Assembly (NCBI GenBank): GCA_043799405.1
Contig: JAZDNT010000003.1
Location: 207,461-271,460, forward strand
Direction of reading: 5' to 3'
From: Candidatus Kerfeldbacteria bacterium
GTDB lineage: Bacteria; Patescibacteriota; Patescibacteriia; SBBC01
Length of the DNA stretch: 64,000 nucleotides
Shown: positions 1 to 64,000 of the stretch, in pieces
Layout: each line of letters starts with the position of its first letter
Position numbering within the stretch: the first letter of the stretch is position 1
Notes under the pieces: generated by a model
The model's database searches: none
The model's input: the letters and a program-made list of their open reading frames with translations, nothing else
What the model was told of the DNA's origin: nothing
Position numbers and translations under genes: made by a program

Positions 1-619
1 CGGCGAGCGGATCGATGACCCACGCGAGACCAGTGTCACCGGCAGGCATGAACGCACAGATGATCAGTCCGAGAGTGAAGTAGTGCCCCTCGTTCTGAAG
101 CTTCCGCACGAGTGCCCAGCCGGCCCTTGACATCGCAGAACCCGATCCTCGAAGCGCTTTCCCCAAGGAGCCGTATGGGTCCTTCCGGTCGACGTTGATG
201 ATGAAGCCCAGCGTGGCCGCGACTGAGGCAACTGCCTGCAATCGCGCGACCATGTAAGCCTTCTCGTAGTGCTTGATGAGAAGGCCGAACGCGAACACCC
301 CGAGGACGTGGACGATGCCCCAGTGAGGCATGTACAGGTCCAGGAGGAGCTTCCCGACTGCGAGCGCGACCCACTTGAACTCGAGGAGCGAGTAGCCGAT
401 GGTGATGGCCTCGCTCAGCTCCTCGGCGATCCTCCCGATGGCGATCGCCCCGCCGAAACGCGCACCCCTGAGGGCACGCATGGTGACGTGACGCGCACGC
501 GGGTTGAACACGAGCAGGCCGCCGATGATGCTGTAGACGGCCCTGCGGAACCTCCGCATCTCCTTCGACTCCTGTTCGGGAGGCGAAGAGGCGGCGCTGT
601 GCGATTCTGAATCACTCAT
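1..619 (-). CDS. hypothetical membrane protein, N-terminal part only (gene runs off window start)
   Basis: Hand translation from ATG 619-617 stays open to position 1 (MSDSESHSAAASSPPEQESKEMRRFRRAVYSIIGGLLVF...GLIICAFMPAGDTGLAWVIDPLA). GGAGAGGAGG lies about 8 nt upstream. Start overlaps the stop of the 612..1280 ORF. Contains hydrophobic segments. Confidence 0.5.
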   Translation of the reverse strand, partial: MSDSESHSAASSPPEQESKEMRRFRRAVYSIIGGLLVFNPRARHVTMRALRGARFGGAIAIGRIAEELSEAITIGYSLLEFKWVALAVGKLLLDLYMPHWGIVHVLGVFAFGLLIKHYEKAYMVARLQAVASVAATLGFIINVDRKDPYGSLGKALRGSGSAMSRAGWALVRKLQNEGHYFTLGLIICAFMPAGDTGLAWVIDPLA

Positions 620-1280
620 GACGTTCGCCTCCTCTCCCGATGTTCACCGTCTGCCCCCTGATGCTCACCCACTGCGGAGCGGGCACAACGAGCTGACGCT
701 GCGGAGCGATCTGCTCCTCACGTCTCTGCCACGGCCACCGGAACTGGCGGCGTGGCGGATGCTGGACCGCGACAGCGGGCTGCGGTGTCTGCTGCACGGC
801 AACGTGGCGCACCTGACGGTGACGTCGCTTCTGCTTGGGCGCTCCCCTGAACAGCGGCGACTTGGGGATCGCTGCGTTCACGAGCAGTGAGAAGAAACCA
901 CGCCGTCCGCGTCGAGCACGCTCCTCACGGACATACTGCCGCTTCAGAGCACGCTCTGTACGCACGACGTACGGCTCGATCTCGCCGATTACCTGCGAGA
1001 CCCTGCCGCGATCCCTCGTGTAGTGACGCCAGCCCAGCTGGATGACCTTGCCGCCCAGCTGGAGACCCTTCTTGAGAACGATACGCCCGTCCTCCGACTT
1101 GAAGCCGGAGAGCACGAACGCGATCGCCCCGAGGATTCCAGTCCACTTCCCGGCGGTCTCCGCTGCATTGTCGTGCTGCGGAGAAGCAGGTGAAGCTGCC
1201 GGTGCGGCCGGGGAAGGCGCGCTCTCCTTTGGAGAATCGCGTCTCTCCTTCTTTTCGTCCTTCTCCTTTTCGTTCGCCAC
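612..1280 (-). CDS. hypothetical protein (222 aa; acidic/Pro-Ala-rich N-terminus, one hydrophobic segment, Arg-rich C-terminal half)
   Basis: ORF track. GTG start preceded by GGGAGGTG 8 nt upstream. Tightly packed behind the 1295..2104 ORF and overlaps the next start. No family recognised. Confidence 0.5.
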   Translation of the reverse strand: MANEKEKDEKKERRDSPKESAPSPAAPAASPASPQHDNAAETAGKWTGILGAIAFVLSGFKSEDGRIVLKKGLQLGGKVIQLGWRHYTRDRGRVSQVIGEIEPYVVRTERALKRQYVREERARRGRRGFFSLLVNAAIPKSPLFRGAPKQKRRHRQVRHVAVQQTPQPAVAVQHPPRRQFRWPWQRREEQIAPQRQLVVPAPQWVSIRGQTVNIGRGGERHE

Positions 1281-1294
1281 GGTGCTTCACCTCC

Positions 1295-2104
1295 CTAGTC
1301 GAGCGCCTTGATTGCAGCGTCGAGCTTGGTTACGGCGTCGTTCATCGGTTCTTCGACCGCGGAACGGACGCCCTGCCAGAAATCCTCGAGCGGACCTTCC
1401 TTGGCGTACGTCATGAGGAAGACGATCCGCCTCTCAGCCGGAAGTGCGAGCACCATCCTGACCGCCTCCTCGGTGAGGAGGCTAGGCAGCGACTCGCGCA
1501 GCACTTCCTGACCCCGGTCATCGAGACCAGCAGCCCACTCGCCCCACTGTCCGCGCTCAGTATCCTCGAGGGACTCGAGCACGGCGAAGTGGAGTTCGCG
1601 GATGAGGTCGTAGGCGACCTTCTTCTGGCCGCCGCCGAGCACGGTGTCGTGGATCTTGTGCGGCAGATCCCTGATCGCCGCCATGATCCCCGATCCGAGT
1701 TGACCGACGTTGTCGGTCGCAACCTTCCTCATCGCGCCGACCACCTGGTCCTGCGTGGTGAAGGTCGGCTTGCGATCCCTGATGTTCTGGAACTCGTTCT
1801 GATGCTGGTTGAAGTGGGCGATGATCGCCCTCGGCATCTGCCCCAGGATCTCCTTCTTGATCTTACGGATCGTCGATGACTTCCGCACGAAGGGAATCCG
1901 GTTGGTCGCGACGTCGAGCACGGTGTTGAACCCCGCAACGAAGAACGTCAGCATGTGGGGGTCCACGAGCGCGTAGTGCGCGCAGTCCAGATACAGCTCC
2001 GGATTCTGCGCTTTCACCACCGCAAGCACCGGTTCGACCACGACATACCTTGTGATGACATCTGCTCCCGTCTCTGCGACAACCCCAAACAAGTCCTCGG
2101 ACAT
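1295..2104 (-). CDS. hypothetical protein (269 aa)
   Basis: ORF track. ATG preceded by AAGGAGA 7 nt upstream. First gene of a three-gene minus-strand unit. No family recognised. Confidence 0.55.
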   Translation of the reverse strand: MSEDLFGVVAETGADVITRYVVVEPVLAVVKAQNPELYLDCAHYALVDPHMLTFFVAGFNTVLDVATNRIPFVRKSSTIRKIKKEILGQMPRAIIAHFNQHQNEFQNIRDRKPTFTTQDQVVGAMRKVATDNVGQLGSGIMAAIRDLPHKIHDTVLGGGQKKVAYDLIRELHFAVLESLEDTERGQWGEWAAGLDDRGQEVLRESLPSLLTEEAVRMVLALPAERRIVFLMTYAKEGPLEDFWQGVRSAVEEPMNDAVTKLDAAIKALD

Positions 2105-2309
2105 GTCCTGTCTCCTTCTCTTCGCGACACGCCGATCAGGGCGTTGTCACGGCATGGGTTTCTTGTTCACACTAACTATATGGACTCCGTGATGTTGGTC
2201 ACGGAAGACGTTTATCAACAAACAGCCAGTTAATGTTACGCCTGGATTTCCTCACTGTAGAGCCATTCCAGAATGTAACGTGCAACCTTACTATAAAAAC
2301 CGAAAAATG

Positions 2310-3161
2310 TCAAGGGGTTTTGTGCACACTTATCCCGTCGCTCGTTAGCACGATATCCCCCTGTTCATCGGTGCGCAGGACGTCGATATTCCGCTTCTGT
2401 AGCCGGTCGAGAACGACCTTATGCGGATGTCCATAAGAGTTGTTTTTTCCGGCGGAGATCAGGGCGTAGCGGGGCATAACAGCATCAAGGAACGCGGAAC
2501 TTGACGAGTATGCGCTGCCGTGGTGCGCAACCTTCAGAACGTCAGAATGGCTGAGCGAACGGTTCTCAATAAGCCATTCTTCGACAGAAGAGCTGATGTC
2601 GCCAGTGAACATGAATGATGTCGAGCCGTACGTCACGCGAACTACAACAGACGTATCGTTCACTTTCAGCTTTTCAGTTGTAGGGTCGCGTTCAGGCCAG
2701 AGCACGTCGAACCGTACGTCATCGATCGTCAACGTCGTTCCAGCCCGAGCGACTGTTCGCTCGCTTCCCTGTTCCTCGATCGCTTCGCTCCATTGCTCGA
2801 ACGCCGTGCTCATGCTTACTGCCCCGGAATCGAGAACGTGGTCGATACGATAGCGGGCAGCAACTGCCGGAAGTCCGCCGACGTGGTCGTAGTCCGTATG
2901 CGTGACAATGACAAGCTCGATATCACGGTCTGACAGTGGCAAACGTTCGCTCAGCCGTTCGATGACTCGCGATGATGGTCCGCCGTCAATGAGGACGTCG
3001 GAACCGTACGGCGTTCGCATGAGCAGTGCATCTCCCTGACCGACATCGAGCGCAGTGACTACAAGGAGACCTTCGTTCTTTCCGTCTTCCGTCCAGAGTA
3101 GCAAAGATACAATGATCGCTGCTGCGGATAGAACGGCGATGATGAGATTACGGAGCTTCAT
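2310..3161 (-). CDS. membrane-anchored metallo-beta-lactamase-fold protein (equivalent to the C-terminal domain of ComEC)
   Basis: N-terminal TM helix (NLIIAVLSAAAIIVSLLLW). MBL motifs DVGQGDALL and VTHTDYDHVGG, and later AHHGS. Overlaps the upstream ComEC channel gene by 14 nt. Confidence 0.8.
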   Translation of the reverse strand: MKLRNLIIAVLSAAAIIVSLLLWTEDGKNEGLLVVTALDVGQGDALLMRTPYGSDVLIDGGPSSRVIERLSERLPLSDRDIELVIVTHTDYDHVGGLPAVAARYRIDHVLDSGAVSMSTAFEQWSEAIEEQGSERTVARAGTTLTIDDVRFDVLWPERDPTTEKLKVNDTSVVVRVTYGSTSFMFTGDISSSVEEWLIENRSLSHSDVLKVAHHGSAYSSSSAFLDAVMPRYALISAGKNNSYGHPHKVVLDRLQKRNIDVLRTDEQGDIVLTSDGISVHKTP

Positions 3162-4557
3162 GGATTTTCCTTACCTGAATAAAAGCATATGCGACCATCG
3201 CTGCCCAGATGACCGAGATCGCTATCGAAGTATTCATACCCATCCGAACCGATGCGAACGGCAAACGCGCACACAACTCGACCGCGCGTATGATCGCCGT
3301 GAGCGGCGCCCATGCGATCCACCCGATGTAGACCGCAATCATCGGTACGATCGCGCTCAGCGAGATCACACAAAAACCAACGAGCATTGCGATAGGAATG
3401 AGCGGAAGGATAATGAGGTTCGTTATCGGCGCAACAACGGATATCTGCCCGAAGTACAGCGTGATAAGCGGCTGGGTTACGACGACTGCAGCGAGCGTCG
3501 TTCCGAGAGAGCTACGGATCCCGAACAACGACGGAATATGCGATAGAAGCTTTTCAAAACGACTGGACAGAAGTACGAGGCCGAGCGTTGCTGCGACCGA
3601 CAGCTGGAACCCGATGCTCGCGATGATCGCAGGATCGGCGACTACCATCACAGTAACGCTCACCATGAGCGTGTGCAGTGCGTCAGCAAGGCGCCCTGTC
3701 TCCCTACCGAGCACAACGAGCGATCCCATGATCCCTGCGCGGACGACGGAAGGCGATGAGCCAGTGAGCATGACAAAACCAGCAATTGCGGCACACGTGA
3801 GCGACAGCCGCGCACCCCGAGGGATCGGTAGGTAGCGTAGCATCGATGCGATCAGCGCGACCACAATCGTTACGTTAAAACCGGAAACGGCGACGATGTG
3901 GCTCGTTCCAGAGATCCGAAAATCTTGCTTCAGTTCATACGGTATCTCGTCGCGGCTTCCTAAGAGCAATCCGGAAAGGAGCGGCGCTTCAGGGTTCGGG
4001 AGCGTCCGTCGGATCGAGCTCTCGAACCATGACTTTGTATTGTATAACACCGCCCGAAGCGTGCCAGCACGACCGCGTGCGAACGTATTCACATCAGATA
4101 CGCGACAGCGCGGTTTCTCGAACCTCGTTACCCACGACCACTCGGTACACCTGAACCCGATCTCATCACCGAACCGAATGGAAGCAACGTACGAACCGTA
4201 CACTGTAACCATTCTTCCGTTGTCAAGGCGAAGTACTGCCGAACGCAGAGCGGCTGTTGGTTCTTCTAGAACGACACCTCGTAGATCTTCGTTAACATCA
4301 GGTAATGCGCCGGCGATCGACGTCATGCCGCGTATCGCTCCTATTCCGAATGCAACCGCTACGATCAGTGCGATACGCCATCGATACAGTCCGAGAATGA
4401 CCGCAATGACTATAATCGGTATCGTCCACGTGGGTACCGTAAAACCAGCTATTACTCCGCATGAAACTGCAAGAGCGGCAACGCGTATGTGATTCTTTTT
4501 CAGGGTCAAAACCGGCGGCGCCTCTCGCGCCACCGTTCCTGGTACTACTGTAACCAC
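3148..4557 (-). CDS. comEC: ComEC/Rec2 DNA-uptake channel protein (OB plus competence domains, no fused MBL domain)
   Basis: Polytopic membrane protein with typical competence-domain sequence (PLLSGLLLGSRDEIPYELKQDFRISGTSHIVAVSGFNV...SPSVVRAGIMG). Confidence 0.8.
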   Translation of the reverse strand: MVTVVPGTVAREAPPVLTLKKNHIRVAALAVSCGVIAGFTVPTWTIPIIVIAVILGLYRWRIALIVAVAFGIGAIRGMTSIAGALPDVNEDLRGVVLEEPTAALRSAVLRLDNGRMVTVYGSYVASIRFGDEIGFRCTEWSWVTRFEKPRCRVSDVNTFARGRAGTLRAVLYNTKSWFESSIRRTLPNPEAPLLSGLLLGSRDEIPYELKQDFRISGTSHIVAVSGFNVTIVVALIASMLRYLPIPRGARLSLTCAAIAGFVMLTGSSPSVVRAGIMGSLVVLGRETGRLADALHTLMVSVTVMVVADPAIIASIGFQLSVAATLGLVLLSSRFEKLLSHIPSLFGIRSSLGTTLAAVVVTQPLITLYFGQISVVAPITNLIILPLIPIAMLVGFCVISLSAIVPMIAVYIGWIAWAPLTAIIRAVELCARLPFASVRMGMNTSIAISVIWAAMVAYAFIQVRKIHEAP

Positions 4558-4587
4558 ACCGACTGCATCCCGTCAATAACGAATGCC

Positions 4588-4614
4588 GCCCCCGGAGACC
4601 GAAGTCCCGGGGGC
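4588..4614 (-). terminator. GC-rich hairpin downstream of glmS
   Basis: GCCCCCGG (4588-4595) pairs with CCGGGGGC (4607-4614). No clear U-tract, so terminator function is uncertain. Confidence 0.35.
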
Positions 4615-4639
4615 AGGTTAGAGTTTTTCGCTTAAGCGA

Positions 4640-6532
4640 TCACTGAACCGTGACGCTCTTTGCGAGATTTCGAGGCTTGTCGACATCGTGCCCGCGCGCG
4701 AGCGAGTACCCGAGCGCAAGGAACTGCATCGGTATGACCGCCGTGATGGCAGACAGCGGTCCGTACGCCTTCGGAACGGTGATGACGCGCTCGACCGAGG
4801 TGCCGGCGTACGTCATACTGCTGACGCGCTGGTCGCCTTCCTCGACGATAGCGATGACCCTCCCCTTTCTCGTGAGGACCTGTGCGACGTTCGCGAGCGT
4901 GCGCTCGTACATGTCAGGGAACTTGTCATCAGGAATGCATACAGCAACGACCATTGTACTCCGGTCGACGAGGGCGAGCGGACCGTGCTTCAGCTCAGCA
5001 GCAGGGATCCCCATCGCCGGAACATACCCGATCTCCGTCATCTTCAGCGCCCCCTCGAGCGCAGCAGCAAGACCGTACCCCTTTCCGATGAAGATGAACT
5101 GCCGAAGATCGATCGGTGCTCCCTCGAACTGCTTCGAGAACGCGAGCGACCGCCCGAGTTCGATGAGCTCGTTGCCACGGTCGATGATGCTCGCGACCGC
5201 TTCGGCGAGACTTCTCGCTTCTGTACTGAACCGCTGTAAGTCCTCGCGCTTCCCTGCAAGAACGAGACCGAGGAGCACCATGGTGAGCACCTGGGCCGTA
5301 TACGCCTTTGTCGAGGCGACGCCGCGCTCAAGGCCTGCCTGCAGGTACATCCCGACGCCATTGCTCGTCCGGCTCAGCTGCGAGCCAGGAACATTGACGA
5401 GCGGGAAGATGACGCCGCCCTGTTCCCTCGCGCGTTTCACCGCGACAAGTAGGTCTGCCGTCGTACCGGATTGCGACACGGGTACGACCAATGTCGTCGG
5501 TTTCACACACATTGGCGACGTCGCGAACTCACCCGCGTTCACCGTCCGCACCGGGATCCCAAGCGACCAGAAGAAGCGATCTCCCGCGAGCGATGCGTAG
5601 TACGACGTACCGCACGCGAGGAATACAACCTCCGACATCTGCTCGTCACAGAACCGGCGCAACCAATCGTTCCGGTCGAATGCACCGATCCGGAACGATC
5701 CGTCGCCGAGGAGACGTCCTTCGAGCGCTCGCCTGACCACATCTGGCTGCTGACGTATCTCCGTCTCCATGAACGTCGAAGCGGTCTTCCCGAGATCCTC
5801 GACCTCGTAGTACAACTTCTCGACGCGGTACGCGACATCTTCGTTCCTAAAGTTCGTGACGCGGAACGTCCCGTCAACCTTCACGATGACGGTATGGCCG
5901 TCCTCGATCGGGATGAACTCCTTTGAGTGCCGCGCAAACGCGACCGTGTCTGATGCGACGAACATGCCGTCGGACGCTGCTGCGATGAAAAGCGGGCTCC
6001 CGAGGCGTGCCGCAACGAGCTCGTCCGGACAGCGGTCGTCGAAGACCACGATCGCGAACGAGCTGTCCTTCAGGAGGAGCGCTACGTTCTGGACGGCCGT
6101 GAGGAGATCGTTCCCCTTCCCGCGTTCCTCCTCGATGAGGTGCGCGATAATCTCCGTATCGGTCTCGGATGCGAACCGGTGTCCGCTTGCTTCGAGCGCT
6201 GCGCGGAACGCCCCATCGTTCGAGATGATGCCGTTGTGGACCACGGCGATGTGACCGTCACAGTCCAGGTGCGGGTGCGCGTTCAGGTCGTTCGCCTCGC
6301 CGTGCGTCGCCCACCGCGTGTGTGCGATGCCGGCGGTTCCGGTGATGGTCATCGTGCTGAGCACTTCTGCCAGCACCTCGACCGGTCCCTTCCGCTTTAC
6401 GAGGACGAGCTTTCCGCCGTCCATTGCCGCAACGCCCGAGGAGTCGTATCCGCGGTACTCAAGCTGTCGTAATCCATCGACGAGGATCGGGACCGCACCG
6501 TGCGGTCCGACGTACCCCACGATTCCGCACAT
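4640..6532 (-). CDS. glmS: glutamine--fructose-6-phosphate aminotransferase (isomerising)
   Basis: MCGIVGY N-terminal nucleophile, two SIS domains, C-terminal ...PRNLAKSVTVQ. Length 630 aa. Confidence 0.95.
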   Translation of the reverse strand: MCGIVGYVGPHGAVPILVDGLRQLEYRGYDSSGVAAMDGGKLVLVKRKGPVEVLAEVLSTMTITGTAGIAHTRWATHGEANDLNAHPHLDCDGHIAVVHNGIISNDGAFRAALEASGHRFASETDTEIIAHLIEEERGKGNDLLTAVQNVALLLKDSSFAIVVFDDRCPDELVAARLGSPLFIAAASDGMFVASDTVAFARHSKEFIPIEDGHTVIVKVDGTFRVTNFRNEDVAYRVEKLYYEVEDLGKTASTFMETEIRQQPDVVRRALEGRLLGDGSFRIGAFDRNDWLRRFCDEQMSEVVFLACGTSYYASLAGDRFFWSLGIPVRTVNAGEFATSPMCVKPTTLVVPVSQSGTTADLLVAVKRAREQGGVIFPLVNVPGSQLSRTSNGVGMYLQAGLERGVASTKAYTAQVLTMVLLGLVLAGKREDLQRFSTEARSLAEAVASIIDRGNELIELGRSLAFSKQFEGAPIDLRQFIFIGKGYGLAAALEGALKMTEIGYVPAMGIPAAELKHGPLALVDRSTMVVAVCIPDDKFPDMYERTLANVAQVLTRKGRVIAIVEEGDQRVSSMTYAGTSVERVITVPKAYGPLSAITAVIPMQFLALGYSLARGHDVDKPRNLAKSVTVQ

Positions 6533-6699
6533 GGTGCGTCCCCCTTTCTAGCATCCCTAAGGTGTATATTGCCCCGAAAAGAAAAGAACGTGAGTTACTT
6601 CAGCGTCCTTAAGGTTTTCAGATGGGACGCACAGTGTCAAACAAAGTGTTGGCAGTTTCCTGACAACACCTCTTCTTTCTGTCCAGGCGTACTACCGGG

Positions 6700-7825
6700 T
6701 TAACCCTCTTCCTTCCCGCTCGGCGACCGCTTCGGCCGTCCTTGCTTGTCCCAACGAAGGTACGCTTCGATGAAACGCGCAATGTCGCCGTTCAGAACGG
6801 CGTCGACGTCGCCCGTCTCTTCCTTCGTCCTGTGGTCCTTTACCATCCGGTACGGCTGCAGGACGTACGATCGTATCTGGTTCCCCCACGCTGCCTCCGC
6901 GTACTCGCCGCGAAGCTGCTGCTTCTCCCGATGGATCTTCTCCTCCTCAAGAAGCTGCAGCTTTGACGTGAGGATCCTCATGGCTGTCTCTCGGTTCTGC
7001 TGCTGGGAACGCTCGTTCTGTACGGACACCATGATCTTCGTCGGAAGGTGCACGATGCGTACGGCAGAGTAGGTCGTCTGTACCCCCTGTCCGCCGTGTC
7101 CTCCCGCAAGGAACGTATCGACACGGATATCCTTCGGATCGATCGTCACTGCCTCGGCTTCCTCGAATTCCGGGATCGCCTCAACGAGCGCGAACGACGT
7201 GTGCCGCATCTTCTCCGCATCGTAGGGGCTTATCCTGACGAGACGGTGAACGCCCGCTTCGCTCTTAAGGTACCCGTAGGCGTAGCGACCGGTAACCTCG
7301 AACGTCGCGCTCTTGATCCCCGCTTCACTGCCGCGGGATTCATCAAGAAGCTTAACGGTCCACTTTTTCTTTTCACAGAAACGTAAGATCATCCGCAGGA
7401 GCATCTCCGCCCAGTCCTGCGCATCGGTCCCGCCCGTACCGGCGTGCACCGCTACGATAGCGTTCCGCTCGTCATGCTTCCCTCCGAGCAGAATCCGGAA
7501 CTCGAGTTCGCGCATTACTCCCTCGATCTTACCGATCCCACGCTCAATGTCCTTCCGTACGCTCTCCGCATCAGCATCCTCGATCATGTTCGACAAATCG
7601 GCGGTCTCTGTATCGAGCCGCTGCCACACCGCGATGTCGTCCTTGAGCCCGCTTAAGCGCTTGCTCTCCGCTTCAGCGCGCCTCCGGTCAGCCCAATAAT
7701 CCGGCTGCGCCATCCGGTCTTCTATCTCGGCTATCTCCTGCTTTTTCTGGTCAAGGTCAAAGAAACCTCCGCGAATCGGAGATCTTCTGCTTCAGGACAT
7801 TGATGCGATCACGAAGGTCTTTCAT
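6700..7825 (-). CDS. prfB: peptide chain release factor 2, requires programmed +1 frameshift
   Basis: The short ORF0 starting at ATG 7825 reads MKDLRDRINVLKQKISDSRRFL and stops at TGA. The +1 frame continues DLDQKKQEIAEIEDRMAQPDYW into the 337-aa ORF, which carries GGQ (HGGQGVQ) and SPF-type RF2 sequence. Confidence 0.9.
7757..7770 (-). promoter_or_regulatory. RF2 autoregulatory +1 frameshift site
   Basis: Minus strand reads GGAGG TTT CTT TGA C. Internal SD-like GGAGG is at 7770-7766, slippery CTT at 7762-7760 and in-frame UGA at 7759-7757. This is the canonical prfB arrangement. Confidence 0.85.
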
Positions 7826-7884
7826 ACGAACGTACCATACCAAAAGCAGCGGCCTTGTTCAAGACCGCTGCCGGATTTCACGGA

Positions 7885-8175
7885 TTACTCGGCGTTAACG
7901 TTCGTTGTAGCGTTCGTATTGCTGTTCACATTCACGTTCGCGTTGTCATTGGTCGTGAACGTGCTCTCGTTCGTATTGACCGTCGCGTTGAGGTTCATCT
8001 TTGTAGACGACATATCAACGTCCTCATCCTTCGGCCAGAAAATCCAGGCGAATATCGCTGTTGCGACCGCCATCGCAAAAATGACCGCGATCACCGGATA
8101 GAGGTGATTAATAGGGGTTTTCGGCTTTTGTTGAGGCTGTTGTGGCTGTGGTTGTTGCGGTTGTGGGTTATCCAT
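7885..8175 (-). CDS. small single-pass membrane protein with PQ-rich N-terminus and Asn-rich tail
   Basis: MDNPQPQQPQPQQPQQKPK, then TM helix YPVIAVIFAMAVATAIFAWIFW, then NATVNTN...NANVNVNSNTNATTNVNAE. Confidence 0.55.
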   Translation of the reverse strand: MDNPQPQQPQPQQPQQKPKTPINHLYPVIAVIFAMAVATAIFAWIFWPKDEDVDMSSTKMNLNATVNTNESTFTTNDNANVNVNSNTNATTNVNAE

Positions 8176-8258
8176 AAGACGTTTTATTCACAATGATAAG
8201 GTTTCTAAGCTGTAGTATACCATAAAATGCCCTGAACGTTGAATTGCGCTATCTATGG

Positions 8259-9059
8259 CTATTTCGTGAAGGTGAATGACGCTAGAAAGTTCTTGAATTC
8301 CGTAGCGTACTTCACCTCTCCGCTGAGGATAAAGTAGCCAAAGTGATAGTAACGCCCATTGTGTTGAACGAAAACGTCATCTTTGTACTCCCCGCCGCCG
8401 GTCATCGATTCGCTGTCTTTCTTCGCGGTTCCGGTCAAACGAGTGCCTGATACTCCGCCGACGGTCACGGTCGTCTGTTTCGGATCGACCATGATGCTCT
8501 TCGTTTCGTTGATGGTGGTTGTAAGATTGAAACCTACCGACATTCGATCGATCACGAAATCGTTGCCCGGACCCTCGCTCTGGCAGGGAATGGGCGTAGT
8601 CCCGAACCAGACCGCCGTAACATCCGGACACGTATACACCTTCCAGGTGTTCGGGTACTTCACGGTATAGCCAATGGTGCTGTTCGTATACGTCTTCCAG
8701 TCCTTCGTCGGATCCATTGACGCATTCACATTGCTGTTAGTGTTAGCGTTGAGGGTAACATTGACGTTCCCATTTGCATTGGTTATTACATTAACGTTCG
8801 CGTTACTGTTGCTGACCACAGCAACATTGGTATTTAAATTTCCATTGATGTTACTATTTGCATTCGCATTTTCGTTAACATTCCCGTTTATCACAACCGT
8901 GCTGTTGGTATTCACGTTGACAAGTCTCATATTCGTATCAGCGCTCTCGTTCGTGTTTTTCGTCATGCTGTAAAAGAAATATCCGGTCACGCCAAGCGCG
9001 AGAACGGCAACAATGATAACGACTATAGGAATAGCGGCGATGCCTTTAGTGTTGTTCAT
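8259..9059 (-). CDS. signal-anchored exoprotein, paralog 1 (Asn-rich linker, WKTY..Y.VKYP..W domain, C-terminal FTFTK)
   Basis: N-terminus MNNTKGIAAIPIVVIIVAVLALGVTGYFFYS, a (N-x)n linker, DWKTYTNSTIGYTVKYPNTWKVY, and it ends FLASFTFTK. Confidence 0.75.
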   Translation of the reverse strand: MNNTKGIAAIPIVVIIVAVLALGVTGYFFYSMTKNTNESADTNMRLVNVNTNSTVVINGNVNENANANSNINGNLNTNVAVVSNSNANVNVITNANGNVNVTLNANTNSNVNASMDPTKDWKTYTNSTIGYTVKYPNTWKVYTCPDVTAVWFGTTPIPCQSEGPGNDFVIDRMSVGFNLTTTINETKSIMVDPKQTTVTVGGVSGTRLTGTAKKDSESMTGGGEYKDDVFVQHNGRYYHFGYFILSGEVKYATEFKNFLASFTFTK

Positions 9060-9100
9060 AGTGGTTTCAATATTATTTATTTCGTAAAGGTGAAGGTGGA
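9036..9100. repeat. homogenised gene-junction repeat, copy A (5' end of paralog 1, spacer, 3' end of paralog 2)
   Basis: ggcgatgcctttagtgtt(gtt)catagtggtttcaatattatttatttcgtaaaggtgaaggtgga is near-identical to 10205-10266. The differences are one 3-nt indel and one substitution. Confidence 0.85.
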
Positions 9101-10225
9101 AAGGAGCGCACTTTCTTCACTATCGGTAACATCAAACATTTGAATGTAATATACCTTATCATTATGGAAGAAAATAAAATCATTTGAGTTGACTTCACCG
9201 GGGACATGACGATAGACATCGGCTGTGATGCCGCCGATTGTTTTTGTTGTCCGAGCATCGCGTACGTCAGGGATCGAACTGAGCTGTATTTGTGATACTC
9301 TTTCATACGCTTGGGTCAGGGTCTCCGTTCCCAAACATGGAACCACCCGCACAGACATGTTATTTGCTACGGTCGATGTACTACCTGTGTTTGGATTTGG
9401 CGTAATAGGAACGCCTAGCGTGAGATCAGATCCCGTGCCCTGGGCATTCCACTTAGATGGATACTTAAAGTTATATACATTCTCGGAGTCTGAATACGTT
9501 TTCCACCCGGCGGTTTGATCTGTGAATCGCAGAGAGTTAACAACGGATGTAAAGTCGCTTACGTACCTCGCATAGTCCTGTCGATCGTCCACTGTTCCGT
9601 TAACCGCGTAGTGGATACTTATTTCTCTCATATGGTAGCGCACTATAACACCTGAATGGCTAATAATGAACTCACGGTCAGTATACGAGTCAGTTACGAT
9701 CTTCGCGGAATAACTGGGATACCCATTGATCGGAGTTTCGTTGACATCGGTGCGGGAAGATGGAGAAATGTTTTCATTAAACCAATCCTTAGGAGTCTTG
9801 CTCGAAGAAAAAATTTGGAATGTTGTCAACCAGAACGAGTCGTTTCCATTTTCCGTCCGGTATGCGTCGAGTACATCCTTTGGAGTCAATCCAACTTGTT
9901 CATTGCTCCGCAGTCCTGACTGAGGAAGATCCTGCTTTTCCCAGGTTGAAGGATACGTAAATGTTAGATTGTACGTATTACTTGTGTATGTCTGTTTCGT
10001 GGCACCATCGACGGCTATAGTGCTGTTGGTATTCGCGTTTTCGTTAACATTCCCATTGATCACAACTGTGCTATTAGTGTTCACATTGATCAGTCCCGCG
10101 TTCGTATCCGTGCTCTCGTTCGTGTTCTTGAACGAACTGTAGAAAAAGTACCCGGTCACGCCGAGCGCGAGAACGGCGGCGATGATGACGATGACTGGAA
10201 TAATGGCGATGCCTTTAGTGTTCAT
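9077..10225 (-). CDS. signal-anchored exoprotein, paralog 2 (two copies of the Y.F.YPS.W-type domain, C-terminal FTFTK)
   Basis: N-terminus MNTKGIAIIPVIVIIAAVLALGVTGYFFYS. Domains YNLTFTYPSTWEKQ and GWKTYSDSENVYNFKYPSKWNAQ. Ends LLSTFTFTK. Confidence 0.75.
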   Translation of the reverse strand: MNTKGIAIIPVIVIIAAVLALGVTGYFFYSSFKNTNESTDTNAGLINVNTNSTVVINGNVNENANTNSTIAVDGATKQTYTSNTYNLTFTYPSTWEKQDLPQSGLRSNEQVGLTPKDVLDAYRTENGNDSFWLTTFQIFSSSKTPKDWFNENISPSSRTDVNETPINGYPSYSAKIVTDSYTDREFIISHSGVIVRYHMREISIHYAVNGTVDDRQDYARYVSDFTSVVNSLRFTDQTAGWKTYSDSENVYNFKYPSKWNAQGTGSDLTLGVPITPNPNTGSTSTVANNMSVRVVPCLGTETLTQAYERVSQIQLSSIPDVRDARTTKTIGGITADVYRHVPGEVNSNDFIFFHNDKVYYIQMFDVTDSEESALLSTFTFTK

Positions 10226-10266
10226 AGTGGTTTCAATATTATTTATTTCGTGAAGGTGAAGGTGGA
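10205..10266. repeat. homogenised gene-junction repeat, copy B (5' end of paralog 2, spacer, 3' end of paralog 3)
   Basis: ggcgatgcctttagtgttcatagtggtttcaatattatttatttcgtgaaggtgaaggtgga. See copy A. Confidence 0.85.
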
Positions 10267-11379
10267 GAGAAGACTATTAAACGCCTGCTGATCAGCGCCA
10301 TCGGTTTTATTGTTATATTGGATCTGAATCGTTAATGACCCTTTGGTTACGAACACAACGTCTTTCTTCCCAAAATCCATTCCCTCACTAACCATACCCG
10401 TGATCCTCAGCGCCGTGATACCATCAATTGTAATCGTTGATTCAGTCGTATTGCTCAACGATTTTTTCCAACTCGACGTACTTCCGTCAGCATCAAGAAC
10501 TATATCGAAGATGCCAAGCGCTTCTGACCCACATGTAACTTTTTTCGTGTCAAAGATAACGAACGATGGAATTTGTTGGCAATCGTTTACGACCCATGAG
10601 GCCGGATACTTGACGGAATACCCAACGCTTGAGTTCGTATACGTCTTCCACCCGGCGGTGGGGTCGGCTGTCGTGGGGAATACAAGTGTGCCGATGACGG
10701 TCTCCCAATCAGTTTGATTTGGCACTACATTGAATATCACAGTTGTACCTCCCCACACAACGATGAACGACCTTGGAGTAGAACCAATTGCGGTTGTATA
10801 CATTATCTCCGTGCCCGAAATGCCGCTGATAATTTTTCCTTCTTGTGATGTAACGTGAGTGGATTCGGCGTCAAGAGCGTTTATCCGATCAACCTCTTGC
10901 TTTATGGTCCAATTTTCCCGCACTGAAATGAACGGCAGTGGTCCAGGTGGATTAGTAGGGGTAAACACAACAACATACGGTCCTTCGTTATTATATCCAG
11001 TAGTAACGAGTTTTGTGCTCCAAGATAGTGGATACTTTACGCTAAAATTGTATTTTTTATCCTCATACGTCTTCCAATCCTTCGTTGCGTTGGCTGATGC
11101 GTTTACGTTGCTATTCGCGTTGGTATTCGTATTGCTGTTGGTATTTACGTTCGCGTTTTTGTTTGTATTCGCAGGGCACGCGGCAAATTCACAGTCCGGT
11201 CCGGTCCTTCCGACTGCGGTTCCGTCAGGGCAGATCTTCGCTTCCGTAGTACACGAGACCGCGGTATTCGTTAAATTTCCCTTTGCCGTGTTGTATACAA
11301 AATATCCAGTCACGCCGAGTGCAAGAACTGCAAGAATAATGACGACAATCGGGAGCGCCGCGATGCCTTTCGGTTTCAT
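10243..11379 (-). CDS. signal-anchored exoprotein, paralog 3 (Cys-rich insert, two domain copies, C-terminal FTFTK)
   Basis: Start moved to ATG 11379 (MKPKGIAALPIVVIILAVLALGVTGYFVYN) by analogy with paralogs 1 and 2, with GGAG upstream. Domains DWKTYEDKKYNFSVKYPLSW and GWKTYTNSSVGYSVKYPASW. Ends LLSTFTFTK. Confidence 0.7.
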   Translation of the reverse strand: MKPKGIAALPIVVIILAVLALGVTGYFVYNTAKGNLTNTAVSCTTEAKICPDGTAVGRTGPDCEFAACPANTNKNANVNTNSNTNTNANSNVNASANATKDWKTYEDKKYNFSVKYPLSWSTKLVTTGYNNEGPYVVVFTPTNPPGPLPFISVRENWTIKQEVDRINALDAESTHVTSQEGKIISGISGTEIMYTTAIGSTPRSFIVVWGGTTVIFNVVPNQTDWETVIGTLVFPTTADPTAGWKTYTNSSVGYSVKYPASWVVNDCQQIPSFVIFDTKKVTCGSEALGIFDIVLDADGSTSSWKKSLSNTTESTITIDGITALRITGMVSEGMDFGKKDVVFVTKGSLTIQIQYNNKTDGADQQAFNSLLSTFTFTK

Positions 11380-11531
11380 AGTTTCTCCAATGTGAGATTT
11401 AATTCTGTGCATAACTAGTATAGCACGTGCCTTCTCTATTTAATCGTGGCGGGTTATAGCAAAAAATGTTGACAAAGTACGTAGAAACAACCTACCATGA
11501 TTTTACAAACGGTGGCGGAATAAAGCCACCG

Positions 11532-11906
11532 ATGTTTCTCTATAACCACCCCGATCTCAAACAAAGACGGCAATCACTCCGTAATGCTCGAATTCCTGCC
11601 GAAACGATACTCTGGCAACATCTCCAGAGAAGTCAATTCTTTGGTTACAAGTTTCGTCGGCAGTACGGAGTTGGTCCGTACGTGCTGGATTTTTTCTGCT
11701 CTGAACTTCGGCTGGCAATTGAAATCGACGGTGACTCACATTCCGCGCCTGACGCCAAGACGTACGACAAGCAACGTCAACAATTCATTGAAAGCGAAGA
11801 CATAATCGTTATCAGATTCTTGAATACAGACGTTCATCAAAACGTCGATGGCGTGTTGGAGCGATTGTACAAGATTATTACCACCCTCTGTCTCCCTCCT
11901 ACATGA
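11532..11906 (+). CDS. DUF559 / Vsr-like endonuclease-domain protein
   Basis: ILWQHLQRSQFFGYKFRRQYGVGPYVLDFFCSELRLAIEIDGDSH...VIRFLNTDV is typical DUF559. Start is uncertain: the ORF opens at 11466, and ATG 11532 gives the usual length of about 124 aa. Confidence 0.75.
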   Translation: MFLYNHPDLKQRRQSLRNARIPAETILWQHLQRSQFFGYKFRRQYGVGPYVLDFFCSELRLAIEIDGDSHSAPDAKTYDKQRQQFIESEDIIVIRFLNTDVHQNVDGVLERLYKIITTLCLPPT

Positions 11907-11915
11907 GGAGGGAGA
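11891..11915. terminator. CCCTCC/GGAGGG hairpin spanning the DUF559 stop codon
   Basis: TCTCCCTCCT (11891-11900) pairs with AGGAGGGAGA (11906-11915); loop acatg. Confidence 0.4.
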
Positions 11916-11941
11916 ACTCACGGAAAGGGCGTTTAGCAAGT

Positions 11942-11966
11942 TTCCCCTCCTAGGGTAGGAGGGGAA
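11942..11966. terminator. perfect 11-bp hairpin between convergent genes
   Basis: TTCCCCTCCTA (11942-11952) pairs with TAGGAGGGGAA (11956-11966); loop ggg. Lies between DUF559 (+) and the L,D-transpeptidase (-). Confidence 0.5.
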
Positions 11967-12018
11967 CAAGGGGTGGTACGAAATGGGGGAACCGCTAAAC
12001 AGAGAAGGGGGAGATACG

Positions 12019-13443
12019 CTAACTCTTATAGATTACAACAGGCGTCCCGATCTCAGCCCAGTTGAATATCCACTCTGCTGCATCGAGCGGTTCGCCAACG
12101 CAGCCGTGGCTTCTAGGGCGTATACCGAAATCGTTGTGCCAGTAGACGCCGTGGATCGAGTAGTCGCCCTTGAACCAGAGGATGTGCGGCACGTTCGGTA
12201 CGTAGTATCCGCGACCCGACATCTTCTGCTTTTCGATCTTGCTGTAGACCCTGAACGTGCCGGTCGGCGTCCAGTCATGAATGCCGGATGAGATCTTCGT
12301 CGAGTACACTAGTATCCCGTTCTCGTAGTCATACTCCATCTGCTTTGTAAGGTCGACGCCGATCGCCTTGCCGGTCGGAAATGGCGCCGGAGGCGGCGTA
12401 AGGTACGTGATGCCAAACGGAACCTCGACGGTCGGCAGCTCGACAGTATCGTTGCCAGAAAGCATCGCATCACGGAGCCGGTTTGATGCCTCCTGAACCG
12501 CGAGCATCGTGCCGGGAACTCCTTGTTTAATGACTTCGACCTTATGAGTACTTACAAGTATCTCCTGCGGAACTGGTGCAACGTTCACTTCGGAAGCGAT
12601 GGATTCAAGGTACGATGTCACACCCTTTTCATCGAGCGTTACTGTAGCGACGACGCCATCTTTTGGTCGAACGCCGAGCGAAGCGAGCTCTCTTCCCCCC
12701 TTTCCCTCCATGACCTTAACGATGATCCACGACGCGATCCTCTCACGGTCCGGAGTGAACGTCTTTCCACGCGCTTTGAACGTAACAGTTCGCTGCAGTA
12801 GCGCTTCTGCTTCCTGCTGCGGCCCGACAAGATTTGCGGCAGTGACATTCGCAGCAATAGGGCGCGGCGAGATCGCGACGGTAACGGCCTTACCTTTTGT
12901 AACAGTCGGCATCAGCTGTTGCTGCAGTGGTTCTGGATCGATCATAGTGCCGCTCTCGTCAGGTACGATCGAGAACGAGCCGTTTATATATGCGAGCTTC
13001 GCATCCTGCGGCAACGTGCCAAACGTCGACACGAGCTGATCGAGCTGATTTCGTAATGCATCTTCCGACCAGACAACAGGCACGTCAAGAGATTTCCGTG
13101 CCACACTTGCATTCAAGAATGCTGTGAACCCGCTCCGACGTCCGATATCGAACGCACTCTTGATGGGCACATCGACATCATACGACACGCCAAGGTTTGC
13201 TACGCTAAACTTCCACGACATGCTTCCATAAGTAAGCGTGAATCGTAGCGTCGTAAGGTTCTCATTTATACGTTCACGCGCCTGAGATACGGTAAGGCTG
13301 CCAACTGGAACGTTTGCGACACGGATGCCCGGAAGGATCCTTCCCTGGAGCAACGCTGCGCATACGACAAAGAAGACGCTTATGAACGAAGCTGTCGCAA
13401 GAACCCAAAGCCGGATGCTTGTTTGCTTTTGTTTTTTCCGCAT
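12019..13443 (-). CDS. L,D-transpeptidase (YkuD catalytic domain) with N-terminal anchor and YoaR/VanW-like region
   Basis: C-terminal HGVYWHNDFGIRPRSHGCVGEP carries the SHGC active site. N-terminal TM helix WVLATASFISVFFVVCAALL. Confidence 0.85.
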   Translation of the reverse strand: MRKKQKQTSIRLWVLATASFISVFFVVCAALLQGRILPGIRVANVPVGSLTVSQARERINENLTTLRFTLTYGSMSWKFSVANLGVSYDVDVPIKSAFDIGRRSGFTAFLNASVARKSLDVPVVWSEDALRNQLDQLVSTFGTLPQDAKLAYINGSFSIVPDESGTMIDPEPLQQQLMPTVTKGKAVTVAISPRPIAANVTAANLVGPQQEAEALLQRTVTFKARGKTFTPDRERIASWIIVKVMEGKGGRELASLGVRPKDGVVATVTLDEKGVTSYLESIASEVNVAPVPQEILVSTHKVEVIKQGVPGTMLAVQEASNRLRDAMLSGNDTVELPTVEVPFGITYLTPPPAPFPTGKAIGVDLTKQMEYDYENGILVYSTKISSGIHDWTPTGTFRVYSKIEKQKMSGRGYYVPNVPHILWFKGDYSIHGVYWHNDFGIRPRSHGCVGEPLDAAEWIFNWAEIGTPVVIYKS

Positions 13444-13548
13444 GAAATCGGTTTTTCTTTTTGTATCTTTATTGATTGTATCACATTTCTAATCATTTTT
13501 CAAGTACCACAATACTACGTTCAAGTGAGCGCTGTTGTGGATTGATTG

Positions 13549-14409
13549 CTATGCAGCAGCTTCGACGGCCGTCTCTTCTTCCGGAGCTGTTTCCTGCTCG
13601 AGCTGTGCAAGCGCCTCGTCTAACGCATTGTAGTCAGCTTCGAGCGTCTGTCTTTCCTCATCGAGAATGTCTTCCATCTTCTTCCCTGCCTTTTTCGCGA
13701 AGAGGTGAAGGTAGTTCTCCTTGCTCCAGAACCCTAGCTTACCGCCGGGAAGATCCCTGTTCATACCGAGCCCGACGAGGTATGCGAACTTTGCTTTTGT
13801 CGTCTCCGCATGCGGTATGGTAATGCGCCGCAGTAATTTCTTTACTATGAGTTCCATATCGCTATGCTCGAACCTGCTTGCGCGTTGCTCAACGAGTTTC
13901 TGCGCTTCCTTCTCATGCTCCTCCTCGGTCCTCCCCTGACGGATGTACTCCTCACGGAGGCGATGAACACTATTGCGAGTCTCGCGCACGCCAACAATGA
14001 ACTTCCGCTTTGCCTCATCGAACAGTTCCTTTTTCTTTTCCTGTCGCTCCTGCATTGAAGCGACTTTCGACTGCTTCCCCTCCAATACCTCTCGTGGAAT
14101 TTCGTCTCCACGTCCGCCCTTTTTTGTGCGTGGTTTCCCGGCTCCTGCAGTATCAGCTTCTATGGATTGCGCTTCGGGCGCGCCGCTCTCTTCTTCCTTC
14201 CCCTTTTCTGCATCCGCTTCTTCCTGCTTTTCTGCATCCGCTTTAGCGGCTGCAGGTAAGATGTCAGCCTCTTCAACGTCAGGTTCTTCGGACGTATCAA
14301 GACCAGGCTTAGACCTAACGCCGTGACGCATTCTTTCCAAAGGACTTTCTTCGCTCGGTATAGAACCGCTTCGTGGTTCAGGCTGCTCCCGGCTATTAAC
14401 ATCGCCCAT
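13549..14409 (-). CDS. hypothetical Glu/Lys-rich protein (286 aa)
   Basis: ORF track. Strongly acidic low-complexity N-terminal half and predicted helical C-terminal half. No family recognised. Confidence 0.5.
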   Translation of the reverse strand: MGDVNSREQPEPRSGSIPSEESPLERMRHGVRSKPGLDTSEEPDVEEADILPAAAKADAEKQEEADAEKGKEEESGAPEAQSIEADTAGAGKPRTKKGGRGDEIPREVLEGKQSKVASMQERQEKKKELFDEAKRKFIVGVRETRNSVHRLREEYIRQGRTEEEHEKEAQKLVEQRASRFEHSDMELIVKKLLRRITIPHAETTKAKFAYLVGLGMNRDLPGGKLGFWSKENYLHLFAKKAGKKMEDILDEERQTLEADYNALDEALAQLEQETAPEEETAVEAAA

Positions 14410-14460
14410 ACTGCCCCCTTTTATGAATGCGCTCCCTTCAATGGAGCGCGATTAATGACT

Positions 14461-15714
14461 TTACTGCGTACGTGCTTCGAGTATAACCTCGACCGTCTTT
14501 TCCTTACTCTTCGAAAGCACCTTTAAGGTCACTTTCTGTCCGATCTGCTTCTGCGACAAGATCTGCGCGAGATCGTTATCTTCATTGATCTTCTGTCCAT
14601 CGACCTCGAGGATGATGTCGTTTTCAGTAATCCCCGCCTTATCCGCGGGGCTTCCCGGAACGACGGCGAGTTCGTCCGCTGTATTACCCCGCACGATGAG
14701 TGCGCCGTAGTCCGTCGATAGTTTATTCGCTTCTTTAAGCTGTGGTGTGATGATCGAATACCGGACGCCAAGGTACGGCCTCTCGATCTTTCCGGACTTC
14801 TTGACGCTTTCGAGATCGCTCTTCGCGATGTTGATGGGGAGCGCGAAACCGACGAGCTGCCCCTGCGAATCGATCGCGGTGTTGATCCCGATCGCCTGTC
14901 CGGCGATGTTCAGGAGCGGACCGCCCGAGTTGCCCTGGTTGATTGCGGCGTCGGTCTGTATGACGTTACGGAGCGTCTCGCTGTTCCCGGAGCTGTCGCC
15001 GGCGGTGATCGTCCGCGCGAGTCCGGAGATGATCCCCTTCGTCACGGTATTGCGGTACTCACCGAGTGCATTGCCGATAGCGATGACCGTATCGCCGATC
15101 TGTACGTTATCTGAGTTTCCGAGCTCAATCGTCGGAAGGTCCTTCGCCTCGATCTTCATGAATGCGATGTCGTTCGTCGGGTCGGTCGCAAGCAGCTTCG
15201 CATCGTAGTTCTTCCCGTCGTTCGTAACGACGGTATACTGATCAGCACCGGAAATGGTCGCGACATGCTTGTTCGTCATAATGATGCCGTCGGACGATAT
15301 GATGAACCCGCTCCCCGCTCCGATTTCCTGGATCCCCTGCGGGACCTGCTGCTGAATGAACGGGAAACCGAAAAAGTTGTTGTACTGCTGATTCTCTGAA
15401 CTATTGCCGAAGATCTTGCTGTAGTCTTTCTTCGCAACGACGCTGACGACGGCCGGACTCGCCTTCTTGACGACATCGACAGTCGATGAATCCTCCTGCA
15501 ACGAGAGGGTTCCGGTCGTATTGACGTTCTGAACGCTCGATTGAACCGTTGACGATGATGAAAACAGGTGGCTCAAGCCCCCCTTCGATGCGGCTGCTCC
15601 GAAAATGCCCCCGGAAACACCGCCGATGATGAGGCTTATGAGTGCAATAGTACCAACGCCGACCTTTTGGGTTGACGCGCGCTGATTAGGCTTTATCGGG
15701 GGCGGAATATCCAT
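14461..15714 (-). CDS. HtrA/DegP-family serine protease with PDZ domain, membrane anchored
   Basis: Trypsin-like motifs TNKHV, DIAFMKI and GNSGGPL. C-terminal PDZ region (PADKAGITENDIILEVDGQKI). N-terminal TM helix. Confidence 0.9.
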   Translation of the reverse strand: MDIPPPIKPNQRASTQKVGVGTIALISLIIGGVSGGIFGAAASKGGLSHLFSSSSTVQSSVQNVNTTGTLSLQEDSSTVDVVKKASPAVVSVVAKKDYSKIFGNSSENQQYNNFFGFPFIQQQVPQGIQEIGAGSGFIISSDGIIMTNKHVATISGADQYTVVTNDGKNYDAKLLATDPTNDIAFMKIEAKDLPTIELGNSDNVQIGDTVIAIGNALGEYRNTVTKGIISGLARTITAGDSSGNSETLRNVIQTDAAINQGNSGGPLLNIAGQAIGINTAIDSQGQLVGFALPINIAKSDLESVKKSGKIERPYLGVRYSIITPQLKEANKLSTDYGALIVRGNTADELAVVPGSPADKAGITENDIILEVDGQKINEDNDLAQILSQKQIGQKVTLKVLSKSKEKTVEVILEARTQ

Positions 15715-15786
15715 AAAACCTTACTCCTTACGTTATGATATGTATTACACCAAGAATTCTAGAATACTACGATATTCCTGAAAAAT

Positions 15787-16881
15787 TCATGAATTTGTAT
15801 TCGCGTTGCTCGTATTCGTATTTGTGTTCGTATTGGTACGGCTGGTGTTCGTGTTGGTGTTCGTCTTTTTGTTCGTGTTCGTCGATGTATTCGTGTCCTT
15901 AGTGGCGTTAGTGTTCGTCTTTTTCGTACTCGCGTTCGTATTCGTCGACGAATTGACGTTCGCACTGGGGTTCGTGCTCTCGACACTGCCGGAGGACAGG
16001 TTCGAGGCGTCGGTCTCGCGCAGTAGATCACGAAGCGACACGAAGGTGTACCCCTGCGCCTTTACTACATCAACGAGTGGGCTGATGAGATCGGCACCGA
16101 TATCGCTGTACGCCTGCACTACGATGATTGCGCCGTCCTTGAGTGCGCTCACGACGCGCGCCTTTGAGGTATCGACAGTCATGCCGGATTTCCAATCCTG
16201 TGCATCGACCGTCCAGATTATCGTGCAGTACCCTTGGCTTCGCGCTTCCGCGAGTGAGGCTGTGTCGTAGTCACCGAAGGGAGGGCGGAAGTACGGTTTC
16301 GTCGTTACGCCGGTTACGGCGGATATGGATGTATCCGCTTTTTCAAGCTCGCTGTCGATCTTCTCTGCTGCGAGACCCTTGAACGAGGTATGGCTATTGC
16401 TGTGGTTGAATACCTCGATTCCCGCGTCATGGTACTGCTTCACAAGGTCGGTCTTCGCCTCTGCCCATGCACCGACCGCGAACAGGGACACGGGCACGTT
16501 TACCGCCTTGAGGGAGGCGAGCGTCGCTTGCACGCGGGTATCCGATGTGGCATCGGCAACGCTGGGGCTATCGACGGTGAGCGCGACGTAGTGACCCTCC
16601 ACGGTCGCGCTGTAGATCGCCTTCGGGCAGTCCTGCGTCGAGAGTTCAGTACCGGAGAGCTGCGGTATCGATGATGTCGCAACGCTCCCATTAGTGTTAC
16701 CGGCGAGCGTTATCTCGGCTCCGTTCGTGTTATTGTTTCCTCCGCCAGAACCACCGCTGAATACGTTCTTGATAAGGAGAATAACGACGACGCAAACGCC
16801 CGCCCATACAAGAAACCGATAGAACCGGTTATGAGGCCGGTACTGATGACGGTAGGGCGAGAACTGTCGATAGTTTGACAT
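15787..16881 (-). CDS. polysaccharide deacetylase (NodB family), membrane anchored, with C-terminal Asn/Thr-rich tail
   Basis: YVALTVDSPS, FAVGAWAE and NHSNSHTSF are NodB-like motifs. The tail reads NVNSSTNTNASTKKTNTNATKDTNTSTNTNKKTNTNTNT.... Confidence 0.8.
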   Translation of the reverse strand: MSNYRQFSPYRHQYRPHNRFYRFLVWAGVCVVVILLIKNVFSGGSGGGNNNTNGAEITLAGNTNGSVATSSIPQLSGTELSTQDCPKAIYSATVEGHYVALTVDSPSVADATSDTRVQATLASLKAVNVPVSLFAVGAWAEAKTDLVKQYHDAGIEVFNHSNSHTSFKGLAAEKIDSELEKADTSISAVTGVTTKPYFRPPFGDYDTASLAEARSQGYCTIIWTVDAQDWKSGMTVDTSKARVVSALKDGAIIVVQAYSDIGADLISPLVDVVKAQGYTFVSLRDLLRETDASNLSSGSVESTNPSANVNSSTNTNASTKKTNTNATKDTNTSTNTNKKTNTNTNTSRTNTNTNTNTSNANTNS

Positions 16882-16895
16882 ACAGGTGGCGTTAC

Positions 16896-17447
16896 TTACG
16901 TGCCGGCCGCCGGTAAACGCCGTCGAACGGCATATTGCGCTACTGCGTATGCACCGAACATGATGCCGGTGAACGCGAGGTCGCCGAGTACAGTATTACG
17001 GAAGAATGGAATCCCTGCAAGGTATGCTGCCGTGAGCCCTTGAAACGTCTTTGGGTACCATGCACCGAACGCCCAAACGGCCGCATTTGTCACGGAAAAG
17101 AAGAGCACGGAACCAGCTAAGGAGCCACTGACGATTCTTCGTATACTCGACCGCTTCCGGATCCATAAACCGAGAACGGCACTCAAAATAAAACACGCGT
17201 AGACCGAAACCATGACGCCTGGTGTATAGAATCCGATGATCGCATCAGAAAGCACCATTGTTGCGATCGGGAGAGCGATCGCAAGGCGCTTCGGCAATAT
17301 CGCGCCTCCGAACAGCGCCATCGCGGCAATCGGCGCAACGTTCGGCGGAAGGTGAACGAATCCGAGGTGGCGCAGAACGCGCGTCGCAGCCGCAACGATG
17401 ACGAGGAAGATAGCGAACCAGACAATATTCTTTTTCGTAGCGGTCAT
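16896..17447 (-). CDS. polytopic membrane protein, ECF S-component-like; putative vitamin (cobalamin?) transporter
   Basis: About 6 TM segments. ATG 17447 overlaps the stop of the DUF4430-like gene (ATGA). The function is inferred only from this coupling and from the candidate B12 leader upstream. Confidence 0.45.
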   Translation of the reverse strand: MTATKKNIVWFAIFLVIVAAATRVLRHLGFVHLPPNVAPIAAMALFGGAILPKRLAIALPIATMVLSDAIIGFYTPGVMVSVYACFILSAVLGLWIRKRSSIRRIVSGSLAGSVLFFSVTNAAVWAFGAWYPKTFQGLTAAYLAGIPFFRNTVLGDLAFTGIMFGAYAVAQYAVRRRLPAAGT

Positions 17448-17827
17448 TGGACGAAAGCTTCTAGTTTCCACTCGATCGTATCGGTCGAGGACGTCACAAG
17501 CTCTTTCGCACCAACAGCCGCCATAGTCCCGTTCATGTACAGCGTCCAGTACTTCGGCGCAGCGTTCACGACGCCATCGATCGACGTGACGAAGCCATTC
17601 TCATCAATAACAGTGTGCGACGCCTTAAGAAGATCGAATGCGTTCTTACCGTCGACGCCTGTGTAGGTAACCGTCGGAACGGTCGTTGTTGTATTGACCT
17701 TCGTGTTAGAAGTATTGGTGCCAGTGGGCGTTATACTCGGTGCGACGAGCTTCCACGCAATCGCGATGAGAACGAACGCGCCGAAGAGGACGAACGTTCT
17801 CTTAAAGCTTTTCTGCTGTTGTTCCAT
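17444..17827 (-). CDS. DUF4430-like secreted/anchored protein (transcobalamin-like fold family)
   Basis: N-terminal TM helix, then VTYTGVDGKNAFDLLKASHTVIDENGFVTSIDGVVNAAPKYWTLYMNGTMAAVGAKELVTSSTDTIEWKL. This matches the remembered DUF4430 pattern (G..A.d.L...G.fv.sI.G....yW.y.vNG..a.vGa). Confidence 0.65.
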   Translation of the reverse strand: MEQQQKSFKRTFVLFGAFVLIAIAWKLVAPSITPTGTNTSNTKVNTTTTVPTVTYTGVDGKNAFDLLKASHTVIDENGFVTSIDGVVNAAPKYWTLYMNGTMAAVGAKELVTSSTDTIEWKLEAFVQ

Positions 17828-17849
17828 TGGTATCGTTCTCTAAATGATG

Positions 17850-18125
17850 CATACGAAGTAGCCCCGCATCGGGAAATGAGGGGCGTATCCGCTGCACCTC
17901 TCCCCGAAGGATCCCGTGGTACGGGACGCATTTATCTTCGTTCGATCGTCGTTTCTGTTACGACGGCCAAACAGGGGTCGGACTTCCCTCCCCCTCCCCT
18001 TATTTTTCTCCCGATTAGGGGAGGGGGCTGGGGGGTGGGGTCACCGTGGCGGGACCGTTCCGGACTGTCCTGCTTCCCTCTCAGTCTCATGGAGAGGGTA
18101 AGGGTGAGGAGTCACCGGATTCCCT
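17850..18125 (-). promoter_or_regulatory. candidate cobalamin riboswitch leader
   Basis: Minus strand reads GAGGGAAGCAGGACAGTCCGGAACGGTCCCGCCACGGTGA (18080-18041). This resembles the conserved core GGGAA..GGTG.AA.TCC...C.G.CCCGC.AC.GT.A. It is followed by a long C-rich/G-rich hairpin, then GGGAAGTCCGACCCCTG, a degenerate GGGAAGGC plus B12-box. Boundaries are approximate. Confidence 0.5.
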
Positions 18126-18145
18126 TATGTTGGATTTTGAAAAAA

Positions 18146-18268
18146 CTACGCGCGATTGATCACCCAGAACATGAACGAGAACACGAACACGGCGCATGCG
18201 AGAAAGAAGATCATCCAGATAAACTGGAAGTGTGACTGCTTCTTTTTGAACGGCTCATTTAAAAGCAT
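18146..18268 (-). CDS. possible small membrane protein (40 aa)
   Basis: ATG 18268 with AGAGGA about 9 nt upstream. Translation MLLNEPFKKKQSHFQFIWMIFFLACAVFVFSFMFWVINRA has one TM helix. Too short for the ORF track. Confidence 0.3.
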   Translation of the reverse strand: MLLNEPFKKKQSHFQFIWMIFFLACAVFVFSFMFWVINRA

Positions 18269-18349
18269 ATTTGTATTATCCTCTTTTATGCTTCCTCCGA
18301 CCTTTCTAGACGGTTGGTATTATAGCACAAACCGTAAAAAGCATACAGG

Positions 18350-18925
18350 TCAAAAATCAATCCCCTTCACCGCGAGGATGCCCTTGTAGTACGGGTGCTT
18401 TACCATCTTCATCTCGGTCACGAGATCGCAGCGTGAAAGCAGCGCCGGATAGCGGTTGTGGCCGGTCATGAGTACGTGTACCCGTCTTCCACGCGCGCTC
18501 TTTTTACGGGCATCGAGGACGCTGATGAGCGCCGCAGGGGTCAGCAGTTTCTGCTCAAGGCACGAGATCGCCTCATCGAGTACGACGAGCTGGTATGCGC
18601 CAGTTAGGATCAGCCTCTTTGCTTCAGCAAGCGCGCGTATCGCAGCGCGACGGTGTATGGACCGCGGCTTCCTGTCTCCGAGAATACCAACGAATCCTTC
18701 GCCGCGCACCCGAACATCAACGCCGAGCCTGTGGAGCGCCAGCCGTTCGCCAGACGGCCACTTCAGGGATTTAAAAAACTGAAAGTACAGCACTTTCCAG
18801 CCGTATCCTGCTGCCCTTACCGCAGCGCCAATAGCCGCGGACGTCTTACCCTTGCCATTACCAATATACGCGATGGTAAGGCCACGGTTCATCGGATGTA
18901 ATGTTGCCCCAACTCGTTTAGCCAT
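18350..18925 (-). CDS. cobA: ATP:cob(I)alamin adenosyltransferase (CobA/BtuR type)
   Basis: P-loop IAYIGNGKGKTSAAIG, VLDE, and C-terminal HPYYKGILAVKGIDF are typical of the CobA/CobO/BtuR family. Confidence 0.8.
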   Translation of the reverse strand: MAKRVGATLHPMNRGLTIAYIGNGKGKTSAAIGAAVRAAGYGWKVLYFQFFKSLKWPSGERLALHRLGVDVRVRGEGFVGILGDRKPRSIHRRAAIRALAEAKRLILTGAYQLVVLDEAISCLEQKLLTPAALISVLDARKKSARGRRVHVLMTGHNRYPALLSRCDLVTEMKMVKHPYYKGILAVKGIDF

Positions 18926-19009
18926 ACCCTTACTTTTTTCGAAGAGTTACCATCGCCAACACTAGCCCGACCCCGCGCCGAGGGAACGTACGCATCCTCG
19001 CCAAATCAG

Positions 19010-19381
19010 TTACTGCTTTATGATCTTCGACAGGTTATACACGACGGGGATCCGATACTCTTTGCCTTGCCACGCCATGATGAACCCGACGACCATTCCA
19101 ACGCCTGCGAGCATCCATATAATCCAGCCAATAGTCCATCCGATAAACGGAATGAAATAAATCAGGCTGAATAAGAACAACACGACGCTCTGACGTGCAT
19201 GGAACTTGATGAATGTGTCCTGCTTCACGAAGAGCAGGATTAAGCCGATGATCCAAATATAACTGACCGCAGCCAGAATATTACGATCTGACGCTGTCGG
19301 GATTTGTCCCGCCTCTTTTTGAGGCGCGGGCTGCGCTGGTGATTGCTCGGGATTTTCAGGCATACATTGTTCTCCTTTCAT
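19010..19381 (-). CDS. DUF4870-like small membrane protein
   Basis: ILAAVSYIWIIGLILLFV...FIKFHARQSVVLFLFSLI pattern with 3-4 TM segments. Confidence 0.6.
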   Translation of the reverse strand: MKGEQCMPENPEQSPAQPAPQKEAGQIPTASDRNILAAVSYIWIIGLILLFVKQDTFIKFHARQSVVLFLFSLIYFIPFIGWTIGWIIWMLAGVGMVVGFIMAWQGKEYRIPVVYNLSKIIKQ

Positions 19382-19421
19382 TTATAGTATTATTCGGCAA
19401 TATCCGCGAAACGAACGGCTA

Positions 19422-21845
19422 TCATCCGCACTTGCTGAATCCGCACGCGTGGCACTTCATACACCCCTCTGCCATGTCGAGCATGGTGCCACAATCAGGA
19501 CATGCTGGCGCATAGCCAACGTTCGCAATCGACTGTTTTTTCTTCACGCCATTTCCGTTCCCATTGCCGTTCGATACCTTTTGCACGGGATCGTTCAGGC
19601 TGAGATTCAGCTGCTGCTGGTCGCGCGTAATGTGCTTCTCGAGAATCTTCGCGATCGCGTCAGGGAGCGAAAGGATCTGTCCGCCATCGTGCCAGCTGAC
19701 GTCAGGTCCGCGGATTCCCTTGATCTGATCAATGACTTCCTCAGGCGATACACCAGTACGAAGTGCGAGGGAGACAAGCCGGCAAATTGATTCGGATTGA
19801 GCCGCAAAGAATCCGCCGTTCTTTCCGATCGTCGCAAAGACCTCAAAGGGTCGATTCTGCTCATCGTCGTTGATCGTAATGTAGAGCGATCCGTAGGGCG
19901 TGTTGACCTTGTACGTCGTCCCCTTCAGTACCTCCGGCCTGCTTCGCGGAAGAAGCTCGGCTCCCGGCGGAGCAATGGTTTCCTGCTTCACGCCTTTTCC
20001 GTTGAGCGAGGTCTTCCCTGTCGTGAGAACCTGCTCATCACGGCAGCCATCGCGGAAGATCGTGATCCCCTTGCAGCCGAGCTCGTACGCGAGCTCGTAC
20101 ACCTTCCGTACCTCTTCTTCGGTCGCGTCGTGCCGGAAGTTCACAGTCTTCGAAATGGCGTTATCGACGAACTCCTGGAACGTTGCCTGCATGTGAACGT
20201 GATCCTCAGGGCTGCAGTCTGATGCGGTTACGAAAACCTTCTTCCACCGTTCAGGTATGCCGTCGACTTTATTAAGCGATCCCTCGTAAGCGATCTTCTC
20301 CATGAGCTCCTTCGAGTACCACCCTTCGCGCTTTGCGATCTCCTCGAATGCGGGATGGGCATAAACGAGCGACGTTCCGTCCATGACCGTCTTCGTGTAT
20401 ACGACGGCGAACAACGGCTCGAGGCCTGAGCTGCAGTCCGCGATCATTGATATGGTGCCGGTCGGCGCGATCGTCGTGCGTGCGACGTTCCGCATCGGGA
20501 TCCTCTTTGCTTCAAACTCCGATCCGGAATAGTTCGGGAAGTTCCCGCGCGACTTCCCGAGCTCGGACGATACGGCGTACGTTTCGTCCTGGATGAACTT
20601 CATAACCTTTCTTCCCATCTCGAGCCCTGCTTTCGAATTGTACGGTATCTCAAGGTCGATGAGCATGTCGGCGAAACCCATGACGCCAAGCCCGATCCTT
20701 CGGTTCGACAGGGTCTTCTCGGTGATCTGCGGGATCGGGTACCGATTCATGTCGATGACGTTATCGAGGAAGTGCACGGTCTGGGCTACGACCCTCTTTA
20801 AACGCGGCCAGTCGACGGACGATCGTCCCGCCTTCGTCTTTTTTACGAACTTCTTGAGGTTTATCGATCCTAAATTGCATGAATCGTATCCGGCGAGCCA
20901 CTGTTCTCCGCACGGATTGGTGGCTTCGAGCGTCTCGATGTGGCGGGCCGGATTCGAAGCGTTTGCCCGATCGATGAACAGTACGCCCGGATCGCCCGTG
21001 AGCCATGCGTTGTGGGTGAGTAGTTTCCAGATCTCAGCAGCATCCTGCTGACGGATCACCTCATTAGTGTGCGGATCGATGATCTCGTACGAGCCCTTCC
21101 TCTTCAGCGCTTCCATGAACTTTTCGGTCACTGCAACGGAGATGTTGAAGTTCTTCATCTCTGAAAGGCCTTCTTTGAGCCTGATGAACTCGAGAATATC
21201 GGGGTGGTCGACACGGAGGATGCCCATGTTCGCACCGCGCCGGGTGCCTCCCTGTTTAACGATTTCCGTTGCGAGGTTGAAGATGCGCATGAACGAAACG
21301 GGGCCGGACGCAACGCCGTGTGTCGTCTTTACGAGGCTTCCCTTCGGACGGAGACGAGAGAACGAAAAACCAGTGCCGCCGCCGGACTGGTGAATGATCG
21401 CCTGGTGCTTGATCGTATCAAAAATCCCCTCGATCGAATCCTCGACCGGGAGCACGAAACACGCGGAGAGCTGCTGGAAGTCCCTGCCGGCGTTCATGAG
21501 ACAGGGTGAGTTCGGGAGGAAGTCACGCGTCACCATCAAATTGAAGAATAAATCTTCGGTCTTCGCAACCTTCGCCGGCGTCGCTCCGTATCGCGCGTCT
21601 GCCTGAGCAATGTTGTTCGCAACGCGACGGAACATGTCGATCGGTTTCTCTGCAGGTTTTCCGTCCTTCTTTTTTAGGTACCGTTTCTCGAGAACCTTAA
21701 GCGCATTCTCGCTCATATCCGAAAGCAGCGCCTCGTCTTCCGGCCTACGTCCGTCGACCAACGCCTCGGTGATGATTTTCCTGAGCTTCGTCTGATCAAT
21801 CGATTGCGTCTCGGCGAGCTTACGTGGCGTTGGTGACCCGTTCAT
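19422..21845 (-). CDS. nrdJ: adenosylcobalamin-dependent ribonucleoside reductase (class II), with C-terminal Zn-ribbon
   Basis: 807 aa with NPCGEQWL, TIAPTGT and LSACFVL motifs. The C-terminus is CPDCGTMLDMAEGCMKCHACGFSKCG. Confidence 0.9.
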   Translation of the reverse strand: MNGSPTPRKLAETQSIDQTKLRKIITEALVDGRRPEDEALLSDMSENALKVLEKRYLKKKDGKPAEKPIDMFRRVANNIAQADARYGATPAKVAKTEDLFFNLMVTRDFLPNSPCLMNAGRDFQQLSACFVLPVEDSIEGIFDTIKHQAIIHQSGGGTGFSFSRLRPKGSLVKTTHGVASGPVSFMRIFNLATEIVKQGGTRRGANMGILRVDHPDILEFIRLKEGLSEMKNFNISVAVTEKFMEALKRKGSYEIIDPHTNEVIRQQDAAEIWKLLTHNAWLTGDPGVLFIDRANASNPARHIETLEATNPCGEQWLAGYDSCNLGSINLKKFVKKTKAGRSSVDWPRLKRVVAQTVHFLDNVIDMNRYPIPQITEKTLSNRRIGLGVMGFADMLIDLEIPYNSKAGLEMGRKVMKFIQDETYAVSSELGKSRGNFPNYSGSEFEAKRIPMRNVARTTIAPTGTISMIADCSSGLEPLFAVVYTKTVMDGTSLVYAHPAFEEIAKREGWYSKELMEKIAYEGSLNKVDGIPERWKKVFVTASDCSPEDHVHMQATFQEFVDNAISKTVNFRHDATEEEVRKVYELAYELGCKGITIFRDGCRDEQVLTTGKTSLNGKGVKQETIAPPGAELLPRSRPEVLKGTTYKVNTPYGSLYITINDDEQNRPFEVFATIGKNGGFFAAQSESICRLVSLALRTGVSPEEVIDQIKGIRGPDVSWHDGGQILSLPDAIAKILEKHITRDQQQLNLSLNDPVQKVSNGNGNGNGVKKKQSIANVGYAPACPDCGTMLDMAEGCMKCHACGFSKCG

Positions 21846-21861
21846 AGGGATCGTACTGTGA

Positions 21862-22347
21862 TTAGGTGTTCTTGCGCGGATTGTTCGTTCGGCGCCGACC
21901 GCGCTGGAAGAGCTTGAGCTCCTGCCAGAAACTCTCGGCGTCCGTGAAAGACCGGTAGACTGACGCGAAACGGATGTATGCGACCGGATCAGCCCTCTTC
22001 AACCGCTTCATGACGATCTCACCGACCTGCTTCGAGGTGATCTCGTTCCTGCCTTTTAGCTGAATGTCGCGTTCGATGATGTTAACAAGGCGCCTGAAGC
22101 TCTCGTGGGTTATCGGGCGCTTCTCAAACGCCCGCTTCAGCCCGCGCTCGAGCTTTTCGCGAGAATATGGCTCGTGCCGTCCGTCCCGTTTCACCACAGT
22201 GAGGTTGAGGATCTCAACCTCTTCATATGTAGAGAACCTGAATCCGCACTCCACACACTCACGGCGACGGCGTACTGCCACCCCCTCGTTAACTAATCGA
22301 GAATCCGTTACTTTTGTGTCAATGTTATGGCACGCTGGACAACGCAT
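21862..22347 (-). CDS. nrdR: transcriptional repressor NrdR
   Basis: MRCPACHNIDTKVTDSR...CVECGFRFSTYE zinc ribbon plus an ATP-cone. Confidence 0.95.
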   Translation of the reverse strand: MRCPACHNIDTKVTDSRLVNEGVAVRRRRECVECGFRFSTYEEVEILNLTVVKRDGRHEPYSREKLERGLKRAFEKRPITHESFRRLVNIIERDIQLKGRNEITSKQVGEIVMKRLKRADPVAYIRFASVYRSFTDAESFWQELKLFQRGRRRTNNPRKNT

Positions 22348-22427
22348 GGTAAAAACCCCTGAAAATCGTCGCTTCGCCTTAAAAAATCGACCCGGGCTAC
22401 CTCTCCTACTCCGCCAGACCCGTCAAA

Positions 22428-22478
22428 CCATCAATATCTTGTGCCTCTAAAGGTCATTATACTACTAAATCTAGTAGT
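22428..22478 (-). promoter_or_regulatory. two candidate NrdR boxes
   Basis: Box 1 is the palindrome ACTACTAGATTTAGTAGT (22478-22461), which fills the -35/-10 spacer. Box 2 is CACAAGATATTGATGG (22443-22428), just downstream of the predicted TSS. The centres are about 33 nt apart. Both resemble the acaCwAtATaTwGtgt consensus. Confidence 0.5.
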
Positions 22479-22484
22479 GGTCAA
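22456..22484 (-). promoter_or_regulatory. sigma70-type promoter of nrdR-nrdJ
   Basis: Minus strand reads TTGACC (22484-22479), a 17-nt spacer, then TATAAT (22461-22456). It lies about 100 nt upstream of the nrdR ATG. Confidence 0.65.
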
Positions 22485-22620
22485 TATCCCGCATCGACGA
22501 TGAATGCAGGTAAATCGTTAGCAAATCACTCAGGTGTCGCTCTTCTGGTGGATCCGTTGCTTCTGTATCAGCGTTCGAATTGTGGATATCTTACCTGTGA
22601 AAGACTTTTTCGCAAAACGA

Positions 22621-23787
22621 TCACATCATTTTCTTCCGAATGAAGGTGGGGATCTCGAGATCCTCTTCTTCCTTGGTCTTTTCTGACTCTTTTAGTGGCG
22701 TTGTGCGTATTTGAGACTGTAGTTGCGGTGTGCGGGTGGGCGTTGTGACCGTCGGAGCGGGCGCTGGAGTGTATCCGATTGTATCAGGTTGGCCGAAAAC
22801 CGAGGTTTTCGGACGTACTACCCTGGCCTCGCCCTTTCCAAACCCAGTTGCGATAACGGTTATCTTAATATCGTCCTTTAAATCTTCGTCAACGACTGCA
22901 CCGAATATAATCTTAGCGTTCGGATCGGCTGAGCCGGTTATGACCCGCGCAGCCTCGTTCACCTCGTGCATGCCGAGGCTCGGTCCGCCCGTGACAGTAA
23001 AGAGTATGCCCTTTGCGCCATCAATGGACAGCTCAAGGAGCGGAGAATCTACGGCCGCCTTTGCCGCCTCAACCGCGCGATTCTCTCCGCTCGATTGTCC
23101 GATGCCCATAAGCGCTGATCCCTGGTTCTCCATGATCGCCTTCACATCAGCGAAGTCGACATTGATGAGCCCCGGAACCGTGATGAGTTCCGCGATGCCC
23201 TGAACGCCTTGTCGGAGGACATCATCAACAGTGTCGAACGCATCAAGGAGCGACGTCTTCTTGTCGATGATCTGCAGGAGACGATCGTTCGGTATGGTAA
23301 TTAGTGTATCAACCTTATCACGGAGTTCAATCAGTCCCTGATCAGCGATCGCCTTTCGCTGTGCTCCCTCGAAGCTGAATGGCTTTGTTACGACCGCGAC
23401 CGTAAGGGCACCGACGTCCTTTGCGATCTCCGCGACGATCGGCGATGCCCCCGTTCCCGTTCCACCACCGAGACCGCAGGTGATGAAGGCCATGTCGCTT
23501 CCCTTCAACATATCGTGTATCTCGTCGGCGTTTTCCTCGGCGGCCTTCTTGCCAAGTTCTGCATCCATGCCTGCCCCGAGTCCTCGGGTTGTCGTCTTCC
23601 CGATGTTAATCTTGTGCGGCGCTGCGCTATGGTGCAACGCTTGTGCGTCAGTGTTGATCGCGACAAATTCGATGCCGCGGATCTTCGACCGCATCATCCG
23701 ATTGATTGCTGATCCTCCGGAACCGCCAACACCGATGACTTTTATTTTTGCGAATGTCTCAATTTCTGGTTTGACTTCTGTTGGCAT
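22621..23787 (-). CDS. ftsZ: cell division protein FtsZ
   Basis: IKVIGVGGSGGSAINRM and GLGGGTGTGASP tubulin signature. Start placed at ATG 23787 (MPTEVKPEIETFAKIKV); the ORF opens at 23862. Confidence 0.95.
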   Translation of the reverse strand: MPTEVKPEIETFAKIKVIGVGGSGGSAINRMMRSKIRGIEFVAINTDAQALHHSAAPHKINIGKTTTRGLGAGMDAELGKKAAEENADEIHDMLKGSDMAFITCGLGGGTGTGASPIVAEIAKDVGALTVAVVTKPFSFEGAQRKAIADQGLIELRDKVDTLITIPNDRLLQIIDKKTSLLDAFDTVDDVLRQGVQGIAELITVPGLINVDFADVKAIMENQGSALMGIGQSSGENRAVEAAKAAVDSPLLELSIDGAKGILFTVTGGPSLGMHEVNEAARVITGSADPNAKIIFGAVVDEDLKDDIKITVIATGFGKGEARVVRPKTSVFGQPDTIGYTPAPAPTVTTPTRTPQLQSQIRTTPLKESEKTKEEEDLEIPTFIRKKMM

Positions 23788-23989
23788 GGGGAGTTGTCTT
23801 AACGAATTCGCTTGAGGCGTTGCTGTGGATAGCCACAGCACCCTTACATTGTAAGTGTTCAATGGAATGGTGTCAAAACACGGTCAACTCTGCACTGCCG
23901 TGCAACGGACAAAAGAAAAAAACGGCTTACCTGCGCCTTTTTCTGATACCACGAACACAAATACTGCTCAACGATCCGAAATGGGATTA

Positions 23990-25069
23990 CTACAGGAACT
24001 TAAAAGAGTTCAGAACGGTCTCGAACGTTTTTTCTTCTACCGGGTCTCCGGAGAAGGAAAACGTAATCCCGACGAACCTCGTTCCTTTACTAAAAGACAC
24101 GAACAGGAGTCGCTGCGCGGATGTTTCGTTCGCTATCGGAACGTACCGTTCCTCGTTCACCGATGCGCCGTTGACCTTGATGAGTTTTTTGGTCAGCTTC
24201 TTATACAATGAGACGCCACCTTTCGTCGATTCGACGTCGTTTCCATAACGGACCTCGAGCCGCGCACCGCCGATGAGCATTACGCTGAGCGTCGCCTGAG
24301 GCGTTGCTTCGTACGCAGTGCTCGACGAAGGATAGTCGATTGAGAACCCGCCCTGCTCAACCGTTGCCGTTTTCCATGGTGAAACGGGTTGTTGCTTCTG
24401 GGCTACTGGAAGGCTGAGTGCGATGTTCTTAAGAACGGCTTCGGTTATTTGGTCAGCACTAGCAACTATAGCGCGCGCCGTTGGGGGAACATCACGATAG
24501 ATATCAACTGCAATCTTTTTCTTCACCACCGTGTTCGTATTCGATTGCATCGAGTACACGATCGCCCCTGTCATCGTCGTTGAAACGTTGTAGAGGAGCG
24601 CTGAAACCGTCTTGCCGTTAAGCACGACGCCGCGATCCGAGACTGATGTCACTCCCGCCTCTTTCAGTTGCTGCCCGTACGCATCATTGAACGATGCGAC
24701 GGCATCGAGGGATGACCATGCCCCGCTGATCCGGAAAGTATATGATGGATTCGTTGCTGAATCGCATGTATCATTCCGTACGGAAATACCCGCAAGAATC
24801 CCTTCGCTGTCATAATAATCGCACACGGACATTCCGGGGGGATACGATACGATAAAAGCAAACAGAGAGCTCGCATACTTCGGCCATGCATCAACGACCA
24901 ACTCCGTTTTTATAGGAGGAGCCGCATTACTATTGTCGTTCGTCCTGCAACAAACCAGCTGTTTGTTGTACCATAAAATCGCACCAGCCACAGCAATAAC
25001 AAGCACTGCAACGAGACCCGTGATGACCGCGGTCTTCGAGCGTAGGGCCGGCTTCCTACCGTTGCTCAT
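23990..25069 (-). CDS. signal-anchored exoprotein encoded between ftsA and ftsZ (359 aa, two Y.(V/I).YP-type domains)
   Basis: TM helix AVITGLVAVLVIAVAGAILWY. Domains WPKYASSLFAFIVSYPPGMSV and PWKTATVEQGGFSIDYPSSS. Ends VLNSFKFL. Its ATG overlaps the ftsA stop (ATGA at 25066-25069). Confidence 0.7.
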   Translation of the reverse strand: MSNGRKPALRSKTAVITGLVAVLVIAVAGAILWYNKQLVCCRTNDNSNAAPPIKTELVVDAWPKYASSLFAFIVSYPPGMSVCDYYDSEGILAGISVRNDTCDSATNPSYTFRISGAWSSLDAVASFNDAYGQQLKEAGVTSVSDRGVVLNGKTVSALLYNVSTTMTGAIVYSMQSNTNTVVKKKIAVDIYRDVPPTARAIVASADQITEAVLKNIALSLPVAQKQQPVSPWKTATVEQGGFSIDYPSSSTAYEATPQATLSVMLIGGARLEVRYGNDVESTKGGVSLYKKLTKKLIKVNGASVNEERYVPIANETSAQRLLFVSFSKGTRFVGITFSFSGDPVEEKTFETVLNSFKFL

Positions 25070-26310
25070 CGTATGAAGTTTCTAAACACCCCTTTAATAC
25101 GATCGGTTACGGCCCGAACCGAAGAGAGATCGGGCACTTTCCCGAAGATCCCGGAACGATCCTCCACGCTTGCTCCCCACGCGGCCAATCCGAGCGCAGT
25201 TGTGAACGAAGGGTTGTTCACCTTGTCAATCGCTGTAACGATGTTCTGCGGAACACCGATAGAGGCAGGCAAACGGAAGACACGCTTCGCGACATCGAGT
25301 ATTCCCTGAAGGTGTGCGCCACCTCCCGTCAGCACAACCCCTGCCGGCAGCATACCGGAACGATCGATGGATTGAAGTTCTTTATCAACTATCTTGAAGA
25401 TCTCCTCGAGCCGGGCTTCGACGATGTCTGCTATCTGTTTTCTCGACACGACGGTCTGATCTCCGCCCTCGAATTCAGCGAGGTTCACCTCTTCTCGTTT
25501 ACCAACGGCATCAGCGAGCGCTGTCCCCGCATGTATCTTAATCTGTTCAGCAAGATCGATCGAGGTTCGAAGACCAATCGCAATATCGTTCGTAATGTGG
25601 CCTGCGCCGACCGGGAGCACCTTGACGTGGAGTACGTCTCCTTCCTCGAACACGACGACGCTCGTCGTCGCACCGCCGATATTAACGAGAGCGACGCCCA
25701 GCTCCTTCTGTCGCTTCGAAAGCGCCGATTCTGCAGCTGCCATTGCGCCGAGGACGATATCGTCGATGGAGAGCCCTGTCCGGAATACGGTCTTCTCGAT
25801 CGCCTTGATCTGGCCGGCAAGCCCCTGGATGATCTGCGTATCAACTTCAAGCCGCATCCCCGTCATGCCGACCGAATCCTTGATGCCGCGCTGGTTATCA
25901 ACGGCGAACGTGCGGGGAATTACGTGCAGTATCTGGTAGTTCGGCGGCGTGGCAACGGTCTGGGCGGCTTCGACGACGCGTTCGATGTCATCCTCTTTGA
26001 TCTCGCCATCAGCACGTGAAACCGCTACGACCCCATGACTCTCAAGTGAGGTTATATGCGTGCCGCCGATACCAACGAAGGCATGGTGCGTCGGAATGCC
26101 CGTCATGCGCTCAACGATCTCGAGGGTCTGCGAGATGACGCTTACCGCGTCCTCAATGCTCGTCACGGAGCCTTTTGAAATGCCGTGAGCCTCATGTTCA
26201 GCGGCGCCCACGATGTGCAGCGTTGGGGAATTTGGCTGAACCTGAGCTACGGCGACGCGGATGTTAGCGGAACCTATATCGAGACCGGTTATGAATGATT
26301 CTTTTGGCAT
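25066..26310 (-). CDS. ftsA: cell division protein FtsA
   Basis: Actin-fold motifs GLDIGSANIRV, VNIGGATT and VVLTGGGA. Length 414 aa. Confidence 0.9.
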   Translation of the reverse strand: MPKESFITGLDIGSANIRVAVAQVQPNSPTLHIVGAAEHEAHGISKGSVTSIEDAVSVISQTLEIVERMTGIPTHHAFVGIGGTHITSLESHGVVAVSRADGEIKEDDIERVVEAAQTVATPPNYQILHVIPRTFAVDNQRGIKDSVGMTGMRLEVDTQIIQGLAGQIKAIEKTVFRTGLSIDDIVLGAMAAAESALSKRQKELGVALVNIGGATTSVVVFEEGDVLHVKVLPVGAGHITNDIAIGLRTSIDLAEQIKIHAGTALADAVGKREEVNLAEFEGGDQTVVSRKQIADIVEARLEEIFKIVDKELQSIDRSGMLPAGVVLTGGGAHLQGILDVAKRVFRLPASIGVPQNIVTAIDKVNNPSFTTALGLAAWGASVEDRSGIFGKVPDLSSVRAVTDRIKGVFRNFIR

Positions 26311-26313
26311 ACG

Positions 26314-26670
26314 CTAGAATAATCGAGTAATGAGTAAGGGGATAAAGATGAGTGAGCCTACGATCAATGCGGAAAGTGATGCGACGAGTACGGCTGCTGC
26401 CATGAGGTCTTTGATGATTGCGGCGTACTCATGGACGCGTGGTTGGAACATATCGACAACCTTTTCAAATACCGTATTGACGATTTCGAGAGCGAGGACC
26501 GATGCAATTGCTGTGATGATGAAGAGCCACTGAATCGGACTCACCTGGAGCGTGATCGCGAGCGTGATAACGATGAGCGCGATGACGATGTGGATTCTGA
26601 AATTGCGTTCGTGCTCGAACGTGTAGCGGATCCCCCGCAGAGCGTGACGAATGCTCCTAATAAATATCAT
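26314..26670 (-). CDS. dgkA: diacylglycerol/undecaprenol kinase family protein
   Basis: 118 aa with 3 TM segments and FRIH....EIVNT.FE..VD motifs. Confidence 0.8.
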   Translation of the reverse strand: MIFIRSIRHALRGIRYTFEHERNFRIHIVIALIVITLAITLQVSPIQWLFIITAIASVLALEIVNTVFEKVVDMFQPRVHEYAAIIKDLMAAAVLVASLSALIVGSLIFIPLLITRLF

Positions 26671-27107
26671 GGTGTATGTATGGATCGTTGAATCAGGGAA
26701 TGGCCGCCGAGCAGGAGTCGTTCGGCGCGCTTCATCCGCTCACGATGTTTCGGCCTGCCGTGCGAGTACCCCACGAGGTGCAAGATCCCGTGCGCAAGGA
26801 GCGCTCGTACCTCGGCTTCAATCGTATGTCCGTACTCACGTGCCTGACGTCGTGCTTGCGGGAGCGACATCACAATCTCACCGAGGTCCCCCCTTCGTTC
26901 TCCGGGGAACGACAGGACGTCCGTCGTACCGGGAGAGTGATGGTAGCGACGATTAATGGCACGCATCTCGGAATCCCCGACGAACGCAACTGAAAGGGCC
27001 GTTGTAACGCCTTTGTAACCGAGCGACCGGAGCATCTGGTGCGCCCAGCGCTTCACAGTCCCTTCCGGGAACGGCAGAGCAACGTGCGCCGTGATATCAC
27101 ACGGCAT
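26667..27107 (-). CDS. ybeY: rRNA maturation endoribonuclease YbeY
   Basis: HGILHLVGYSH metal-binding motif. Length 146 aa. Has a 4-nt overlap with dgkA. Confidence 0.9.
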   Translation of the reverse strand: MPCDITAHVALPFPEGTVKRWAHQMLRSLGYKGVTTALSVAFVGDSEMRAINRRYHHSPGTTDVLSFPGERRGDLGEIVMSLPQARRQAREYGHTIEAEVRALLAHGILHLVGYSHGRPKHRERMKRAERLLLGGHSLIQRSIHTP

Positions 27108-27126
27108 AACTCTAATGGGAACGATC

Positions 27127-28284
27127 CTACTGGTTCGTATTCGTTACGATACTGGAGTTGACGTTCGTATTCGTTACCGATGAAGCGGTGAGGTGGAAGC
27201 TCCGGTACATCACGATGAATGTCAACTTGAAGTTGACCTTGGTGAGCGCATTAGTGTTGTAGGAGATGATGTAGATCTTCGTCCCCTTCACGAAGTATAC
27301 CGTGCTCTCATCGAGGCTGATGACGCCGTCAAGACCGCTCATGGTCACGTCGATGATCTTCGTTGGATCAACGCCGGGGTTCAGGCTCAGGTAGTAGTTC
27401 TTAGCGGTCAGCTGCGACGGATTATCGAGTACGGTAACCTGGAAGAACTCGGGGGTTGCGCTGTCCGGAGTGATGATGACCGTTTTCTCATCCGTAGACG
27501 TTGCCTGCGTCAGCCAATTCTTCGGTACCCAGAGCGCGTAGCTGAACGTCGTGTTCGTGTAGGTCCGTATGACGCTGCATGACGAATCGTCGAGGCGCAC
27601 GCTGCCGGCTTTTGTCGGACAGTAACCGTTGTAGGTTTCACCCTCATACTTTCCGTTCGCGAGCTTTCGCATGCCGTCGATGAATCCGTCGCTATCACTA
27701 TCTTGGGCACTTGCGGTCGTACCGAACACCTGTTCTTCGATATCCGTGAGTCCGTCCGTATCTGTGTCGGTCGAAATCGGAAGTGGTGTACCAGTCGTTA
27801 TTGAGACGTTCGTATTTACGTTCGCATTCGCGTTCAAGTTTGTATTCAGGTTTGCATTCAGGTTTGTATTCAAGTTCAGGTTTGTATTCAGATTTGCATT
27901 CAGGTTTGCATTGAGGTTATCGTTCAGGTTCAGGTTCGTATTGAGGTTTGTATTCGCGTTTTCATTGACGTTGTATATGCTGTTCGTGTTCTCGTTGATG
28001 TTGACCGTCGCTACATTCTCGTTCGCCTCGTTCTTGTTCGACATTTTCGTGAAGTAGTACCATGCGCCCGCGCCAAGCCCACCGAGGACAACGGCGCTCA
28101 CCGCTGCTATAAGGATCTTCTTTCCGGCGCCTCCCGAACTGCGCGGAGCTCCGCCTGCTTCTCCGCCACCCGGTGCTCCTCCCGTATCGAGGAATCGCTC
28201 GGGCATGGTGTGAAAATCCTGCTGCGGTGCCGCAGGTTGGGCTTCCGGCGTCTGCTGGGGCATTTGTGGTTGATTCTCAAACAT
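27127..28284 (-). CDS. signal-anchored exoprotein with Asn-Leu repeat linker, TSP3-like calcium-binding repeats and a Y..W.P..W-type domain
   Basis: TM helix ILIAAVSAVVLGGLGAGAWYYF, then NLNTNLNLNDNLNANLNANLNTNLNLN.... Calcium-repeat segment DTDTDGLTDIEEQVFGT..DSDSDGFIDG. Domain segment TTFSYALWVPKNW. Confidence 0.7.
   Translation of the reverse strand: MFENQPQMPQQTPEAQPAAPQQDFHTMPERFLDTGGAPGGGEAGGAPRSSGGAGKKILIAAVSAVVLGGLGAGAWYYFTKMSNKNEANENVATVNINENTNSIYNVNENANTNLNTNLNLNDNLNANLNANLNTNLNLNTNLNANLNTNLNANANVNTNVSITTGTPLPISTDTDTDGLTDIEEQVFGTTASAQDSDSDGFIDGMRKLANGKYEGETYNGYCPTKAGSVRLDDSSCSVIRTYTNTTFSYALWVPKNWLTQATSTDEKTVIITPDSATPEFFQVTVLDNPSQLTAKNYYLSLNPGVDPTKIIDVTMSGLDGVISLDESTVYFVKGTKIYIISYNTNALTKVNFKLTFIVMYRSFHLTASSVTNTNVNSSIVTNTNQ
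27806..27975. repeat. imperfect 12-nt-periodic coding tandem repeat (Asn-x)n
   Basis: ttcaggtttgta / ttcaggtttgca / ttcaagttcagg units encode NLNTNLNANLN... inside the 27127..28284 ORF. Confidence 0.7.
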
Positions 28285-28346
28285 AGGTTGTTCTCCTTAT
28301 TGCTTTCGTGAAATAGCGGTGTTAGTTGTGAAAATAATTATTAGGA

Positions 28347-28772
28347 TTACGTATTAACGTTCGTTGCTGGAACTGGAGCGAACAATTTACTGCCGGTCGT
28401 CGGATCGATCCCTTTCTTAATCGCCTCACCGTCGTTTACCTTGAGGCTCCCTGAAATCGATTTACTTGGATTAGAGTGGTACTTCTCGACCTCGTCGAAA
28501 TCCGAGAGTCCATCCTTATCAGTATCCGGATTCGCAGGATTCGTACCCAGCTTCTGTTCCTCGGCGTCGGTCAGCCCGTCAGCATCTGCATCGAGGAGCG
28601 GCTGTGCGGCGCCGGTATTGAACGTAGTAGGTGCGCCGTTCGTTGTCGTCGTATTCGTTGTACTACCTGTCGTCGTCTTTTCCTTCCCGGATTGCATTAC
28701 CAGCGCCGTTCCACCGGCTACTAATACAGCCAGTACGATTATTATACCGAAAATGTATGATTTCTTCAACAT
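28347..28772 (-). CDS. small signal-anchored protein with TSP3-like calcium-binding repeats
   Basis: TM helix, Thr-rich linker, then DADADGLTDAEEQKLGTNPANPDTDKDGLSDFDEVEKYHSNP. Confidence 0.65.
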   Translation of the reverse strand: MLKKSYIFGIIIVLAVLVAGGTALVMQSGKEKTTTGSTTNTTTTNGAPTTFNTGAAQPLLDADADGLTDAEEQKLGTNPANPDTDKDGLSDFDEVEKYHSNPSKSISGSLKVNDGEAIKKGIDPTTGSKLFAPVPATNVNT

Positions 28773-28814
28773 TGTTATTTCCTAAGATTGATTGCTCATT
28801 TCGTTGATTATGCC

Positions 28815-31800
28815 TTATGGCCCGAAGCTGTAGTTAAAGCAGTCGCACTTCGAACCGGCAGGACACGGTGGGCCTGTGCCGCCTGGGAAGTTTATCCATG
28901 AGCTGGGTCCCGAATACTCGAGGTTAGCGTAGAGATTCGCCGTTAGCCCGTCCGGAGTAGTGTAGTAGCCGAAGATGTTGGCTGGACCTGGCTTGCAGAT
29001 GAACGTCTTGTTGAGCTCGCTCCAGCACGATCCGTCCTGCGACTGCGCCGTAGGGCAGTTCTGTATCGTATTCTTCGGATCGACGGGGAGTGACTGCTTC
29101 AGGTCGCCTCCAAGCGTCTTCTGCCACGACGGCCATACCGAGAATGACATGTTCGCAAGGTACGACCCTGCTCCGAGCTTCGGATACGTCTTGTTCACCG
29201 AACGGTACGCCCGAAGGTACTGTACGATGTCGGAAAGTCCTGCAACGCGCCTGAGGTCACGCTGTGCACAGATCTTCAGTGTTTCCTCTGGTTCCTCCGG
29301 ATTCGCATTAACGCCGCAGGCGCTCGCGAGCACAGGGTTGTTGTTGAAGAACCACGATTCGAGCATCTGGTTGTAGATGGAGATGATCTTCGCGTCCGCG
29401 CCGGCGTTGTACGACAGGATGAATATCTTCGAGTGGAGCTTGTTATCAAGATCGGCCAGGTCGCTCCCGCCGACGTAAACGGATGTGCCGTCCTGGATCC
29501 CGTCGTACCCGTCGACGCTCTTCGGGGCCGGCGCTGAGCGTGCTTTCGTTGCGTACTTCTTGTACCACTCGAGCGCCGAGAGGCCTTCGAAGTTATCGTA
29601 GATGCGCATGCCGATCGCATCCTTCGTCTGTATATTGCTCGGCTCCTTGAACAGGAACTCCTTAAGAAGAACGGGCTTCGACGAAACTCCCTCGGTCCTA
29701 TACTGAGTTACAGCCGTTACCGCAAGAACCGGAAACTCGGGGCACAGATTGTCGGTGCCGGCGCAGTTTTGTCCGACCCGCGAACCGCTCGTACATTTAT
29801 TTGTTATCTTATCGCATTTCCCAAGCTGACCGTCCCTGCAGTATCCGATGTTGAAGTGGTAGTCGGTGCATACTGCTCCAATGTTGACGATGGTACATTT
29901 ATTTTTTGCCGCAGAGGCAGGCGGATTATTACTATCCACATAACCATACGTATCCGTATTGATCGGGAACCACGGATTATTGCATGCGTTCACCGTGATC
30001 GTCGAAATGCCGGTTATAATATTAGTCTGACCGATCGGCCCGCCTTTAATCTGAGGTATCGGATTCACCATTGCCATCAAATATCCCTTTCCCTTAGCAG
30101 GGTTTGCTTCTACGATTGCCGTATCGACATCAGGGAATCCCGGCGTTTGAGGATGTATCAAGTCTGCAGGAGCAGAGAACTTGAACGGAGACCCGTTCTT
30201 TATATACCAGCTCCAAGACCACTCCAGCATACCCGGGACCTCGATCAGCTCGGTTCCTCTATCAGAGTAGGCATGCGCTGTAAAATCCTTTCCGCTCTCC
30301 TTTTTCGTCGGGTCCGAGGTCCAGAACGTCCATGCCGAAGGCTCTATGCCGACCCTTGAAACTTGGCACGGTCCGTCCATGTCCGCCGTCGTGAACGACC
30401 ACTGCGTCGCCGGCAGTGCCGCTCCTTCGGCACTCCGGATCCTCTGGACTTCACTGACCTGCCGTACTGATACCTCGTCGCACCATACATCGGTTCCGGG
30501 CGTGGCAAAGCACAAGATCTTCGGCGCAATGTTGGCCCCTGTATTGTTCGTTATGATATAGTCGATCTGCACCCAACCGGTATCCTGTCCAGGGAGTATC
30601 CATTTGAGTCCCGGGGCGTTATTATACAAATCAAACGTTTTTCCATCCTGATCGCATGGAGGTGCCCATATGTTTGACTTCCACGGATCGACCGTGCTCC
30701 AGCACTGTGTAATCAATCCTCCGACCGCATTAAACGGGCTCGCAGTGTTACGCAACCGGACCCATCCGGTCACACGGAACGACCGCTTTTGCGTCGAGTT
30801 CACGTCAAGCAGCTGGTATGCATAAAGGCTAGGTCGAGCACACTTTCCCATTGGATTCACTGTATTGCAGTCGTTATTAACGTTGCAGGGATTTCCCGCC
30901 AGTGGGCCGCTGCTCCCGTTGCAACGTTGGGTTGCGGCATCTAAATGTAACGATTTCGTTCCCGGCGTTACCTGATTGGATATATCAGGACTCTGGGTAA
31001 TGCTTGCAGCATATGCGGGATCCATTCCGACCCAACCGGTTGGGAACGTACCAGACCCGTCTTCAAAGTTACCGTTCCTAACGAGCTCCCCTCCTTCACT
31101 CAAAGAAACGGAGTAGGTCGTGTTCCTCTCAAGCAGACCGGCATCGAACGACATTGTAAACGATTTTTTATTGTACGAGATCTTCGCTGACTCTACGGCT
31201 ATATTGCCCTTTAATTTATCATCATAACGGTAGAGGTGCGCCGTACTCTTGTTGATCGTCGTCGGGTCCATAGCCATGTCGAACTCCGCGCTCACGAGCG
31301 AGTTCCGGCAGACGTCCGTCTTCCCATCCGGCGGCTGCTTATCAATGACTTTCGGGATGGCGGCGCAGCACCCGCTGTATCCGCACCCCTTTCCCGCTCC
31401 GCACTCGATATCGTTCACGCACGCAACACACCCCGGCGGCAGCACGTCGAAGTTCACCGTATTGCTCCACTCGGATGTTCCGGCTACTACGTTCGCTCTG
31501 ATCTCTGTATGCCAGCTCCAAAAATTACCAGCCGGATACGCATAGCTCTCCTCGACGTTGTTCGCAATATCCGCCGGCGCAGGAGTTACGATCTGGATAT
31601 CAGACCACGACGCAACAGGGGTCGACTCTTTTTCCTTATAGAAGAAGATCTTGCTCATGTTCTGCTGTGCGCCGAAGTTCTGCCCTGTGAGCTTTACCTT
31701 TGTCCCGGTCGAGCCGCGAGACGGTTCAGCGCGGCAGATGCCCGGCATCTTCGTATTGTCCACGTCGTATAAGGTCGTAGACGGTAATGACTGAGCGTCC

Positions 31801-34800
31801 CACCGGAATACCCGTATCGGACCATCTGTTGCATCGTCATTGGTGACGCGGTTCGGCACTTCCGCGGTGATATGACATGTGTAGAAGTTCGAACATGTCC
31901 AGTTAATCGGTCCGCAGCGCTTAGTGTCCGGCCATAATGCGAGCTTGCCTGGCGTGAACTGAACTGCGCTCCCATCCATGCACAAACCATAGGTCGCACC
32001 ATCAAAGCAGTCGAGGTTGGAATCGCACAGATCCCCTTCCTTGATCATTCTGCACTTCCCTTTCACGTAGTTTCCGAAGTAGCATCCGTCGATCCCGACC
32101 CACGTACCGATATCGCCGTGAGCCGGCGAAAAGCTCTTGATGTACGGCGTACAGCGGTGCGATTGTTTATTGCATATGCTACCTGTACAGCCGTTCTTCT
32201 GGCACGTTGCATCGTCGTTGCAGTAGGAAAAATCAGTGACGAGTATTCCGGCACCGCTCTTTGCTACGCCATCCTTATCGCCGTGCGCTTCAACGGTGAA
32301 TTTGTCCGGAACCGATTCGTTCTTCGCAGTCACGACCTGCTGCCACGGATTCGCGCCTGGAGCAAGCGTAATATACTCAAAACCTGGGGCGCGCGGCGGC
32401 GCAGTCCCCGTCGAGGTCCAGGGCGACCAGTTCGTCGACGCCGTCATGGGCTGCCCCGAAGCGCTGCAGTCATTCGGTTCGGTATATGATTCTGCAGTGT
32501 AGGGCTTTGTCTCGTCGAGCGTGTGCATCGCGTAGGTTGCAGGATTCACAACGACCCTGTCGAGCTTGCATCCTTCAGCTCCGATCTTCGTTGTCCGAAA
32601 CGTCCATGAAAAAGCGTCATTGTTCCCTGCTCCCGGCGCAAAGCGGTAGTTAAGGCCGCCGAGCGTACCGTCGTTCGGAGTGGTCGCACCCTTGATCGTA
32701 TCGAGGAGCACGACGCGGTACCATTTGCTCGCATCGAGGTTCGCCTGCGGGATTATTCTGACAATAGTCGGTTCTGTTGTAATAGTAACAGCGACGTCCA
32801 GATCGAATTTAGTGCACTTATCGTCAGTACAGCGACGCAGTAAGACGGAAGCGACTGTTAACGAGCCTTGATCGATCTCGGCGTTTTTATCAGCAAAACC
32901 GAATTTCGCACCAATGTCTGCGGTAAGGCACGACGCTGAACAGTTGGGCCAGTGATCGGCAACAACGGGTTGTCCGGGAGGAATTGGGGTGACCTCGTAG
33001 TTCAAACTATTTGAATCTCCCTTGTCGTTCTCTATCCAGACCGGATAGATGTTCGGCGCTATATCCGGCACGGTAATACCAGTGATGCGCGTATCATTCC
33101 ATGAGGGCGCCGAGAGGTTTTGTGTATCAAAGTGAACGATCTTCGTCGCCTGGGTATCGCTGCCAAACCGTCTCCCGATTGCGTTAAACTGCGATCCAAC
33201 GATCCCCTTGTCCGGTTCGAGCGACAGGAGGCAGGCTGCAGTCGAAGCTGGACCCGGTATCTTTTCCCAGTTTGGTACCGTATCAGTGCTTTCGAGGATG
33301 CCGAACGGATCAGGGAATTTGCTCTTTACCTTGAACGTCTTCGGTCCAATGGCTCCGCCTGCCGGGACTTCAGCTGCGACCTGTACGTCGCTCCACTTTC
33401 CGAGGTTCGCATCAGGAATATTCGCACCTTCATACTGGAGGTCGTCGACGTCGCCGGCGCTTCCGGTTCCGTCGCGCAATGCCCCATCCTTGTTGCCGTC
33501 GAAGTTGTACCCGTGCACGGTAACGCACTGGCCGTCAGTCCCCTTTTCTGGATCGATCGACGTGATGACCGGCGGATCAGCGCACTTGTCCGGTTCCTTG
33601 ACTTTGAACGACCATCCCTTCTTTGCATCGCTGTTGTAGTCGCCGCCCCACAAATCGGTGCTCGTCCCCCAGCTTAACGTCGTTGCTTTGTCGTCAATCA
33701 CAAAGTTGTTCGCAATGCCAACGTCATACGTCGTGTTCGGCGTCAGGTTCGGCGTAACAGGGAACGAATACACCTTGCAGTAGTTCGCCGGATTGACTTT
33801 TGAACAGTCGCCTCCGGGGCACGGGTCATCAATCCGTATCGTACCTTCCTTCCCGCTAAAAGCATTCGTCGATGTCCTAAAGGTATACCCGGTGACGTGT
33901 CCGCCGCCCCCACCTGCGACATCACAGCTGCCGTTCTCCGAATTGTACATTGATACGGTGTAGCGGATGAACGCAGGCGTTGAAGGGCACGAATTATCGT
34001 ATCCGTCCGGCGGATAGACCGAAGCATTAGGCACGACGTCGTTCGTCTCGAACACCCACTCGAACGGATTAGGCTTCTGTAAATTACTGCAGAGGTCGAT
34101 GACGCCGCCGACGCTCACCTTGTACCACGTGAACTTCTCGAGCATCCTGAAATCAGGGCAATCTGTATCGACTTTGCACGCCTCATTTTTTTCCGAGCCT
34201 CCAAGACACTTATTCGTTGCGCCGGTATCACACTTGTCGTGCTGCTTCATCTGGATGAAGAGCGAGCGTCCGTCGCCTCCGGGGTATACTGTGTAGTCAG
34301 CCGGATCGAGTGGACCAAGAAGCGTTCCGCCTGTTCCAGTTACCGGGTCTGGCGTAGGCTTAGTACTGTCGAATGGTGTAATCGTAACCGATGTCGGCGG
34401 AAGGACTGCCTTGCTGTAGTGCAGGTTGATCGTCGGAGTCCGCGGTACGCTCCGATCCGGCTGGAATTTCGCACCGAACTGCGGTAGGTACCGGATATCT
34501 GGGTAACCGTTGGTTACGACTGGGCTCTGCGTGTCAACGTCCTCGCCGGTCTGCATTGTCCAGGTGTACTCTGTATTATTATCGAAACAATCAGTGGCCA
34601 AACAATCGCTGAGTGCCTTGCCTTTCGTATCTATGAGCGTTTTCGGGATCGTAACACGGAACCACGTGAACTTATCGAAGAGCGTCTTAATGTGAAAGAA
34701 GGTAATGTTCTTTCCTGAATTGTCGAGGCGCGCAGCCCACGAAGCGCCTTTCTGTATATCGGTTGAGTACGTTCCTGACGCTGCATTGACGAACTGCTGG

Positions 34801-35522
34801 GGGTCGACTCCGACATTACCAAGGATACCGTCAAGGGCAGAGTCGCCTACTACCGGCACTACGTCTGCGTCTGCACAGTTCTCTGCTCCGTCAACACCAG
34901 TGCACTGTTCAACGATGAGCCCAGCATTTTTCACTGCATTCTCGACTGATAGGCCGGTTAACGTATGATTGAACGTAATGTTAATAGCGCTGCAGATGAA
35001 TACGTCGTGGCGGTAGTCTTCGAGGTCGGCGTTCTTGCAGTCCGTCGTTATCGAGCGGATCTCGAGTCCGATATCCGGAGGCCAAGGACATTTCGGATCT
35101 CCCTGCACACAAGGAATAGAGCCGGGACCGCCTCCGCTCGTTGCGCCGGTAATGAACTTCGTAACAAAAATGACGATCGCCCATGAGATGAGGACGATGA
35201 CCAAACCGATGACAGCGTTAATAATGATGCGCTTCGCTTTCTGTATCTTTTCGACATTGCCCGCTGCCGTGAGCCAGATGAAGCCGCCGTAGATGATGAA
35301 CGAAACAGCAACGAGCGCGAGGATACCGAGCACCCACTTGATGATATTGATAACGGTCGTCTTGAGGTCTGCGGTGCCGAGCCCGACCGAACCCCCTATG
35401 TCGTCAGCGATCGTATAGGGAGTCGCGTGTACGACGCGCATGCCGATGAACAGCGCGCCGATAAGACACACGACCGCGAGCAACGTCAGCGACAGTACCC
35501 TCTGTTTTTTTATCCGCTCCAT
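28815..35522 (-). CDS. giant surface protein (2,235 aa): VirB2/TrbC-pilin-like membrane module, Cys-rich knots, IPT/TIG-like domains, CBM-like segment and pseudopilin-like C-terminus
   Basis: Uninterrupted 6.7-kb ORF. N-terminus DLKTTVINIIKWVLGILALVAVSFIIYGGFIWLTAAGNVEKIQKAKRIIINAVIGLVIVLISW. IPT-like segments PVITSIDPEKGTDGQCVTVHGYNFDG, LSLEPDKGIVGSQFNAIGRRFG, IKSFSPAHGDIGTWVGIDGCYFG and RAEPSRGSTGTKVKLTGQNFG. CBM-like NGNFEDGSGTFPTGW. C-terminal LPVDPKN plus Cys pairs. Confidence 0.8.
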   Translation of the reverse strand: MERIKKQRVLSLTLLAVVCLIGALFIGMRVVHATPYTIADDIGGSVGLGTADLKTTVINIIKWVLGILALVAVSFIIYGGFIWLTAAGNVEKIQKAKRIIINAVIGLVIVLISWAIVIFVTKFITGATSGGGPGSIPCVQGDPKCPWPPDIGLEIRSITTDCKNADLEDYRHDVFICSAINITFNHTLTGLSVENAVKNAGLIVEQCTGVDGAENCADADVVPVVGDSALDGILGNVGVDPQQFVNAASGTYSTDIQKGASWAARLDNSGKNITFFHIKTLFDKFTWFRVTIPKTLIDTKGKALSDCLATDCFDNNTEYTWTMQTGEDVDTQSPVVTNGYPDIRYLPQFGAKFQPDRSVPRTPTINLHYSKAVLPPTSVTITPFDSTKPTPDPVTGTGGTLLGPLDPADYTVYPGGDGRSLFIQMKQHDKCDTGATNKCLGGSEKNEACKVDTDCPDFRMLEKFTWYKVSVGGVIDLCSNLQKPNPFEWVFETNDVVPNASVYPPDGYDNSCPSTPAFIRYTVSMYNSENGSCDVAGGGGGHVTGYTFRTSTNAFSGKEGTIRIDDPCPGGDCSKVNPANYCKVYSFPVTPNLTPNTTYDVGIANNFVIDDKATTLSWGTSTDLWGGDYNSDAKKGWSFKVKEPDKCADPPVITSIDPEKGTDGQCVTVHGYNFDGNKDGALRDGTGSAGDVDDLQYEGANIPDANLGKWSDVQVAAEVPAGGAIGPKTFKVKSKFPDPFGILESTDTVPNWEKIPGPASTAACLLSLEPDKGIVGSQFNAIGRRFGSDTQATKIVHFDTQNLSAPSWNDTRITGITVPDIAPNIYPVWIENDKGDSNSLNYEVTPIPPGQPVVADHWPNCSASCLTADIGAKFGFADKNAEIDQGSLTVASVLLRRCTDDKCTKFDLDVAVTITTEPTIVRIIPQANLDASKWYRVVLLDTIKGATTPNDGTLGGLNYRFAPGAGNNDAFSWTFRTTKIGAEGCKLDRVVVNPATYAMHTLDETKPYTAESYTEPNDCSASGQPMTASTNWSPWTSTGTAPPRAPGFEYITLAPGANPWQQVVTAKNESVPDKFTVEAHGDKDGVAKSGAGILVTDFSYCNDDATCQKNGCTGSICNKQSHRCTPYIKSFSPAHGDIGTWVGIDGCYFGNYVKGKCRMIKEGDLCDSNLDCFDGATYGLCMDGSAVQFTPGKLALWPDTKRCGPINWTCSNFYTCHITAEVPNRVTNDDATDGPIRVFRWDAQSLPSTTLYDVDNTKMPGICRAEPSRGSTGTKVKLTGQNFGAQQNMSKIFFYKEKESTPVASWSDIQIVTPAPADIANNVEESYAYPAGNFWSWHTEIRANVVAGTSEWSNTVNFDVLPPGCVACVNDIECGAGKGCGYSGCCAAIPKVIDKQPPDGKTDVCRNSLVSAEFDMAMDPTTINKSTAHLYRYDDKLKGNIAVESAKISYNKKSFTMSFDAGLLERNTTYSVSLSEGGELVRNGNFEDGSGTFPTGWVGMDPAYAASITQSPDISNQVTPGTKSLHLDAATQRCNGSSGPLAGNPCNVNNDCNTVNPMGKCARPSLYAYQLLDVNSTQKRSFRVTGWVRLRNTASPFNAVGGLITQCWSTVDPWKSNIWAPPCDQDGKTFDLYNNAPGLKWILPGQDTGWVQIDYIITNNTGANIAPKILCFATPGTDVWCDEVSVRQVSEVQRIRSAEGAALPATQWSFTTADMDGPCQVSRVGIEPSAWTFWTSDPTKKESGKDFTAHAYSDRGTELIEVPGMLEWSWSWYIKNGSPFKFSAPADLIHPQTPGFPDVDTAIVEANPAKGKGYLMAMVNPIPQIKGGPIGQTNIITGISTITVNACNNPWFPINTDTYGYVDSNNPPASAAKNKCTIVNIGAVCTDYHFNIGYCRDGQLGKCDKITNKCTSGSRVGQNCAGTDNLCPEFPVLAVTAVTQYRTEGVSSKPVLLKEFLFKEPSNIQTKDAIGMRIYDNFEGLSALEWYKKYATKARSAPAPKSVDGYDGIQDGTSVYVGGSDLADLDNKLHSKIFILSYNAGADAKIISIYNQMLESWFFNNNPVLASACGVNANPEEPEETLKICAQRDLRRVAGLSDIVQYLRAYRSVNKTYPKLGAGSYLANMSFSVWPSWQKTLGGDLKQSLPVDPKNTIQNCPTAQSQDGSCWSELNKTFICKPGPANIFGYYTTPDGLTANLYANLEYSGPSSWINFPGGTGPPCPAGSKCDCFNYSFGP

Positions 35523-35540
35523 TGTGAAAAAATTATTTGT

Positions 35541-35987
35541 TTACGCACCGAGCACGCGGCGTACGACCGCCTGTACGGAAGCTCCGTCCGCGCGTCCCTT
35601 CACCTTCGGCATGACCGCACCCATGACTTTTCCCATTGACGACGAATCTTTTGCGCCAAGCGTCGTAGCGGCCTCTGTAACGAGCTTCGTTAGTTCGTCC
35701 TCGGAGAGCGGCGCAGGAAGGTATTTGCGGTAAGCCGTCACGTCGTCCTGCTCGTGGGCAGCGAGGTCGTTCCTTCCGGCTTTAGTGTACTGCGCGCTCG
35801 CGTCATTGCGGCGCTTCGATTCCCGTGCGATGATCTCAACGGTCTCCTCGTCCGTCATTTCGCGGCCGATCTCGATCTCACGATTCTTTATCGCCGACTT
35901 CAGCATCCGGAGCGCCGATACGACAGAACGGTCGTTCGCCTTGAACGCTTTTTTGTAGTCGGCTTCGATGGTCGACTGTATGCTCAT
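35541..35987 (-). CDS. yqeY: GatB/YqeY-domain protein
   Basis: IEADYKKAFKANDRSVVSALRMLKSAIKNREIE... is typical YqeY. Has a 4-nt overlap with rpsU. Confidence 0.85.
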   Translation of the reverse strand: MSIQSTIEADYKKAFKANDRSVVSALRMLKSAIKNREIEIGREMTDEETVEIIARESKRRNDASAQYTKAGRNDLAAHEQDDVTAYRKYLPAPLSEDELTKLVTEAATTLGAKDSSSMGKVMGAVMPKVKGRADGASVQAVVRRVLGA

Positions 35988-36271
35988 GTTCGCACAGGAA
36001 TACGCGGAAGGGGTTTCGGTCTCTTACCGAAACGGCCAACGCGCGTTTCATCGAGCTTTCCTATCTTTCGGAGGTACTCCTTCCGTTCGCGGATCGACTT
36101 CCTTCGGATCGCGTCTTCCCGTGTTTCCCGTTTCGTTTTCGGGGATTCGAAGAACCGCGCTCGCTTTGCACGCAGAAGAACGCCGCTCTGCTGAACCCGT
36201 TTGGTAAAGCGTCGGAGGAGACTCTCGACTGATTCGCCTTCTTTTCTCTTAACCTCAACCAAGCGTGCCAC
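35984..36271 (-). CDS. rpsU: 30S ribosomal protein S21
   Basis: VEVKRKEGESVESLLRRFTKRVQQSGVLLRAKRARFFESP. AAGGAGGTG lies immediately upstream. Confidence 0.9.
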   Translation of the reverse strand: MARLVEVKRKEGESVESLLRRFTKRVQQSGVLLRAKRARFFESPKTKRETREDAIRRKSIRERKEYLRKIGKLDETRVGRFGKRPKPLPRIPVRT

Positions 36272-36422
36272 CTCCTTTAGCGACTGAAACCGACGGTTTC
36301 ATCAGTAGGATGTGTAAAAATATCGTCGTGAGTATACCACGGAAAGCTCCGTTCGTCAAAAAAGTAAATATATTCTAAAAATAGGAAAAAGAAAGCCTTT
36401 TTATACTATGCCGAGAGCTATC

Positions 36423-36761
36423 CTAAGCCATTGCGCCAAGCTTTTTCCCACCGATGATATGCAAGTGGATATGATCGACGACCTGGCCGCCGTGCGATCG
36501 TACGTTAAACACAAGCCTATACCCCTTGGTAGCTATCCCCTGCTGCTCTGCGATCTGTCGTGCCCGGAGGACCATCTCTCCGACGAGTTGCTCATCAATC
36601 TCGGTAAGCTCTGCGACAGACGCAATGTGCTTCCGCGGAACAAGCAGGATATGAAGAGGAGCAACCGGCCGTATATCTGAGAATGCGACTAAATGATCGT
36701 CTTCGAAGACCTTATTCGAAGGAACGGCTCCCGAAGCGATCCTGCAAAAGAGGCACTCCAT
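36423..36761 (-). CDS. HIT-family nucleotide hydrolase/transferase
   Basis: CLFCRI...HILLVPRKH...GGQVVDHIHLHIIGG contains the histidine triad. Confidence 0.9.
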   Translation of the reverse strand: MECLFCRIASGAVPSNKVFEDDHLVAFSDIRPVAPLHILLVPRKHIASVAELTEIDEQLVGEMVLRARQIAEQQGIATKGYRLVFNVRSHGGQVVDHIHLHIIGGKKLGAMA

Positions 36762-36764
36762 ACG

Positions 36765-38168
36765 TTACGACGTGCTGTGCGGCGTCTGCCGTATCGTTGT
36801 CTGCTGAGGTTCGCTCCCGTTGACGACCGCGCCGTTCGTCTTTGCGAGGCGTTTCTGGATCTCCGGAACAACCTTCTTGAAGTCGACGACCTCCTGAATA
36901 CCGCTCTCCATGTCCCTAATGAGTATCGTATCGTCCATGATCTCTTTCTGGCCGATGATGAGCGCGAACTTTACGCCGAGCCTGTTCGCGATCTCTAGCT
37001 GTGCCTTTAATCCGTCCTTTGAGAATGATTCGGCGACCTTCACGTTGAGGGATTTCATGATGTCAAAAAGCTTGAGGCACTTCTTCCTCGCCGGTTCGCC
37101 GAGCTGCCCTATGAACACATCGGGCGAAACGATTTTCGGCGCATACTGCTGCTCACGCATCTTGACGATAAGGCGCTCGACGCCGCATGCGAAACCTGCA
37201 GCGGGAACCTGACGATTCCCGAGCTGCTCTATAAGATCGTCGTAGCGTCCTCCGCCGCCGAGCGTCGATTGTGCGAGAGCGTCATCGATACCCTCCTCGT
37301 TCACCTCGAAAACGGTCCTCGTGTAATAGTCCAGCCCCCTGACGATCCGCGGGTTGAGCGTGTACGGAACTTCGAGTTCACCTAAATATTCGAGGACGCG
37401 GACGAAGTGGTCACGGCAGGCATCGCAGAGGTGGTCGACCGTCTGCGGTGCATCCTGGGCAACGGTATGACAGTCCGCTTCCTTGCAATCGAGTATCCGG
37501 AGAGGATTTTTAAGAAGGCGTTTTTTACAATCCTCGCAGAGCGAATTCTTCCTCGATCTGAAGTAGTCAGTGAGCTGCTTCAGGTACAGAGGCCGGCACA
37601 CCCTGTCCCCGATACTGTTGACGTGGACGTTAACGGGTACGTTGAACTCGCGGTATATCGAAACCGCGTGGTATATGAGAAGCGCGTCGATGACGGCGTG
37701 ACCGTCGCCGATTACCTCGAAACCGAACTGCCAAAACTGCCGGTACCGTCCTGCCTGCGGACGGTCATGACGGAAAAATGGCCCGAAATAGTAGAGTTTC
37801 ACGGGCTGCGGCCAGCTCAGCATGCCGTGTTCGAGGTAGGCGCGTCCGACCGATGCCGTATTTTCCGGCCTTAACGCGACCCTATCGTTGCTCCTATCAA
37901 CGAAGGTGTACATCTCCTTATCAACGATGTCGGTATCTTGCCCGACCGAACGGTTAAAAAGGCTCGCTGCTTCGAGAATGGGCGTCTCAATACGCTGGAA
38001 GCCGGCTGCTTTAGCGACCCGTTCGACTGCGGAGGCCACAGCGTCCCAGTACGGCTGATCAGCGGGGAGAATATCCTTCATCCCACGGAGCAACTGGGGT
38101 TGCCCTTTTACCTTTTCCTGAGGTACATCAGTTACCGATGATTGGTTTGATCGCTGTGGTACGTTCAT
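36765..38168 (-). CDS. hisS: histidine--tRNA ligase
   Basis: LRGMKDILP, class II motifs (FRHDRPQAGRYRQFWQFG, GGGRYD), and an anticodon-binding C-terminus. Start set at ATG 38168, which overlaps the lepB stop (ATGA); the ORF opens at 38255. Confidence 0.9.
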   Translation of the reverse strand: MNVPQRSNQSSVTDVPQEKVKGQPQLLRGMKDILPADQPYWDAVASAVERVAKAAGFQRIETPILEAASLFNRSVGQDTDIVDKEMYTFVDRSNDRVALRPENTASVGRAYLEHGMLSWPQPVKLYYFGPFFRHDRPQAGRYRQFWQFGFEVIGDGHAVIDALLIYHAVSIYREFNVPVNVHVNSIGDRVCRPLYLKQLTDYFRSRKNSLCEDCKKRLLKNPLRILDCKEADCHTVAQDAPQTVDHLCDACRDHFVRVLEYLGELEVPYTLNPRIVRGLDYYTRTVFEVNEEGIDDALAQSTLGGGGRYDDLIEQLGNRQVPAAGFACGVERLIVKMREQQYAPKIVSPDVFIGQLGEPARKKCLKLFDIMKSLNVKVAESFSKDGLKAQLEIANRLGVKFALIIGQKEIMDDTILIRDMESGIQEVVDFKKVVPEIQKRLAKTNGAVVNGSEPQQTTIRQTPHSTS

Positions 38169-38851
38169 AGGCCGTAGTCGGGTGCTGCGTTCACTATCGG
38201 GTACTCCGGTGCCCTGAATACTGCCATCCGGTTCACCGGCCATGCGCGGATCCATGTTCTGCCGACAATCTCTTTCCTCGTTATCGGGCCGAAGTACCGC
38301 GAGTCGAGGCTTGATTCCCGATTGTCGCCCAAAACAAAGTATTCGTTCGGCCCGAGCGTTACATCCTCTTCGCCGCTGGTTCGTACCGTTGATGCAAGGT
38401 ACGCCGATTCATCCAACGCCTTCCCGGACGGATGCTCAGTGCTGTAAATAGACACCGTGCTGTTCGTAATCACTACGCGCTCTCCCGGCAATCCGATGAC
38501 CCGCTTGATGAAAAAATCCGACTCGTGTCGCGGATTCCGAAGAACGACGACATCACCGCGATGAGGTTCACCGAAACGATATGAGATCTCATCGACAACG
38601 AGGTATTCGTTATCGAAGAAGTTCGGTTCCATTGACGCCCCCTTAACGTAGAACGGCTGGATCAGGAAGTACCGAATCGGAATGATAATCGCGAGGGATA
38701 TAATGACGACCTTCGCGACCTCGACGATGAACGAGACTACCGATTCAGAAAAGCTCGGGACGATCTGCTGCCGCCCCATTGTGGTGCGTTGGCGCGTTTG
38801 ACTGATGAGCGGCTTCTGTTTACCGGTGCCTTTCTCTTCGGTCTTTTTCAT
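38165..38851 (-). CDS. lepB: signal peptidase I
   Basis: GASMEPNF, RGDVVV, IKRVIGLPGE and GDNRESSLDSRYFGPI. Confidence 0.9.
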   Translation of the reverse strand: MKKTEEKGTGKQKPLISQTRQRTTMGRQQIVPSFSESVVSFIVEVAKVVIISLAIIIPIRYFLIQPFYVKGASMEPNFFDNEYLVVDEISYRFGEPHRGDVVVLRNPRHESDFFIKRVIGLPGERVVITNSTVSIYSTEHPSGKALDESAYLASTVRTSGEEDVTLGPNEYFVLGDNRESSLDSRYFGPITRKEIVGRTWIRAWPVNRMAVFRAPEYPIVNAAPDYGL

Positions 38852-38889
38852 GCTCGTAACTTTATTGAAAGGATTATTCGTTTCAGATA

Positions 38890-39012
38890 AGGCGTATCTC
38901 AGCGCAACGTTAGTGCTGCTTCTTTCGTATCGCGACCTGGTGGCCGCTGTCCCGCCATTCGGCGGGACGACCTCTGCACTGTGAATGCAGCGCTCCCCGG
39001 CCCGCTTCGCCT
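38890..39012 (-). ncRNA. ffs: candidate SRP RNA (4.5S/scRNA, domain IV recognisable)
   Basis: Minus strand reads ACCAGGUC (38941-38934), GCGAUAC, a GAAA tetraloop (38926-38923), then GAAGCAGCACUAA (from 38922 downward). This compares with E. coli ACCAGGUCAGGUCC-GGAA-GGAAGCAGCC. CAGCG and CGCUG close the helix. Two further hairpins lie 5' of it. The ends are approximate. Confidence 0.55.
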
Positions 39013-39037
39013 GCTGTCCTCATTTTTTCGTCTTTCC

Positions 39038-39114
39038 TGGTGGGGACGAGAGGGGTCGAACCTCTGACCTCGCCGATGTGAACGGCGCGCTCTAACCAAC
39101 TGAGCTACGCCCCC
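39038..39114 (-). tRNA. tRNA-Val (anticodon CAC), CCA encoded
   Basis: GGGGGCGTAGCTCAGTTGGTTAGAGCGCGCCGTTCACATCGGCGAGGTCAGAGGTTCGACCCCTCTCGTCCCCACCA folds as a cloverleaf with anticodon loop TTCACAT. Confidence 0.9.
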
Positions 39115-39423
39115 TAAGTTTGATTATTATGTTAGGTACAATGGGGGCGAAGCAGGCGGGGCGGGCTAACCAGCTGCCTGCCCCGTACCACACCGAGTGC
39201 AACGATGTGTTGGTGCGGGGAGCTAAGCGGCCTCGGCTTACGTACGTTACCGATAACGGAATTCAAGCCGTTGCACCAAAGCAGGTAAAAAATCAATAAA
39301 TGGCTAACGTGAGCGCAAAGTAGGACAATTGTACCACATTTTATACCCCTACGCAAGGGTAGAATCGGCGTATTGTTACGATATACATAATGAAGATGGT
39401 TCGTACTTAAGAGGCTAGAAGAT

Positions 39424-39452
39424 TTGACGTGATATTCTTCGTGCTCTATACT
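39424..39452 (+). promoter_or_regulatory. sigma70-type promoter of the LCP-pth-(mfd) unit
   Basis: TTGACG (39424-39429), a 17-nt spacer, then TATACT (39447-39452), about 27 nt upstream of ATG 39479. Confidence 0.5.
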
Positions 39453-39478
39453 TTTCAACACGACGGCACGCACACTCC

Positions 39479-41107
39479 ATGCCGATTCAGCGTTTGCAGA
39501 ACAACCAACAACGAGAAGAGCTAAAGCCCTCCGCTGAAAAGCGTCCGAGGACGAGGTCCTTGTATTGGTGGAAAATCGCGGGATCCCTCGTCGGCATCGT
39601 TATCGTGTTCATTGTCCTCGTCGGTTACCGGATCCTCGCCGCGATCAATACGACGGTCGAAGGGAACAAGAGGGTATCAGTACTGACCCAGCTCGGGCAC
39701 ATCGTTTCAAACCGCGACGCCCAGTTGAAGGGAGAGGCTGACGATAGGATTAATATCCTGCTCCTCGGTATCGGTGGCGAAGGACACGACGGTCCGCTGC
39801 TTACCGATACGATCATGCTCGCGAGCGTAAAGCCCTCGACCAATCAGGTCGCGCTCTTATCGATACCCCGCGACCTCGCCGTTGAGATCCCCCAGTACGG
39901 CAACCGTAAGATAAACAATGCGAATGCGTTCGGAAAGGAGCTCGGCTACCCCGGCGGCGGTGAACAGCTCGCGTCTGATGTCGTCGCGAAAACGGTCGGC
40001 CAGACCGTCCACTACTATGCACGCATCGATTTCGCAGGTTTCAAAGATATTATTGACAGTCTCGGCGGTATTTCAGTAACCGTCGAGAACAGCTTCACTG
40101 ATTCAGAGTACCCTACGGCGAACTACGGATACCAGACCATCCGTTTCGTTGCTGGCGAGCAATATATGAACGGCGAGACCGCCCTCAAGTTCGTGCGTTC
40201 CCGTCATGGCAACAACGGCGAAGGCTCTGATTTCGCTCGAAGCCGGAGGCAGCAGCTCGTTCTCGAGGCAGTACGCGACAAAACCCTCTCGCTCGGTACC
40301 ATCATGAATCCGATCAAGATCGGTAATGTCTTGAGCTCGCTCGGTACCCATACGCGAACGAACCTCGAGGTATGGGAGATCTTGCGGCTCGGCAAAATGG
40401 TGAGCGATACTACAAAGGATTCTATCATCTCAAAAGTTCTCGACAGTGCGCCGACGGGTTTGCTCAAGAACGCAACAGGAATCGACGGTGCGTTCCTTTT
40501 GCTCCCAAAAGATGACGATTTCCGGGCTGTACGAGCGTATGCGAGGGATATCTTTATCGCACAACGCTTCACAACAGAAGCAGCGCGGATCGTCATCCGG
40601 GACGAATCAGGACATTCAGGTACTGCAAAGATGGTCGCTGCATCGCTCGAATCGCTTGGCTTCCCCGCTCCGACGACCGACCAGACCGGAAAACCGAACA
40701 CGGATTCCGTTACCGCAATCATCGACTATACAAACGGCGCAAAGCCAAGTTCGCTGAAGAGTCTCGAGAGCTACCTAGGTGTATCTGCGGTCCCCTCTCT
40801 AGCACTCAGTGCGATCTCTCCGAGGCCGACCTACGAGGTTCCGAAGAATGTGAATAACGGCACGCCGGCCATTACCCAACCAGCGGACCTTCTCATCATC
40901 ATTGGTAAAGATTTCGTGAAAGCCTCGACGTCAACCACCTACAACAATGGCACTTCTACAAAAAAGACGAACGCCAATGCCAATACAAACAGTACGAATA
41001 AAAATACGAATTCCAATAGTAATAAGAACGTAAACGTGAACAAGAATAGCAATGCGAACAAGAACATAAACGTGAATACCAATTCTGCTTTGAACACCAA
41101 TTCATGA
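39479..41107 (+). CDS. LytR-CpsA-Psr (LCP) family cell-envelope phosphotransferase with C-terminal Asn-rich tail
   Basis: RINILLLGIGGEGHDGPLLTDTIMLASV...LLSIPRDL...VRSRH, after an N-terminal TM helix. The tail reads KKTNANANTNSTNKNTNSNSNKNVNVNKNSNANKNINVNTN. Confidence 0.85.
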   Translation: MPIQRLQNNQQREELKPSAEKRPRTRSLYWWKIAGSLVGIVIVFIVLVGYRILAAINTTVEGNKRVSVLTQLGHIVSNRDAQLKGEADDRINILLLGIGGEGHDGPLLTDTIMLASVKPSTNQVALLSIPRDLAVEIPQYGNRKINNANAFGKELGYPGGGEQLASDVVAKTVGQTVHYYARIDFAGFKDIIDSLGGISVTVENSFTDSEYPTANYGYQTIRFVAGEQYMNGETALKFVRSRHGNNGEGSDFARSRRQQLVLEAVRDKTLSLGTIMNPIKIGNVLSSLGTHTRTNLEVWEILRLGKMVSDTTKDSIISKVLDSAPTGLLKNATGIDGAFLLLPKDDDFRAVRAYARDIFIAQRFTTEAARIVIRDESGHSGTAKMVAASLESLGFPAPTTDQTGKPNTDSVTAIIDYTNGAKPSSLKSLESYLGVSAVPSLALSAISPRPTYEVPKNVNNGTPAITQPADLLIIIGKDFVKASTSTTYNNGTSTKKTNANANTNSTNKNTNSNSNKNVNVNKNSNANKNINVNTNSALNTNS

Positions 41108-41658
41108 AAACAGCGTTACTTTTTGTTGGCCTCGGTAATCCGGGAGAACAGTACGAACGTACCCGCCATAACATCGGGTATCGGGTCGTTGACTCGTACG
41201 TAGCAAAAAGTGATTCACCGCTGAAATCAAAGAGAGGATCATTGTTCACCGAACTCACCCGCGGGAAGGGACGCATATACGTACTGAAACCGAACGCCTT
41301 CATGAACGCGAGCGGCGATGCGGTCAGTTCGTTCATGCGGTACTACAACATCCCCCCTGAACGATTATGGGTAATTCACGATGACGTCGATCTCCCCTTC
41401 GGTTCGCTCCGTGCCTCGTTCGATCGCGGTGACGCGGGTCATCAGGGCGTTGCCTCGATCATCGAACGGCTAGGTTCCAAAGCGTTCAACAGGCTCCGCA
41501 TCGGAATCGGTTCGAACAAACCGCTCGGCATTCTGTCGGAAGAGTACGTTCTGCAACAGTTCACCGAAAAGGAAGAGATGGAACTTTCGAAAAAAGTGCT
41601 TCCTGCTGCGTTGGAGAAGCTTGCAACGATTGAAACAGAACTCTTGAAATCCGAGTAA
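41104..41658 (+). CDS. pth: peptidyl-tRNA hydrolase
   Basis: LFVGLGNPGEQYERTRHNIGY...KPNAFMNASG...HDDVDLPFG. Confidence 0.9.
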   Translation: MKTALLFVGLGNPGEQYERTRHNIGYRVVDSYVAKSDSPLKSKRGSLFTELTRGKGRIYVLKPNAFMNASGDAVSSFMRYYNIPPERLWVIHDDVDLPFGSLRASFDRGDAGHQGVASIIERLGSKAFNRLRIGIGSNKPLGILSEEYVLQQFTEKEEMELSKKVLPAALEKLATIETELLKSE

Positions 41659-42239
41659 AAACGATATAGGCACAATGAAATGCGTTACTGAATCCGTACC
41701 AGACAAACGAGCTTTGCCAGTACCAAAAAATAGGATGAGCGAGAATTAACCGGCGGAATTATACACTGATTCAGACGAGCTAAGGCTATCACCATCAGAC
41801 GACCAAGTCTCATGCTCATCCAATGTACCTGTACAAAAATCAGTCGCGAGACGTTGCGAGCACCGAATTCACTTCGTGCGAGCAACGACGAGCGACACCG
41901 TAGAGGGAAGGAGTGGATTCGGACGAGGAAACCGTAGGTTGCCTCGCCGAGTCTCTCTAAATACCCACAGTGCTACTTACAAGCGTAAGATCCCTACCGA
42001 AATCGATAGAAACCTTAACTCATGGCTACTTGGGACGCGTAGGAGGGGTTGCACCCCTTTCGCCGCTTGCAAGTAGGACCGTAGGTACTCACGAAAAAAC
42101 GATGTAATGAACGTTTTTAGGGCAAGAAAACAGCCTAGCAAAACGATTCATGCCTGTCAAGGCGGGCTACCCTTCCGAGATACAGCTGCACTGTAATAGC
42201 GCCCTCAGGACATCAGACTCGACCGTTTGACCAGAAATA

Positions 42240-45200
42240 ATGAGCGCCCAGCAACCGAACAACGCGAACTCCCTGTTCACGAACCATCGGCGACTTCCGA
42301 AGGTACTTTCCGAGGATATCCCCGGCATCCTTCGAATATCCGGCATCGGACCGCTCTCTGCGAAAACGCTTCTTATCGGACGCCTTGCGAACAACGATCG
42401 CCTCAGGACGAAAATCTGGCTCGTAAGGGACGAATCCGAGGCTGCAGTCGTGCATGCGCAGCTCTCCTTCTGGAACGCGTTCGATTCGCCGCCGATTCTG
42501 CTCAACGAAAAAGAGCTTCCCCGGATCCTACAAAAGATCATGGTGGAAAAACGAGTCTTTCTCGTTTCGAGCGTTACAGCGTTCGAGCGTTCTGTATTGC
42601 CGAAACCGGCGTACCGCGACCTGACGATCGTGCTTAACGCCGGAGAGGTACGGAAACCCTCCGAACTCTCGCAGGAACTCGTTCGGAGCGGGTATGTCTT
42701 TGAATCAGCAGTTGGAAGCGAGGGTTCTTTCGCGCGACACGGCGGTATTCTTGACGTCTTCCCTATCGGCCTTGCTCGCCCGATCCGCTGCGAGTTCGAC
42801 GGGAACGTACTCACGAGCATCCGATCGCTCGATGGAAAGAGGAAATCGCGAGAGCTAACCGATTGCACGATCGCGCCGATGCGTCTTACGACCTCATCAG
42901 GAGCGACGCTATTCTCATACCTCAATCAGGAAGAAACGCTCTTCATCCTCTCTGACCCGGACCAGCTCGGCACTATTGCTCCGCGGTGGATCGAGTGGGC
43001 GCAGGTCCTCCAACCGTATCGAGCATTTATCTTCGAAACGTTCAGTGATGATGAGACCGTCCAGATCGATTTCCATCAGGCACCGTTCTACCATCGCGAC
43101 TACGATGCCTTCATCAAGGACATCGAACACTACCACGCACAGGGATGGGACATTGCACTTGCGACCGAGCAGCCAAACGAGGTACGCGAACTGTTCGCCC
43201 ACTTTAAAACCGATCCTCCCCCGGTAGTCACGATCGATGATCCTGAAGCAGTGCTGACAGGATTCAGCGCTCTTAAGGAAAAAATTCTCTTCCTTACTGA
43301 TCAAGAAGTGTTCGGACGCAAGGAGACCCAGGGGAAAATCTCCGGTAAGCACAAAATCGACCTTGCGTTCCTCGCTGAATTAAAGTCTGGCGATACCGTG
43401 ACCCACCTCGACCACGGCATCGGACGGTTCCTCGGCATGACGCGTCAGCGGGTAGACGGACACGAACGGGAATACTTTACGCTCGAGTATGCCGGCGGTG
43501 ACCGCCTCTTCGTTCCTGTTGAGGCCGCGGATAAGATCTCGAAGTACATCGGGATCGCAAACCCTAAACTACACCGACTCTCCGGATCGAACTGGTATCA
43601 GCTGACCAGGAAGATCAAAGAAGAAACTCTCGCCCTTGCTCAGGAACTCCTTAAGCTCTACGCGAAACGCGCCACATCGCACGCAACGCCCTTCACAGGT
43701 ACGACCGAGGAAGAACGTCACCTGGAGCAATCGTTCGCCTACGAAGAAACAGAAGACCAGCATACGGCGATCGAGGATGTCTTCCGTGATATGGCGAAAG
43801 AGGTTCCGATGGACAGGCTCGTCTGCGGTGACGTCGGGTTCGGAAAAACGGAGGTCGCTATTCGGGCCGCGGTCCGCGCGGCAGTCCGAGGAAAACAGGT
43901 CGCCGTTCTCTCGCCAACGACCATCCTTACGCAGCAGCACTTCGACACGTTCGTTAATCGCATGAACAATCTTCCGATCAAAACGGAGCTCCTGAGCCGG
44001 TTCAAGAGCGACCGTGAACAGCAGCGTACCGTTGCAAGGCTCACTGCAGGAGATGTCGATGTCGTCATCGGTACCCACCGCCTCCTCTCAAAGGACATTG
44101 CGTTCAAAGACCTCGGCCTCATCATCATCGACGAGGAACAGCGGTTCGGCGTAAAGGACAAGGAACGGCTCAAAGAGCTCAGGCAGCAGGCACACGTCCT
44201 GACGCTCACGGCAACGCCGATACCACGAACGCTCAACTTCGCGCTTTCCGGCATCAGGGACGTGAGCGTCATCGAAACGCCGCCCGAGGGACGGCTCCCG
44301 ATCGAGACCGTCATCCAATCATACTCTGACGAGGTCGTAGCATCATCGATCCGTAAGGAGATCAACCGCGATGGTCAGGTGTACTTTGTCTACAACAACG
44401 TCGAAACGATCGAGCTCGCAATGAAAAAACTACAGCGGCTCGTACCCGAAGCCACCTACGCGTTTGCGCATGGGCAGATGGATGAGAAAGATCTATCTGC
44501 CGTCATGGCTAATTTCGACACGGGCAAGATCCAGGTCCTCGTCTGCTCGACCATCATTGAGAACGGCCTCGACCTCCCGAACGTCAATACGCTCATCGTC
44601 GATAACGCTGGACGGTTCGGCCTCGCGCAGCTCTACCAGCTCCGCGGACGCATTGGGCGCGGCAAGCGCCAGGCGTACGCCTACTTCCTCTACCACTCGA
44701 CGAAACTGACCAGCGGACCGAAACGCCGACTCCAGGCGCTCAACGAGGCGCGCGAGCTCGGATCGGGCTTCCAGCTAGCACTCAGAGACCTCGAGATCCG
44801 GGGCACCGGTAACATCCTCGGCAAAGAACAGCACGGTCAGGTCGCCGCGATCGGCCTTAATCTTTACACGCGCCTCCTCTCACAGGCGATCGAAGAGCTC
44901 AAGACGGGCATCAAACAGGAAGAGCTCCGCGACATCATCATCGACCTCCCGATCGATATCGGGATCCCGAAGTCGCTCGTGCCGTCGGAACCGAAACGCC
45001 TCAAGCTCTACCAGGAAATGGCGAACTTCGTTACGATCGCCGACCTCAAGGAGTTCAAGAAAAAAACGTTCGGCGAGAAAAACCTGCCGGAACAGCTCAA
45101 CAACCTGTTCGACCTCCTCGAGATCAGGCTCCTCGCACAAAAAACCTCGATAACGAGCATCGCCGTTAGCCGGACGAGTATCGAGGGTATCGCTCCTGAA

Positions 45201-45401
45201 AAGCTAACGATCGAATTCGGCGATATTCTGACGCCGAAGATGCTCGAAAAGGTCATAACGAAAAACCCTAAGTGGGACTTTACGACAAAACTCATAAAGA
45301 TAGATTTTTCCGAACTCGGGTCACAGTGGTTGCACGAGCTGAAGAGCTATGTTAAATTGGTACAACGAGAACCACAGCGCGTAGCTGATGAAAAAGTCTA
45401 G
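42240..45401 (+). CDS. mfd: transcription-repair coupling factor
   Basis: 1,053 aa. CarD-like RID region (GDTVTHLDHGIGRF), helicase motifs (GDVGFGKTEVA, IIDEEQRFG, QLRGRIGRG), and a TRG-like region. Confidence 0.9.
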   Translation: MSAQQPNNANSLFTNHRRLPKVLSEDIPGILRISGIGPLSAKTLLIGRLANNDRLRTKIWLVRDESEAAVVHAQLSFWNAFDSPPILLNEKELPRILQKIMVEKRVFLVSSVTAFERSVLPKPAYRDLTIVLNAGEVRKPSELSQELVRSGYVFESAVGSEGSFARHGGILDVFPIGLARPIRCEFDGNVLTSIRSLDGKRKSRELTDCTIAPMRLTTSSGATLFSYLNQEETLFILSDPDQLGTIAPRWIEWAQVLQPYRAFIFETFSDDETVQIDFHQAPFYHRDYDAFIKDIEHYHAQGWDIALATEQPNEVRELFAHFKTDPPPVVTIDDPEAVLTGFSALKEKILFLTDQEVFGRKETQGKISGKHKIDLAFLAELKSGDTVTHLDHGIGRFLGMTRQRVDGHEREYFTLEYAGGDRLFVPVEAADKISKYIGIANPKLHRLSGSNWYQLTRKIKEETLALAQELLKLYAKRATSHATPFTGTTEEERHLEQSFAYEETEDQHTAIEDVFRDMAKEVPMDRLVCGDVGFGKTEVAIRAAVRAAVRGKQVAVLSPTTILTQQHFDTFVNRMNNLPIKTELLSRFKSDREQQRTVARLTAGDVDVVIGTHRLLSKDIAFKDLGLIIIDEEQRFGVKDKERLKELRQQAHVLTLTATPIPRTLNFALSGIRDVSVIETPPEGRLPIETVIQSYSDEVVASSIRKEINRDGQVYFVYNNVETIELAMKKLQRLVPEATYAFAHGQMDEKDLSAVMANFDTGKIQVLVCSTIIENGLDLPNVNTLIVDNAGRFGLAQLYQLRGRIGRGKRQAYAYFLYHSTKLTSGPKRRLQALNEARELGSGFQLALRDLEIRGTGNILGKEQHGQVAAIGLNLYTRLLSQAIEELKTGIKQEELRDIIIDLPIDIGIPKSLVPSEPKRLKLYQEMANFVTIADLKEFKKKTFGEKNLPEQLNNLFDLLEIRLLAQKTSITSIAVSRTSIEGIAPEKLTIEFGDILTPKMLEKVITKNPKWDFTTKLIKIDFSELGSQWLHELKSYVKLVQREPQRVADEKV

Positions 45402-45443
45402 AACGTAAAGGAGTAAACTGGCGGTTCGATATATAAATAGCTA

Positions 45444-45468
45444 GGGTGGCGCAGAACGCTGCCCTTTT
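45444..45468 (+). terminator. imperfect hairpin plus T-run after mfd
   Basis: GGGTGGCG (45444-45451) pairs imperfectly with CGCTGCCC (45457-45464), followed by TTTT. Confidence 0.45.
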
Positions 45469-45487
45469 CAGGAATCCTATATAGCAA

Positions 45488-45517
45488 GAACCGACCACCT
45501 TACTGCGTGGTCGGTTC
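45488..45517. terminator. perfect 11-bp hairpin overlapping the 3' end of the 45500..45904 ORF
   Basis: GAACCGACCAC (45488-45498) pairs with GTGGTCGGTTC (45507-45517). Confidence 0.45.
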
Positions 45518-45904
45518 ATGAACATCAAGCGACGGTGCGGGCTCCCAGCTCTGCAGGAGCCTGATGAGGGTTTTGGGAGAAATTCCCGTGACCCCCATGG
45601 GATCGTACCCGAGCCGCTCGAGCAGGTTCACGAGCAAAATCGGGAGTAGTCCGTACTGCGTCTCAACCCCCCTCCCCTGGATGAGGGTGAGCCAGAGGTG
45701 GAACACCATGCCCTCACTCAGATCGGTGAAGGCGGCCCGAGGAACGACGAAACCGTTCGCCTCGAGGAATCCGTGAAGATCCCTTTCGAGCTCCTCGCGG
45801 GGCACCCAACGCCGCCGCGGCTCGAGAACAACAGGCGTACCGTCATCATCGATGATCCTCGGATCATACCGAGAATCGCGTAACATCGAACGATCGAGAT
45901 TCAT
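45500..45904 (-). CDS. hypothetical protein (134 aa), lone minus-strand gene between mfd and dprA
   Basis: ATG 45904 preceded by GGGAGGGTGATC (strong SD). The ORF track's longer version (to 45982) would overlap the dprA promoter/start. No family recognised. Confidence 0.5.
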   Translation of the reverse strand: MNLDRSMLRDSRYDPRIIDDDGTPVVLEPRRRWVPREELERDLHGFLEANGFVVPRAAFTDLSEGMVFHLWLTLIQGRGVETQYGLLPILLVNLLERLGYDPMGVTGISPKTLIRLLQSWEPAPSLDVHEPTTQ

Positions 45905-45996
45905 GATCACCCTCCCTGGACAATCGAGTGCATGATCAACAACAGAACGCCAAACAATACACGATATCTCATACATTGTCAAGGTTCTACACTTCT

Positions 45997-47085
45997 ATGT
46001 CAACACATGTCTCATCACCAACGATTCACTTCTGGCTCGCCTTGCAAATCGCAGGAATCGGCTACCGAACGATACGACAACTCATGGAACGATTCGGTAC
46101 GATCGATAACGTCATGCGCGCCTCAAGGGTTCAACTCAACGACGCCGGTGCATCAGCTACGCTCATTGATGCATTGCTCCATGCACGGAACGCTACACCG
46201 GATATCGATTCGATCAGTGCCCGTAATATCAATGTGATCGCTGTCGATGACCCACTCTTTCCCTCGCTCCTCCGAGAAACACACAGTCCGCCGCTCGTTC
46301 TATATGTTCGCGGTAGCATAGAAGCAATCCATGGTACGTGCCTATCTGCTGTCGGTACAAGGAAGCCTTCGCGCTACGGGATCGCAGCAACGCACCGCAT
46401 CGTCGAGCCACTCGCCCAACGTGGAGTTGTGATCGTTTCCGGGTTAGCGTTCGGCATCGATGCCGAAGTGCACCGTGCAGCGCTCGATGCCGGGGGAACG
46501 ACCGTTGCGGTCCTCGGGAACGGGATCGACGAAGTGTACCCGCGATGCAACAGGGCGCTTGCAAATGAAATACTGGAGCACAACGGCGCCGTTATCGGTG
46601 AGTATCCGCCTGGAACAGAGATCCAGCGCCACTTTTTCCCGCAGCGCAACCGCATCATCGCGGGTGTAAGCGCAGCTACCCTCATCATCGAAGCGGGTGT
46701 CACGTCAGGAGCCCTCATCACAGCGCGTATGGCACTCGACGAGAACCGCGAGGTTTTCGCCGTACCCGGTCCCATTGACTCGGATGTATCTGTCGGCCCT
46801 AACAATCTCATTAAGATGGGGGCAATGCCCACGACTCGACCAGAAGACCTCTTTGAGCAATACGGACTTGACAGGTCGCCGCGTATGGAAGACAATGCTA
46901 CAATTCATGCCGAAACCAACGAAGAACTCAGTCTCTTACGGCTCCTCGGTGTACCGAGGCACGTTGACGAACTCGTTGCGTTGAGTACACTTGACACCAG
47001 TACCGTCAACGCGACCCTCTCGCTCCTCGAAATGAAAGGGAGGGTGCGGCACCTTGGCGGCATGCAATATATCCGAACACGTTAA
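45997..47085 (+). CDS. dprA: DNA-processing protein DprA (Smf)
   Basis: SGLAFGIDAEVHRAAL...FPQRNRIIAG...SGALITAR.AL...REVFAVPG. Start placed at ATG 45997 (MSTHVSSP...); the ORF opens at 45928. Confidence 0.9.
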   Translation: MSTHVSSPTIHFWLALQIAGIGYRTIRQLMERFGTIDNVMRASRVQLNDAGASATLIDALLHARNATPDIDSISARNINVIAVDDPLFPSLLRETHSPPLVLYVRGSIEAIHGTCLSAVGTRKPSRYGIAATHRIVEPLAQRGVVIVSGLAFGIDAEVHRAALDAGGTTVAVLGNGIDEVYPRCNRALANEILEHNGAVIGEYPPGTEIQRHFFPQRNRIIAGVSAATLIIEAGVTSGALITARMALDENREVFAVPGPIDSDVSVGPNNLIKMGAMPTTRPEDLFEQYGLDRSPRMEDNATIHAETNEELSLLRLLGVPRHVDELVALSTLDTSTVNATLSLLEMKGRVRHLGGMQYIRTR

Positions 47086-47091
47086 GGCACC

Positions 47092-49354
47092 ATGGCAAAA
47101 AACAAAGACCTCGTCATCGTCGAATCGCCGACGAAGGCAAAAACAATATCGCGTTTCATAGGCAACGACTTTCGCGTTGAGTCGAGCTTCGGACACGTCA
47201 GGGACCTGCCGAAGTCGAAGCTCGGCGTGGATGTGGACAAGGACTTCGCGCCCCAGTACGTCATACCGACAAAGGCGAGAAAGGTCGTTACGGCACTGAA
47301 AAAGACCGCAGCTAAGGCTCGCGCGATCTACTTCGCGACTGATGAAGACCGAGAAGGCGAAGCGATCTCGTGGCACCTTGCTGAACTCCTCGGACAGCCG
47401 AAGGACAAGCTGAAACGCATCGTTTTCCATGAGATAACCGAGGAAGCGATACAGGAAGCCCTGAAAAGCCCGCGAGAGCTCGACCTTCGGCTCGTCGATG
47501 CGCAGCAGGCACGACGGATCCTTGACCGTCTCGTTGGGTATGGGCTCTCTCCCCTGCTCTGGAAAAAGGTTGCGAAGGGGCTCTCTGCCGGACGCGTCCA
47601 GTCGGTCGCTGTACGGCTCATCGTAGAGCGCGAGCGCGAGATCCAGGCGTTCAAGTCGCAGGAGTACTGGTCGATCGATGCGACCTTTACGACCTCACGC
47701 AGCACGTCGTTCACAGCGAAACTCGCGAAGCGCGATGGGAAATCACTCGACAAACTCGACCTTGCATCAAAAGATGAAGCTGACGCGGTCCTTAAGCACC
47801 TCGAGGGTACCGCATACTCGATAGCTGACGTCCAAAAAAAAAGAGACGAAAAAAAGCCCGTATCCTCCGTACACCACCTCGACGCTACAGCAGGATGCGA
47901 ACCGAAAACTCGGCTACTCAAGCAGGCAGACCATGGCGGTCGCCCAGGGACTCTACGAAGGCGTCGAGCTCGGAGACCGCGGGCCGACCGGTCTTATCAC
48001 GTACATGCGCACCGACTCGTTCAACCTCGCCGGAAAGTTCATGGGTGAGGCGGGAAACTTCATCGAATCGAGCTTCGGAAAAGAGTACCACCAGCCACGA
48101 AAGTTTCACACGAAAGCGAAGGGCGCGCAGGAAGCGCACGAGGCGATCCGGCCGACCGATCCGACGAACACGCCCGATGCGGTCCGACCCTTCCTTGATG
48201 AACGGCAACAGAAGCTCTACGAGCTCATCTGGCGCCGCGCAGTCGCTTCGCAAATGGCCGACGCCGCCATGGATTCGACTACGGTCGATGTGGTGAACGC
48301 CAGTGCCCCGGTGTATACCTTCCGGGCAACCGGACAGACAACGAAATTTGACGGTTTCCTCAAAGTGGCGACGGAGGGCGTCAAGGAAACGGAACTCCCC
48401 GCGTTGACGGCTGGCGAACCGGTAGACTGCACCGCGCTTACGCCCGCACAGCACTTCACCGAGCCGCCGGCTCGTTACTCCGAAGCTGGGATCGTCAAGA
48501 AGCTTGAGGAATACGGCATCGGGAGGCCGTCGACGTACGCGCCGACCATCGCAACGATCATCGACCGCGGCTACGTCGAGCGGTTCGAACGCCGTCTGAA
48601 ACCGACCGACATCGCGTACATCGTGAACGACCTGCTGGTGAAACATTTCCCCGAGATCATCGACTACCAGTTCACGGCGAAGATGGAGCAGCAGTTCGAC
48701 GACATCGCAGAAGGAACGAAACAGTGGGTGCCCGTCATTAAGGAATTTTATACGCCATTCAAGGAACACCTCACCATGAAAGAAAATACCCTTTCAAAGA
48801 AAGAGCTGACCGAGCAGGCGACCGACCACGTCTGCGAGAAGTGCGGAAAGCCTATGGTGATTAAGTTCGGGCGCTTCGGAAAATTCCTCGCGTGCACCGG
48901 TTACCCGGAATGCAAGAACACGAAGGAGCTGAACCACGACAACTCGATCAATGAGAACAAGGTGCAGGTTGAGGGCGTCGGCGAGACCTGTCCGGAATGC
49001 AAACAGGGGAAGCTCGCGATGAAACGCGGCAGGTTCGGCCCGTTCCTCGGTTGCGACCGCTATCCGGACTGCAAGTACATCAAGAATATCGAGAAGTCCA
49101 CCGGCGTAAAATGCCCGCAGTGCGGCCAAGGAGACATCATCGAGAAGCGCTCCCGCTACGGCAAGACCTTCTATTCCTGCAACCGCTACCCCGACTGCAA
49201 GTTCGCGCTCTGGAGCAAGCCGACCGGCGAAAAGTGCCCTGACTGCGGTTCATTGATCGTATACGGAGCAAAGGGAACGTTCCGCTGCTCGAGCAAGACG
49301 TGCAAGTATGTTAAATCGGCGGACGACACTGCCGTACCGCCGCAGGAGGCATAG
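47092..49354 (+). CDS. topA: DNA topoisomerase I, reading frame broken (+1) inside an A9/A7 tract
   Basis: Frame 1 (47092-) gives the Toprim domain ([16 protein letters not shown]...[12 protein letters not shown]) up to ...[12 protein letters not shown]. Frame 2 is open from 47825 and continues [43 protein letters not shown]...[10 protein letters not shown], followed by four C-terminal Zn ribbons. The junction lies in AAAAAAAAA (47834-47842) or AAAAAAA (47849-47855). Confidence 0.85.
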
Positions 49355-49355
49355 T

Positions 49356-49712
49356 ATGCTTATCCGCTGGTTCATCAACACGCTCATCATTCTCGCGCTC
49401 CCCTACCTCATTCCCGGGATCTCGGTGCATAGCTTCTGGTCAGCGCTTTTGACCGCGCTCGTACTCGGTATTTTGAATGCGCTCGTGCGCCCGATACTCG
49501 TCATCCTGACGCTACCGATCACCATAGTAACACTCGGGCTCTTCCTCATCGTCCTGAACGCGATCCTTGTCTGGTTTACAAGTACGATTATTAAAGGTTT
49601 CGAAGTAACAGGATTTCTCCCAGCACTCGAAGCAGCGATCGTCATCTGGTTTGCTAGCCTCCTCACGAACGGACTCGTCAAAGGAAAAAAACGTCAACCG
49701 ATACAGCGCTAG
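49356..49712 (+). CDS. DUF360 / holin-family-IV-like small membrane protein
   Basis: MLIRWFINTLIILALPYLIPGISV...LNALVRPILVILTLPITIVTLGLF. ATG 49356 lies 6 nt after CAGGAGGC and directly after the topA stop. Confidence 0.7.
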   Translation: MLIRWFINTLIILALPYLIPGISVHSFWSALLTALVLGILNALVRPILVILTLPITIVTLGLFLIVLNAILVWFTSTIIKGFEVTGFLPALEAAIVIWFASLLTNGLVKGKKRQPIQR

Positions 49713-49725
49713 GAAAAAGCGAAAA

Positions 49726-49753
49726 CCCACTGGACTCCTCCAAATCCAGTGGG
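49726..49753. terminator. bidirectional hairpin terminator
   Basis: CCCACTGGA (49726-49734) pairs with TCCAGTGGG (49745-49753). On the minus strand it is followed by TTTTCGCTTTTTCC. Confidence 0.6.
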
Positions 49754-49813
49754 ATTAAGGTACGACTCTGCGTCGTCTCCGACACGACTCCCATGACCAC
49801 GATCACCGCTCTG

Positions 49814-49954
49814 TCAAGGCCCCAAGCCTCCATGCAGCCAGTCGAGACCGACCCAGCTCAGTCCAAAGAGCATGGCGATCGCGAGAACCAGGTAGAATAA
49901 CCACCGCTTGATCCTCGAAACCTTGCTCACCGGAATCTTAGTGCTCTCTGCCAT
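49814..49954 (-). CDS. possible small membrane protein (46 aa)
   Basis: Hand translation MAESTKIPVSKVSRIKRWLFYLVLAIAMLFGLSWVGLDWLHGGLGP. The ATG overlaps the TGA of an upstream mini-ORF (...VKALRITFFLVVIFGTAMTVFWLRG). Confidence 0.35.
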   Translation of the reverse strand: MAESTKIPVSKVSRIKRWLFYLVLAIAMLFGLSWVGLDWLHGGLGP

Positions 49955-50132
49955 GGCATCACCCCCTGAGCCAGAACACGGTCATCGCGGTACCGAAGAT
50001 GACGACCAGAAAAAACGTAATCCGCAACGCCTTCACGACCCTCGGCGATACCGGGATGTCTGGTAACGCGTACCACGGATATCCCCTGCCTTCGAGTACG
50101 ACTCACCTCCTTGTTGCTGACCGCATTGCCGG

Positions 50133-50393
50133 TCAGCGCCTGCGCAGTCTCCGATTAATGCGCCGCTTCCTATCGATGCTGTTCTTGACACGCATGACGG
50201 ACGCTACAGTGAAGAAATGAAACCTGTTCACGGGGTGGCGGAAGAACCGAAGGCCCGCGAGAACGCCACCACAGCCGTTCCCCGCCTTGGCCGCCCAACG
50301 GTGCAGGGTTTGATGGCTCACGCGAAGGATCGCTGCAGCGGAACCTGTGGTGTAGTACTTCGTACGCCCGATTGTAACGACTGTTGGGGTCAT
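50133..50393 (-). CDS. excisionase/MerR-like helix-turn-helix DNA-binding protein (86 aa)
   Basis: TKYYTTGSAAAILRVSHQTLHRWAAKAG resembles the HTH_17/Xis-type motif. AGGGAGG lies 5 nt upstream of the ATG. Basic C-terminal tail. Confidence 0.6.
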   Translation of the reverse strand: MTPTVVTIGRTKYYTTGSAAAILRVSHQTLHRWAAKAGNGCGGVLAGLRFFRHPVNRFHFFTVASVMRVKNSIDRKRRINRRLRRR

Positions 50394-50410
50394 CCGTGCC
50401 TCCCTGTTGA

Positions 50411-50530
50411 CTAGTGCGGGTGCGTCTCGAGGAACCTGACGATCTTGTCCACATTGAGCAGACCGATGACCAGTACCAATACTAGTACTTCTCCGATCGA
50501 GCTCGACAGCAGCTCATCCTCCGGACTCAT
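50411..50530 (-). CDS. possible small membrane protein (39 aa)
   Basis: Hand translation MSPEDELLSSSIGEVLVLVLVIGLLNVDKIVRFLETHPH. Confidence 0.3.
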   Translation of the reverse strand: MSPEDELLSSSIGEVLVLVLVIGLLNVDKIVRFLETHPH

Positions 50531-50552
50531 CGGTCCATCCCCGTCCCACGCG

Positions 50553-50759
50553 TCACCTCCCTGGCTTTACCCCGCCGTGCTCCGTTCCGAAGCCGCTTAC
50601 TCGCGTTCCGAAACGACGACGCACCGAGTGAACGATGACCCACAGCACAGGACCGAACGCGAGTGAGGCCATGAACATCGTCCGACCACCCAGTTTCCAC
50701 ACCAACAGCACCGGTACGGTAAAACACGCGACCACGAGAATAACATCCATGCGTGTCAT
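50553..50759 (-). CDS. small two-TM membrane protein (68 aa)
   Basis: MTRMDVILVVACFTVPVLLVWKLGGRTMFMASLAFGPVLWVIVHSV.... GGGAGG lies 9 nt upstream of the ATG. Confidence 0.5.
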   Translation of the reverse strand: MTRMDVILVVACFTVPVLLVWKLGGRTMFMASLAFGPVLWVIVHSVRRRFGTRVSGFGTEHGGVKPGR

Positions 50760-50923
50760 CTGCTAAAACCTCCCTATTCAATTGTCTGCCTCTTTATATC
50801 GAAAAGAGGGCACGAACAGCACCCTCCGTTTGCCTCTCAAATGGCGGGAAAATCTTGCCACGTTACTTGGCAATCGTCAAGCGTTTTTTGTATCCAAGGT
50901 TCCGAGGTAGTACACTTACGTCC

Positions 50924-52402
50924 ATGTCATTCTATGACCTCATATCGACAATGAAACACGAACGGCTTCGGGTAGACAAGGATCTACTACGGCTTGCGTA
51001 CGAGACCGCAGAGCGCGCCCATGCCGGTCAGGTACGCCTTTCTGGTGAGCCGTACGTTACGCATTCGCTCGCAGTCGCCAATACGCTTGCACGCCTTCGC
51101 CTCGACGAAGAAACCATCATAGCCGGGCTCCTCCATGACGTTCCGGAGGATACTCACGTGACCATCAACGAGTTGCGCAAGGATTTCGGCGATACCGTGG
51201 CAAACCTCGTTGATGGAGTGACAAAGCTCGGAAAACTCAAGTACCGCGGAATGGAGCGGTACGTCGAGAACCTGCGTAAGATGTTCGTTGCAATGGCGCA
51301 GGACATCCGCGTCATCCTCATCAAGTTCGCTGATAGGCTGCACAACCTAGAAACGCTCGATTTCCTTCCTTCTCCTGAGAAACGGAGACGGATCGCCCTC
51401 GAATCGATAGAGATCTACGCACCGATCGCGAACAGGCTCGGCATGGGCGAAATAAAAGGTCAGCTCGAGGATCTGTCGTTCCCGTACGTCTTTCCAGAAG
51501 AGCAGAAAGCGACAGAGCGCATGCTTTCCCAGCGCCTCGGTGATATTACGGGATACCTCGAAGACCTCAAGACGACCCTGCACGCAGAGCTTCGGCGGCA
51601 CCGTATCCGCGTCGTCGATATCCATGGTCGCCAGAAACACCTGTACTCTCTCTACAAGAAACTTCAGCGTCCCGGGATCGACGGCGACATCATGAAGATC
51701 TATGACCTTGTCGCCATCCGTATCATCGTTGGTTCCGTCGAAGACTGCTATGCGGCCCTCGGGATCATCCATGGGAAATGGCGTCCCCTTCCCGGAAGGA
51801 TCAAGGACTACATCGCCCAGCCGAAACCGAACGGTTACCAGTCGATCCATACGACCGTGTTCGGTCCCAACGGGCAGATCATAGAAATCCAGATCCGTGA
51901 CACTAAAATGCACGATGACGCGGAGTATGGCATCGCTGCGCACTGGCATTATGTTGAAACCGGGAAACAAAAAAAAGTGCACGTAGCGTTCAACCAGAAG
52001 CTCGCATGGGTCCGCGAACTCAACGAATGGCAAAAGGAGCTCGAGAACGAACAGTACCTCGAAGCGCTGAGGATCGACGTGTTCTCGAACCGTATCTTCT
52101 GTTTCACTCCGCGCGGTGATGTCATTGACCTTCCCGAAAATGCTACCGCGATCGATTTCGCCTTTGCCGTACACTCGGAGCTCGGTTGCCAGATAACCGG
52201 CGCACGCATCAACGGTAAGTTCGAACAGGTAACGGTCACGCTCAAGAGCGGCGACGTCGTCGAGATACTGACCGACAAGAACAGAACGAGCCCGAATCCT
52301 GACTGGCTCCCCTACGTAAAGACAAGCCTCGCGCGCGACAAGATCAGGAAAGCGCAGCGCGATGAACAGGAGCGTTCCCGCGGGGAACCGAAGGTCCCGT
52401 AA
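50924..52402 (+). CDS. bifunctional (p)ppGpp synthetase/hydrolase (Rel/SpoT homolog), HD, synthetase and TGS domains only
   Basis: HD motif (HSLAVA...LLHDVPEDT), synthetase region (RIKDYIAQPKPNGYQSIHTTV), and TGS (IFCFTPRGDVIDLPENATAIDFAFAVHSE). Start at ATG 50924; the ORF opens at 50753. No ACT/RRM-like C-terminus. Confidence 0.85.
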   Translation: MSFYDLISTMKHERLRVDKDLLRLAYETAERAHAGQVRLSGEPYVTHSLAVANTLARLRLDEETIIAGLLHDVPEDTHVTINELRKDFGDTVANLVDGVTKLGKLKYRGMERYVENLRKMFVAMAQDIRVILIKFADRLHNLETLDFLPSPEKRRRIALESIEIYAPIANRLGMGEIKGQLEDLSFPYVFPEEQKATERMLSQRLGDITGYLEDLKTTLHAELRRHRIRVVDIHGRQKHLYSLYKKLQRPGIDGDIMKIYDLVAIRIIVGSVEDCYAALGIIHGKWRPLPGRIKDYIAQPKPNGYQSIHTTVFGPNGQIIEIQIRDTKMHDDAEYGIAAHWHYVETGKQKKVHVAFNQKLAWVRELNEWQKELENEQYLEALRIDVFSNRIFCFTPRGDVIDLPENATAIDFAFAVHSELGCQITGARINGKFEQVTVTLKSGDVVEILTDKNRTSPNPDWLPYVKTSLARDKIRKAQRDEQERSRGEPKVP

Positions 52403-52405
52403 TGC

Positions 52406-54676
52406 TCACTTCTTTGCTGGAAGCGAATCGAGCTTCTTTTGTACGTCAGTGTTCGACGGGTCAAGCTCCTTTACCATGGTGAATTCGGCGCGCGCTGTCT
52501 CATAGTCTTTCGCCTGTTCAGCGAGAAGCCCGAGCTGCCAGTGCGACTGAACGTCCGTCGAATCGATGCTGACCGCCCTCTGGAAGGCGTCTTTCGCCCG
52601 GGCAGTATCCTTTCGATCGAGGTAACGTATTCCGAGCTGGTACCACAGCGGCGCGAATGACGGATTGTCGCGGGCAAGCTGCTCGAGCGACGCGAACGCA
52701 GTATCCTTCTCCCCTGACAGTTCATCAACGAGGACGAGCCCGAACTGCGAATCAATGTTCGCTGGATCGATGGTGAGCGCTTCTGTAAACTCCGATCGCG
52801 CCTTAGAAAGGTACGCTTTGATCTGAGATTGATCAGCGTCTTTCTCGGAGGTGAGCGACGATGCGATGATGTAGTACGCCTGGCCGAGGGAGAGCCGGGT
52901 ATCAAGGTTCATCGGTTCGATCAGCACGGCCCGTTCGTACGCAGTAAGCACGAGCTCGCTCGATCCGCCGCCGATCGCGCTCAGGCTCTTGTAGAACTCG
53001 GCGAGCGACACGAGAATGACCGGATTACTGGGATCGTGGCTGACCGCAGCCTCACCGTCGGCTATTGCCCTCGCTGCGAACGCCTGTGCCTGAACAAGGT
53101 TTTCTCCCTTCTGGGCGATGAGCTGCGCCTGCACCAGATCGCTCTGCGCCCGGAGCAGGTACGGAAGCGCAGACCAAGGATTTAGGCGGATCGACCGATC
53201 GATCATCGGCGTTATGGTAGAGAGGTCGTCTGTACGTCGTATCGCAGCTCCGACCCTGACCATTTCGCGGTCTGCAAGAACTACCCGCACGGACCACGTC
53301 GTAACGACAATAAGGGCAGCGAGGACGACGACGAGCGTAAAGACCCCGCCGAGCCGAGCCGAGGGTTTCGTAATGGACATCGTCGGTGCGGAGCGGGACA
53401 CGGTTACGAGAAGCAATGCAAAGAGGAACCAAAACGCAGCGAACGTCACCGTGGTCGATGGCGCGAAGAAGAACGACGCTGTGATACCGCACCACGCTCC
53501 AACGAGCGATGAGACGAGCGACCAGCTCTTCTGCTGTTTGCGCGCGACTAACTCGCTCGATACCGCAACGAGGTACACGAGGTAACCGACGAGCGCAAGG
53601 ATCGACAGTGCTCCAAGAACTCCCATCGTAGCGAGGATCTGAAGTCCCTCATCGGAAGCCTTCAGGAACCTGAGCGAGCTGGCTGACGTCCGTGCGAAAT
53701 CTACCGGCTTGTAACGGACGAAATCGTAGAAGAACGTTCCGGTTCCTGAGCCGATTACGGGATACTTTGATATTGTTTCCTTCGTAACGCTCCACGATGT
53801 CGAAGCGTCGAGGCGCGCGTCTTGCGTTACGTCCGTCCTGAACAGTCCTCCCGTTGGGAGTACGATACCTATCACGGCGATAGCGAGCGATGCGATGCAG
53901 AGCGCAAGCTCGAGCCGTGTGAACCGGCGTATGCTCACGAACGAGATCATAACGATAATCCCGACGAGAAGGGATATCCACCCTGCGAAGTTGTCTATTG
54001 CGAGGAGGAGCAGTGTTGCGACTGTAAGCGCCGAAAGGACGACGATGTGCCACAGTCTCCCCCGAAGCGAACGCAGGTACATGATGTCGAGCGGTAGCAC
54101 GAGCGCCATGATCGTCGCTAAGGAAGCCATCGAATTACCGGTAGGAAGGAACGACGGCTGCCTGAGCTCCGGAAAACCGAACGGTGACAGCCCTGAGAGC
54201 TGGAGAAGACTCAAAAGCCCTGCGATACCGAGCGATGCGATGAACACCGTAACGAACTGGTGAACGTCCTCTTCGCGATCGAGAACCTGCACGGCGAGTA
54301 TGACGAACAACACGAGCGACGCGATGACCGGAAACGCGTGGTGTACGTACCCTATGGTGCCGGTAAATGATACGATCCGGTTCATTGAGAATAGAGCCGA
54401 CAGTAGCGCTGCGACGACAACAACGATCAGCAGCCAAAATCCAGGAACCTTTCTCCACCGTACGTCGCTACCTGTGACCAAAGCGAGCAGCCATGTAAAT
54501 GCCGCGCCGAGCATAATAATGACAATAAGGGACGCCTTCGGAAGCTCGACTATGTCATTCAAACCCGGGATAAAGAAGAGCGGTGTAAGAAAAACGACAG
54601 CACCCAACAGGGCTTTCGTGATGCCGATGAGCGCTGAAGGTCGCGACCGCATTATTCGTGGTAGTAGTGGTGTCAT
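52406..54676 (-). CDS. O-antigen-ligase/Wzy_C-like polytopic membrane protein fused to C-terminal TPR repeats
   Basis: About 12 TM segments in the N-terminal 480 aa. The C-terminal 270 aa has repeated A..Y/F...A....P motifs (TPR). Confidence 0.7.
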   Translation of the reverse strand: MTPLLPRIMRSRPSALIGITKALLGAVVFLTPLFFIPGLNDIVELPKASLIVIIMLGAAFTWLLALVTGSDVRWRKVPGFWLLIVVVVAALLSALFSMNRIVSFTGTIGYVHHAFPVIASLVLFVILAVQVLDREEDVHQFVTVFIASLGIAGLLSLLQLSGLSPFGFPELRQPSFLPTGNSMASLATIMALVLPLDIMYLRSLRGRLWHIVVLSALTVATLLLLAIDNFAGWISLLVGIIVMISFVSIRRFTRLELALCIASLAIAVIGIVLPTGGLFRTDVTQDARLDASTSWSVTKETISKYPVIGSGTGTFFYDFVRYKPVDFARTSASSLRFLKASDEGLQILATMGVLGALSILALVGYLVYLVAVSSELVARKQQKSWSLVSSLVGAWCGITASFFFAPSTTVTFAAFWFLFALLLVTVSRSAPTMSITKPSARLGGVFTLVVVLAALIVVTTWSVRVVLADREMVRVGAAIRRTDDLSTITPMIDRSIRLNPWSALPYLLRAQSDLVQAQLIAQKGENLVQAQAFAARAIADGEAAVSHDPSNPVILVSLAEFYKSLSAIGGGSSELVLTAYERAVLIEPMNLDTRLSLGQAYYIIASSLTSEKDADQSQIKAYLSKARSEFTEALTIDPANIDSQFGLVLVDELSGEKDTAFASLEQLARDNPSFAPLWYQLGIRYLDRKDTARAKDAFQRAVSIDSTDVQSHWQLGLLAEQAKDYETARAEFTMVKELDPSNTDVQKKLDSLPAKK

Positions 54677-54698
54677 AGATTGATAGTGTAAGAGATAG

Positions 54699-55562
54699 TT
54701 ACGCCCGACGCAATCGCATTACGAGCGCTCGGAACTCTTCGTCCGAGTAAAATTCAATGATAATGGTGCCGGTTTTTCCCTTCCTGTCTGCGCGAACCCG
54801 CGTGCCGAACCTCTCGCGAAGCTCCTCTTCGACGGCGACGAGATCGGGATCTGCAGGGCGGAACCTGCTGCTGCCGTGTTTCGCCCGCGCGAGCCGCTCG
54901 CCGCCACGGACGCTCAATGACTGTTCGAGGATCTGCTTGAAGAGCCTGAGCTGCTCTTTTGCCGGCGATGCGCCTGCGATGACCTTTGCGTGGCCTTCAC
55001 TGAGCTTCTCCTCGGCAACGGCGCGCTGCACGTCTTCTGGTAGCTCAAGGAGACGGATCGTGTTCGCGACGGTGACGCGCGACTTACCAACTCGTTTCGC
55101 AACCTGGTCCTGTGTAAGACCGAAGTCGTCGATGAGCTTCCGGTACGCGAAAGCGCGTTCCATGGGGTTCAGGTCCTTCCGCTGCACGTTCTCGACGATA
55201 GCAAGCTCAAGCTGTTCCTGCGTCGTTGCGTCGCGTACGATCGCCGGAACAGTCGGAAGACCGATGATTGCTGCGGAACGGAGCCTCCGTTCGCCGGCGA
55301 TGAGCTGATACCTGTCCCCTTTCCGTACGACGATGAGCGGCTGGAGGATGCCGTGTTCGCGTATCGAATCGATGAGCTCCTCGAGCGCTGTGTGATCGAC
55401 GCCCTTCCGCGGTTGGTGCGGGTTCATCATGATCGAGGACGTCGGGATCTTCAGGACGCGCTGGAGGTCGGTTTCCTCCTGCCGTATGATCGGTTCCCAC
55501 CGCTTTTGCGCTGAAGCGTTCGGGATGAGCGAACTCAATCCTCTGCCGAGCGTACTTGTCAT
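54699..55562 (-). CDS. parB: chromosome partitioning protein ParB
   Basis: GILQPLIVV, GERRLRAA-like (GERRLRSAAIIG), and the HTH LTQDQVAKRVGKSRVTVANTIRLL. Confidence 0.9.
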   Translation of the reverse strand: MTSTLGRGLSSLIPNASAQKRWEPIIRQEETDLQRVLKIPTSSIMMNPHQPRKGVDHTALEELIDSIREHGILQPLIVVRKGDRYQLIAGERRLRSAAIIGLPTVPAIVRDATTQEQLELAIVENVQRKDLNPMERAFAYRKLIDDFGLTQDQVAKRVGKSRVTVANTIRLLELPEDVQRAVAEEKLSEGHAKVIAGASPAKEQLRLFKQILEQSLSVRGGERLARAKHGSSRFRPADPDLVAVEEELRERFGTRVRADRKGKTGTIIIEFYSDEEFRALVMRLRRA

Positions 55563-56329
55563 GACGTACCTCCCTTCCAGTGGATCTCCCGGGCGAGGCG
55601 ATGGTACGCCCGCGCACCGTTAGAATCCTTGCTATGTTCGAATATCGATCTGCCGAAACTCGGAGCTTCTGCGAGCTTTACGTTCCTCGGTACGACCGAA
55701 CGGAAAATTCGGTGCGGAAAGTGCTTGTAAACCTCTTCAAAGACGCTCTGCGCGAGCCCGCTGTCATGCTCGTACATCGTAAGGACAACGCCGAGGATAC
55801 TGAGATCGCTCTTCAAGTTCTGACGGACGAGTTCGATCGTCTCGAGGAGCTGCCCTAATCCTTCGAGCGAATAGTACTCGCACTGAACCGGAATGAGCAC
55901 CTCATCCGCTGCGGTCAGCGCGTTGATGGTAAGAAGACCGAGGCTCGGCGGACAGTCGATGAGGAGGTAGTCGTACCGGTCCGTAACCTGCGAGAGTGCG
56001 TCGATGAGCTTAAACTCGCGGCGGTCCTCTGTAACGAGCTCGACGGTGGCTCCTGCAAGGTTCGGGGTTGAGGGAAGGATGTGGATGCCGGTACGACCGC
56101 TGTCGCGGATCGCATCGATGGTCCGGACCTGCCCGGAGAGCGTTTCATAGACCCCGTGAGGGATCGTCCGGTAGTCGACGCCGAGTCCGCTCGTTGCGTT
56201 CGCCTGCGGATCGAGGTCGACGATGAGCACCCGGTTACCGATTGCGCCAAGCCCGACGCCGACGTTGATCGCGGTCGTGGTCTTCCCTACCCCGCCCTTC
56301 TGATTCACGATTGAGATGATCCGTGCCAT
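55559..56329 (-). CDS. parA: chromosome partitioning ATPase ParA/Soj
   Basis: Deviant Walker A NQKGGVGKTTT, plus DLDPQ and IDCPPSLG. Confidence 0.9.
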   Translation of the reverse strand: MARIISIVNQKGGVGKTTTAINVGVGLGAIGNRVLIVDLDPQANATSGLGVDYRTIPHGVYETLSGQVRTIDAIRDSGRTGIHILPSTPNLAGATVELVTEDRREFKLIDALSQVTDRYDYLLIDCPPSLGLLTINALTAADEVLIPVQCEYYSLEGLGQLLETIELVRQNLKSDLSILGVVLTMYEHDSGLAQSVFEEVYKHFPHRIFRSVVPRNVKLAEAPSFGRSIFEHSKDSNGARAYHRLAREIHWKGGTS

Positions 56330-56396
56330 GTAGTTCGTTCTCTAGTATACTGAAATTGACGCGCATTGGCGAGGGCGCTACACTATCTCGCTGCAA

Positions 56397-56484
56397 GCCG
56401 GGATGGCGGAACTGGTAGACGCACAGGACTCAAAATCCTGCGGTCCAAAAGACCATGAGAGTTCGAGTCTCTCTCCCGGCACCA
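56397..56484 (+). tRNA. tRNA-Leu (anticodon CAA), long variable arm, CCA encoded
   Basis: GCCGGGATGGCGGAACTGGTAGACGCACAGGACTCAAAATCCTGCGGTCCAAAAGACCATGAGAGTTCGAGTCTCTCTCCCGGCACCA. Confidence 0.9.
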
Positions 56485-56535
56485 GGCATACAACCAAAGA
56501 CAGCTTGCCCGAATCACTTTTCGGACTACTTGTCT

Positions 56536-56612
56536 TGGTACCGGGGGCCGGAATCGAACCGGCGACCTTGGGCTTATGAGTCCCACGCTCTAACCAACTG
56601 AGCTACCCCGGC
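56536..56612 (-). tRNA. tRNA with CAT anticodon (elongator Met, or Ile2 if lysidine-modified), CCA encoded
   Basis: GCCGGGGTAGCTCAGTTGGTTAGAGCGTGGGACTCATAAGCCCAAGGTCGCCGGTTCGATTCCGGCCCCCGGTACCA. G1-U72 acceptor pair. Confidence 0.85.
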
Positions 56613-56665
56613 ACGAATGCTATTGTACCACAACGCGCCACTCTTTTTTACAGCGTGGCAGGCTC

Positions 56666-56683
56666 TGGTTGCGGGAGGGGGAT
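56666..56683 (-). repeat. orphan duplicate of the tRNA-fMet 3' end (18 nt)
   Basis: tggttgcgggagggggat at 56666-56683 is identical to 56771-56788, which covers the CCA, acceptor 3' strand and T-stem 3' strand of tRNA-fMet. No cloverleaf can be built around it. Confidence 0.8.
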
Positions 56684-56770
56684 CCGACTACGCCGAAGGC
56701 TTCGTCGGACGGAACGGGGTGGAAGGAGGGTTGATACTGTTGGCTCGCCAACCGTAGCTTTAGCGAAGGT

Positions 56771-56845
56771 TGGTTGCGGGAGGGGGATTTGCACCCCCGA
56801 CCTCCGGATTATGAGCCCGGCGAGCTGCTACTGCTCTATCCCGCG
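56771..56845 (-). tRNA. initiator tRNA-fMet (CAT), CCA encoded
   Basis: CGCGGGATAGAGCAGTAGCAGCTCGCCGGGCTCATAATCCGGAGGTCGGGGGTGCAAATCCCCCTCCCGCAACCA. It has the C1xA72 mismatch and close similarity to E. coli tRNA-fMet. Confidence 0.85.
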
Positions 56846-57002
56846 GGAGGAGTATAGTGCAGAACATCAAGCTTGGCAAGAGGTTAGCCATAAAAGGCGA
56901 AACTCGACTTACTAAATTACTACAAATGAAAATGATGGCTACGGCAGCTTGAATTATCCTTGAAAACGTGCTACAATAACGAATAGTAAAATAAAAAAAC
57001 AA

Positions 57003-58202
57003 ATGCGAACAGCGATATCAATTGTCTTACTGGTTATCCTCGTCCCTACGACCGTTGTCGTTCTTGTTGTTTCATCATTACAGCAGAACGTACTCACGGC
57101 GAAGTTCCTAAAACATGAACTTGCTGAAAGACGCGCCTATTCGATCGTCGAAGACCAGGTTTCCGAGCAGATCGCGAAGCTTACATTGAACGACCTGCCG
57201 ATCGTCACTGCTGACCTCCAGGCGCTCGTCAAGCGCGTGTTTCCGGCTAGCTGGCTCCAGCAGAACGTCGAGAAGACACTCGACCGCTCCTTCGCCTGGT
57301 TCAACGGTCCAGCCGAGACGACCCTGTCGCTCCCGATCGATCTTTCGGGACCGAAAGCAGAGCTCATCCCCGGCGTCGATGCGCTTATCGAGTCGGCCAT
57401 TCCGCGCATGGCGGTATGTCCTCGTGAACACAAGCCGGACGAGCTCTGCCGCGTTCCCAACATGACGGTCGCGCAGGTCAAGGACATCCTCAAGCTCGGA
57501 GGTGTAGATCTCGCGTCCGTGACAACGCAGCTCCCTGATTCCTTCGACCTCGCCAATCCTGTCTTACCGGAAATCAAGCTTGGGAACGATAAAGAACAAA
57601 CCTCGTTTGTTGCGCCATCGACTAGTATCGTACTCGCCGCTCGTGTTGCAGCGGTATCTCCCGAAGAACAAAAGAAAATTGATGAACAAAAAAAGATCGA
57701 TGCACAAAAAAATACAAAAGACGACCAGAAAACGGATACAAAACAAAATCCCGACAACAAGCAACAAAAGGAAACATTCCAGCAGCAAGTAACAAAAGCC
57801 GTCGACCAACTGACCAAAGTAAAGGAACAGTACCAACAAGTCCTGCAGGTCTGGTTGTACGTCCTTATTGGCTACGGCGTGTTGATCCTTGGTTTCCTGC
57901 TCATCAACCTGAATGGGTGGAAACGGTTTACGCGATGGGCGGGCATTCTCGGTGTGTCGATCGGAACAATACCGCTTACAGTGAGCATTGCGAGCAACGT
58001 CGTCGTTGAAAACAACATTTTACCGCTTATCCATTTCGATAGCAGTACGCCAACTGATATTCAAACTGCCGTTCCGGCAGCCATTCGCGACGTGCAGTAC
58101 GCCCTGTTCTCCCCCATTCTCATCGCGAGCGTCGTCATCGTCGTATGCGGGATCGGGGCGATCATCAGCGCGCACTTTATCGCACAACCGAAAGAGAAAT
58201 GA
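57003..58202 (+). CDS. hypothetical membrane protein (399 aa) with Lys/Gln-rich central segment
   Basis: N-terminal TM helix, then about 250 extracytoplasmic aa. Central segment EEQKKIDEQKKIDAQKNTKDDQKTDTKQNPDNKQQKE. Then 3-4 C-terminal TM segments. Confidence 0.6.
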   Translation: MRTAISIVLLVILVPTTVVVLVVSSLQQNVLTAKFLKHELAERRAYSIVEDQVSEQIAKLTLNDLPIVTADLQALVKRVFPASWLQQNVEKTLDRSFAWFNGPAETTLSLPIDLSGPKAELIPGVDALIESAIPRMAVCPREHKPDELCRVPNMTVAQVKDILKLGGVDLASVTTQLPDSFDLANPVLPEIKLGNDKEQTSFVAPSTSIVLAARVAAVSPEEQKKIDEQKKIDAQKNTKDDQKTDTKQNPDNKQQKETFQQQVTKAVDQLTKVKEQYQQVLQVWLYVLIGYGVLILGFLLINLNGWKRFTRWAGILGVSIGTIPLTVSIASNVVVENNILPLIHFDSSTPTDIQTAVPAAIRDVQYALFSPILIASVVIVVCGIGAIISAHFIAQPKEK

Positions 58203-58258
58203 GTACATTATCAACCGAGGTTGGTAAAACAAAAATCATTATCTAAGAAAAATAAGCT

Positions 58259-58465
58259 ATGAAAACCTTAGAAGAGATCCAAGCGAAAAAAGAAGAGCTC
58301 GAAGAAGAGCTTGACGGACTCGACGACCAGCTCGAGGAACAGGCGCAGGACGAGGACATCGAGGAAATGACGCCGGAGCGCGACAAGCTTGAAAACGAGT
58401 ACGAATTCAAAGAAAAAGCGCTCAAAGGGCAGATCGCGCTACTTGAGTGGATTCTCGGAGAATAG
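58259..58465 (+). CDS. small acidic coiled-coil protein (68 aa)
   Basis: MKTLEEIQAKKEELEEELDGLDDQLEEQAQDEDIEEM.... ORF track only. Confidence 0.4.
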   Translation: MKTLEEIQAKKEELEEELDGLDDQLEEQAQDEDIEEMTPERDKLENEYEFKEKALKGQIALLEWILGE

Positions 58466-58486
58466 CAGCTAGCCGGAGAACGCCTG

Positions 58487-58702
58487 CTAGTCTGATTTGT
58501 CTTTGCACTCTTTAAAAACCGCGGCTGGCGAGCACGGCGGATTGTCGCACTTGTTCGGGACAAGGACGCTCAAACAGCGGTCGTCTTTTTTGCACTGCAG
58601 TTCTGACAGCGAACTGCAGCTCTTTCGGCCGGTGAGCAATACCGCTAAAACGCCGCCTACGATCACGACAGCGACAATGATGATGATCTGCATTCTTTTC
58701 AT
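58487..58702 (-). CDS. small signal-anchored Cys-rich protein (71 aa, 7 Cys)
   Basis: MKRMQIIIIVAVVIVGGVLAVLL, then SCSSLSELQCKKDDRCLSVLVPNKCDNPPCSPAAVFKECK. Confidence 0.45.
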   Translation of the reverse strand: MKRMQIIIIVAVVIVGGVLAVLLTGRKSCSSLSELQCKKDDRCLSVLVPNKCDNPPCSPAAVFKECKDKSD

Positions 58703-58815
58703 AGTTACTCAATTCTACCAAAATCGACATATTGTATCAACGTATGCCAGCGGAAAATAATAAAGATATCTAATGTATATTGAAAATTGCTGCGATATAT
58801 AGTACAATGTAGAAA

Positions 58816-61140
58816 ATGATACACAAATTACATCGACATTTGCACCATAAGACGCACCTGCCTATGTTGAGCGTCTTTTCTGTTGTCGCGGGATTGCTTG
58901 TAGTGCTGGCGATCTTTGTGTACGAATTCGTTCCGAGTCCTTCAGGAACGAATATAGCTTACGCCTTCCTTTCGTCGCCCTGCTTCCCATCGAGCGGTAA
59001 CACGCCGACCAACTCACAGTCGAACCTTACCGAAACTCCGGTACCGGTAACTCCTCCTATCTCGGGAATATATACGTTCCGCGCGTCGTTCATGTTCCCC
59101 ACGTACTTAACGCAAACGAACTTTCCAGCAACGGGCACGTGCGTCGAGCTCGCGATCACCGAGGCGCTCTCACCAACAACGGTGAGAAAATACTACTCAT
59201 GGATGAGCGAGGTAGGAACGCTCCGTCCGGATGCCATGGGATACGACATTTCGATACCCTACAATACGACGCAGCTTGCAAATACCTCGGCAACGCTTAC
59301 GTCCGACGGGTACACGTTCAACGTTTCCGTATACGGAAACGGCATGATCTATACAAACTCAACCTCTCCCAATAACTTTGACGTCTGCAATGCGAGTTCA
59401 GGCTCAGGTGAGGAACAGTACCAGATCACCTCACCGGCAAACAATCAGACGTTCTCCGCGGCGTTCACGATGAGGGTGTACAAACCAGCGAGCGCGGTCG
59501 CGCCAGCCGTAGTGTTGGCAAGGCTCGGCAGCGCTCCGGCAAATCCGGTACTGCCGTGGAGCAACACGCTCCCAGCCGGATCGCCCTCAGGCACCGAGTA
59601 CGTATTCTCGATCCCCTTCTTTAGTCCGGGTCAGTACGTGTACCGCGCCTGCCCGAACGGCATGAGTTCGTCACAATTATCTCTCACGGATCCGGCGCCA
59701 CGGTGTTCGCCCGCGGTCGTTGTGACTTTCTCAACTACCAGTACGACGAACCCTCCTTCCTCAAACACCAACACTCCTGCCGCCACGAACACAAACAGCT
59801 CAACAACGAGCACACCGTACCCGCCGACGATTTCGGCGCCGACGTCAGGATCATCGCTCAATGAGCTATCAACAATAACTGGGTACGCTGAGCCCGGGAT
59901 CAAGGTCAGAATCGACCTTGCTCGAATCGATCCGCCGACAGCAGGTTCAGCGGCCGTTACGTATTTCCTTATTAAAACGGCCGAACTTACTACGCCAACG
60001 TCATCCGGCACCCTCAACCTCGGAATTGATCCCTTGAAGCCCGCCAGGTATCGTATAGCCGCGGCATCATATAAGAACGGCGCCTGGAGCCAGGCGGCCT
60101 ACACCGAATTCACCATCAAGCCGGTTTCGATAAGCATTACCAATAAATCACCGACACCGCTCACGGGAGAGGTGACGTTCGAGGCTATTGCAAATCGTTC
60201 TGACCTTGGAACGGTCTCGTTCTACCGGGCGCCATCATCAACAACGACAGCCTCGCCGGATATCCTGATCGGTTCTGGTAACCGCGTAGTTGGGTCGTAT
60301 GCAAAGTGGTCGCTGACCTTCAATTCAAAGGGTCATCCGAACGGAACCTACCGATTTTTTGCACAGGGCCAGGTCGCCGGTACGACCGCTAACAGTAGTT
60401 CGTTCTCTTGTGCGATACAGAACGTTTCGGGAACCTCAACGACTACTCCTCCATCAGGTGGTTCGGGTACTTCGACAAACACCAATAGTACCCAGGGATC
60501 AGCCACTCCTGGCACTAACAATGAACCGACATCCACCAATACGAACAGTACGATCGCGAACCAGCCGCCAACAGGCGAGCAACAGGGTGAAGCAACGCCT
60601 ACGGCCACGGAATTAACAGTAGCTATCGACCTGCAGGACAATCCTGCTGCAGATCCGCGTCAGAGCGGAGAAGCAACGCCTGAAACGCTCGCCGTACAGG
60701 CCGTCACGAACATCCAGTCTAACGCGAACCTTCCGACTGGGCTGAAGCTTTCTGGCATCGGTCCGTCGAACAGCATTGTCACGATCTACATCTTCTCGTC
60801 GCCGATCGTTATTACGACGACAACGGACGCATCGGGAAACTGGACGTATACGCTCGACCGCCCTCTCGACAACGGCAGCCACGAGGTCTACGTCACGGTC
60901 ACTGACAGTACGGGGTCTGTCGAGCAAAAAAGCAATCCGATGTCGTTCTTCGTTGCAGAGGCCCGCGCCGTCACGCAACAGGACTATAAGCGCTATCAGC
61001 AGCAGCAATCACGAATGTACGAGACCTATACGAAATACTACCTTCTGATCGCAGGTCTGCTCGTGGGCTTCGCGGTTGTGCTGTTCCTCTACTTCCGTCT
61101 GCGCAATCACCATCGCCGCGTTATCGCGAGGATAGAGTAG
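58816..61140 (+). CDS. large surface protein (774 aa) with N- and C-terminal TM anchors, Thr/Ser/Asn-rich linkers and an Ig-like domain
   Basis: N-terminal TM helix LSVFSVVAGLLVVLAIFVY. Linkers TTSTTNPPSSNTNTPAATNTNSSTTST. Ig-like segment IVTIYIFSSPIVITTTTDASGNWTYTLDRPLDNGSHEVYVTVTDSTG. C-terminal TM helix YYLLIAGLLVGFAVVLFLYF. Confidence 0.65.
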   Translation: MIHKLHRHLHHKTHLPMLSVFSVVAGLLVVLAIFVYEFVPSPSGTNIAYAFLSSPCFPSSGNTPTNSQSNLTETPVPVTPPISGIYTFRASFMFPTYLTQTNFPATGTCVELAITEALSPTTVRKYYSWMSEVGTLRPDAMGYDISIPYNTTQLANTSATLTSDGYTFNVSVYGNGMIYTNSTSPNNFDVCNASSGSGEEQYQITSPANNQTFSAAFTMRVYKPASAVAPAVVLARLGSAPANPVLPWSNTLPAGSPSGTEYVFSIPFFSPGQYVYRACPNGMSSSQLSLTDPAPRCSPAVVVTFSTTSTTNPPSSNTNTPAATNTNSSTTSTPYPPTISAPTSGSSLNELSTITGYAEPGIKVRIDLARIDPPTAGSAAVTYFLIKTAELTTPTSSGTLNLGIDPLKPARYRIAAASYKNGAWSQAAYTEFTIKPVSISITNKSPTPLTGEVTFEAIANRSDLGTVSFYRAPSSTTTASPDILIGSGNRVVGSYAKWSLTFNSKGHPNGTYRFFAQGQVAGTTANSSSFSCAIQNVSGTSTTTPPSGGSGTSTNTNSTQGSATPGTNNEPTSTNTNSTIANQPPTGEQQGEATPTATELTVAIDLQDNPAADPRQSGEATPETLAVQAVTNIQSNANLPTGLKLSGIGPSNSIVTIYIFSSPIVITTTTDASGNWTYTLDRPLDNGSHEVYVTVTDSTGSVEQKSNPMSFFVAEARAVTQQDYKRYQQQQSRMYETYTKYYLLIAGLLVGFAVVLFLYFRLRNHHRRVIARIE

Positions 61141-61223
61141 ACCATATCTACCTGAACGCTGGACAAAACGAGTTTCTGGGCGTTATACTTTTACCAGTAA
61201 CACTCATAACATAAGGGGGCAGT

Positions 61224-62783
61224 ATGCCGAATAACATTCCGACCGAACAGAAGGTCACGACGAAGCCAAAAGTGCTCGTAGCGATCGTTGGCGTTCTTGC
61301 GCTCGCCGCTGCCGCGGCGTTCGCCATACTACCAACAATCCTCAACGAAAAGAGCGGCACAACCGAAGTCGCAAAAGGGTCTGCGAAGCCGCTGAAGGTC
61401 GTCGACGTCACACAGGCGTCATCGGAAATAAACCTACAGGGCACCTTCTTCGCACTTACCTATAAGGCGGGCATCAAAATAGTGTACTCGCAACCCGACC
61501 TTGTCGGCAGCCCCGAAGCCCTTTCGCCGATCAACCCCGAGGCGGCGCTCTCGATCACGCGTACCGATTCGTTGTCCGCGGCCAACGGGCATTCGCTCAT
61601 TCATGATCTCTTGGCGCCGAACACCGCCCACGCGCAAGGTACGCCGTACAGCATCGGCGACCTCCCCATGACCGGCCTGCCGACACAGATGATACTCATC
61701 GCGTACCGGGGCTCGAAGGATACGGCTGATAAGACCCTCAACGTCTGCATCGGAGAGACGAGCGCGCAAAAGGTCTACGTCGCCACCGACGGATCGACCT
61801 ATACGGACAGCGGTCTCACCCACCGGACGACCGTTGAACCGTGCGAGACCCTCACCGCGCGTACCTTCGCGCCGACAAAGATCATCGGCGGTAAGGTCAT
61901 TGCGGAACCGAGTACCGTCTCATACGGCCAAATGTGGGAATTCGACAGGTACTACAATACGCTCGCGTACTTCACGCGCAGTAAGGGATACGATCCAACG
62001 AAATTCACACCGAATCCCGAGGTCACCGAACCGTCGAAATCACCGATGCGGGGCGCGTATGTCTTCACTAATAATCTTGTACTCGATCCAACCAATCCAA
62101 TCACTGACGAGTCGCCGGCGGCACTGTTCCGTATCGACTCGCAAACGAACGGGATCGCCTCATCAATGACCTTGTGCTTCCCTCGTGTCTCACCCAATCA
62201 ACCGAACCACCAGATGATCTTTTACTTCGACAACAAAGGTACGCCGTACCGCGACATCCTGCTCTCGGATCGAGCAATGACGACTTCCTGTCCTGAGCTC
62301 ATTACAAAGAGTTTTGCTCCGGAAACCGTGACGAAAGCGAACACGTCGCCGGTACTACCCGGAACAGATGAATTGGGGTACTTCACCATCTGGGTTGTGA
62401 ACCGCGGTAAAGAAATCGGTGTGACGAACGGCACGCTCTGGCAGACGATTGACAATGGACCATCACGAAACATTGTCCATCCGATGGTCCTCGTGCTCGG
62501 CGGCGCCATGGATGGCAACCAGCCGGTTACCATACCGTCAGTAAACGTCTCGATCACCGATGGAGCCGGTAAAGTATCAAAGCTCTGTTTTGCCGGAGCG
62601 AACAACGTCACAAAGTCCACGGTATTGAGCTGGCAGCTCCAATACTACTACGACAGCTCGCTCAAACCCTACAAGGACATGTTCCTGACCGAGCCGGTTT
62701 CGTGCACGCCTCAATCATCAGGAGGTAGCGGTACGACGCCAGTGAGGATCCCTGACGACGACATCGGAACATCTCCTCTATAA
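61224..62783 (+). CDS. signal-anchored exoprotein (519 aa), unknown function
   Basis: N-terminal TM helix VLVAIVGVLALAAAAAFAILPTIL. No family recognised. Confidence 0.6.
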   Translation: MPNNIPTEQKVTTKPKVLVAIVGVLALAAAAAFAILPTILNEKSGTTEVAKGSAKPLKVVDVTQASSEINLQGTFFALTYKAGIKIVYSQPDLVGSPEALSPINPEAALSITRTDSLSAANGHSLIHDLLAPNTAHAQGTPYSIGDLPMTGLPTQMILIAYRGSKDTADKTLNVCIGETSAQKVYVATDGSTYTDSGLTHRTTVEPCETLTARTFAPTKIIGGKVIAEPSTVSYGQMWEFDRYYNTLAYFTRSKGYDPTKFTPNPEVTEPSKSPMRGAYVFTNNLVLDPTNPITDESPAALFRIDSQTNGIASSMTLCFPRVSPNQPNHQMIFYFDNKGTPYRDILLSDRAMTTSCPELITKSFAPETVTKANTSPVLPGTDELGYFTIWVVNRGKEIGVTNGTLWQTIDNGPSRNIVHPMVLVLGGAMDGNQPVTIPSVNVSITDGAGKVSKLCFAGANNVTKSTVLSWQLQYYYDSSLKPYKDMFLTEPVSCTPQSSGGSGTTPVRIPDDDIGTSPL

Positions 62784-62804
62784 AAAACGAACAAGAGACA
62801 ACAC

Positions 62805-62829
62805 AAAACCGGCGCATAGCCGGTTTTGT
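62805..62829 (+). terminator. rho-independent terminator
   Basis: AACCGGC (62807-62813) pairs with GCCGGTT (62819-62825), followed by TTGT. Confidence 0.6.
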
Positions 62830-62866
62830 CGTCCGCACGATCTTGGTAATAACGAATTACATCACT

Positions 62867-64000
62867 TCACGGCGAAACCGTCCCGTGATCCTTAAGCCAG
62901 ACCGCTGGATCATACCAAGCTGAGAGTACGCTGCTCGATTGTACGTACCCCTTTACGTTCAACGAAGCCCCTTTCAGCAGCCCGAAGTGAAGGTGTTTGC
63001 GCTCACCATCAGTCTCCTTTGAGTACCCGGTTCCGAGGACGGCGATCTTCTGTCCGGCGGTCACTGCATCCCCTTTCTTTACGGTTACTGCTGACAGCCT
63101 GACATGCCCGTATAGCGCAGTAACGGTTTCACCGCTGACATCGCACTGGATCATGACAACGCCGCCGTACCCGCTCACGTAGTTCACGTAGACGACCGTG
63201 CCGTCTGCACTGGAATACACCGGCACATCCGTTTTTTCTTCCCCCGTTACTATCTCGGCATCGACGCCAGTATGGTAGCCCTTGAACCGCTCAGGCTGGA
63301 TCGGAGAGTTCTGCGGCGTTATGTACTGCCCGAACTGTTTCTTCGTGATACGGCTGAAAAAATCAGCTATCGGAAGCGCGACGTTTACCTTCACACTATC
63401 TGTTGAAGCATTCATAGCAACTGGCGCCGGCGCTGTTGCGGTTACATCAGACGAAGGGCCAGAATTTCGTCTTAAGTACCAGAACTGATCGCGGTGGTGA
63501 ACGACGGTGAACGCCGGATCTTTCGAAAGGCGCAAAACTTCCGCGCTGATCTGCTCCTTCGGGAGAAGGTCGTAATCGCCGCCCTCGAGTATGACGATAG
63601 CGTCGGCTTTATCGAGATCCCTCGGGAAACCCCATACCATATCACGACGCGAGAACTGCGGTCCGAGGTTGTTCGTTGTCACGACGCGGTCGGCAGGCTT
63701 CAGGGACGCTTGCACGAGACGCACATCCTGACGGTACGGAGACGCCTTAAAAACATCGAGTGCGTTATCGCTGTAGCGCAGCCCGGGAAGCGGACTCCAT
63801 TTCCAAATGCTTACTGCAGCGAGCGCGATAACGCATACGATTGCCACCCGCTCAGCAGATCCGGCAATGCGGGGGAACCGCGGCGTAAACGCATCGCGCC
63901 ATCGTCGAGCTCGCGCCCATCCGTCGATCACTGACAAGAACATGAACGGCGTTATCACGGACATGTAGTGGAAAAAAATGGAATGCTGGTTTACGTTGCT
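62867..64000 (-). CDS. M23 (LytM) peptidase domain at the C-terminus of a larger protein; frame open to window end
   Basis: YHTGVDAEI...GTVVYV...GYGGVVMIQ...ALYGHV...GQKIAVLG...HLHFGL. Upstream of ATG 63964 the frame stays open to 64000 (SNVNQHSIFFHY-MSVITPF...), so the true start is probably outside the window. Confidence 0.75.
   Translation of the reverse strand, partial: SNVNQHSIFFHYMSVITPFMFLSVIDGWARARRWRDAFTPRFPRIAGSAERVAIVCVIALAAVSIWKWSPLPGLRYSDNALDVFKASPYRQDVRLVQASLKPADRVVTTNNLGPQFSRRDMVWGFPRDLDKADAIVILEGGDYDLLPKEQISAEVLRLSKDPAFTVVHHRDQFWYLRRNSGPSSDVTATAPAPVAMNASTDSVKVNVALPIADFFSRITKKQFGQYITPQNSPIQPERFKGYHTGVDAEIVTGEEKTDVPVYSSADGTVVYVNYVSGYGGVVMIQCDVSGETVTALYGHVRLSAVTVKKGDAVTAGQKIAVLGTGYSKETDGERKHLHFGLLKGASLNVKGYVQSSSVLSAWYDPAVWLKDHGTVSP

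Follow-up and report, generated by a model that had tools for sequence, protein, structure and literature searches.

Three consecutive genes of an uncultivated Candidatus Kerfeldbacteria bacterium begin and end almost alike and differ in between, and this raises the question whether their ends are kept alike by ongoing exchange among them or are similar for other reasons. Attachment to other microbes is the presumed way of life of Patescibacteria (CPR) cells, whose surface proteins are little known. In the window, a stretch of 64,000 nucleotides, the three open reading frames follow each other co-oriented on the minus strand at 8259-9059 (266 aa), 9077-10225 (382 aa) and 10243-11412 (389 aa); they are called C, B and A. 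The initial annotation took them for paralogues with a common anchor, an (Asn-x)n linker and the same ..FTFTK end, all of which are seen in the alignment. Its interpretation had two parts, a recombination-prone variable locus and an ongoing homogenisation of the three genes' ends, and only the first part stands.

The array and its protein family

Gene A more likely starts at the ATG at 11379 (MKPKGIA...) than at the one at 11412, because GGAGA lies upstream and the resulting 378 aa equal the length in the public annotation; the lengths of 266, 382 and 389 aa given initially are thus correct as open reading frames, the last of them not as the likelier protein. An exact-sequence look-up returned no recorded entry for B or C. 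The extended -10 element upstream of A (Table 1) may be the promoter and the hairpin after D likely terminates the transcription unit; genes A, B and C presumably form one cotranscribed operon, with translational coupling across the 17-nt spacers. Similar TG-N-TAtAcT elements precede the first array gene in three related loci (L001, L006 and L092). No Shine-Dalgarno motif was seen in the 17-nt A-to-B spacer, and RNA folding of the junctions gave no structure beyond that of shuffles (z about -0.1 to -0.2; A-to-B z=-0.12). Gene D is kept at the array end in L001 and L092, the latter reached through the single homologue found in a search with protein D. Its anchor type (..PVIA..IF..WPKDE) resembles the leader of the relative P0003 (L92_D vs P0003, E=2.8e-9).

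Table 1. Window coordinates of the array and its parts
Feature	Coordinates	Strand	Remarks
Putative extended -10 promoter element	11417..11425	-	TGCTATACT; upstream of A, read from sequence
Gene A	10243..11379	-	378 aa; 100% identical to P0001 (378 aa, public annotation); signal anchor, Cys module, Asn linker, two PsbP-like domains, end LLSTFTFTK
A transmembrane/signal-anchor helix (residues 8-34)	11278..11358	-	AlphaFold2 helix; hydrophobic stretch after MKPKG
A Cys-rich module (C43-C68)	11176..11253	-	CTTEAKICPDGTAVGRTGPDCEFAAC; small beta-hairpins in AlphaFold2 model, pLDDT 78-85
A Asn-rich low-complexity linker (stalk)	11092..11175	-	(N-x)n runs detected; pLDDT <50 for residues 73-93
A domain 1 (PsbP-like)	10666..11091	-	GC3 0.42
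A domain 2 (A_d2, PsbP-like)	10246..10665	-	GC3 0.52
Putative recombination tract A/L006	10419..10665	-	8 mismatches in 247 nt (97% identity)
A-to-B spacer	10226..10242	-	17 nt, ATAATATTGAAACCACT; intergenic
Gene B	9077..10225	-	382 aa; P0121; signal anchor, Asn linker, two PsbP-like domains, end LLSTFTFTK
B leader and linker (residues 1-66)	10028..10225	-	GC3 0.70
B domain 1 (PsbP-like)	9521..10027	-	degenerate start motif KQTYTSNTYNLTFTYPSTW; model pLDDT about 90
B domain 2 (PsbP-like)	9080..9520	-	GC3 in B domains 0.44-0.47
B-to-C spacer	9060..9076	-	17 nt, identical to A-to-B spacer
Gene C	8259..9059	-	266 aa; GC3 0.69; signal anchor, long Asn linker, one PsbP-like domain (8262-8714), end FLASFTFTK
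Gene D	7885..8175	-	96 aa; anchor and Asn linker, nothing else
Intrinsic-terminator-like hairpin 3' of D	7845..7872	-	12-bp stem, then TTTGG

The central domains belong to a known group of folds. Pfam PsbP_2 (PF18933) matches A (E=4e-11, 43.7 bits, gathering cut-off 27) and PsbP (PF01789) matches B (31.7 bits, gathering cut-off 23.5), both above the cut-off; C by itself stays below it with PsbP_2 (21.4 bits vs 27), and its domain can be aligned with A_d2 (35% identity, E=5e-21). In the AlphaFold2 models of both A and B (mean pLDDT 81.8 and 78.2) a transmembrane helix and a disordered linker precede two alpha/beta domains. Foldseek places the model of A next to CyanoP (2lnj, E=1.2e-6, TMt 0.57) and that of B next to a chain of the spinach NDH-PSI-LHCI supercomplex (9grx_0, E=4.7e-7), PsbP (2vu4, TMt 0.61) and CyanoP; further matches include Apa, MTC28 and LpqN of M. 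tuberculosis, DcrB, Eag/SciW and Mog1p. Judged by these models, the domains of A and B are members of the Mog1/PsbP-like fold superfamily.

The five domains of the window align from a start motif, (D/N)xTxxWKTY....Y/F..KYP..W, through an end made of a helix and a short strand, (I/L)LSTFxFT(K/D/E/Q/N), and the consensus in two-domain members is ILSTFxFTDPTAxWKTY. The number of domains had been said to differ among the three genes, which is true of A (two) and C (one); B also has two, the first with a degenerate start. Neither the FTFTK ending nor the WKTY motif occurs in any other open reading frame of the window. A search with a profile built from the five domains yields 7,875 cluster representatives at E<=1e-3 (a family size of about 7,900 counted as clusters at 50% identity), with 1-6 matched stretches per protein in the best 150 listed of the 7,875. 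With one or two domains each, A, B and C belong to this very large, mostly Patescibacteria family, on which a literature search found no paper.

The Cys-rich insert noticed in one gene is the module at residues 43-68 of A. In the family it is an optional, small disulfide module with the pattern C..EAK.CPDG..VGR.GP.CEF..C, single or tandem across many unrelated architectures (P0005, P0010, P0013), and no Pfam family matches it. The general protein plan would be an N-terminal signal anchor, probably uncleaved, the optional disulfide module, a disordered Asn-rich stalk and one to several Mog1/PsbP-like domains. Tandem Repeats Finder detected no real tandem arrays in the Asn linkers, so slippage-type variation of linker length is not evident. 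A type IV pilin-like (class III) signal peptide was considered for the anchor and rejected: the G|FTLIE-type motif is present in 0/259 family proteins, there is no N_methyl Pfam match and KGIAxxP occurs in just 19/259.

The junction repeat and the gene ends

The near-perfect repeat of the gene junctions, with its 17-nt spacer, is confirmed. Junctions 10205-10266 and 9036-9100 agree at 61/62 aligned bases and differ by one 3-nt indel; they share the 26-mer TAAATAATATTGAAACCACTATGAAC, which occurs exactly twice in the window, with no third copy and 0 expected in 100 shuffles. Taken more widely, with a gene tail, the spacer and some 200 nt of leader, the repeat extends over 256 nt at 81% identity. 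The two spacers are the same at 17/17 positions and the spacer of the L001 junction differs, so this identity is specific to the window genome. Such identity is what gene conversion or unequal crossover would leave behind if it still went on among the three paralogues and kept their 5' and 3' ends homogenised, and yet we consider this process unlikely on account of what flanks the tract.

The leaders of B and C, 84% identical in amino acids, use identical codons at 33/56 identical residues (0.59; codons 3-70), just as ykuD and prfB do between genomes (0.46-0.61) whose YkuD proteins are only about 50% identical. To judge from this codon comparison, the two leaders appear synonymously saturated, at a level seen between species and not that of concerted evolution. 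The leader of A is more distant still: across 48 aligned residues it has only 56-58% amino acid identity to the leaders of B and C. Of the 9 tail codons compared between A and B, only 6 are the same. The most conserved coding segments are, moreover, as identical to orthologues elsewhere: the first seven codons of B equal the L007 start at 21/21 nt, the tail of A equals the tail of L001, and tail DNA is equally conserved in other genomes. The 62-nt junction is the sole high-identity tract between the paralogues of the window, and because its coding flanks are conserved across species only the 17-nt spacer is left as an unexpected identity. The tract that could be converted is at most about 20-60 nt, and the claim of ongoing homogenisation in the window genome is not supported. 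The spacer could be a short conversion tract or, equally, a spacer constrained for translational coupling; purifying selection on the protein does not account for its identity.

Exchange of genes and domains among related loci

The array occupies a slot between a ykuD-type L,D-transpeptidase gene and prfB, and the loci available for comparison are those of species- or genus-level relatives, not strains. The slot holds 1, 1, 3+D, 4+D or 3+D+1 anchored genes (1 to 5 across relatives), and its gene sets differ among L001, L007, L010 and L092. Gene 1 of L092 is a chimera that joins the leader of L001 gene 1 to the body of L001 gene 2. The ykuD-linked L007 came from a scan of genome contigs; a metagenome scan with a single YkuD protein found no relatives, and an alignment-based one gave 80 loci of which only L010 and L011 were informative. 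Among these 80 more distant ykuD loci a family member stands next to ykuD only in L011, and the adjacency is confined to the close clade.

Gene A and L006, a 1.3-kb contig whose genomic context is read only from flanking similarity, share a tract of 97% identity (Table 1) that starts at the first codon of domain 2 (GAC CCC ACC GCC GGG TGG AAG ACG TAT). Upstream of it identity is at the random level. In the 175 nt beyond its downstream end 32 positions differ (Fisher p=2.8e-7), and the best breakpoint falls at window position 10418. A_d2 is 93% identical in amino acids to domain 2 of P0003/L006, whose front half is unrelated; domain 1 of A is 77% identical to domain 1 of its positional orthologue in L001 and 67% to domain 2 of P0004. 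Domain 1 of B shares 52% with domain 1 of P0122 and domain 2 of B no more than 28% with any other domain compared, domain 2 of P0122 included. The domain of C is 53% identical to P0008 and 48% to domain 1 of P0009. The closest relative of each domain lies in another genome and not within the array.

These observations bear on a plain alternative, in which the genes are old tandem duplicates that diverged in place and kept their ends purely by purifying selection, with no role for recombination. The anchor, start motif and tail are indeed conserved family-wide and the paralogues are synonymously saturated, as such a history would have it. It is nevertheless improbable, since the leaders of B and C are far more alike than their domains (27% identity), the domain of C is closest to that of P0008 with its different leader, the A/L006 tract lies beside unalignable sequence, L092 carries a leader/body chimera, and GC3 steps within genes (Table 1), for example between the leader and the domains of B. 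The lower GC3 of domains may also reflect relaxed codon selection instead of foreign origin, and the age gap between leader and body may look larger than it is if the two are unequally constrained.

The reading that we hold to be probable is that A, B and C are cotranscribed, anciently diverged, anchored and stalked PsbP-like paralogues with a binding function, whose ends are structural modules and whose slot recombines among relatives. The similar ends would be the modules under the strongest purifying selection, and the ligand-facing domain bodies would represent different old subtypes. The leader type of B and C is that of the first gene after ykuD in related genomes, and so was probably recombined onto unrelated bodies in the past. 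Whole genes would be gained and lost among relatives through crossovers in leader or linker, and single domains swapped through crossovers at the conserved boundary ...LSTFxFT|DPTAGWKTY.... By comparison of sequences this qualifies as a recombining mosaic surface-protein locus; the variability in copy number and content proposed at the outset is borne out by the slots of relatives, the L092 chimera and the L006 tract, and not by the junction repeat.

The mechanism is an ordinary one, that of a mosaic family of surface proteins in which the modules for export and for closing the fold are conserved. A family of stalked, anchored PsbP-like proteins is hereby defined with clear sequence signatures, whole genes as well as single domains are exchanged between lineages in at least one conserved slot of the chromosome, and the domain boundaries can be used for expression and structural work. 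The family is a plausible candidate for roles in the envelope or in host contact that are under diversifying pressure.

The C-terminal tail and comparison with known systems

Two roles had been suggested for the FTFTK terminus, a structural last strand or a sorting signal. The first is right: in the models of A and B the tail supplies the final helix and strand with which every PsbP-like domain ends, and it is also found internally, closing the first domains of two-domain proteins. It lies within 12 aa of the C-terminus in 196/259 retrieved proteins, and in 157 of these (80% of the tail-bearing ones) the stop comes exactly two residues past FxF, the last residue being K in 76/157 and otherwise D, N, Q or E. 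As the tail is family-wide, part of the fold, also internal and ends in Lys in about half of the cases, it is very probably neither a sorting signal nor a product of local homogenisation. Nor is there a signal of the sortase LPXTG type, since the proteins end in ...LLSTFTFTK with no hydrophobic stretch or basic tail after it.

A more specific variant of the sorting signal would have the terminal Lys cross-linked to peptidoglycan by the adjacent YkuD, which carries a PG_binding_4 domain. The fixed distance of the stop from FxF would suit an attachment signal, and the terminal Lys is present in all ten tail-bearing genes of ykuD-linked loci or close relatives; these are, however, not independent of each other, and the internal copies, the position within the fold, the other last residues and the rarity of ykuD adjacency outside the close clade make attachment through the tail very unlikely. 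The terminal Lys of Braun's lipoprotein is cross-linked to peptidoglycan. It is just as doubtful that, by analogy, the proteins of the Kerfeldbacteria clade are membrane-to-wall tethers, held by the N-terminal anchor and an invariant C-terminal Lys tied covalently to peptidoglycan by YkuD, in a bacterial group not known to have an outer membrane; if they were, the variable PsbP-like domains would be an exchangeable spacer or binding part. Assemblers can be misled by repeats and the source is a metagenome-assembled genome, but an assembly artefact is hardly credible as the origin of the repeated junction, given that the high-identity repeat of about 60 nt is below read length, the genes on either side are distinct and a similar array stands in this slot in independent assemblies of relatives.

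Among known systems, PsbP and CyanoP share the Mog1/PsbP-like alpha/beta fold (Foldseek E=1e-6 to 5e-7, target-normalised TM 0.56-0.61) at a sequence identity of only 10-15%. In contrast to them, the array proteins belong to a non-photosynthetic member of the Patescibacteria, have no apparent link to photosystem II (the window shows no photosystem genes) and carry tandem domains, 1-6 per protein, behind an anchor, Cys module and Asn stalk. Apa (5zxa), MTC28/Rv0040c (4pws) and LpqN (6e5d) are mycobacterial envelope or secreted proteins, described partly in database entries, that are non-enzymatic and act by binding. They likewise consist of an export signal with a low-complexity linker and a single Mog1/PsbP-like domain. 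Their linkers are rich in Pro/Ala where those of the array are rich in Asn, a cleaved signal or lipobox takes the place of the long anchor helix of the array proteins, and their single domain is without the ILSTFxFTK signature and not known for cassette shuffling. The DUF1795/Eag chaperones (SciW, EagT6), DcrB and Tsi3 use the same fold superfamily in protein-protein binding; all are single-domain proteins of the cytoplasm or periplasm with links to type VI secretion, and their structures match more weakly (E=1e-3 to 1e-2). The roles of these fold relatives suggest that the domains of the array may be non-enzymatic binding modules held off the membrane, for envelope or host-surface partners.

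The pneumococcal choline-binding and the streptococcal M-like proteins are mosaic families that recombine between conserved flanks. The array differs from them in fold, anchor chemistry and phylum and gives no evidence of rapid within-population switching. As in those families, export and anchor modules are kept while the middles vary, breakpoints fall at module borders, and relatives differ in copy number and content.

Layout of the array and the PsbP-like fold

Genes A, B and C are packed tightly on the minus strand, in the interval between a ykuD-type L,D-transpeptidase gene and prfB. The longest ORF of gene A begins at 11412; the ATG at 11379 is preceded by GGAGA, gives MKPKGIA... and yields the same length as the public annotation (378 aa). 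Alignment bears out the shared anchor, Asn linker and FTFTK ends described in the initial annotation: each protein opens with one or two basic residues and a run of about 24 hydrophobic ones, continues into a low-complexity stretch rich in Asn and has the C-terminus ..FTFTK. A search of the 64-kb window for the terminus found the F-x-F-x-K end, like the WKTY motif, in these three ORFs only. The near-perfect repeat of the gene junctions is also real. The segments 10205-10266 and 9036-9100 are identical at 61/62 aligned bases apart from an indel of one codon, the 26-mer TAAATAATATTGAAACCACTATGAAC occurs exactly twice in the window (0 expected) and the A-B and B-C intergenic spacers are both 17 nt long.

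Features of the array, its surroundings and related loci (window positions unless a locus is named)
Feature	Position	Strand	Remark
LytR-CpsA-Psr family protein	39479-41107	plus	long (Asn-x)n runs at C-terminal end
Unannotated 385-aa ORF	27127-28284	minus	long (Asn-x)n runs
ykuD-type L,D-transpeptidase gene	12019-13443		one border of array interval
DUF559/REase-like ORF	11466-11906	plus	gap between ykuD and array, opposite strand; Pfam E=9e-29
Gene A	10243-11379	minus	
Cys-rich module	11176-11253	minus	in gene A; C..(E/D)AK.CPDG..VGR.GP.CEF..CP
Gene B	9077-10225	minus	
Gene C	8259-9059	minus	
Gene D	7885-8175	minus	96 aa; next after C
Terminator-like hairpin	7845-7872	minus	past gene D
prfB	6700 to ~7826	minus	other border of array interval
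prfB first frame, with frameshift site	7758-7826	minus	
Gene D in L001	13212-13514		
Gene D in L092	10001-10279		
Leader-passenger gene in L010	11513-12862		

The neighbouring prfB has a classical programmed +1 frameshift site. Its first frame, ATG...CGG AGG TTT CTT TGA C, ends at a TGA (7760-7758) with an SD-like GGAGG just upstream, and the remaining RF2 (..DLDQKKQEIAEIEDRMAQPDYWA..) lies in the +1 frame.

Pfam matches above cut-off are PsbP_2 (PF18933, E=4e-11) on A and PsbP (PF01789) on B, while a PsbP_2 match on C is sub-threshold. Structure prediction, suggested as a check on the repeated domain, was run on A and B, and the AlphaFold2 models (pLDDT 81.8 and 78.2) have the same layout: a long helix at the N-terminus (8-34 in A and 8-33 in B) is followed by a disordered linker and then by two predicted alpha/beta domains. 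In Foldseek these domains group with PsbP of cyanobacteria and plants (E=1e-6 to 5e-7, TM 0.56-0.61), with further matches to the mycobacterial envelope or secreted proteins Apa, MTC28 and LpqN, to DcrB, to the Eag/SciW chaperones and to Mog1p. The five window domains align on a common plan, starting with (D/N)xT..WKTY....(Y/F)..KYP..W and ending with ..L.(T/S)(F/L).F(T/P). Because of this plan two domains are counted in B, the first with a degenerate start, as in A; C has one. At E<=1e-3 a profile of the five domains retrieves 7,875 cluster representatives, of which 674 reach E<=1e-10, with one to six matched stretches per protein among the best 150 listed of the 7,875, and the matches with a named source are nearly all Patescibacteria/CPR. 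A literature search found no functional study of the family. A, B and C add three members to a known fold family, with an architecture typical of Patescibacteria.

Modules shared across the family

The C-terminal tail had been proposed to be either a structural last strand or a sorting signal. An [IL]LSTFxF motif lies within 12 residues of the C-terminus in 196/259 retrieved family proteins, and in 157 of these the stop falls exactly two residues past F-x-F. The last residue of the 157 varies (K 76, D 22, N 20, Q 17, E 14). Two-domain members have the consensus ILSTFxFT-DPTAxWKTY over the domain joint, so that the tail is found at internal positions too, immediately ahead of the next domain. 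In the model of A it forms the end of the last helix (362-373) and a short terminal strand (375-376), and likewise in B. The structural alternative is supported and the sorting signal is not: the tail is a fold element, probably neither a signal nor homogenised DNA. Tail codons are also alike at the nucleotide level across genomes (window 10246-10272 and 9080-9106; L001 ~9085-9113; gene ends in L007, L006, L090 and L091). The Ser codon is TCC in 7/7 genes with Ser there, although only 13% of window Ser codons are TCC, and the Thr codon is ACC at 11/14 positions; either codon selection or a shared recombination history could account for this conservation.

The Cys-rich insert noted in one gene is present, in A, and turns out to be a widespread module. 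It is found singly in many anchored family members, and unrelated proteins (P0005, P0010, P0013) have it in tandem, in 2-4 copies or more. No Pfam family matched it, so it appears to be a small disulfide domain not described before. Long (Asn-x)n runs recur in two other ORFs of the window, and Asn-rich linkers are therefore general among the exported proteins of this genome. L010 joins the conserved leader (MNNKGIAILPVVVIVAGLLAFGATGYFFYSTVKNTNDTADTN..) to a passenger that lacks a WKTY/FTFTK domain and has a weak PD40-like repeat match; the leader is thus a general export/anchor module at the slot between ykuD and prfB. Gene D, kept in three genomes, encodes no globular domain, only an N-terminus rich in Gln and Pro, followed by an anchor helix (..PVIAVIFAMAVATAIFAWI(F/L)WP..) and then an Asn linker. 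Its anchor type is similar to the leader of the family protein P0003, and D is thus apparently a 'leader-only' member.

Proposed conversion within the array, and comparison between genomes

The initial annotation had read the repeated junctions as ongoing gene conversion at the cassette borders. Homogenised ends predict near-identical synonymous sites in the paralogues, which B and C do not have. Over codons 3-70 (84% amino acid identity) they use the same codon at 33/56 identical residues (0.59). When this genome is compared with three relatives (YkuD proteins ~50% identical), ykuD and prfB give 0.46-0.61 for the same fraction, which in effect is where codon bias makes the measure saturate. 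Between the tails of A and B, 6/9 codons agree. Codons 1-7 and those of the tail match orthologues elsewhere as well as they match each other: the start of B is identical to that in L007 (21/21), and the tail of A, TCCACCTTCACCTTCACGAA, is identical in L001. The sole genome-specific identity is the 17-nt spacer, alike at both window junctions and different in L001. No RNA structure and no Shine-Dalgarno motif were found in it; it may have arisen as a short conversion tract, or be constrained as a spacer in stop-restart translation. Ongoing conversion is not supported; the similar ends in this genome reflect conserved functional modules plus an old shared leader.

Recombination is visible when genomes are compared. 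The globular domains within the array are only 22-35% identical, and their closer outside relatives bear other leaders or other partner domains. A_d1 (the first domain of A) is closest to gene 1 of L001 (77%) and to domain 2 of P0004 (67%), A_d2 is 93% identical to P0003, B_d1 52% to P0122 and the single domain of C 53% to P0008. With 84% identity between them, the leaders of B and C are thus apparently younger than the bodies they are joined to. The slot holds one gene in L007, one in L010 (the same leader, with a passenger that is not PsbP-like), three genes and D in the window, four genes and D in L001, and, in L092, three genes, D and a further gene. In the first of the L092 genes the promoter region and leader/linker are those of L001 gene 1 (80-93% nucleotide identity, first 30 codons), while past residue ~80 the body is that of L001 gene 2 (75% amino acid identity), a chimera that would be the expected product of a crossover between adjacent leaders. 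The first 236 residues of A cannot be aligned with the L006 gene; from the first codon of domain 2 (10665) the two are 97% identical in DNA over 247 nt, and over the remaining 175 nt 82% (Fisher p = 2.8e-7 at the best breakpoint). GC3 also steps within genes: the B leader has 0.70 and the C domain 0.69, the domains of A and B have 0.42-0.52 and the flanking genes 0.61-0.77. GC falls to 0.46 in 8001-12000, against 0.53-0.59 in the adjoining segments and ~0.50-0.63 over the whole window.

Combined, the domain relatives, slot contents, L092 chimera, L006 tract and GC3 steps support the view that genes and domains are exchanged at motifs of the leader/linker and of the domain boundaries, on an evolutionary, between-lineage time scale. 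The variable, recombining locus proposed initially is half right: it holds across genomes (slot contents, chimera, tract) but not as homogenised ends in this one.

The DUF559/REase-like ORF beside the array has a low GC3 (0.48), and its L007 homologue lies on the far side of the array, adjoining prfB. With its position differing, the ORF may be mobile and might play a part in rearranging the slot. The L007 and L008 records are titled 'uncultured Gammaproteobacteria bacterium', yet L007 is syntenic with the Kerfeldbacteria locus (ykuD, anchored PsbP-like gene, DUF559, prfB); these bins are probably mislabelled or contaminated.

Proposed workings

Beyond the observed architecture, fold, family size, conserved modules and mosaic history, a mode of working can be proposed. 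A, B and C would form one transcription unit from a TGnTATACT-type element upstream of A, with B and C translated by coupling over the 17-nt spacers. The N-terminal helix would remain as an uncleaved anchor and the Asn stretch would serve as a flexible stalk. A change in domain type or number would change what is bound, the PsbP-like domains being, by analogy with the mycobacterial relatives of the fold, putative non-enzymatic binding modules outside the membrane.
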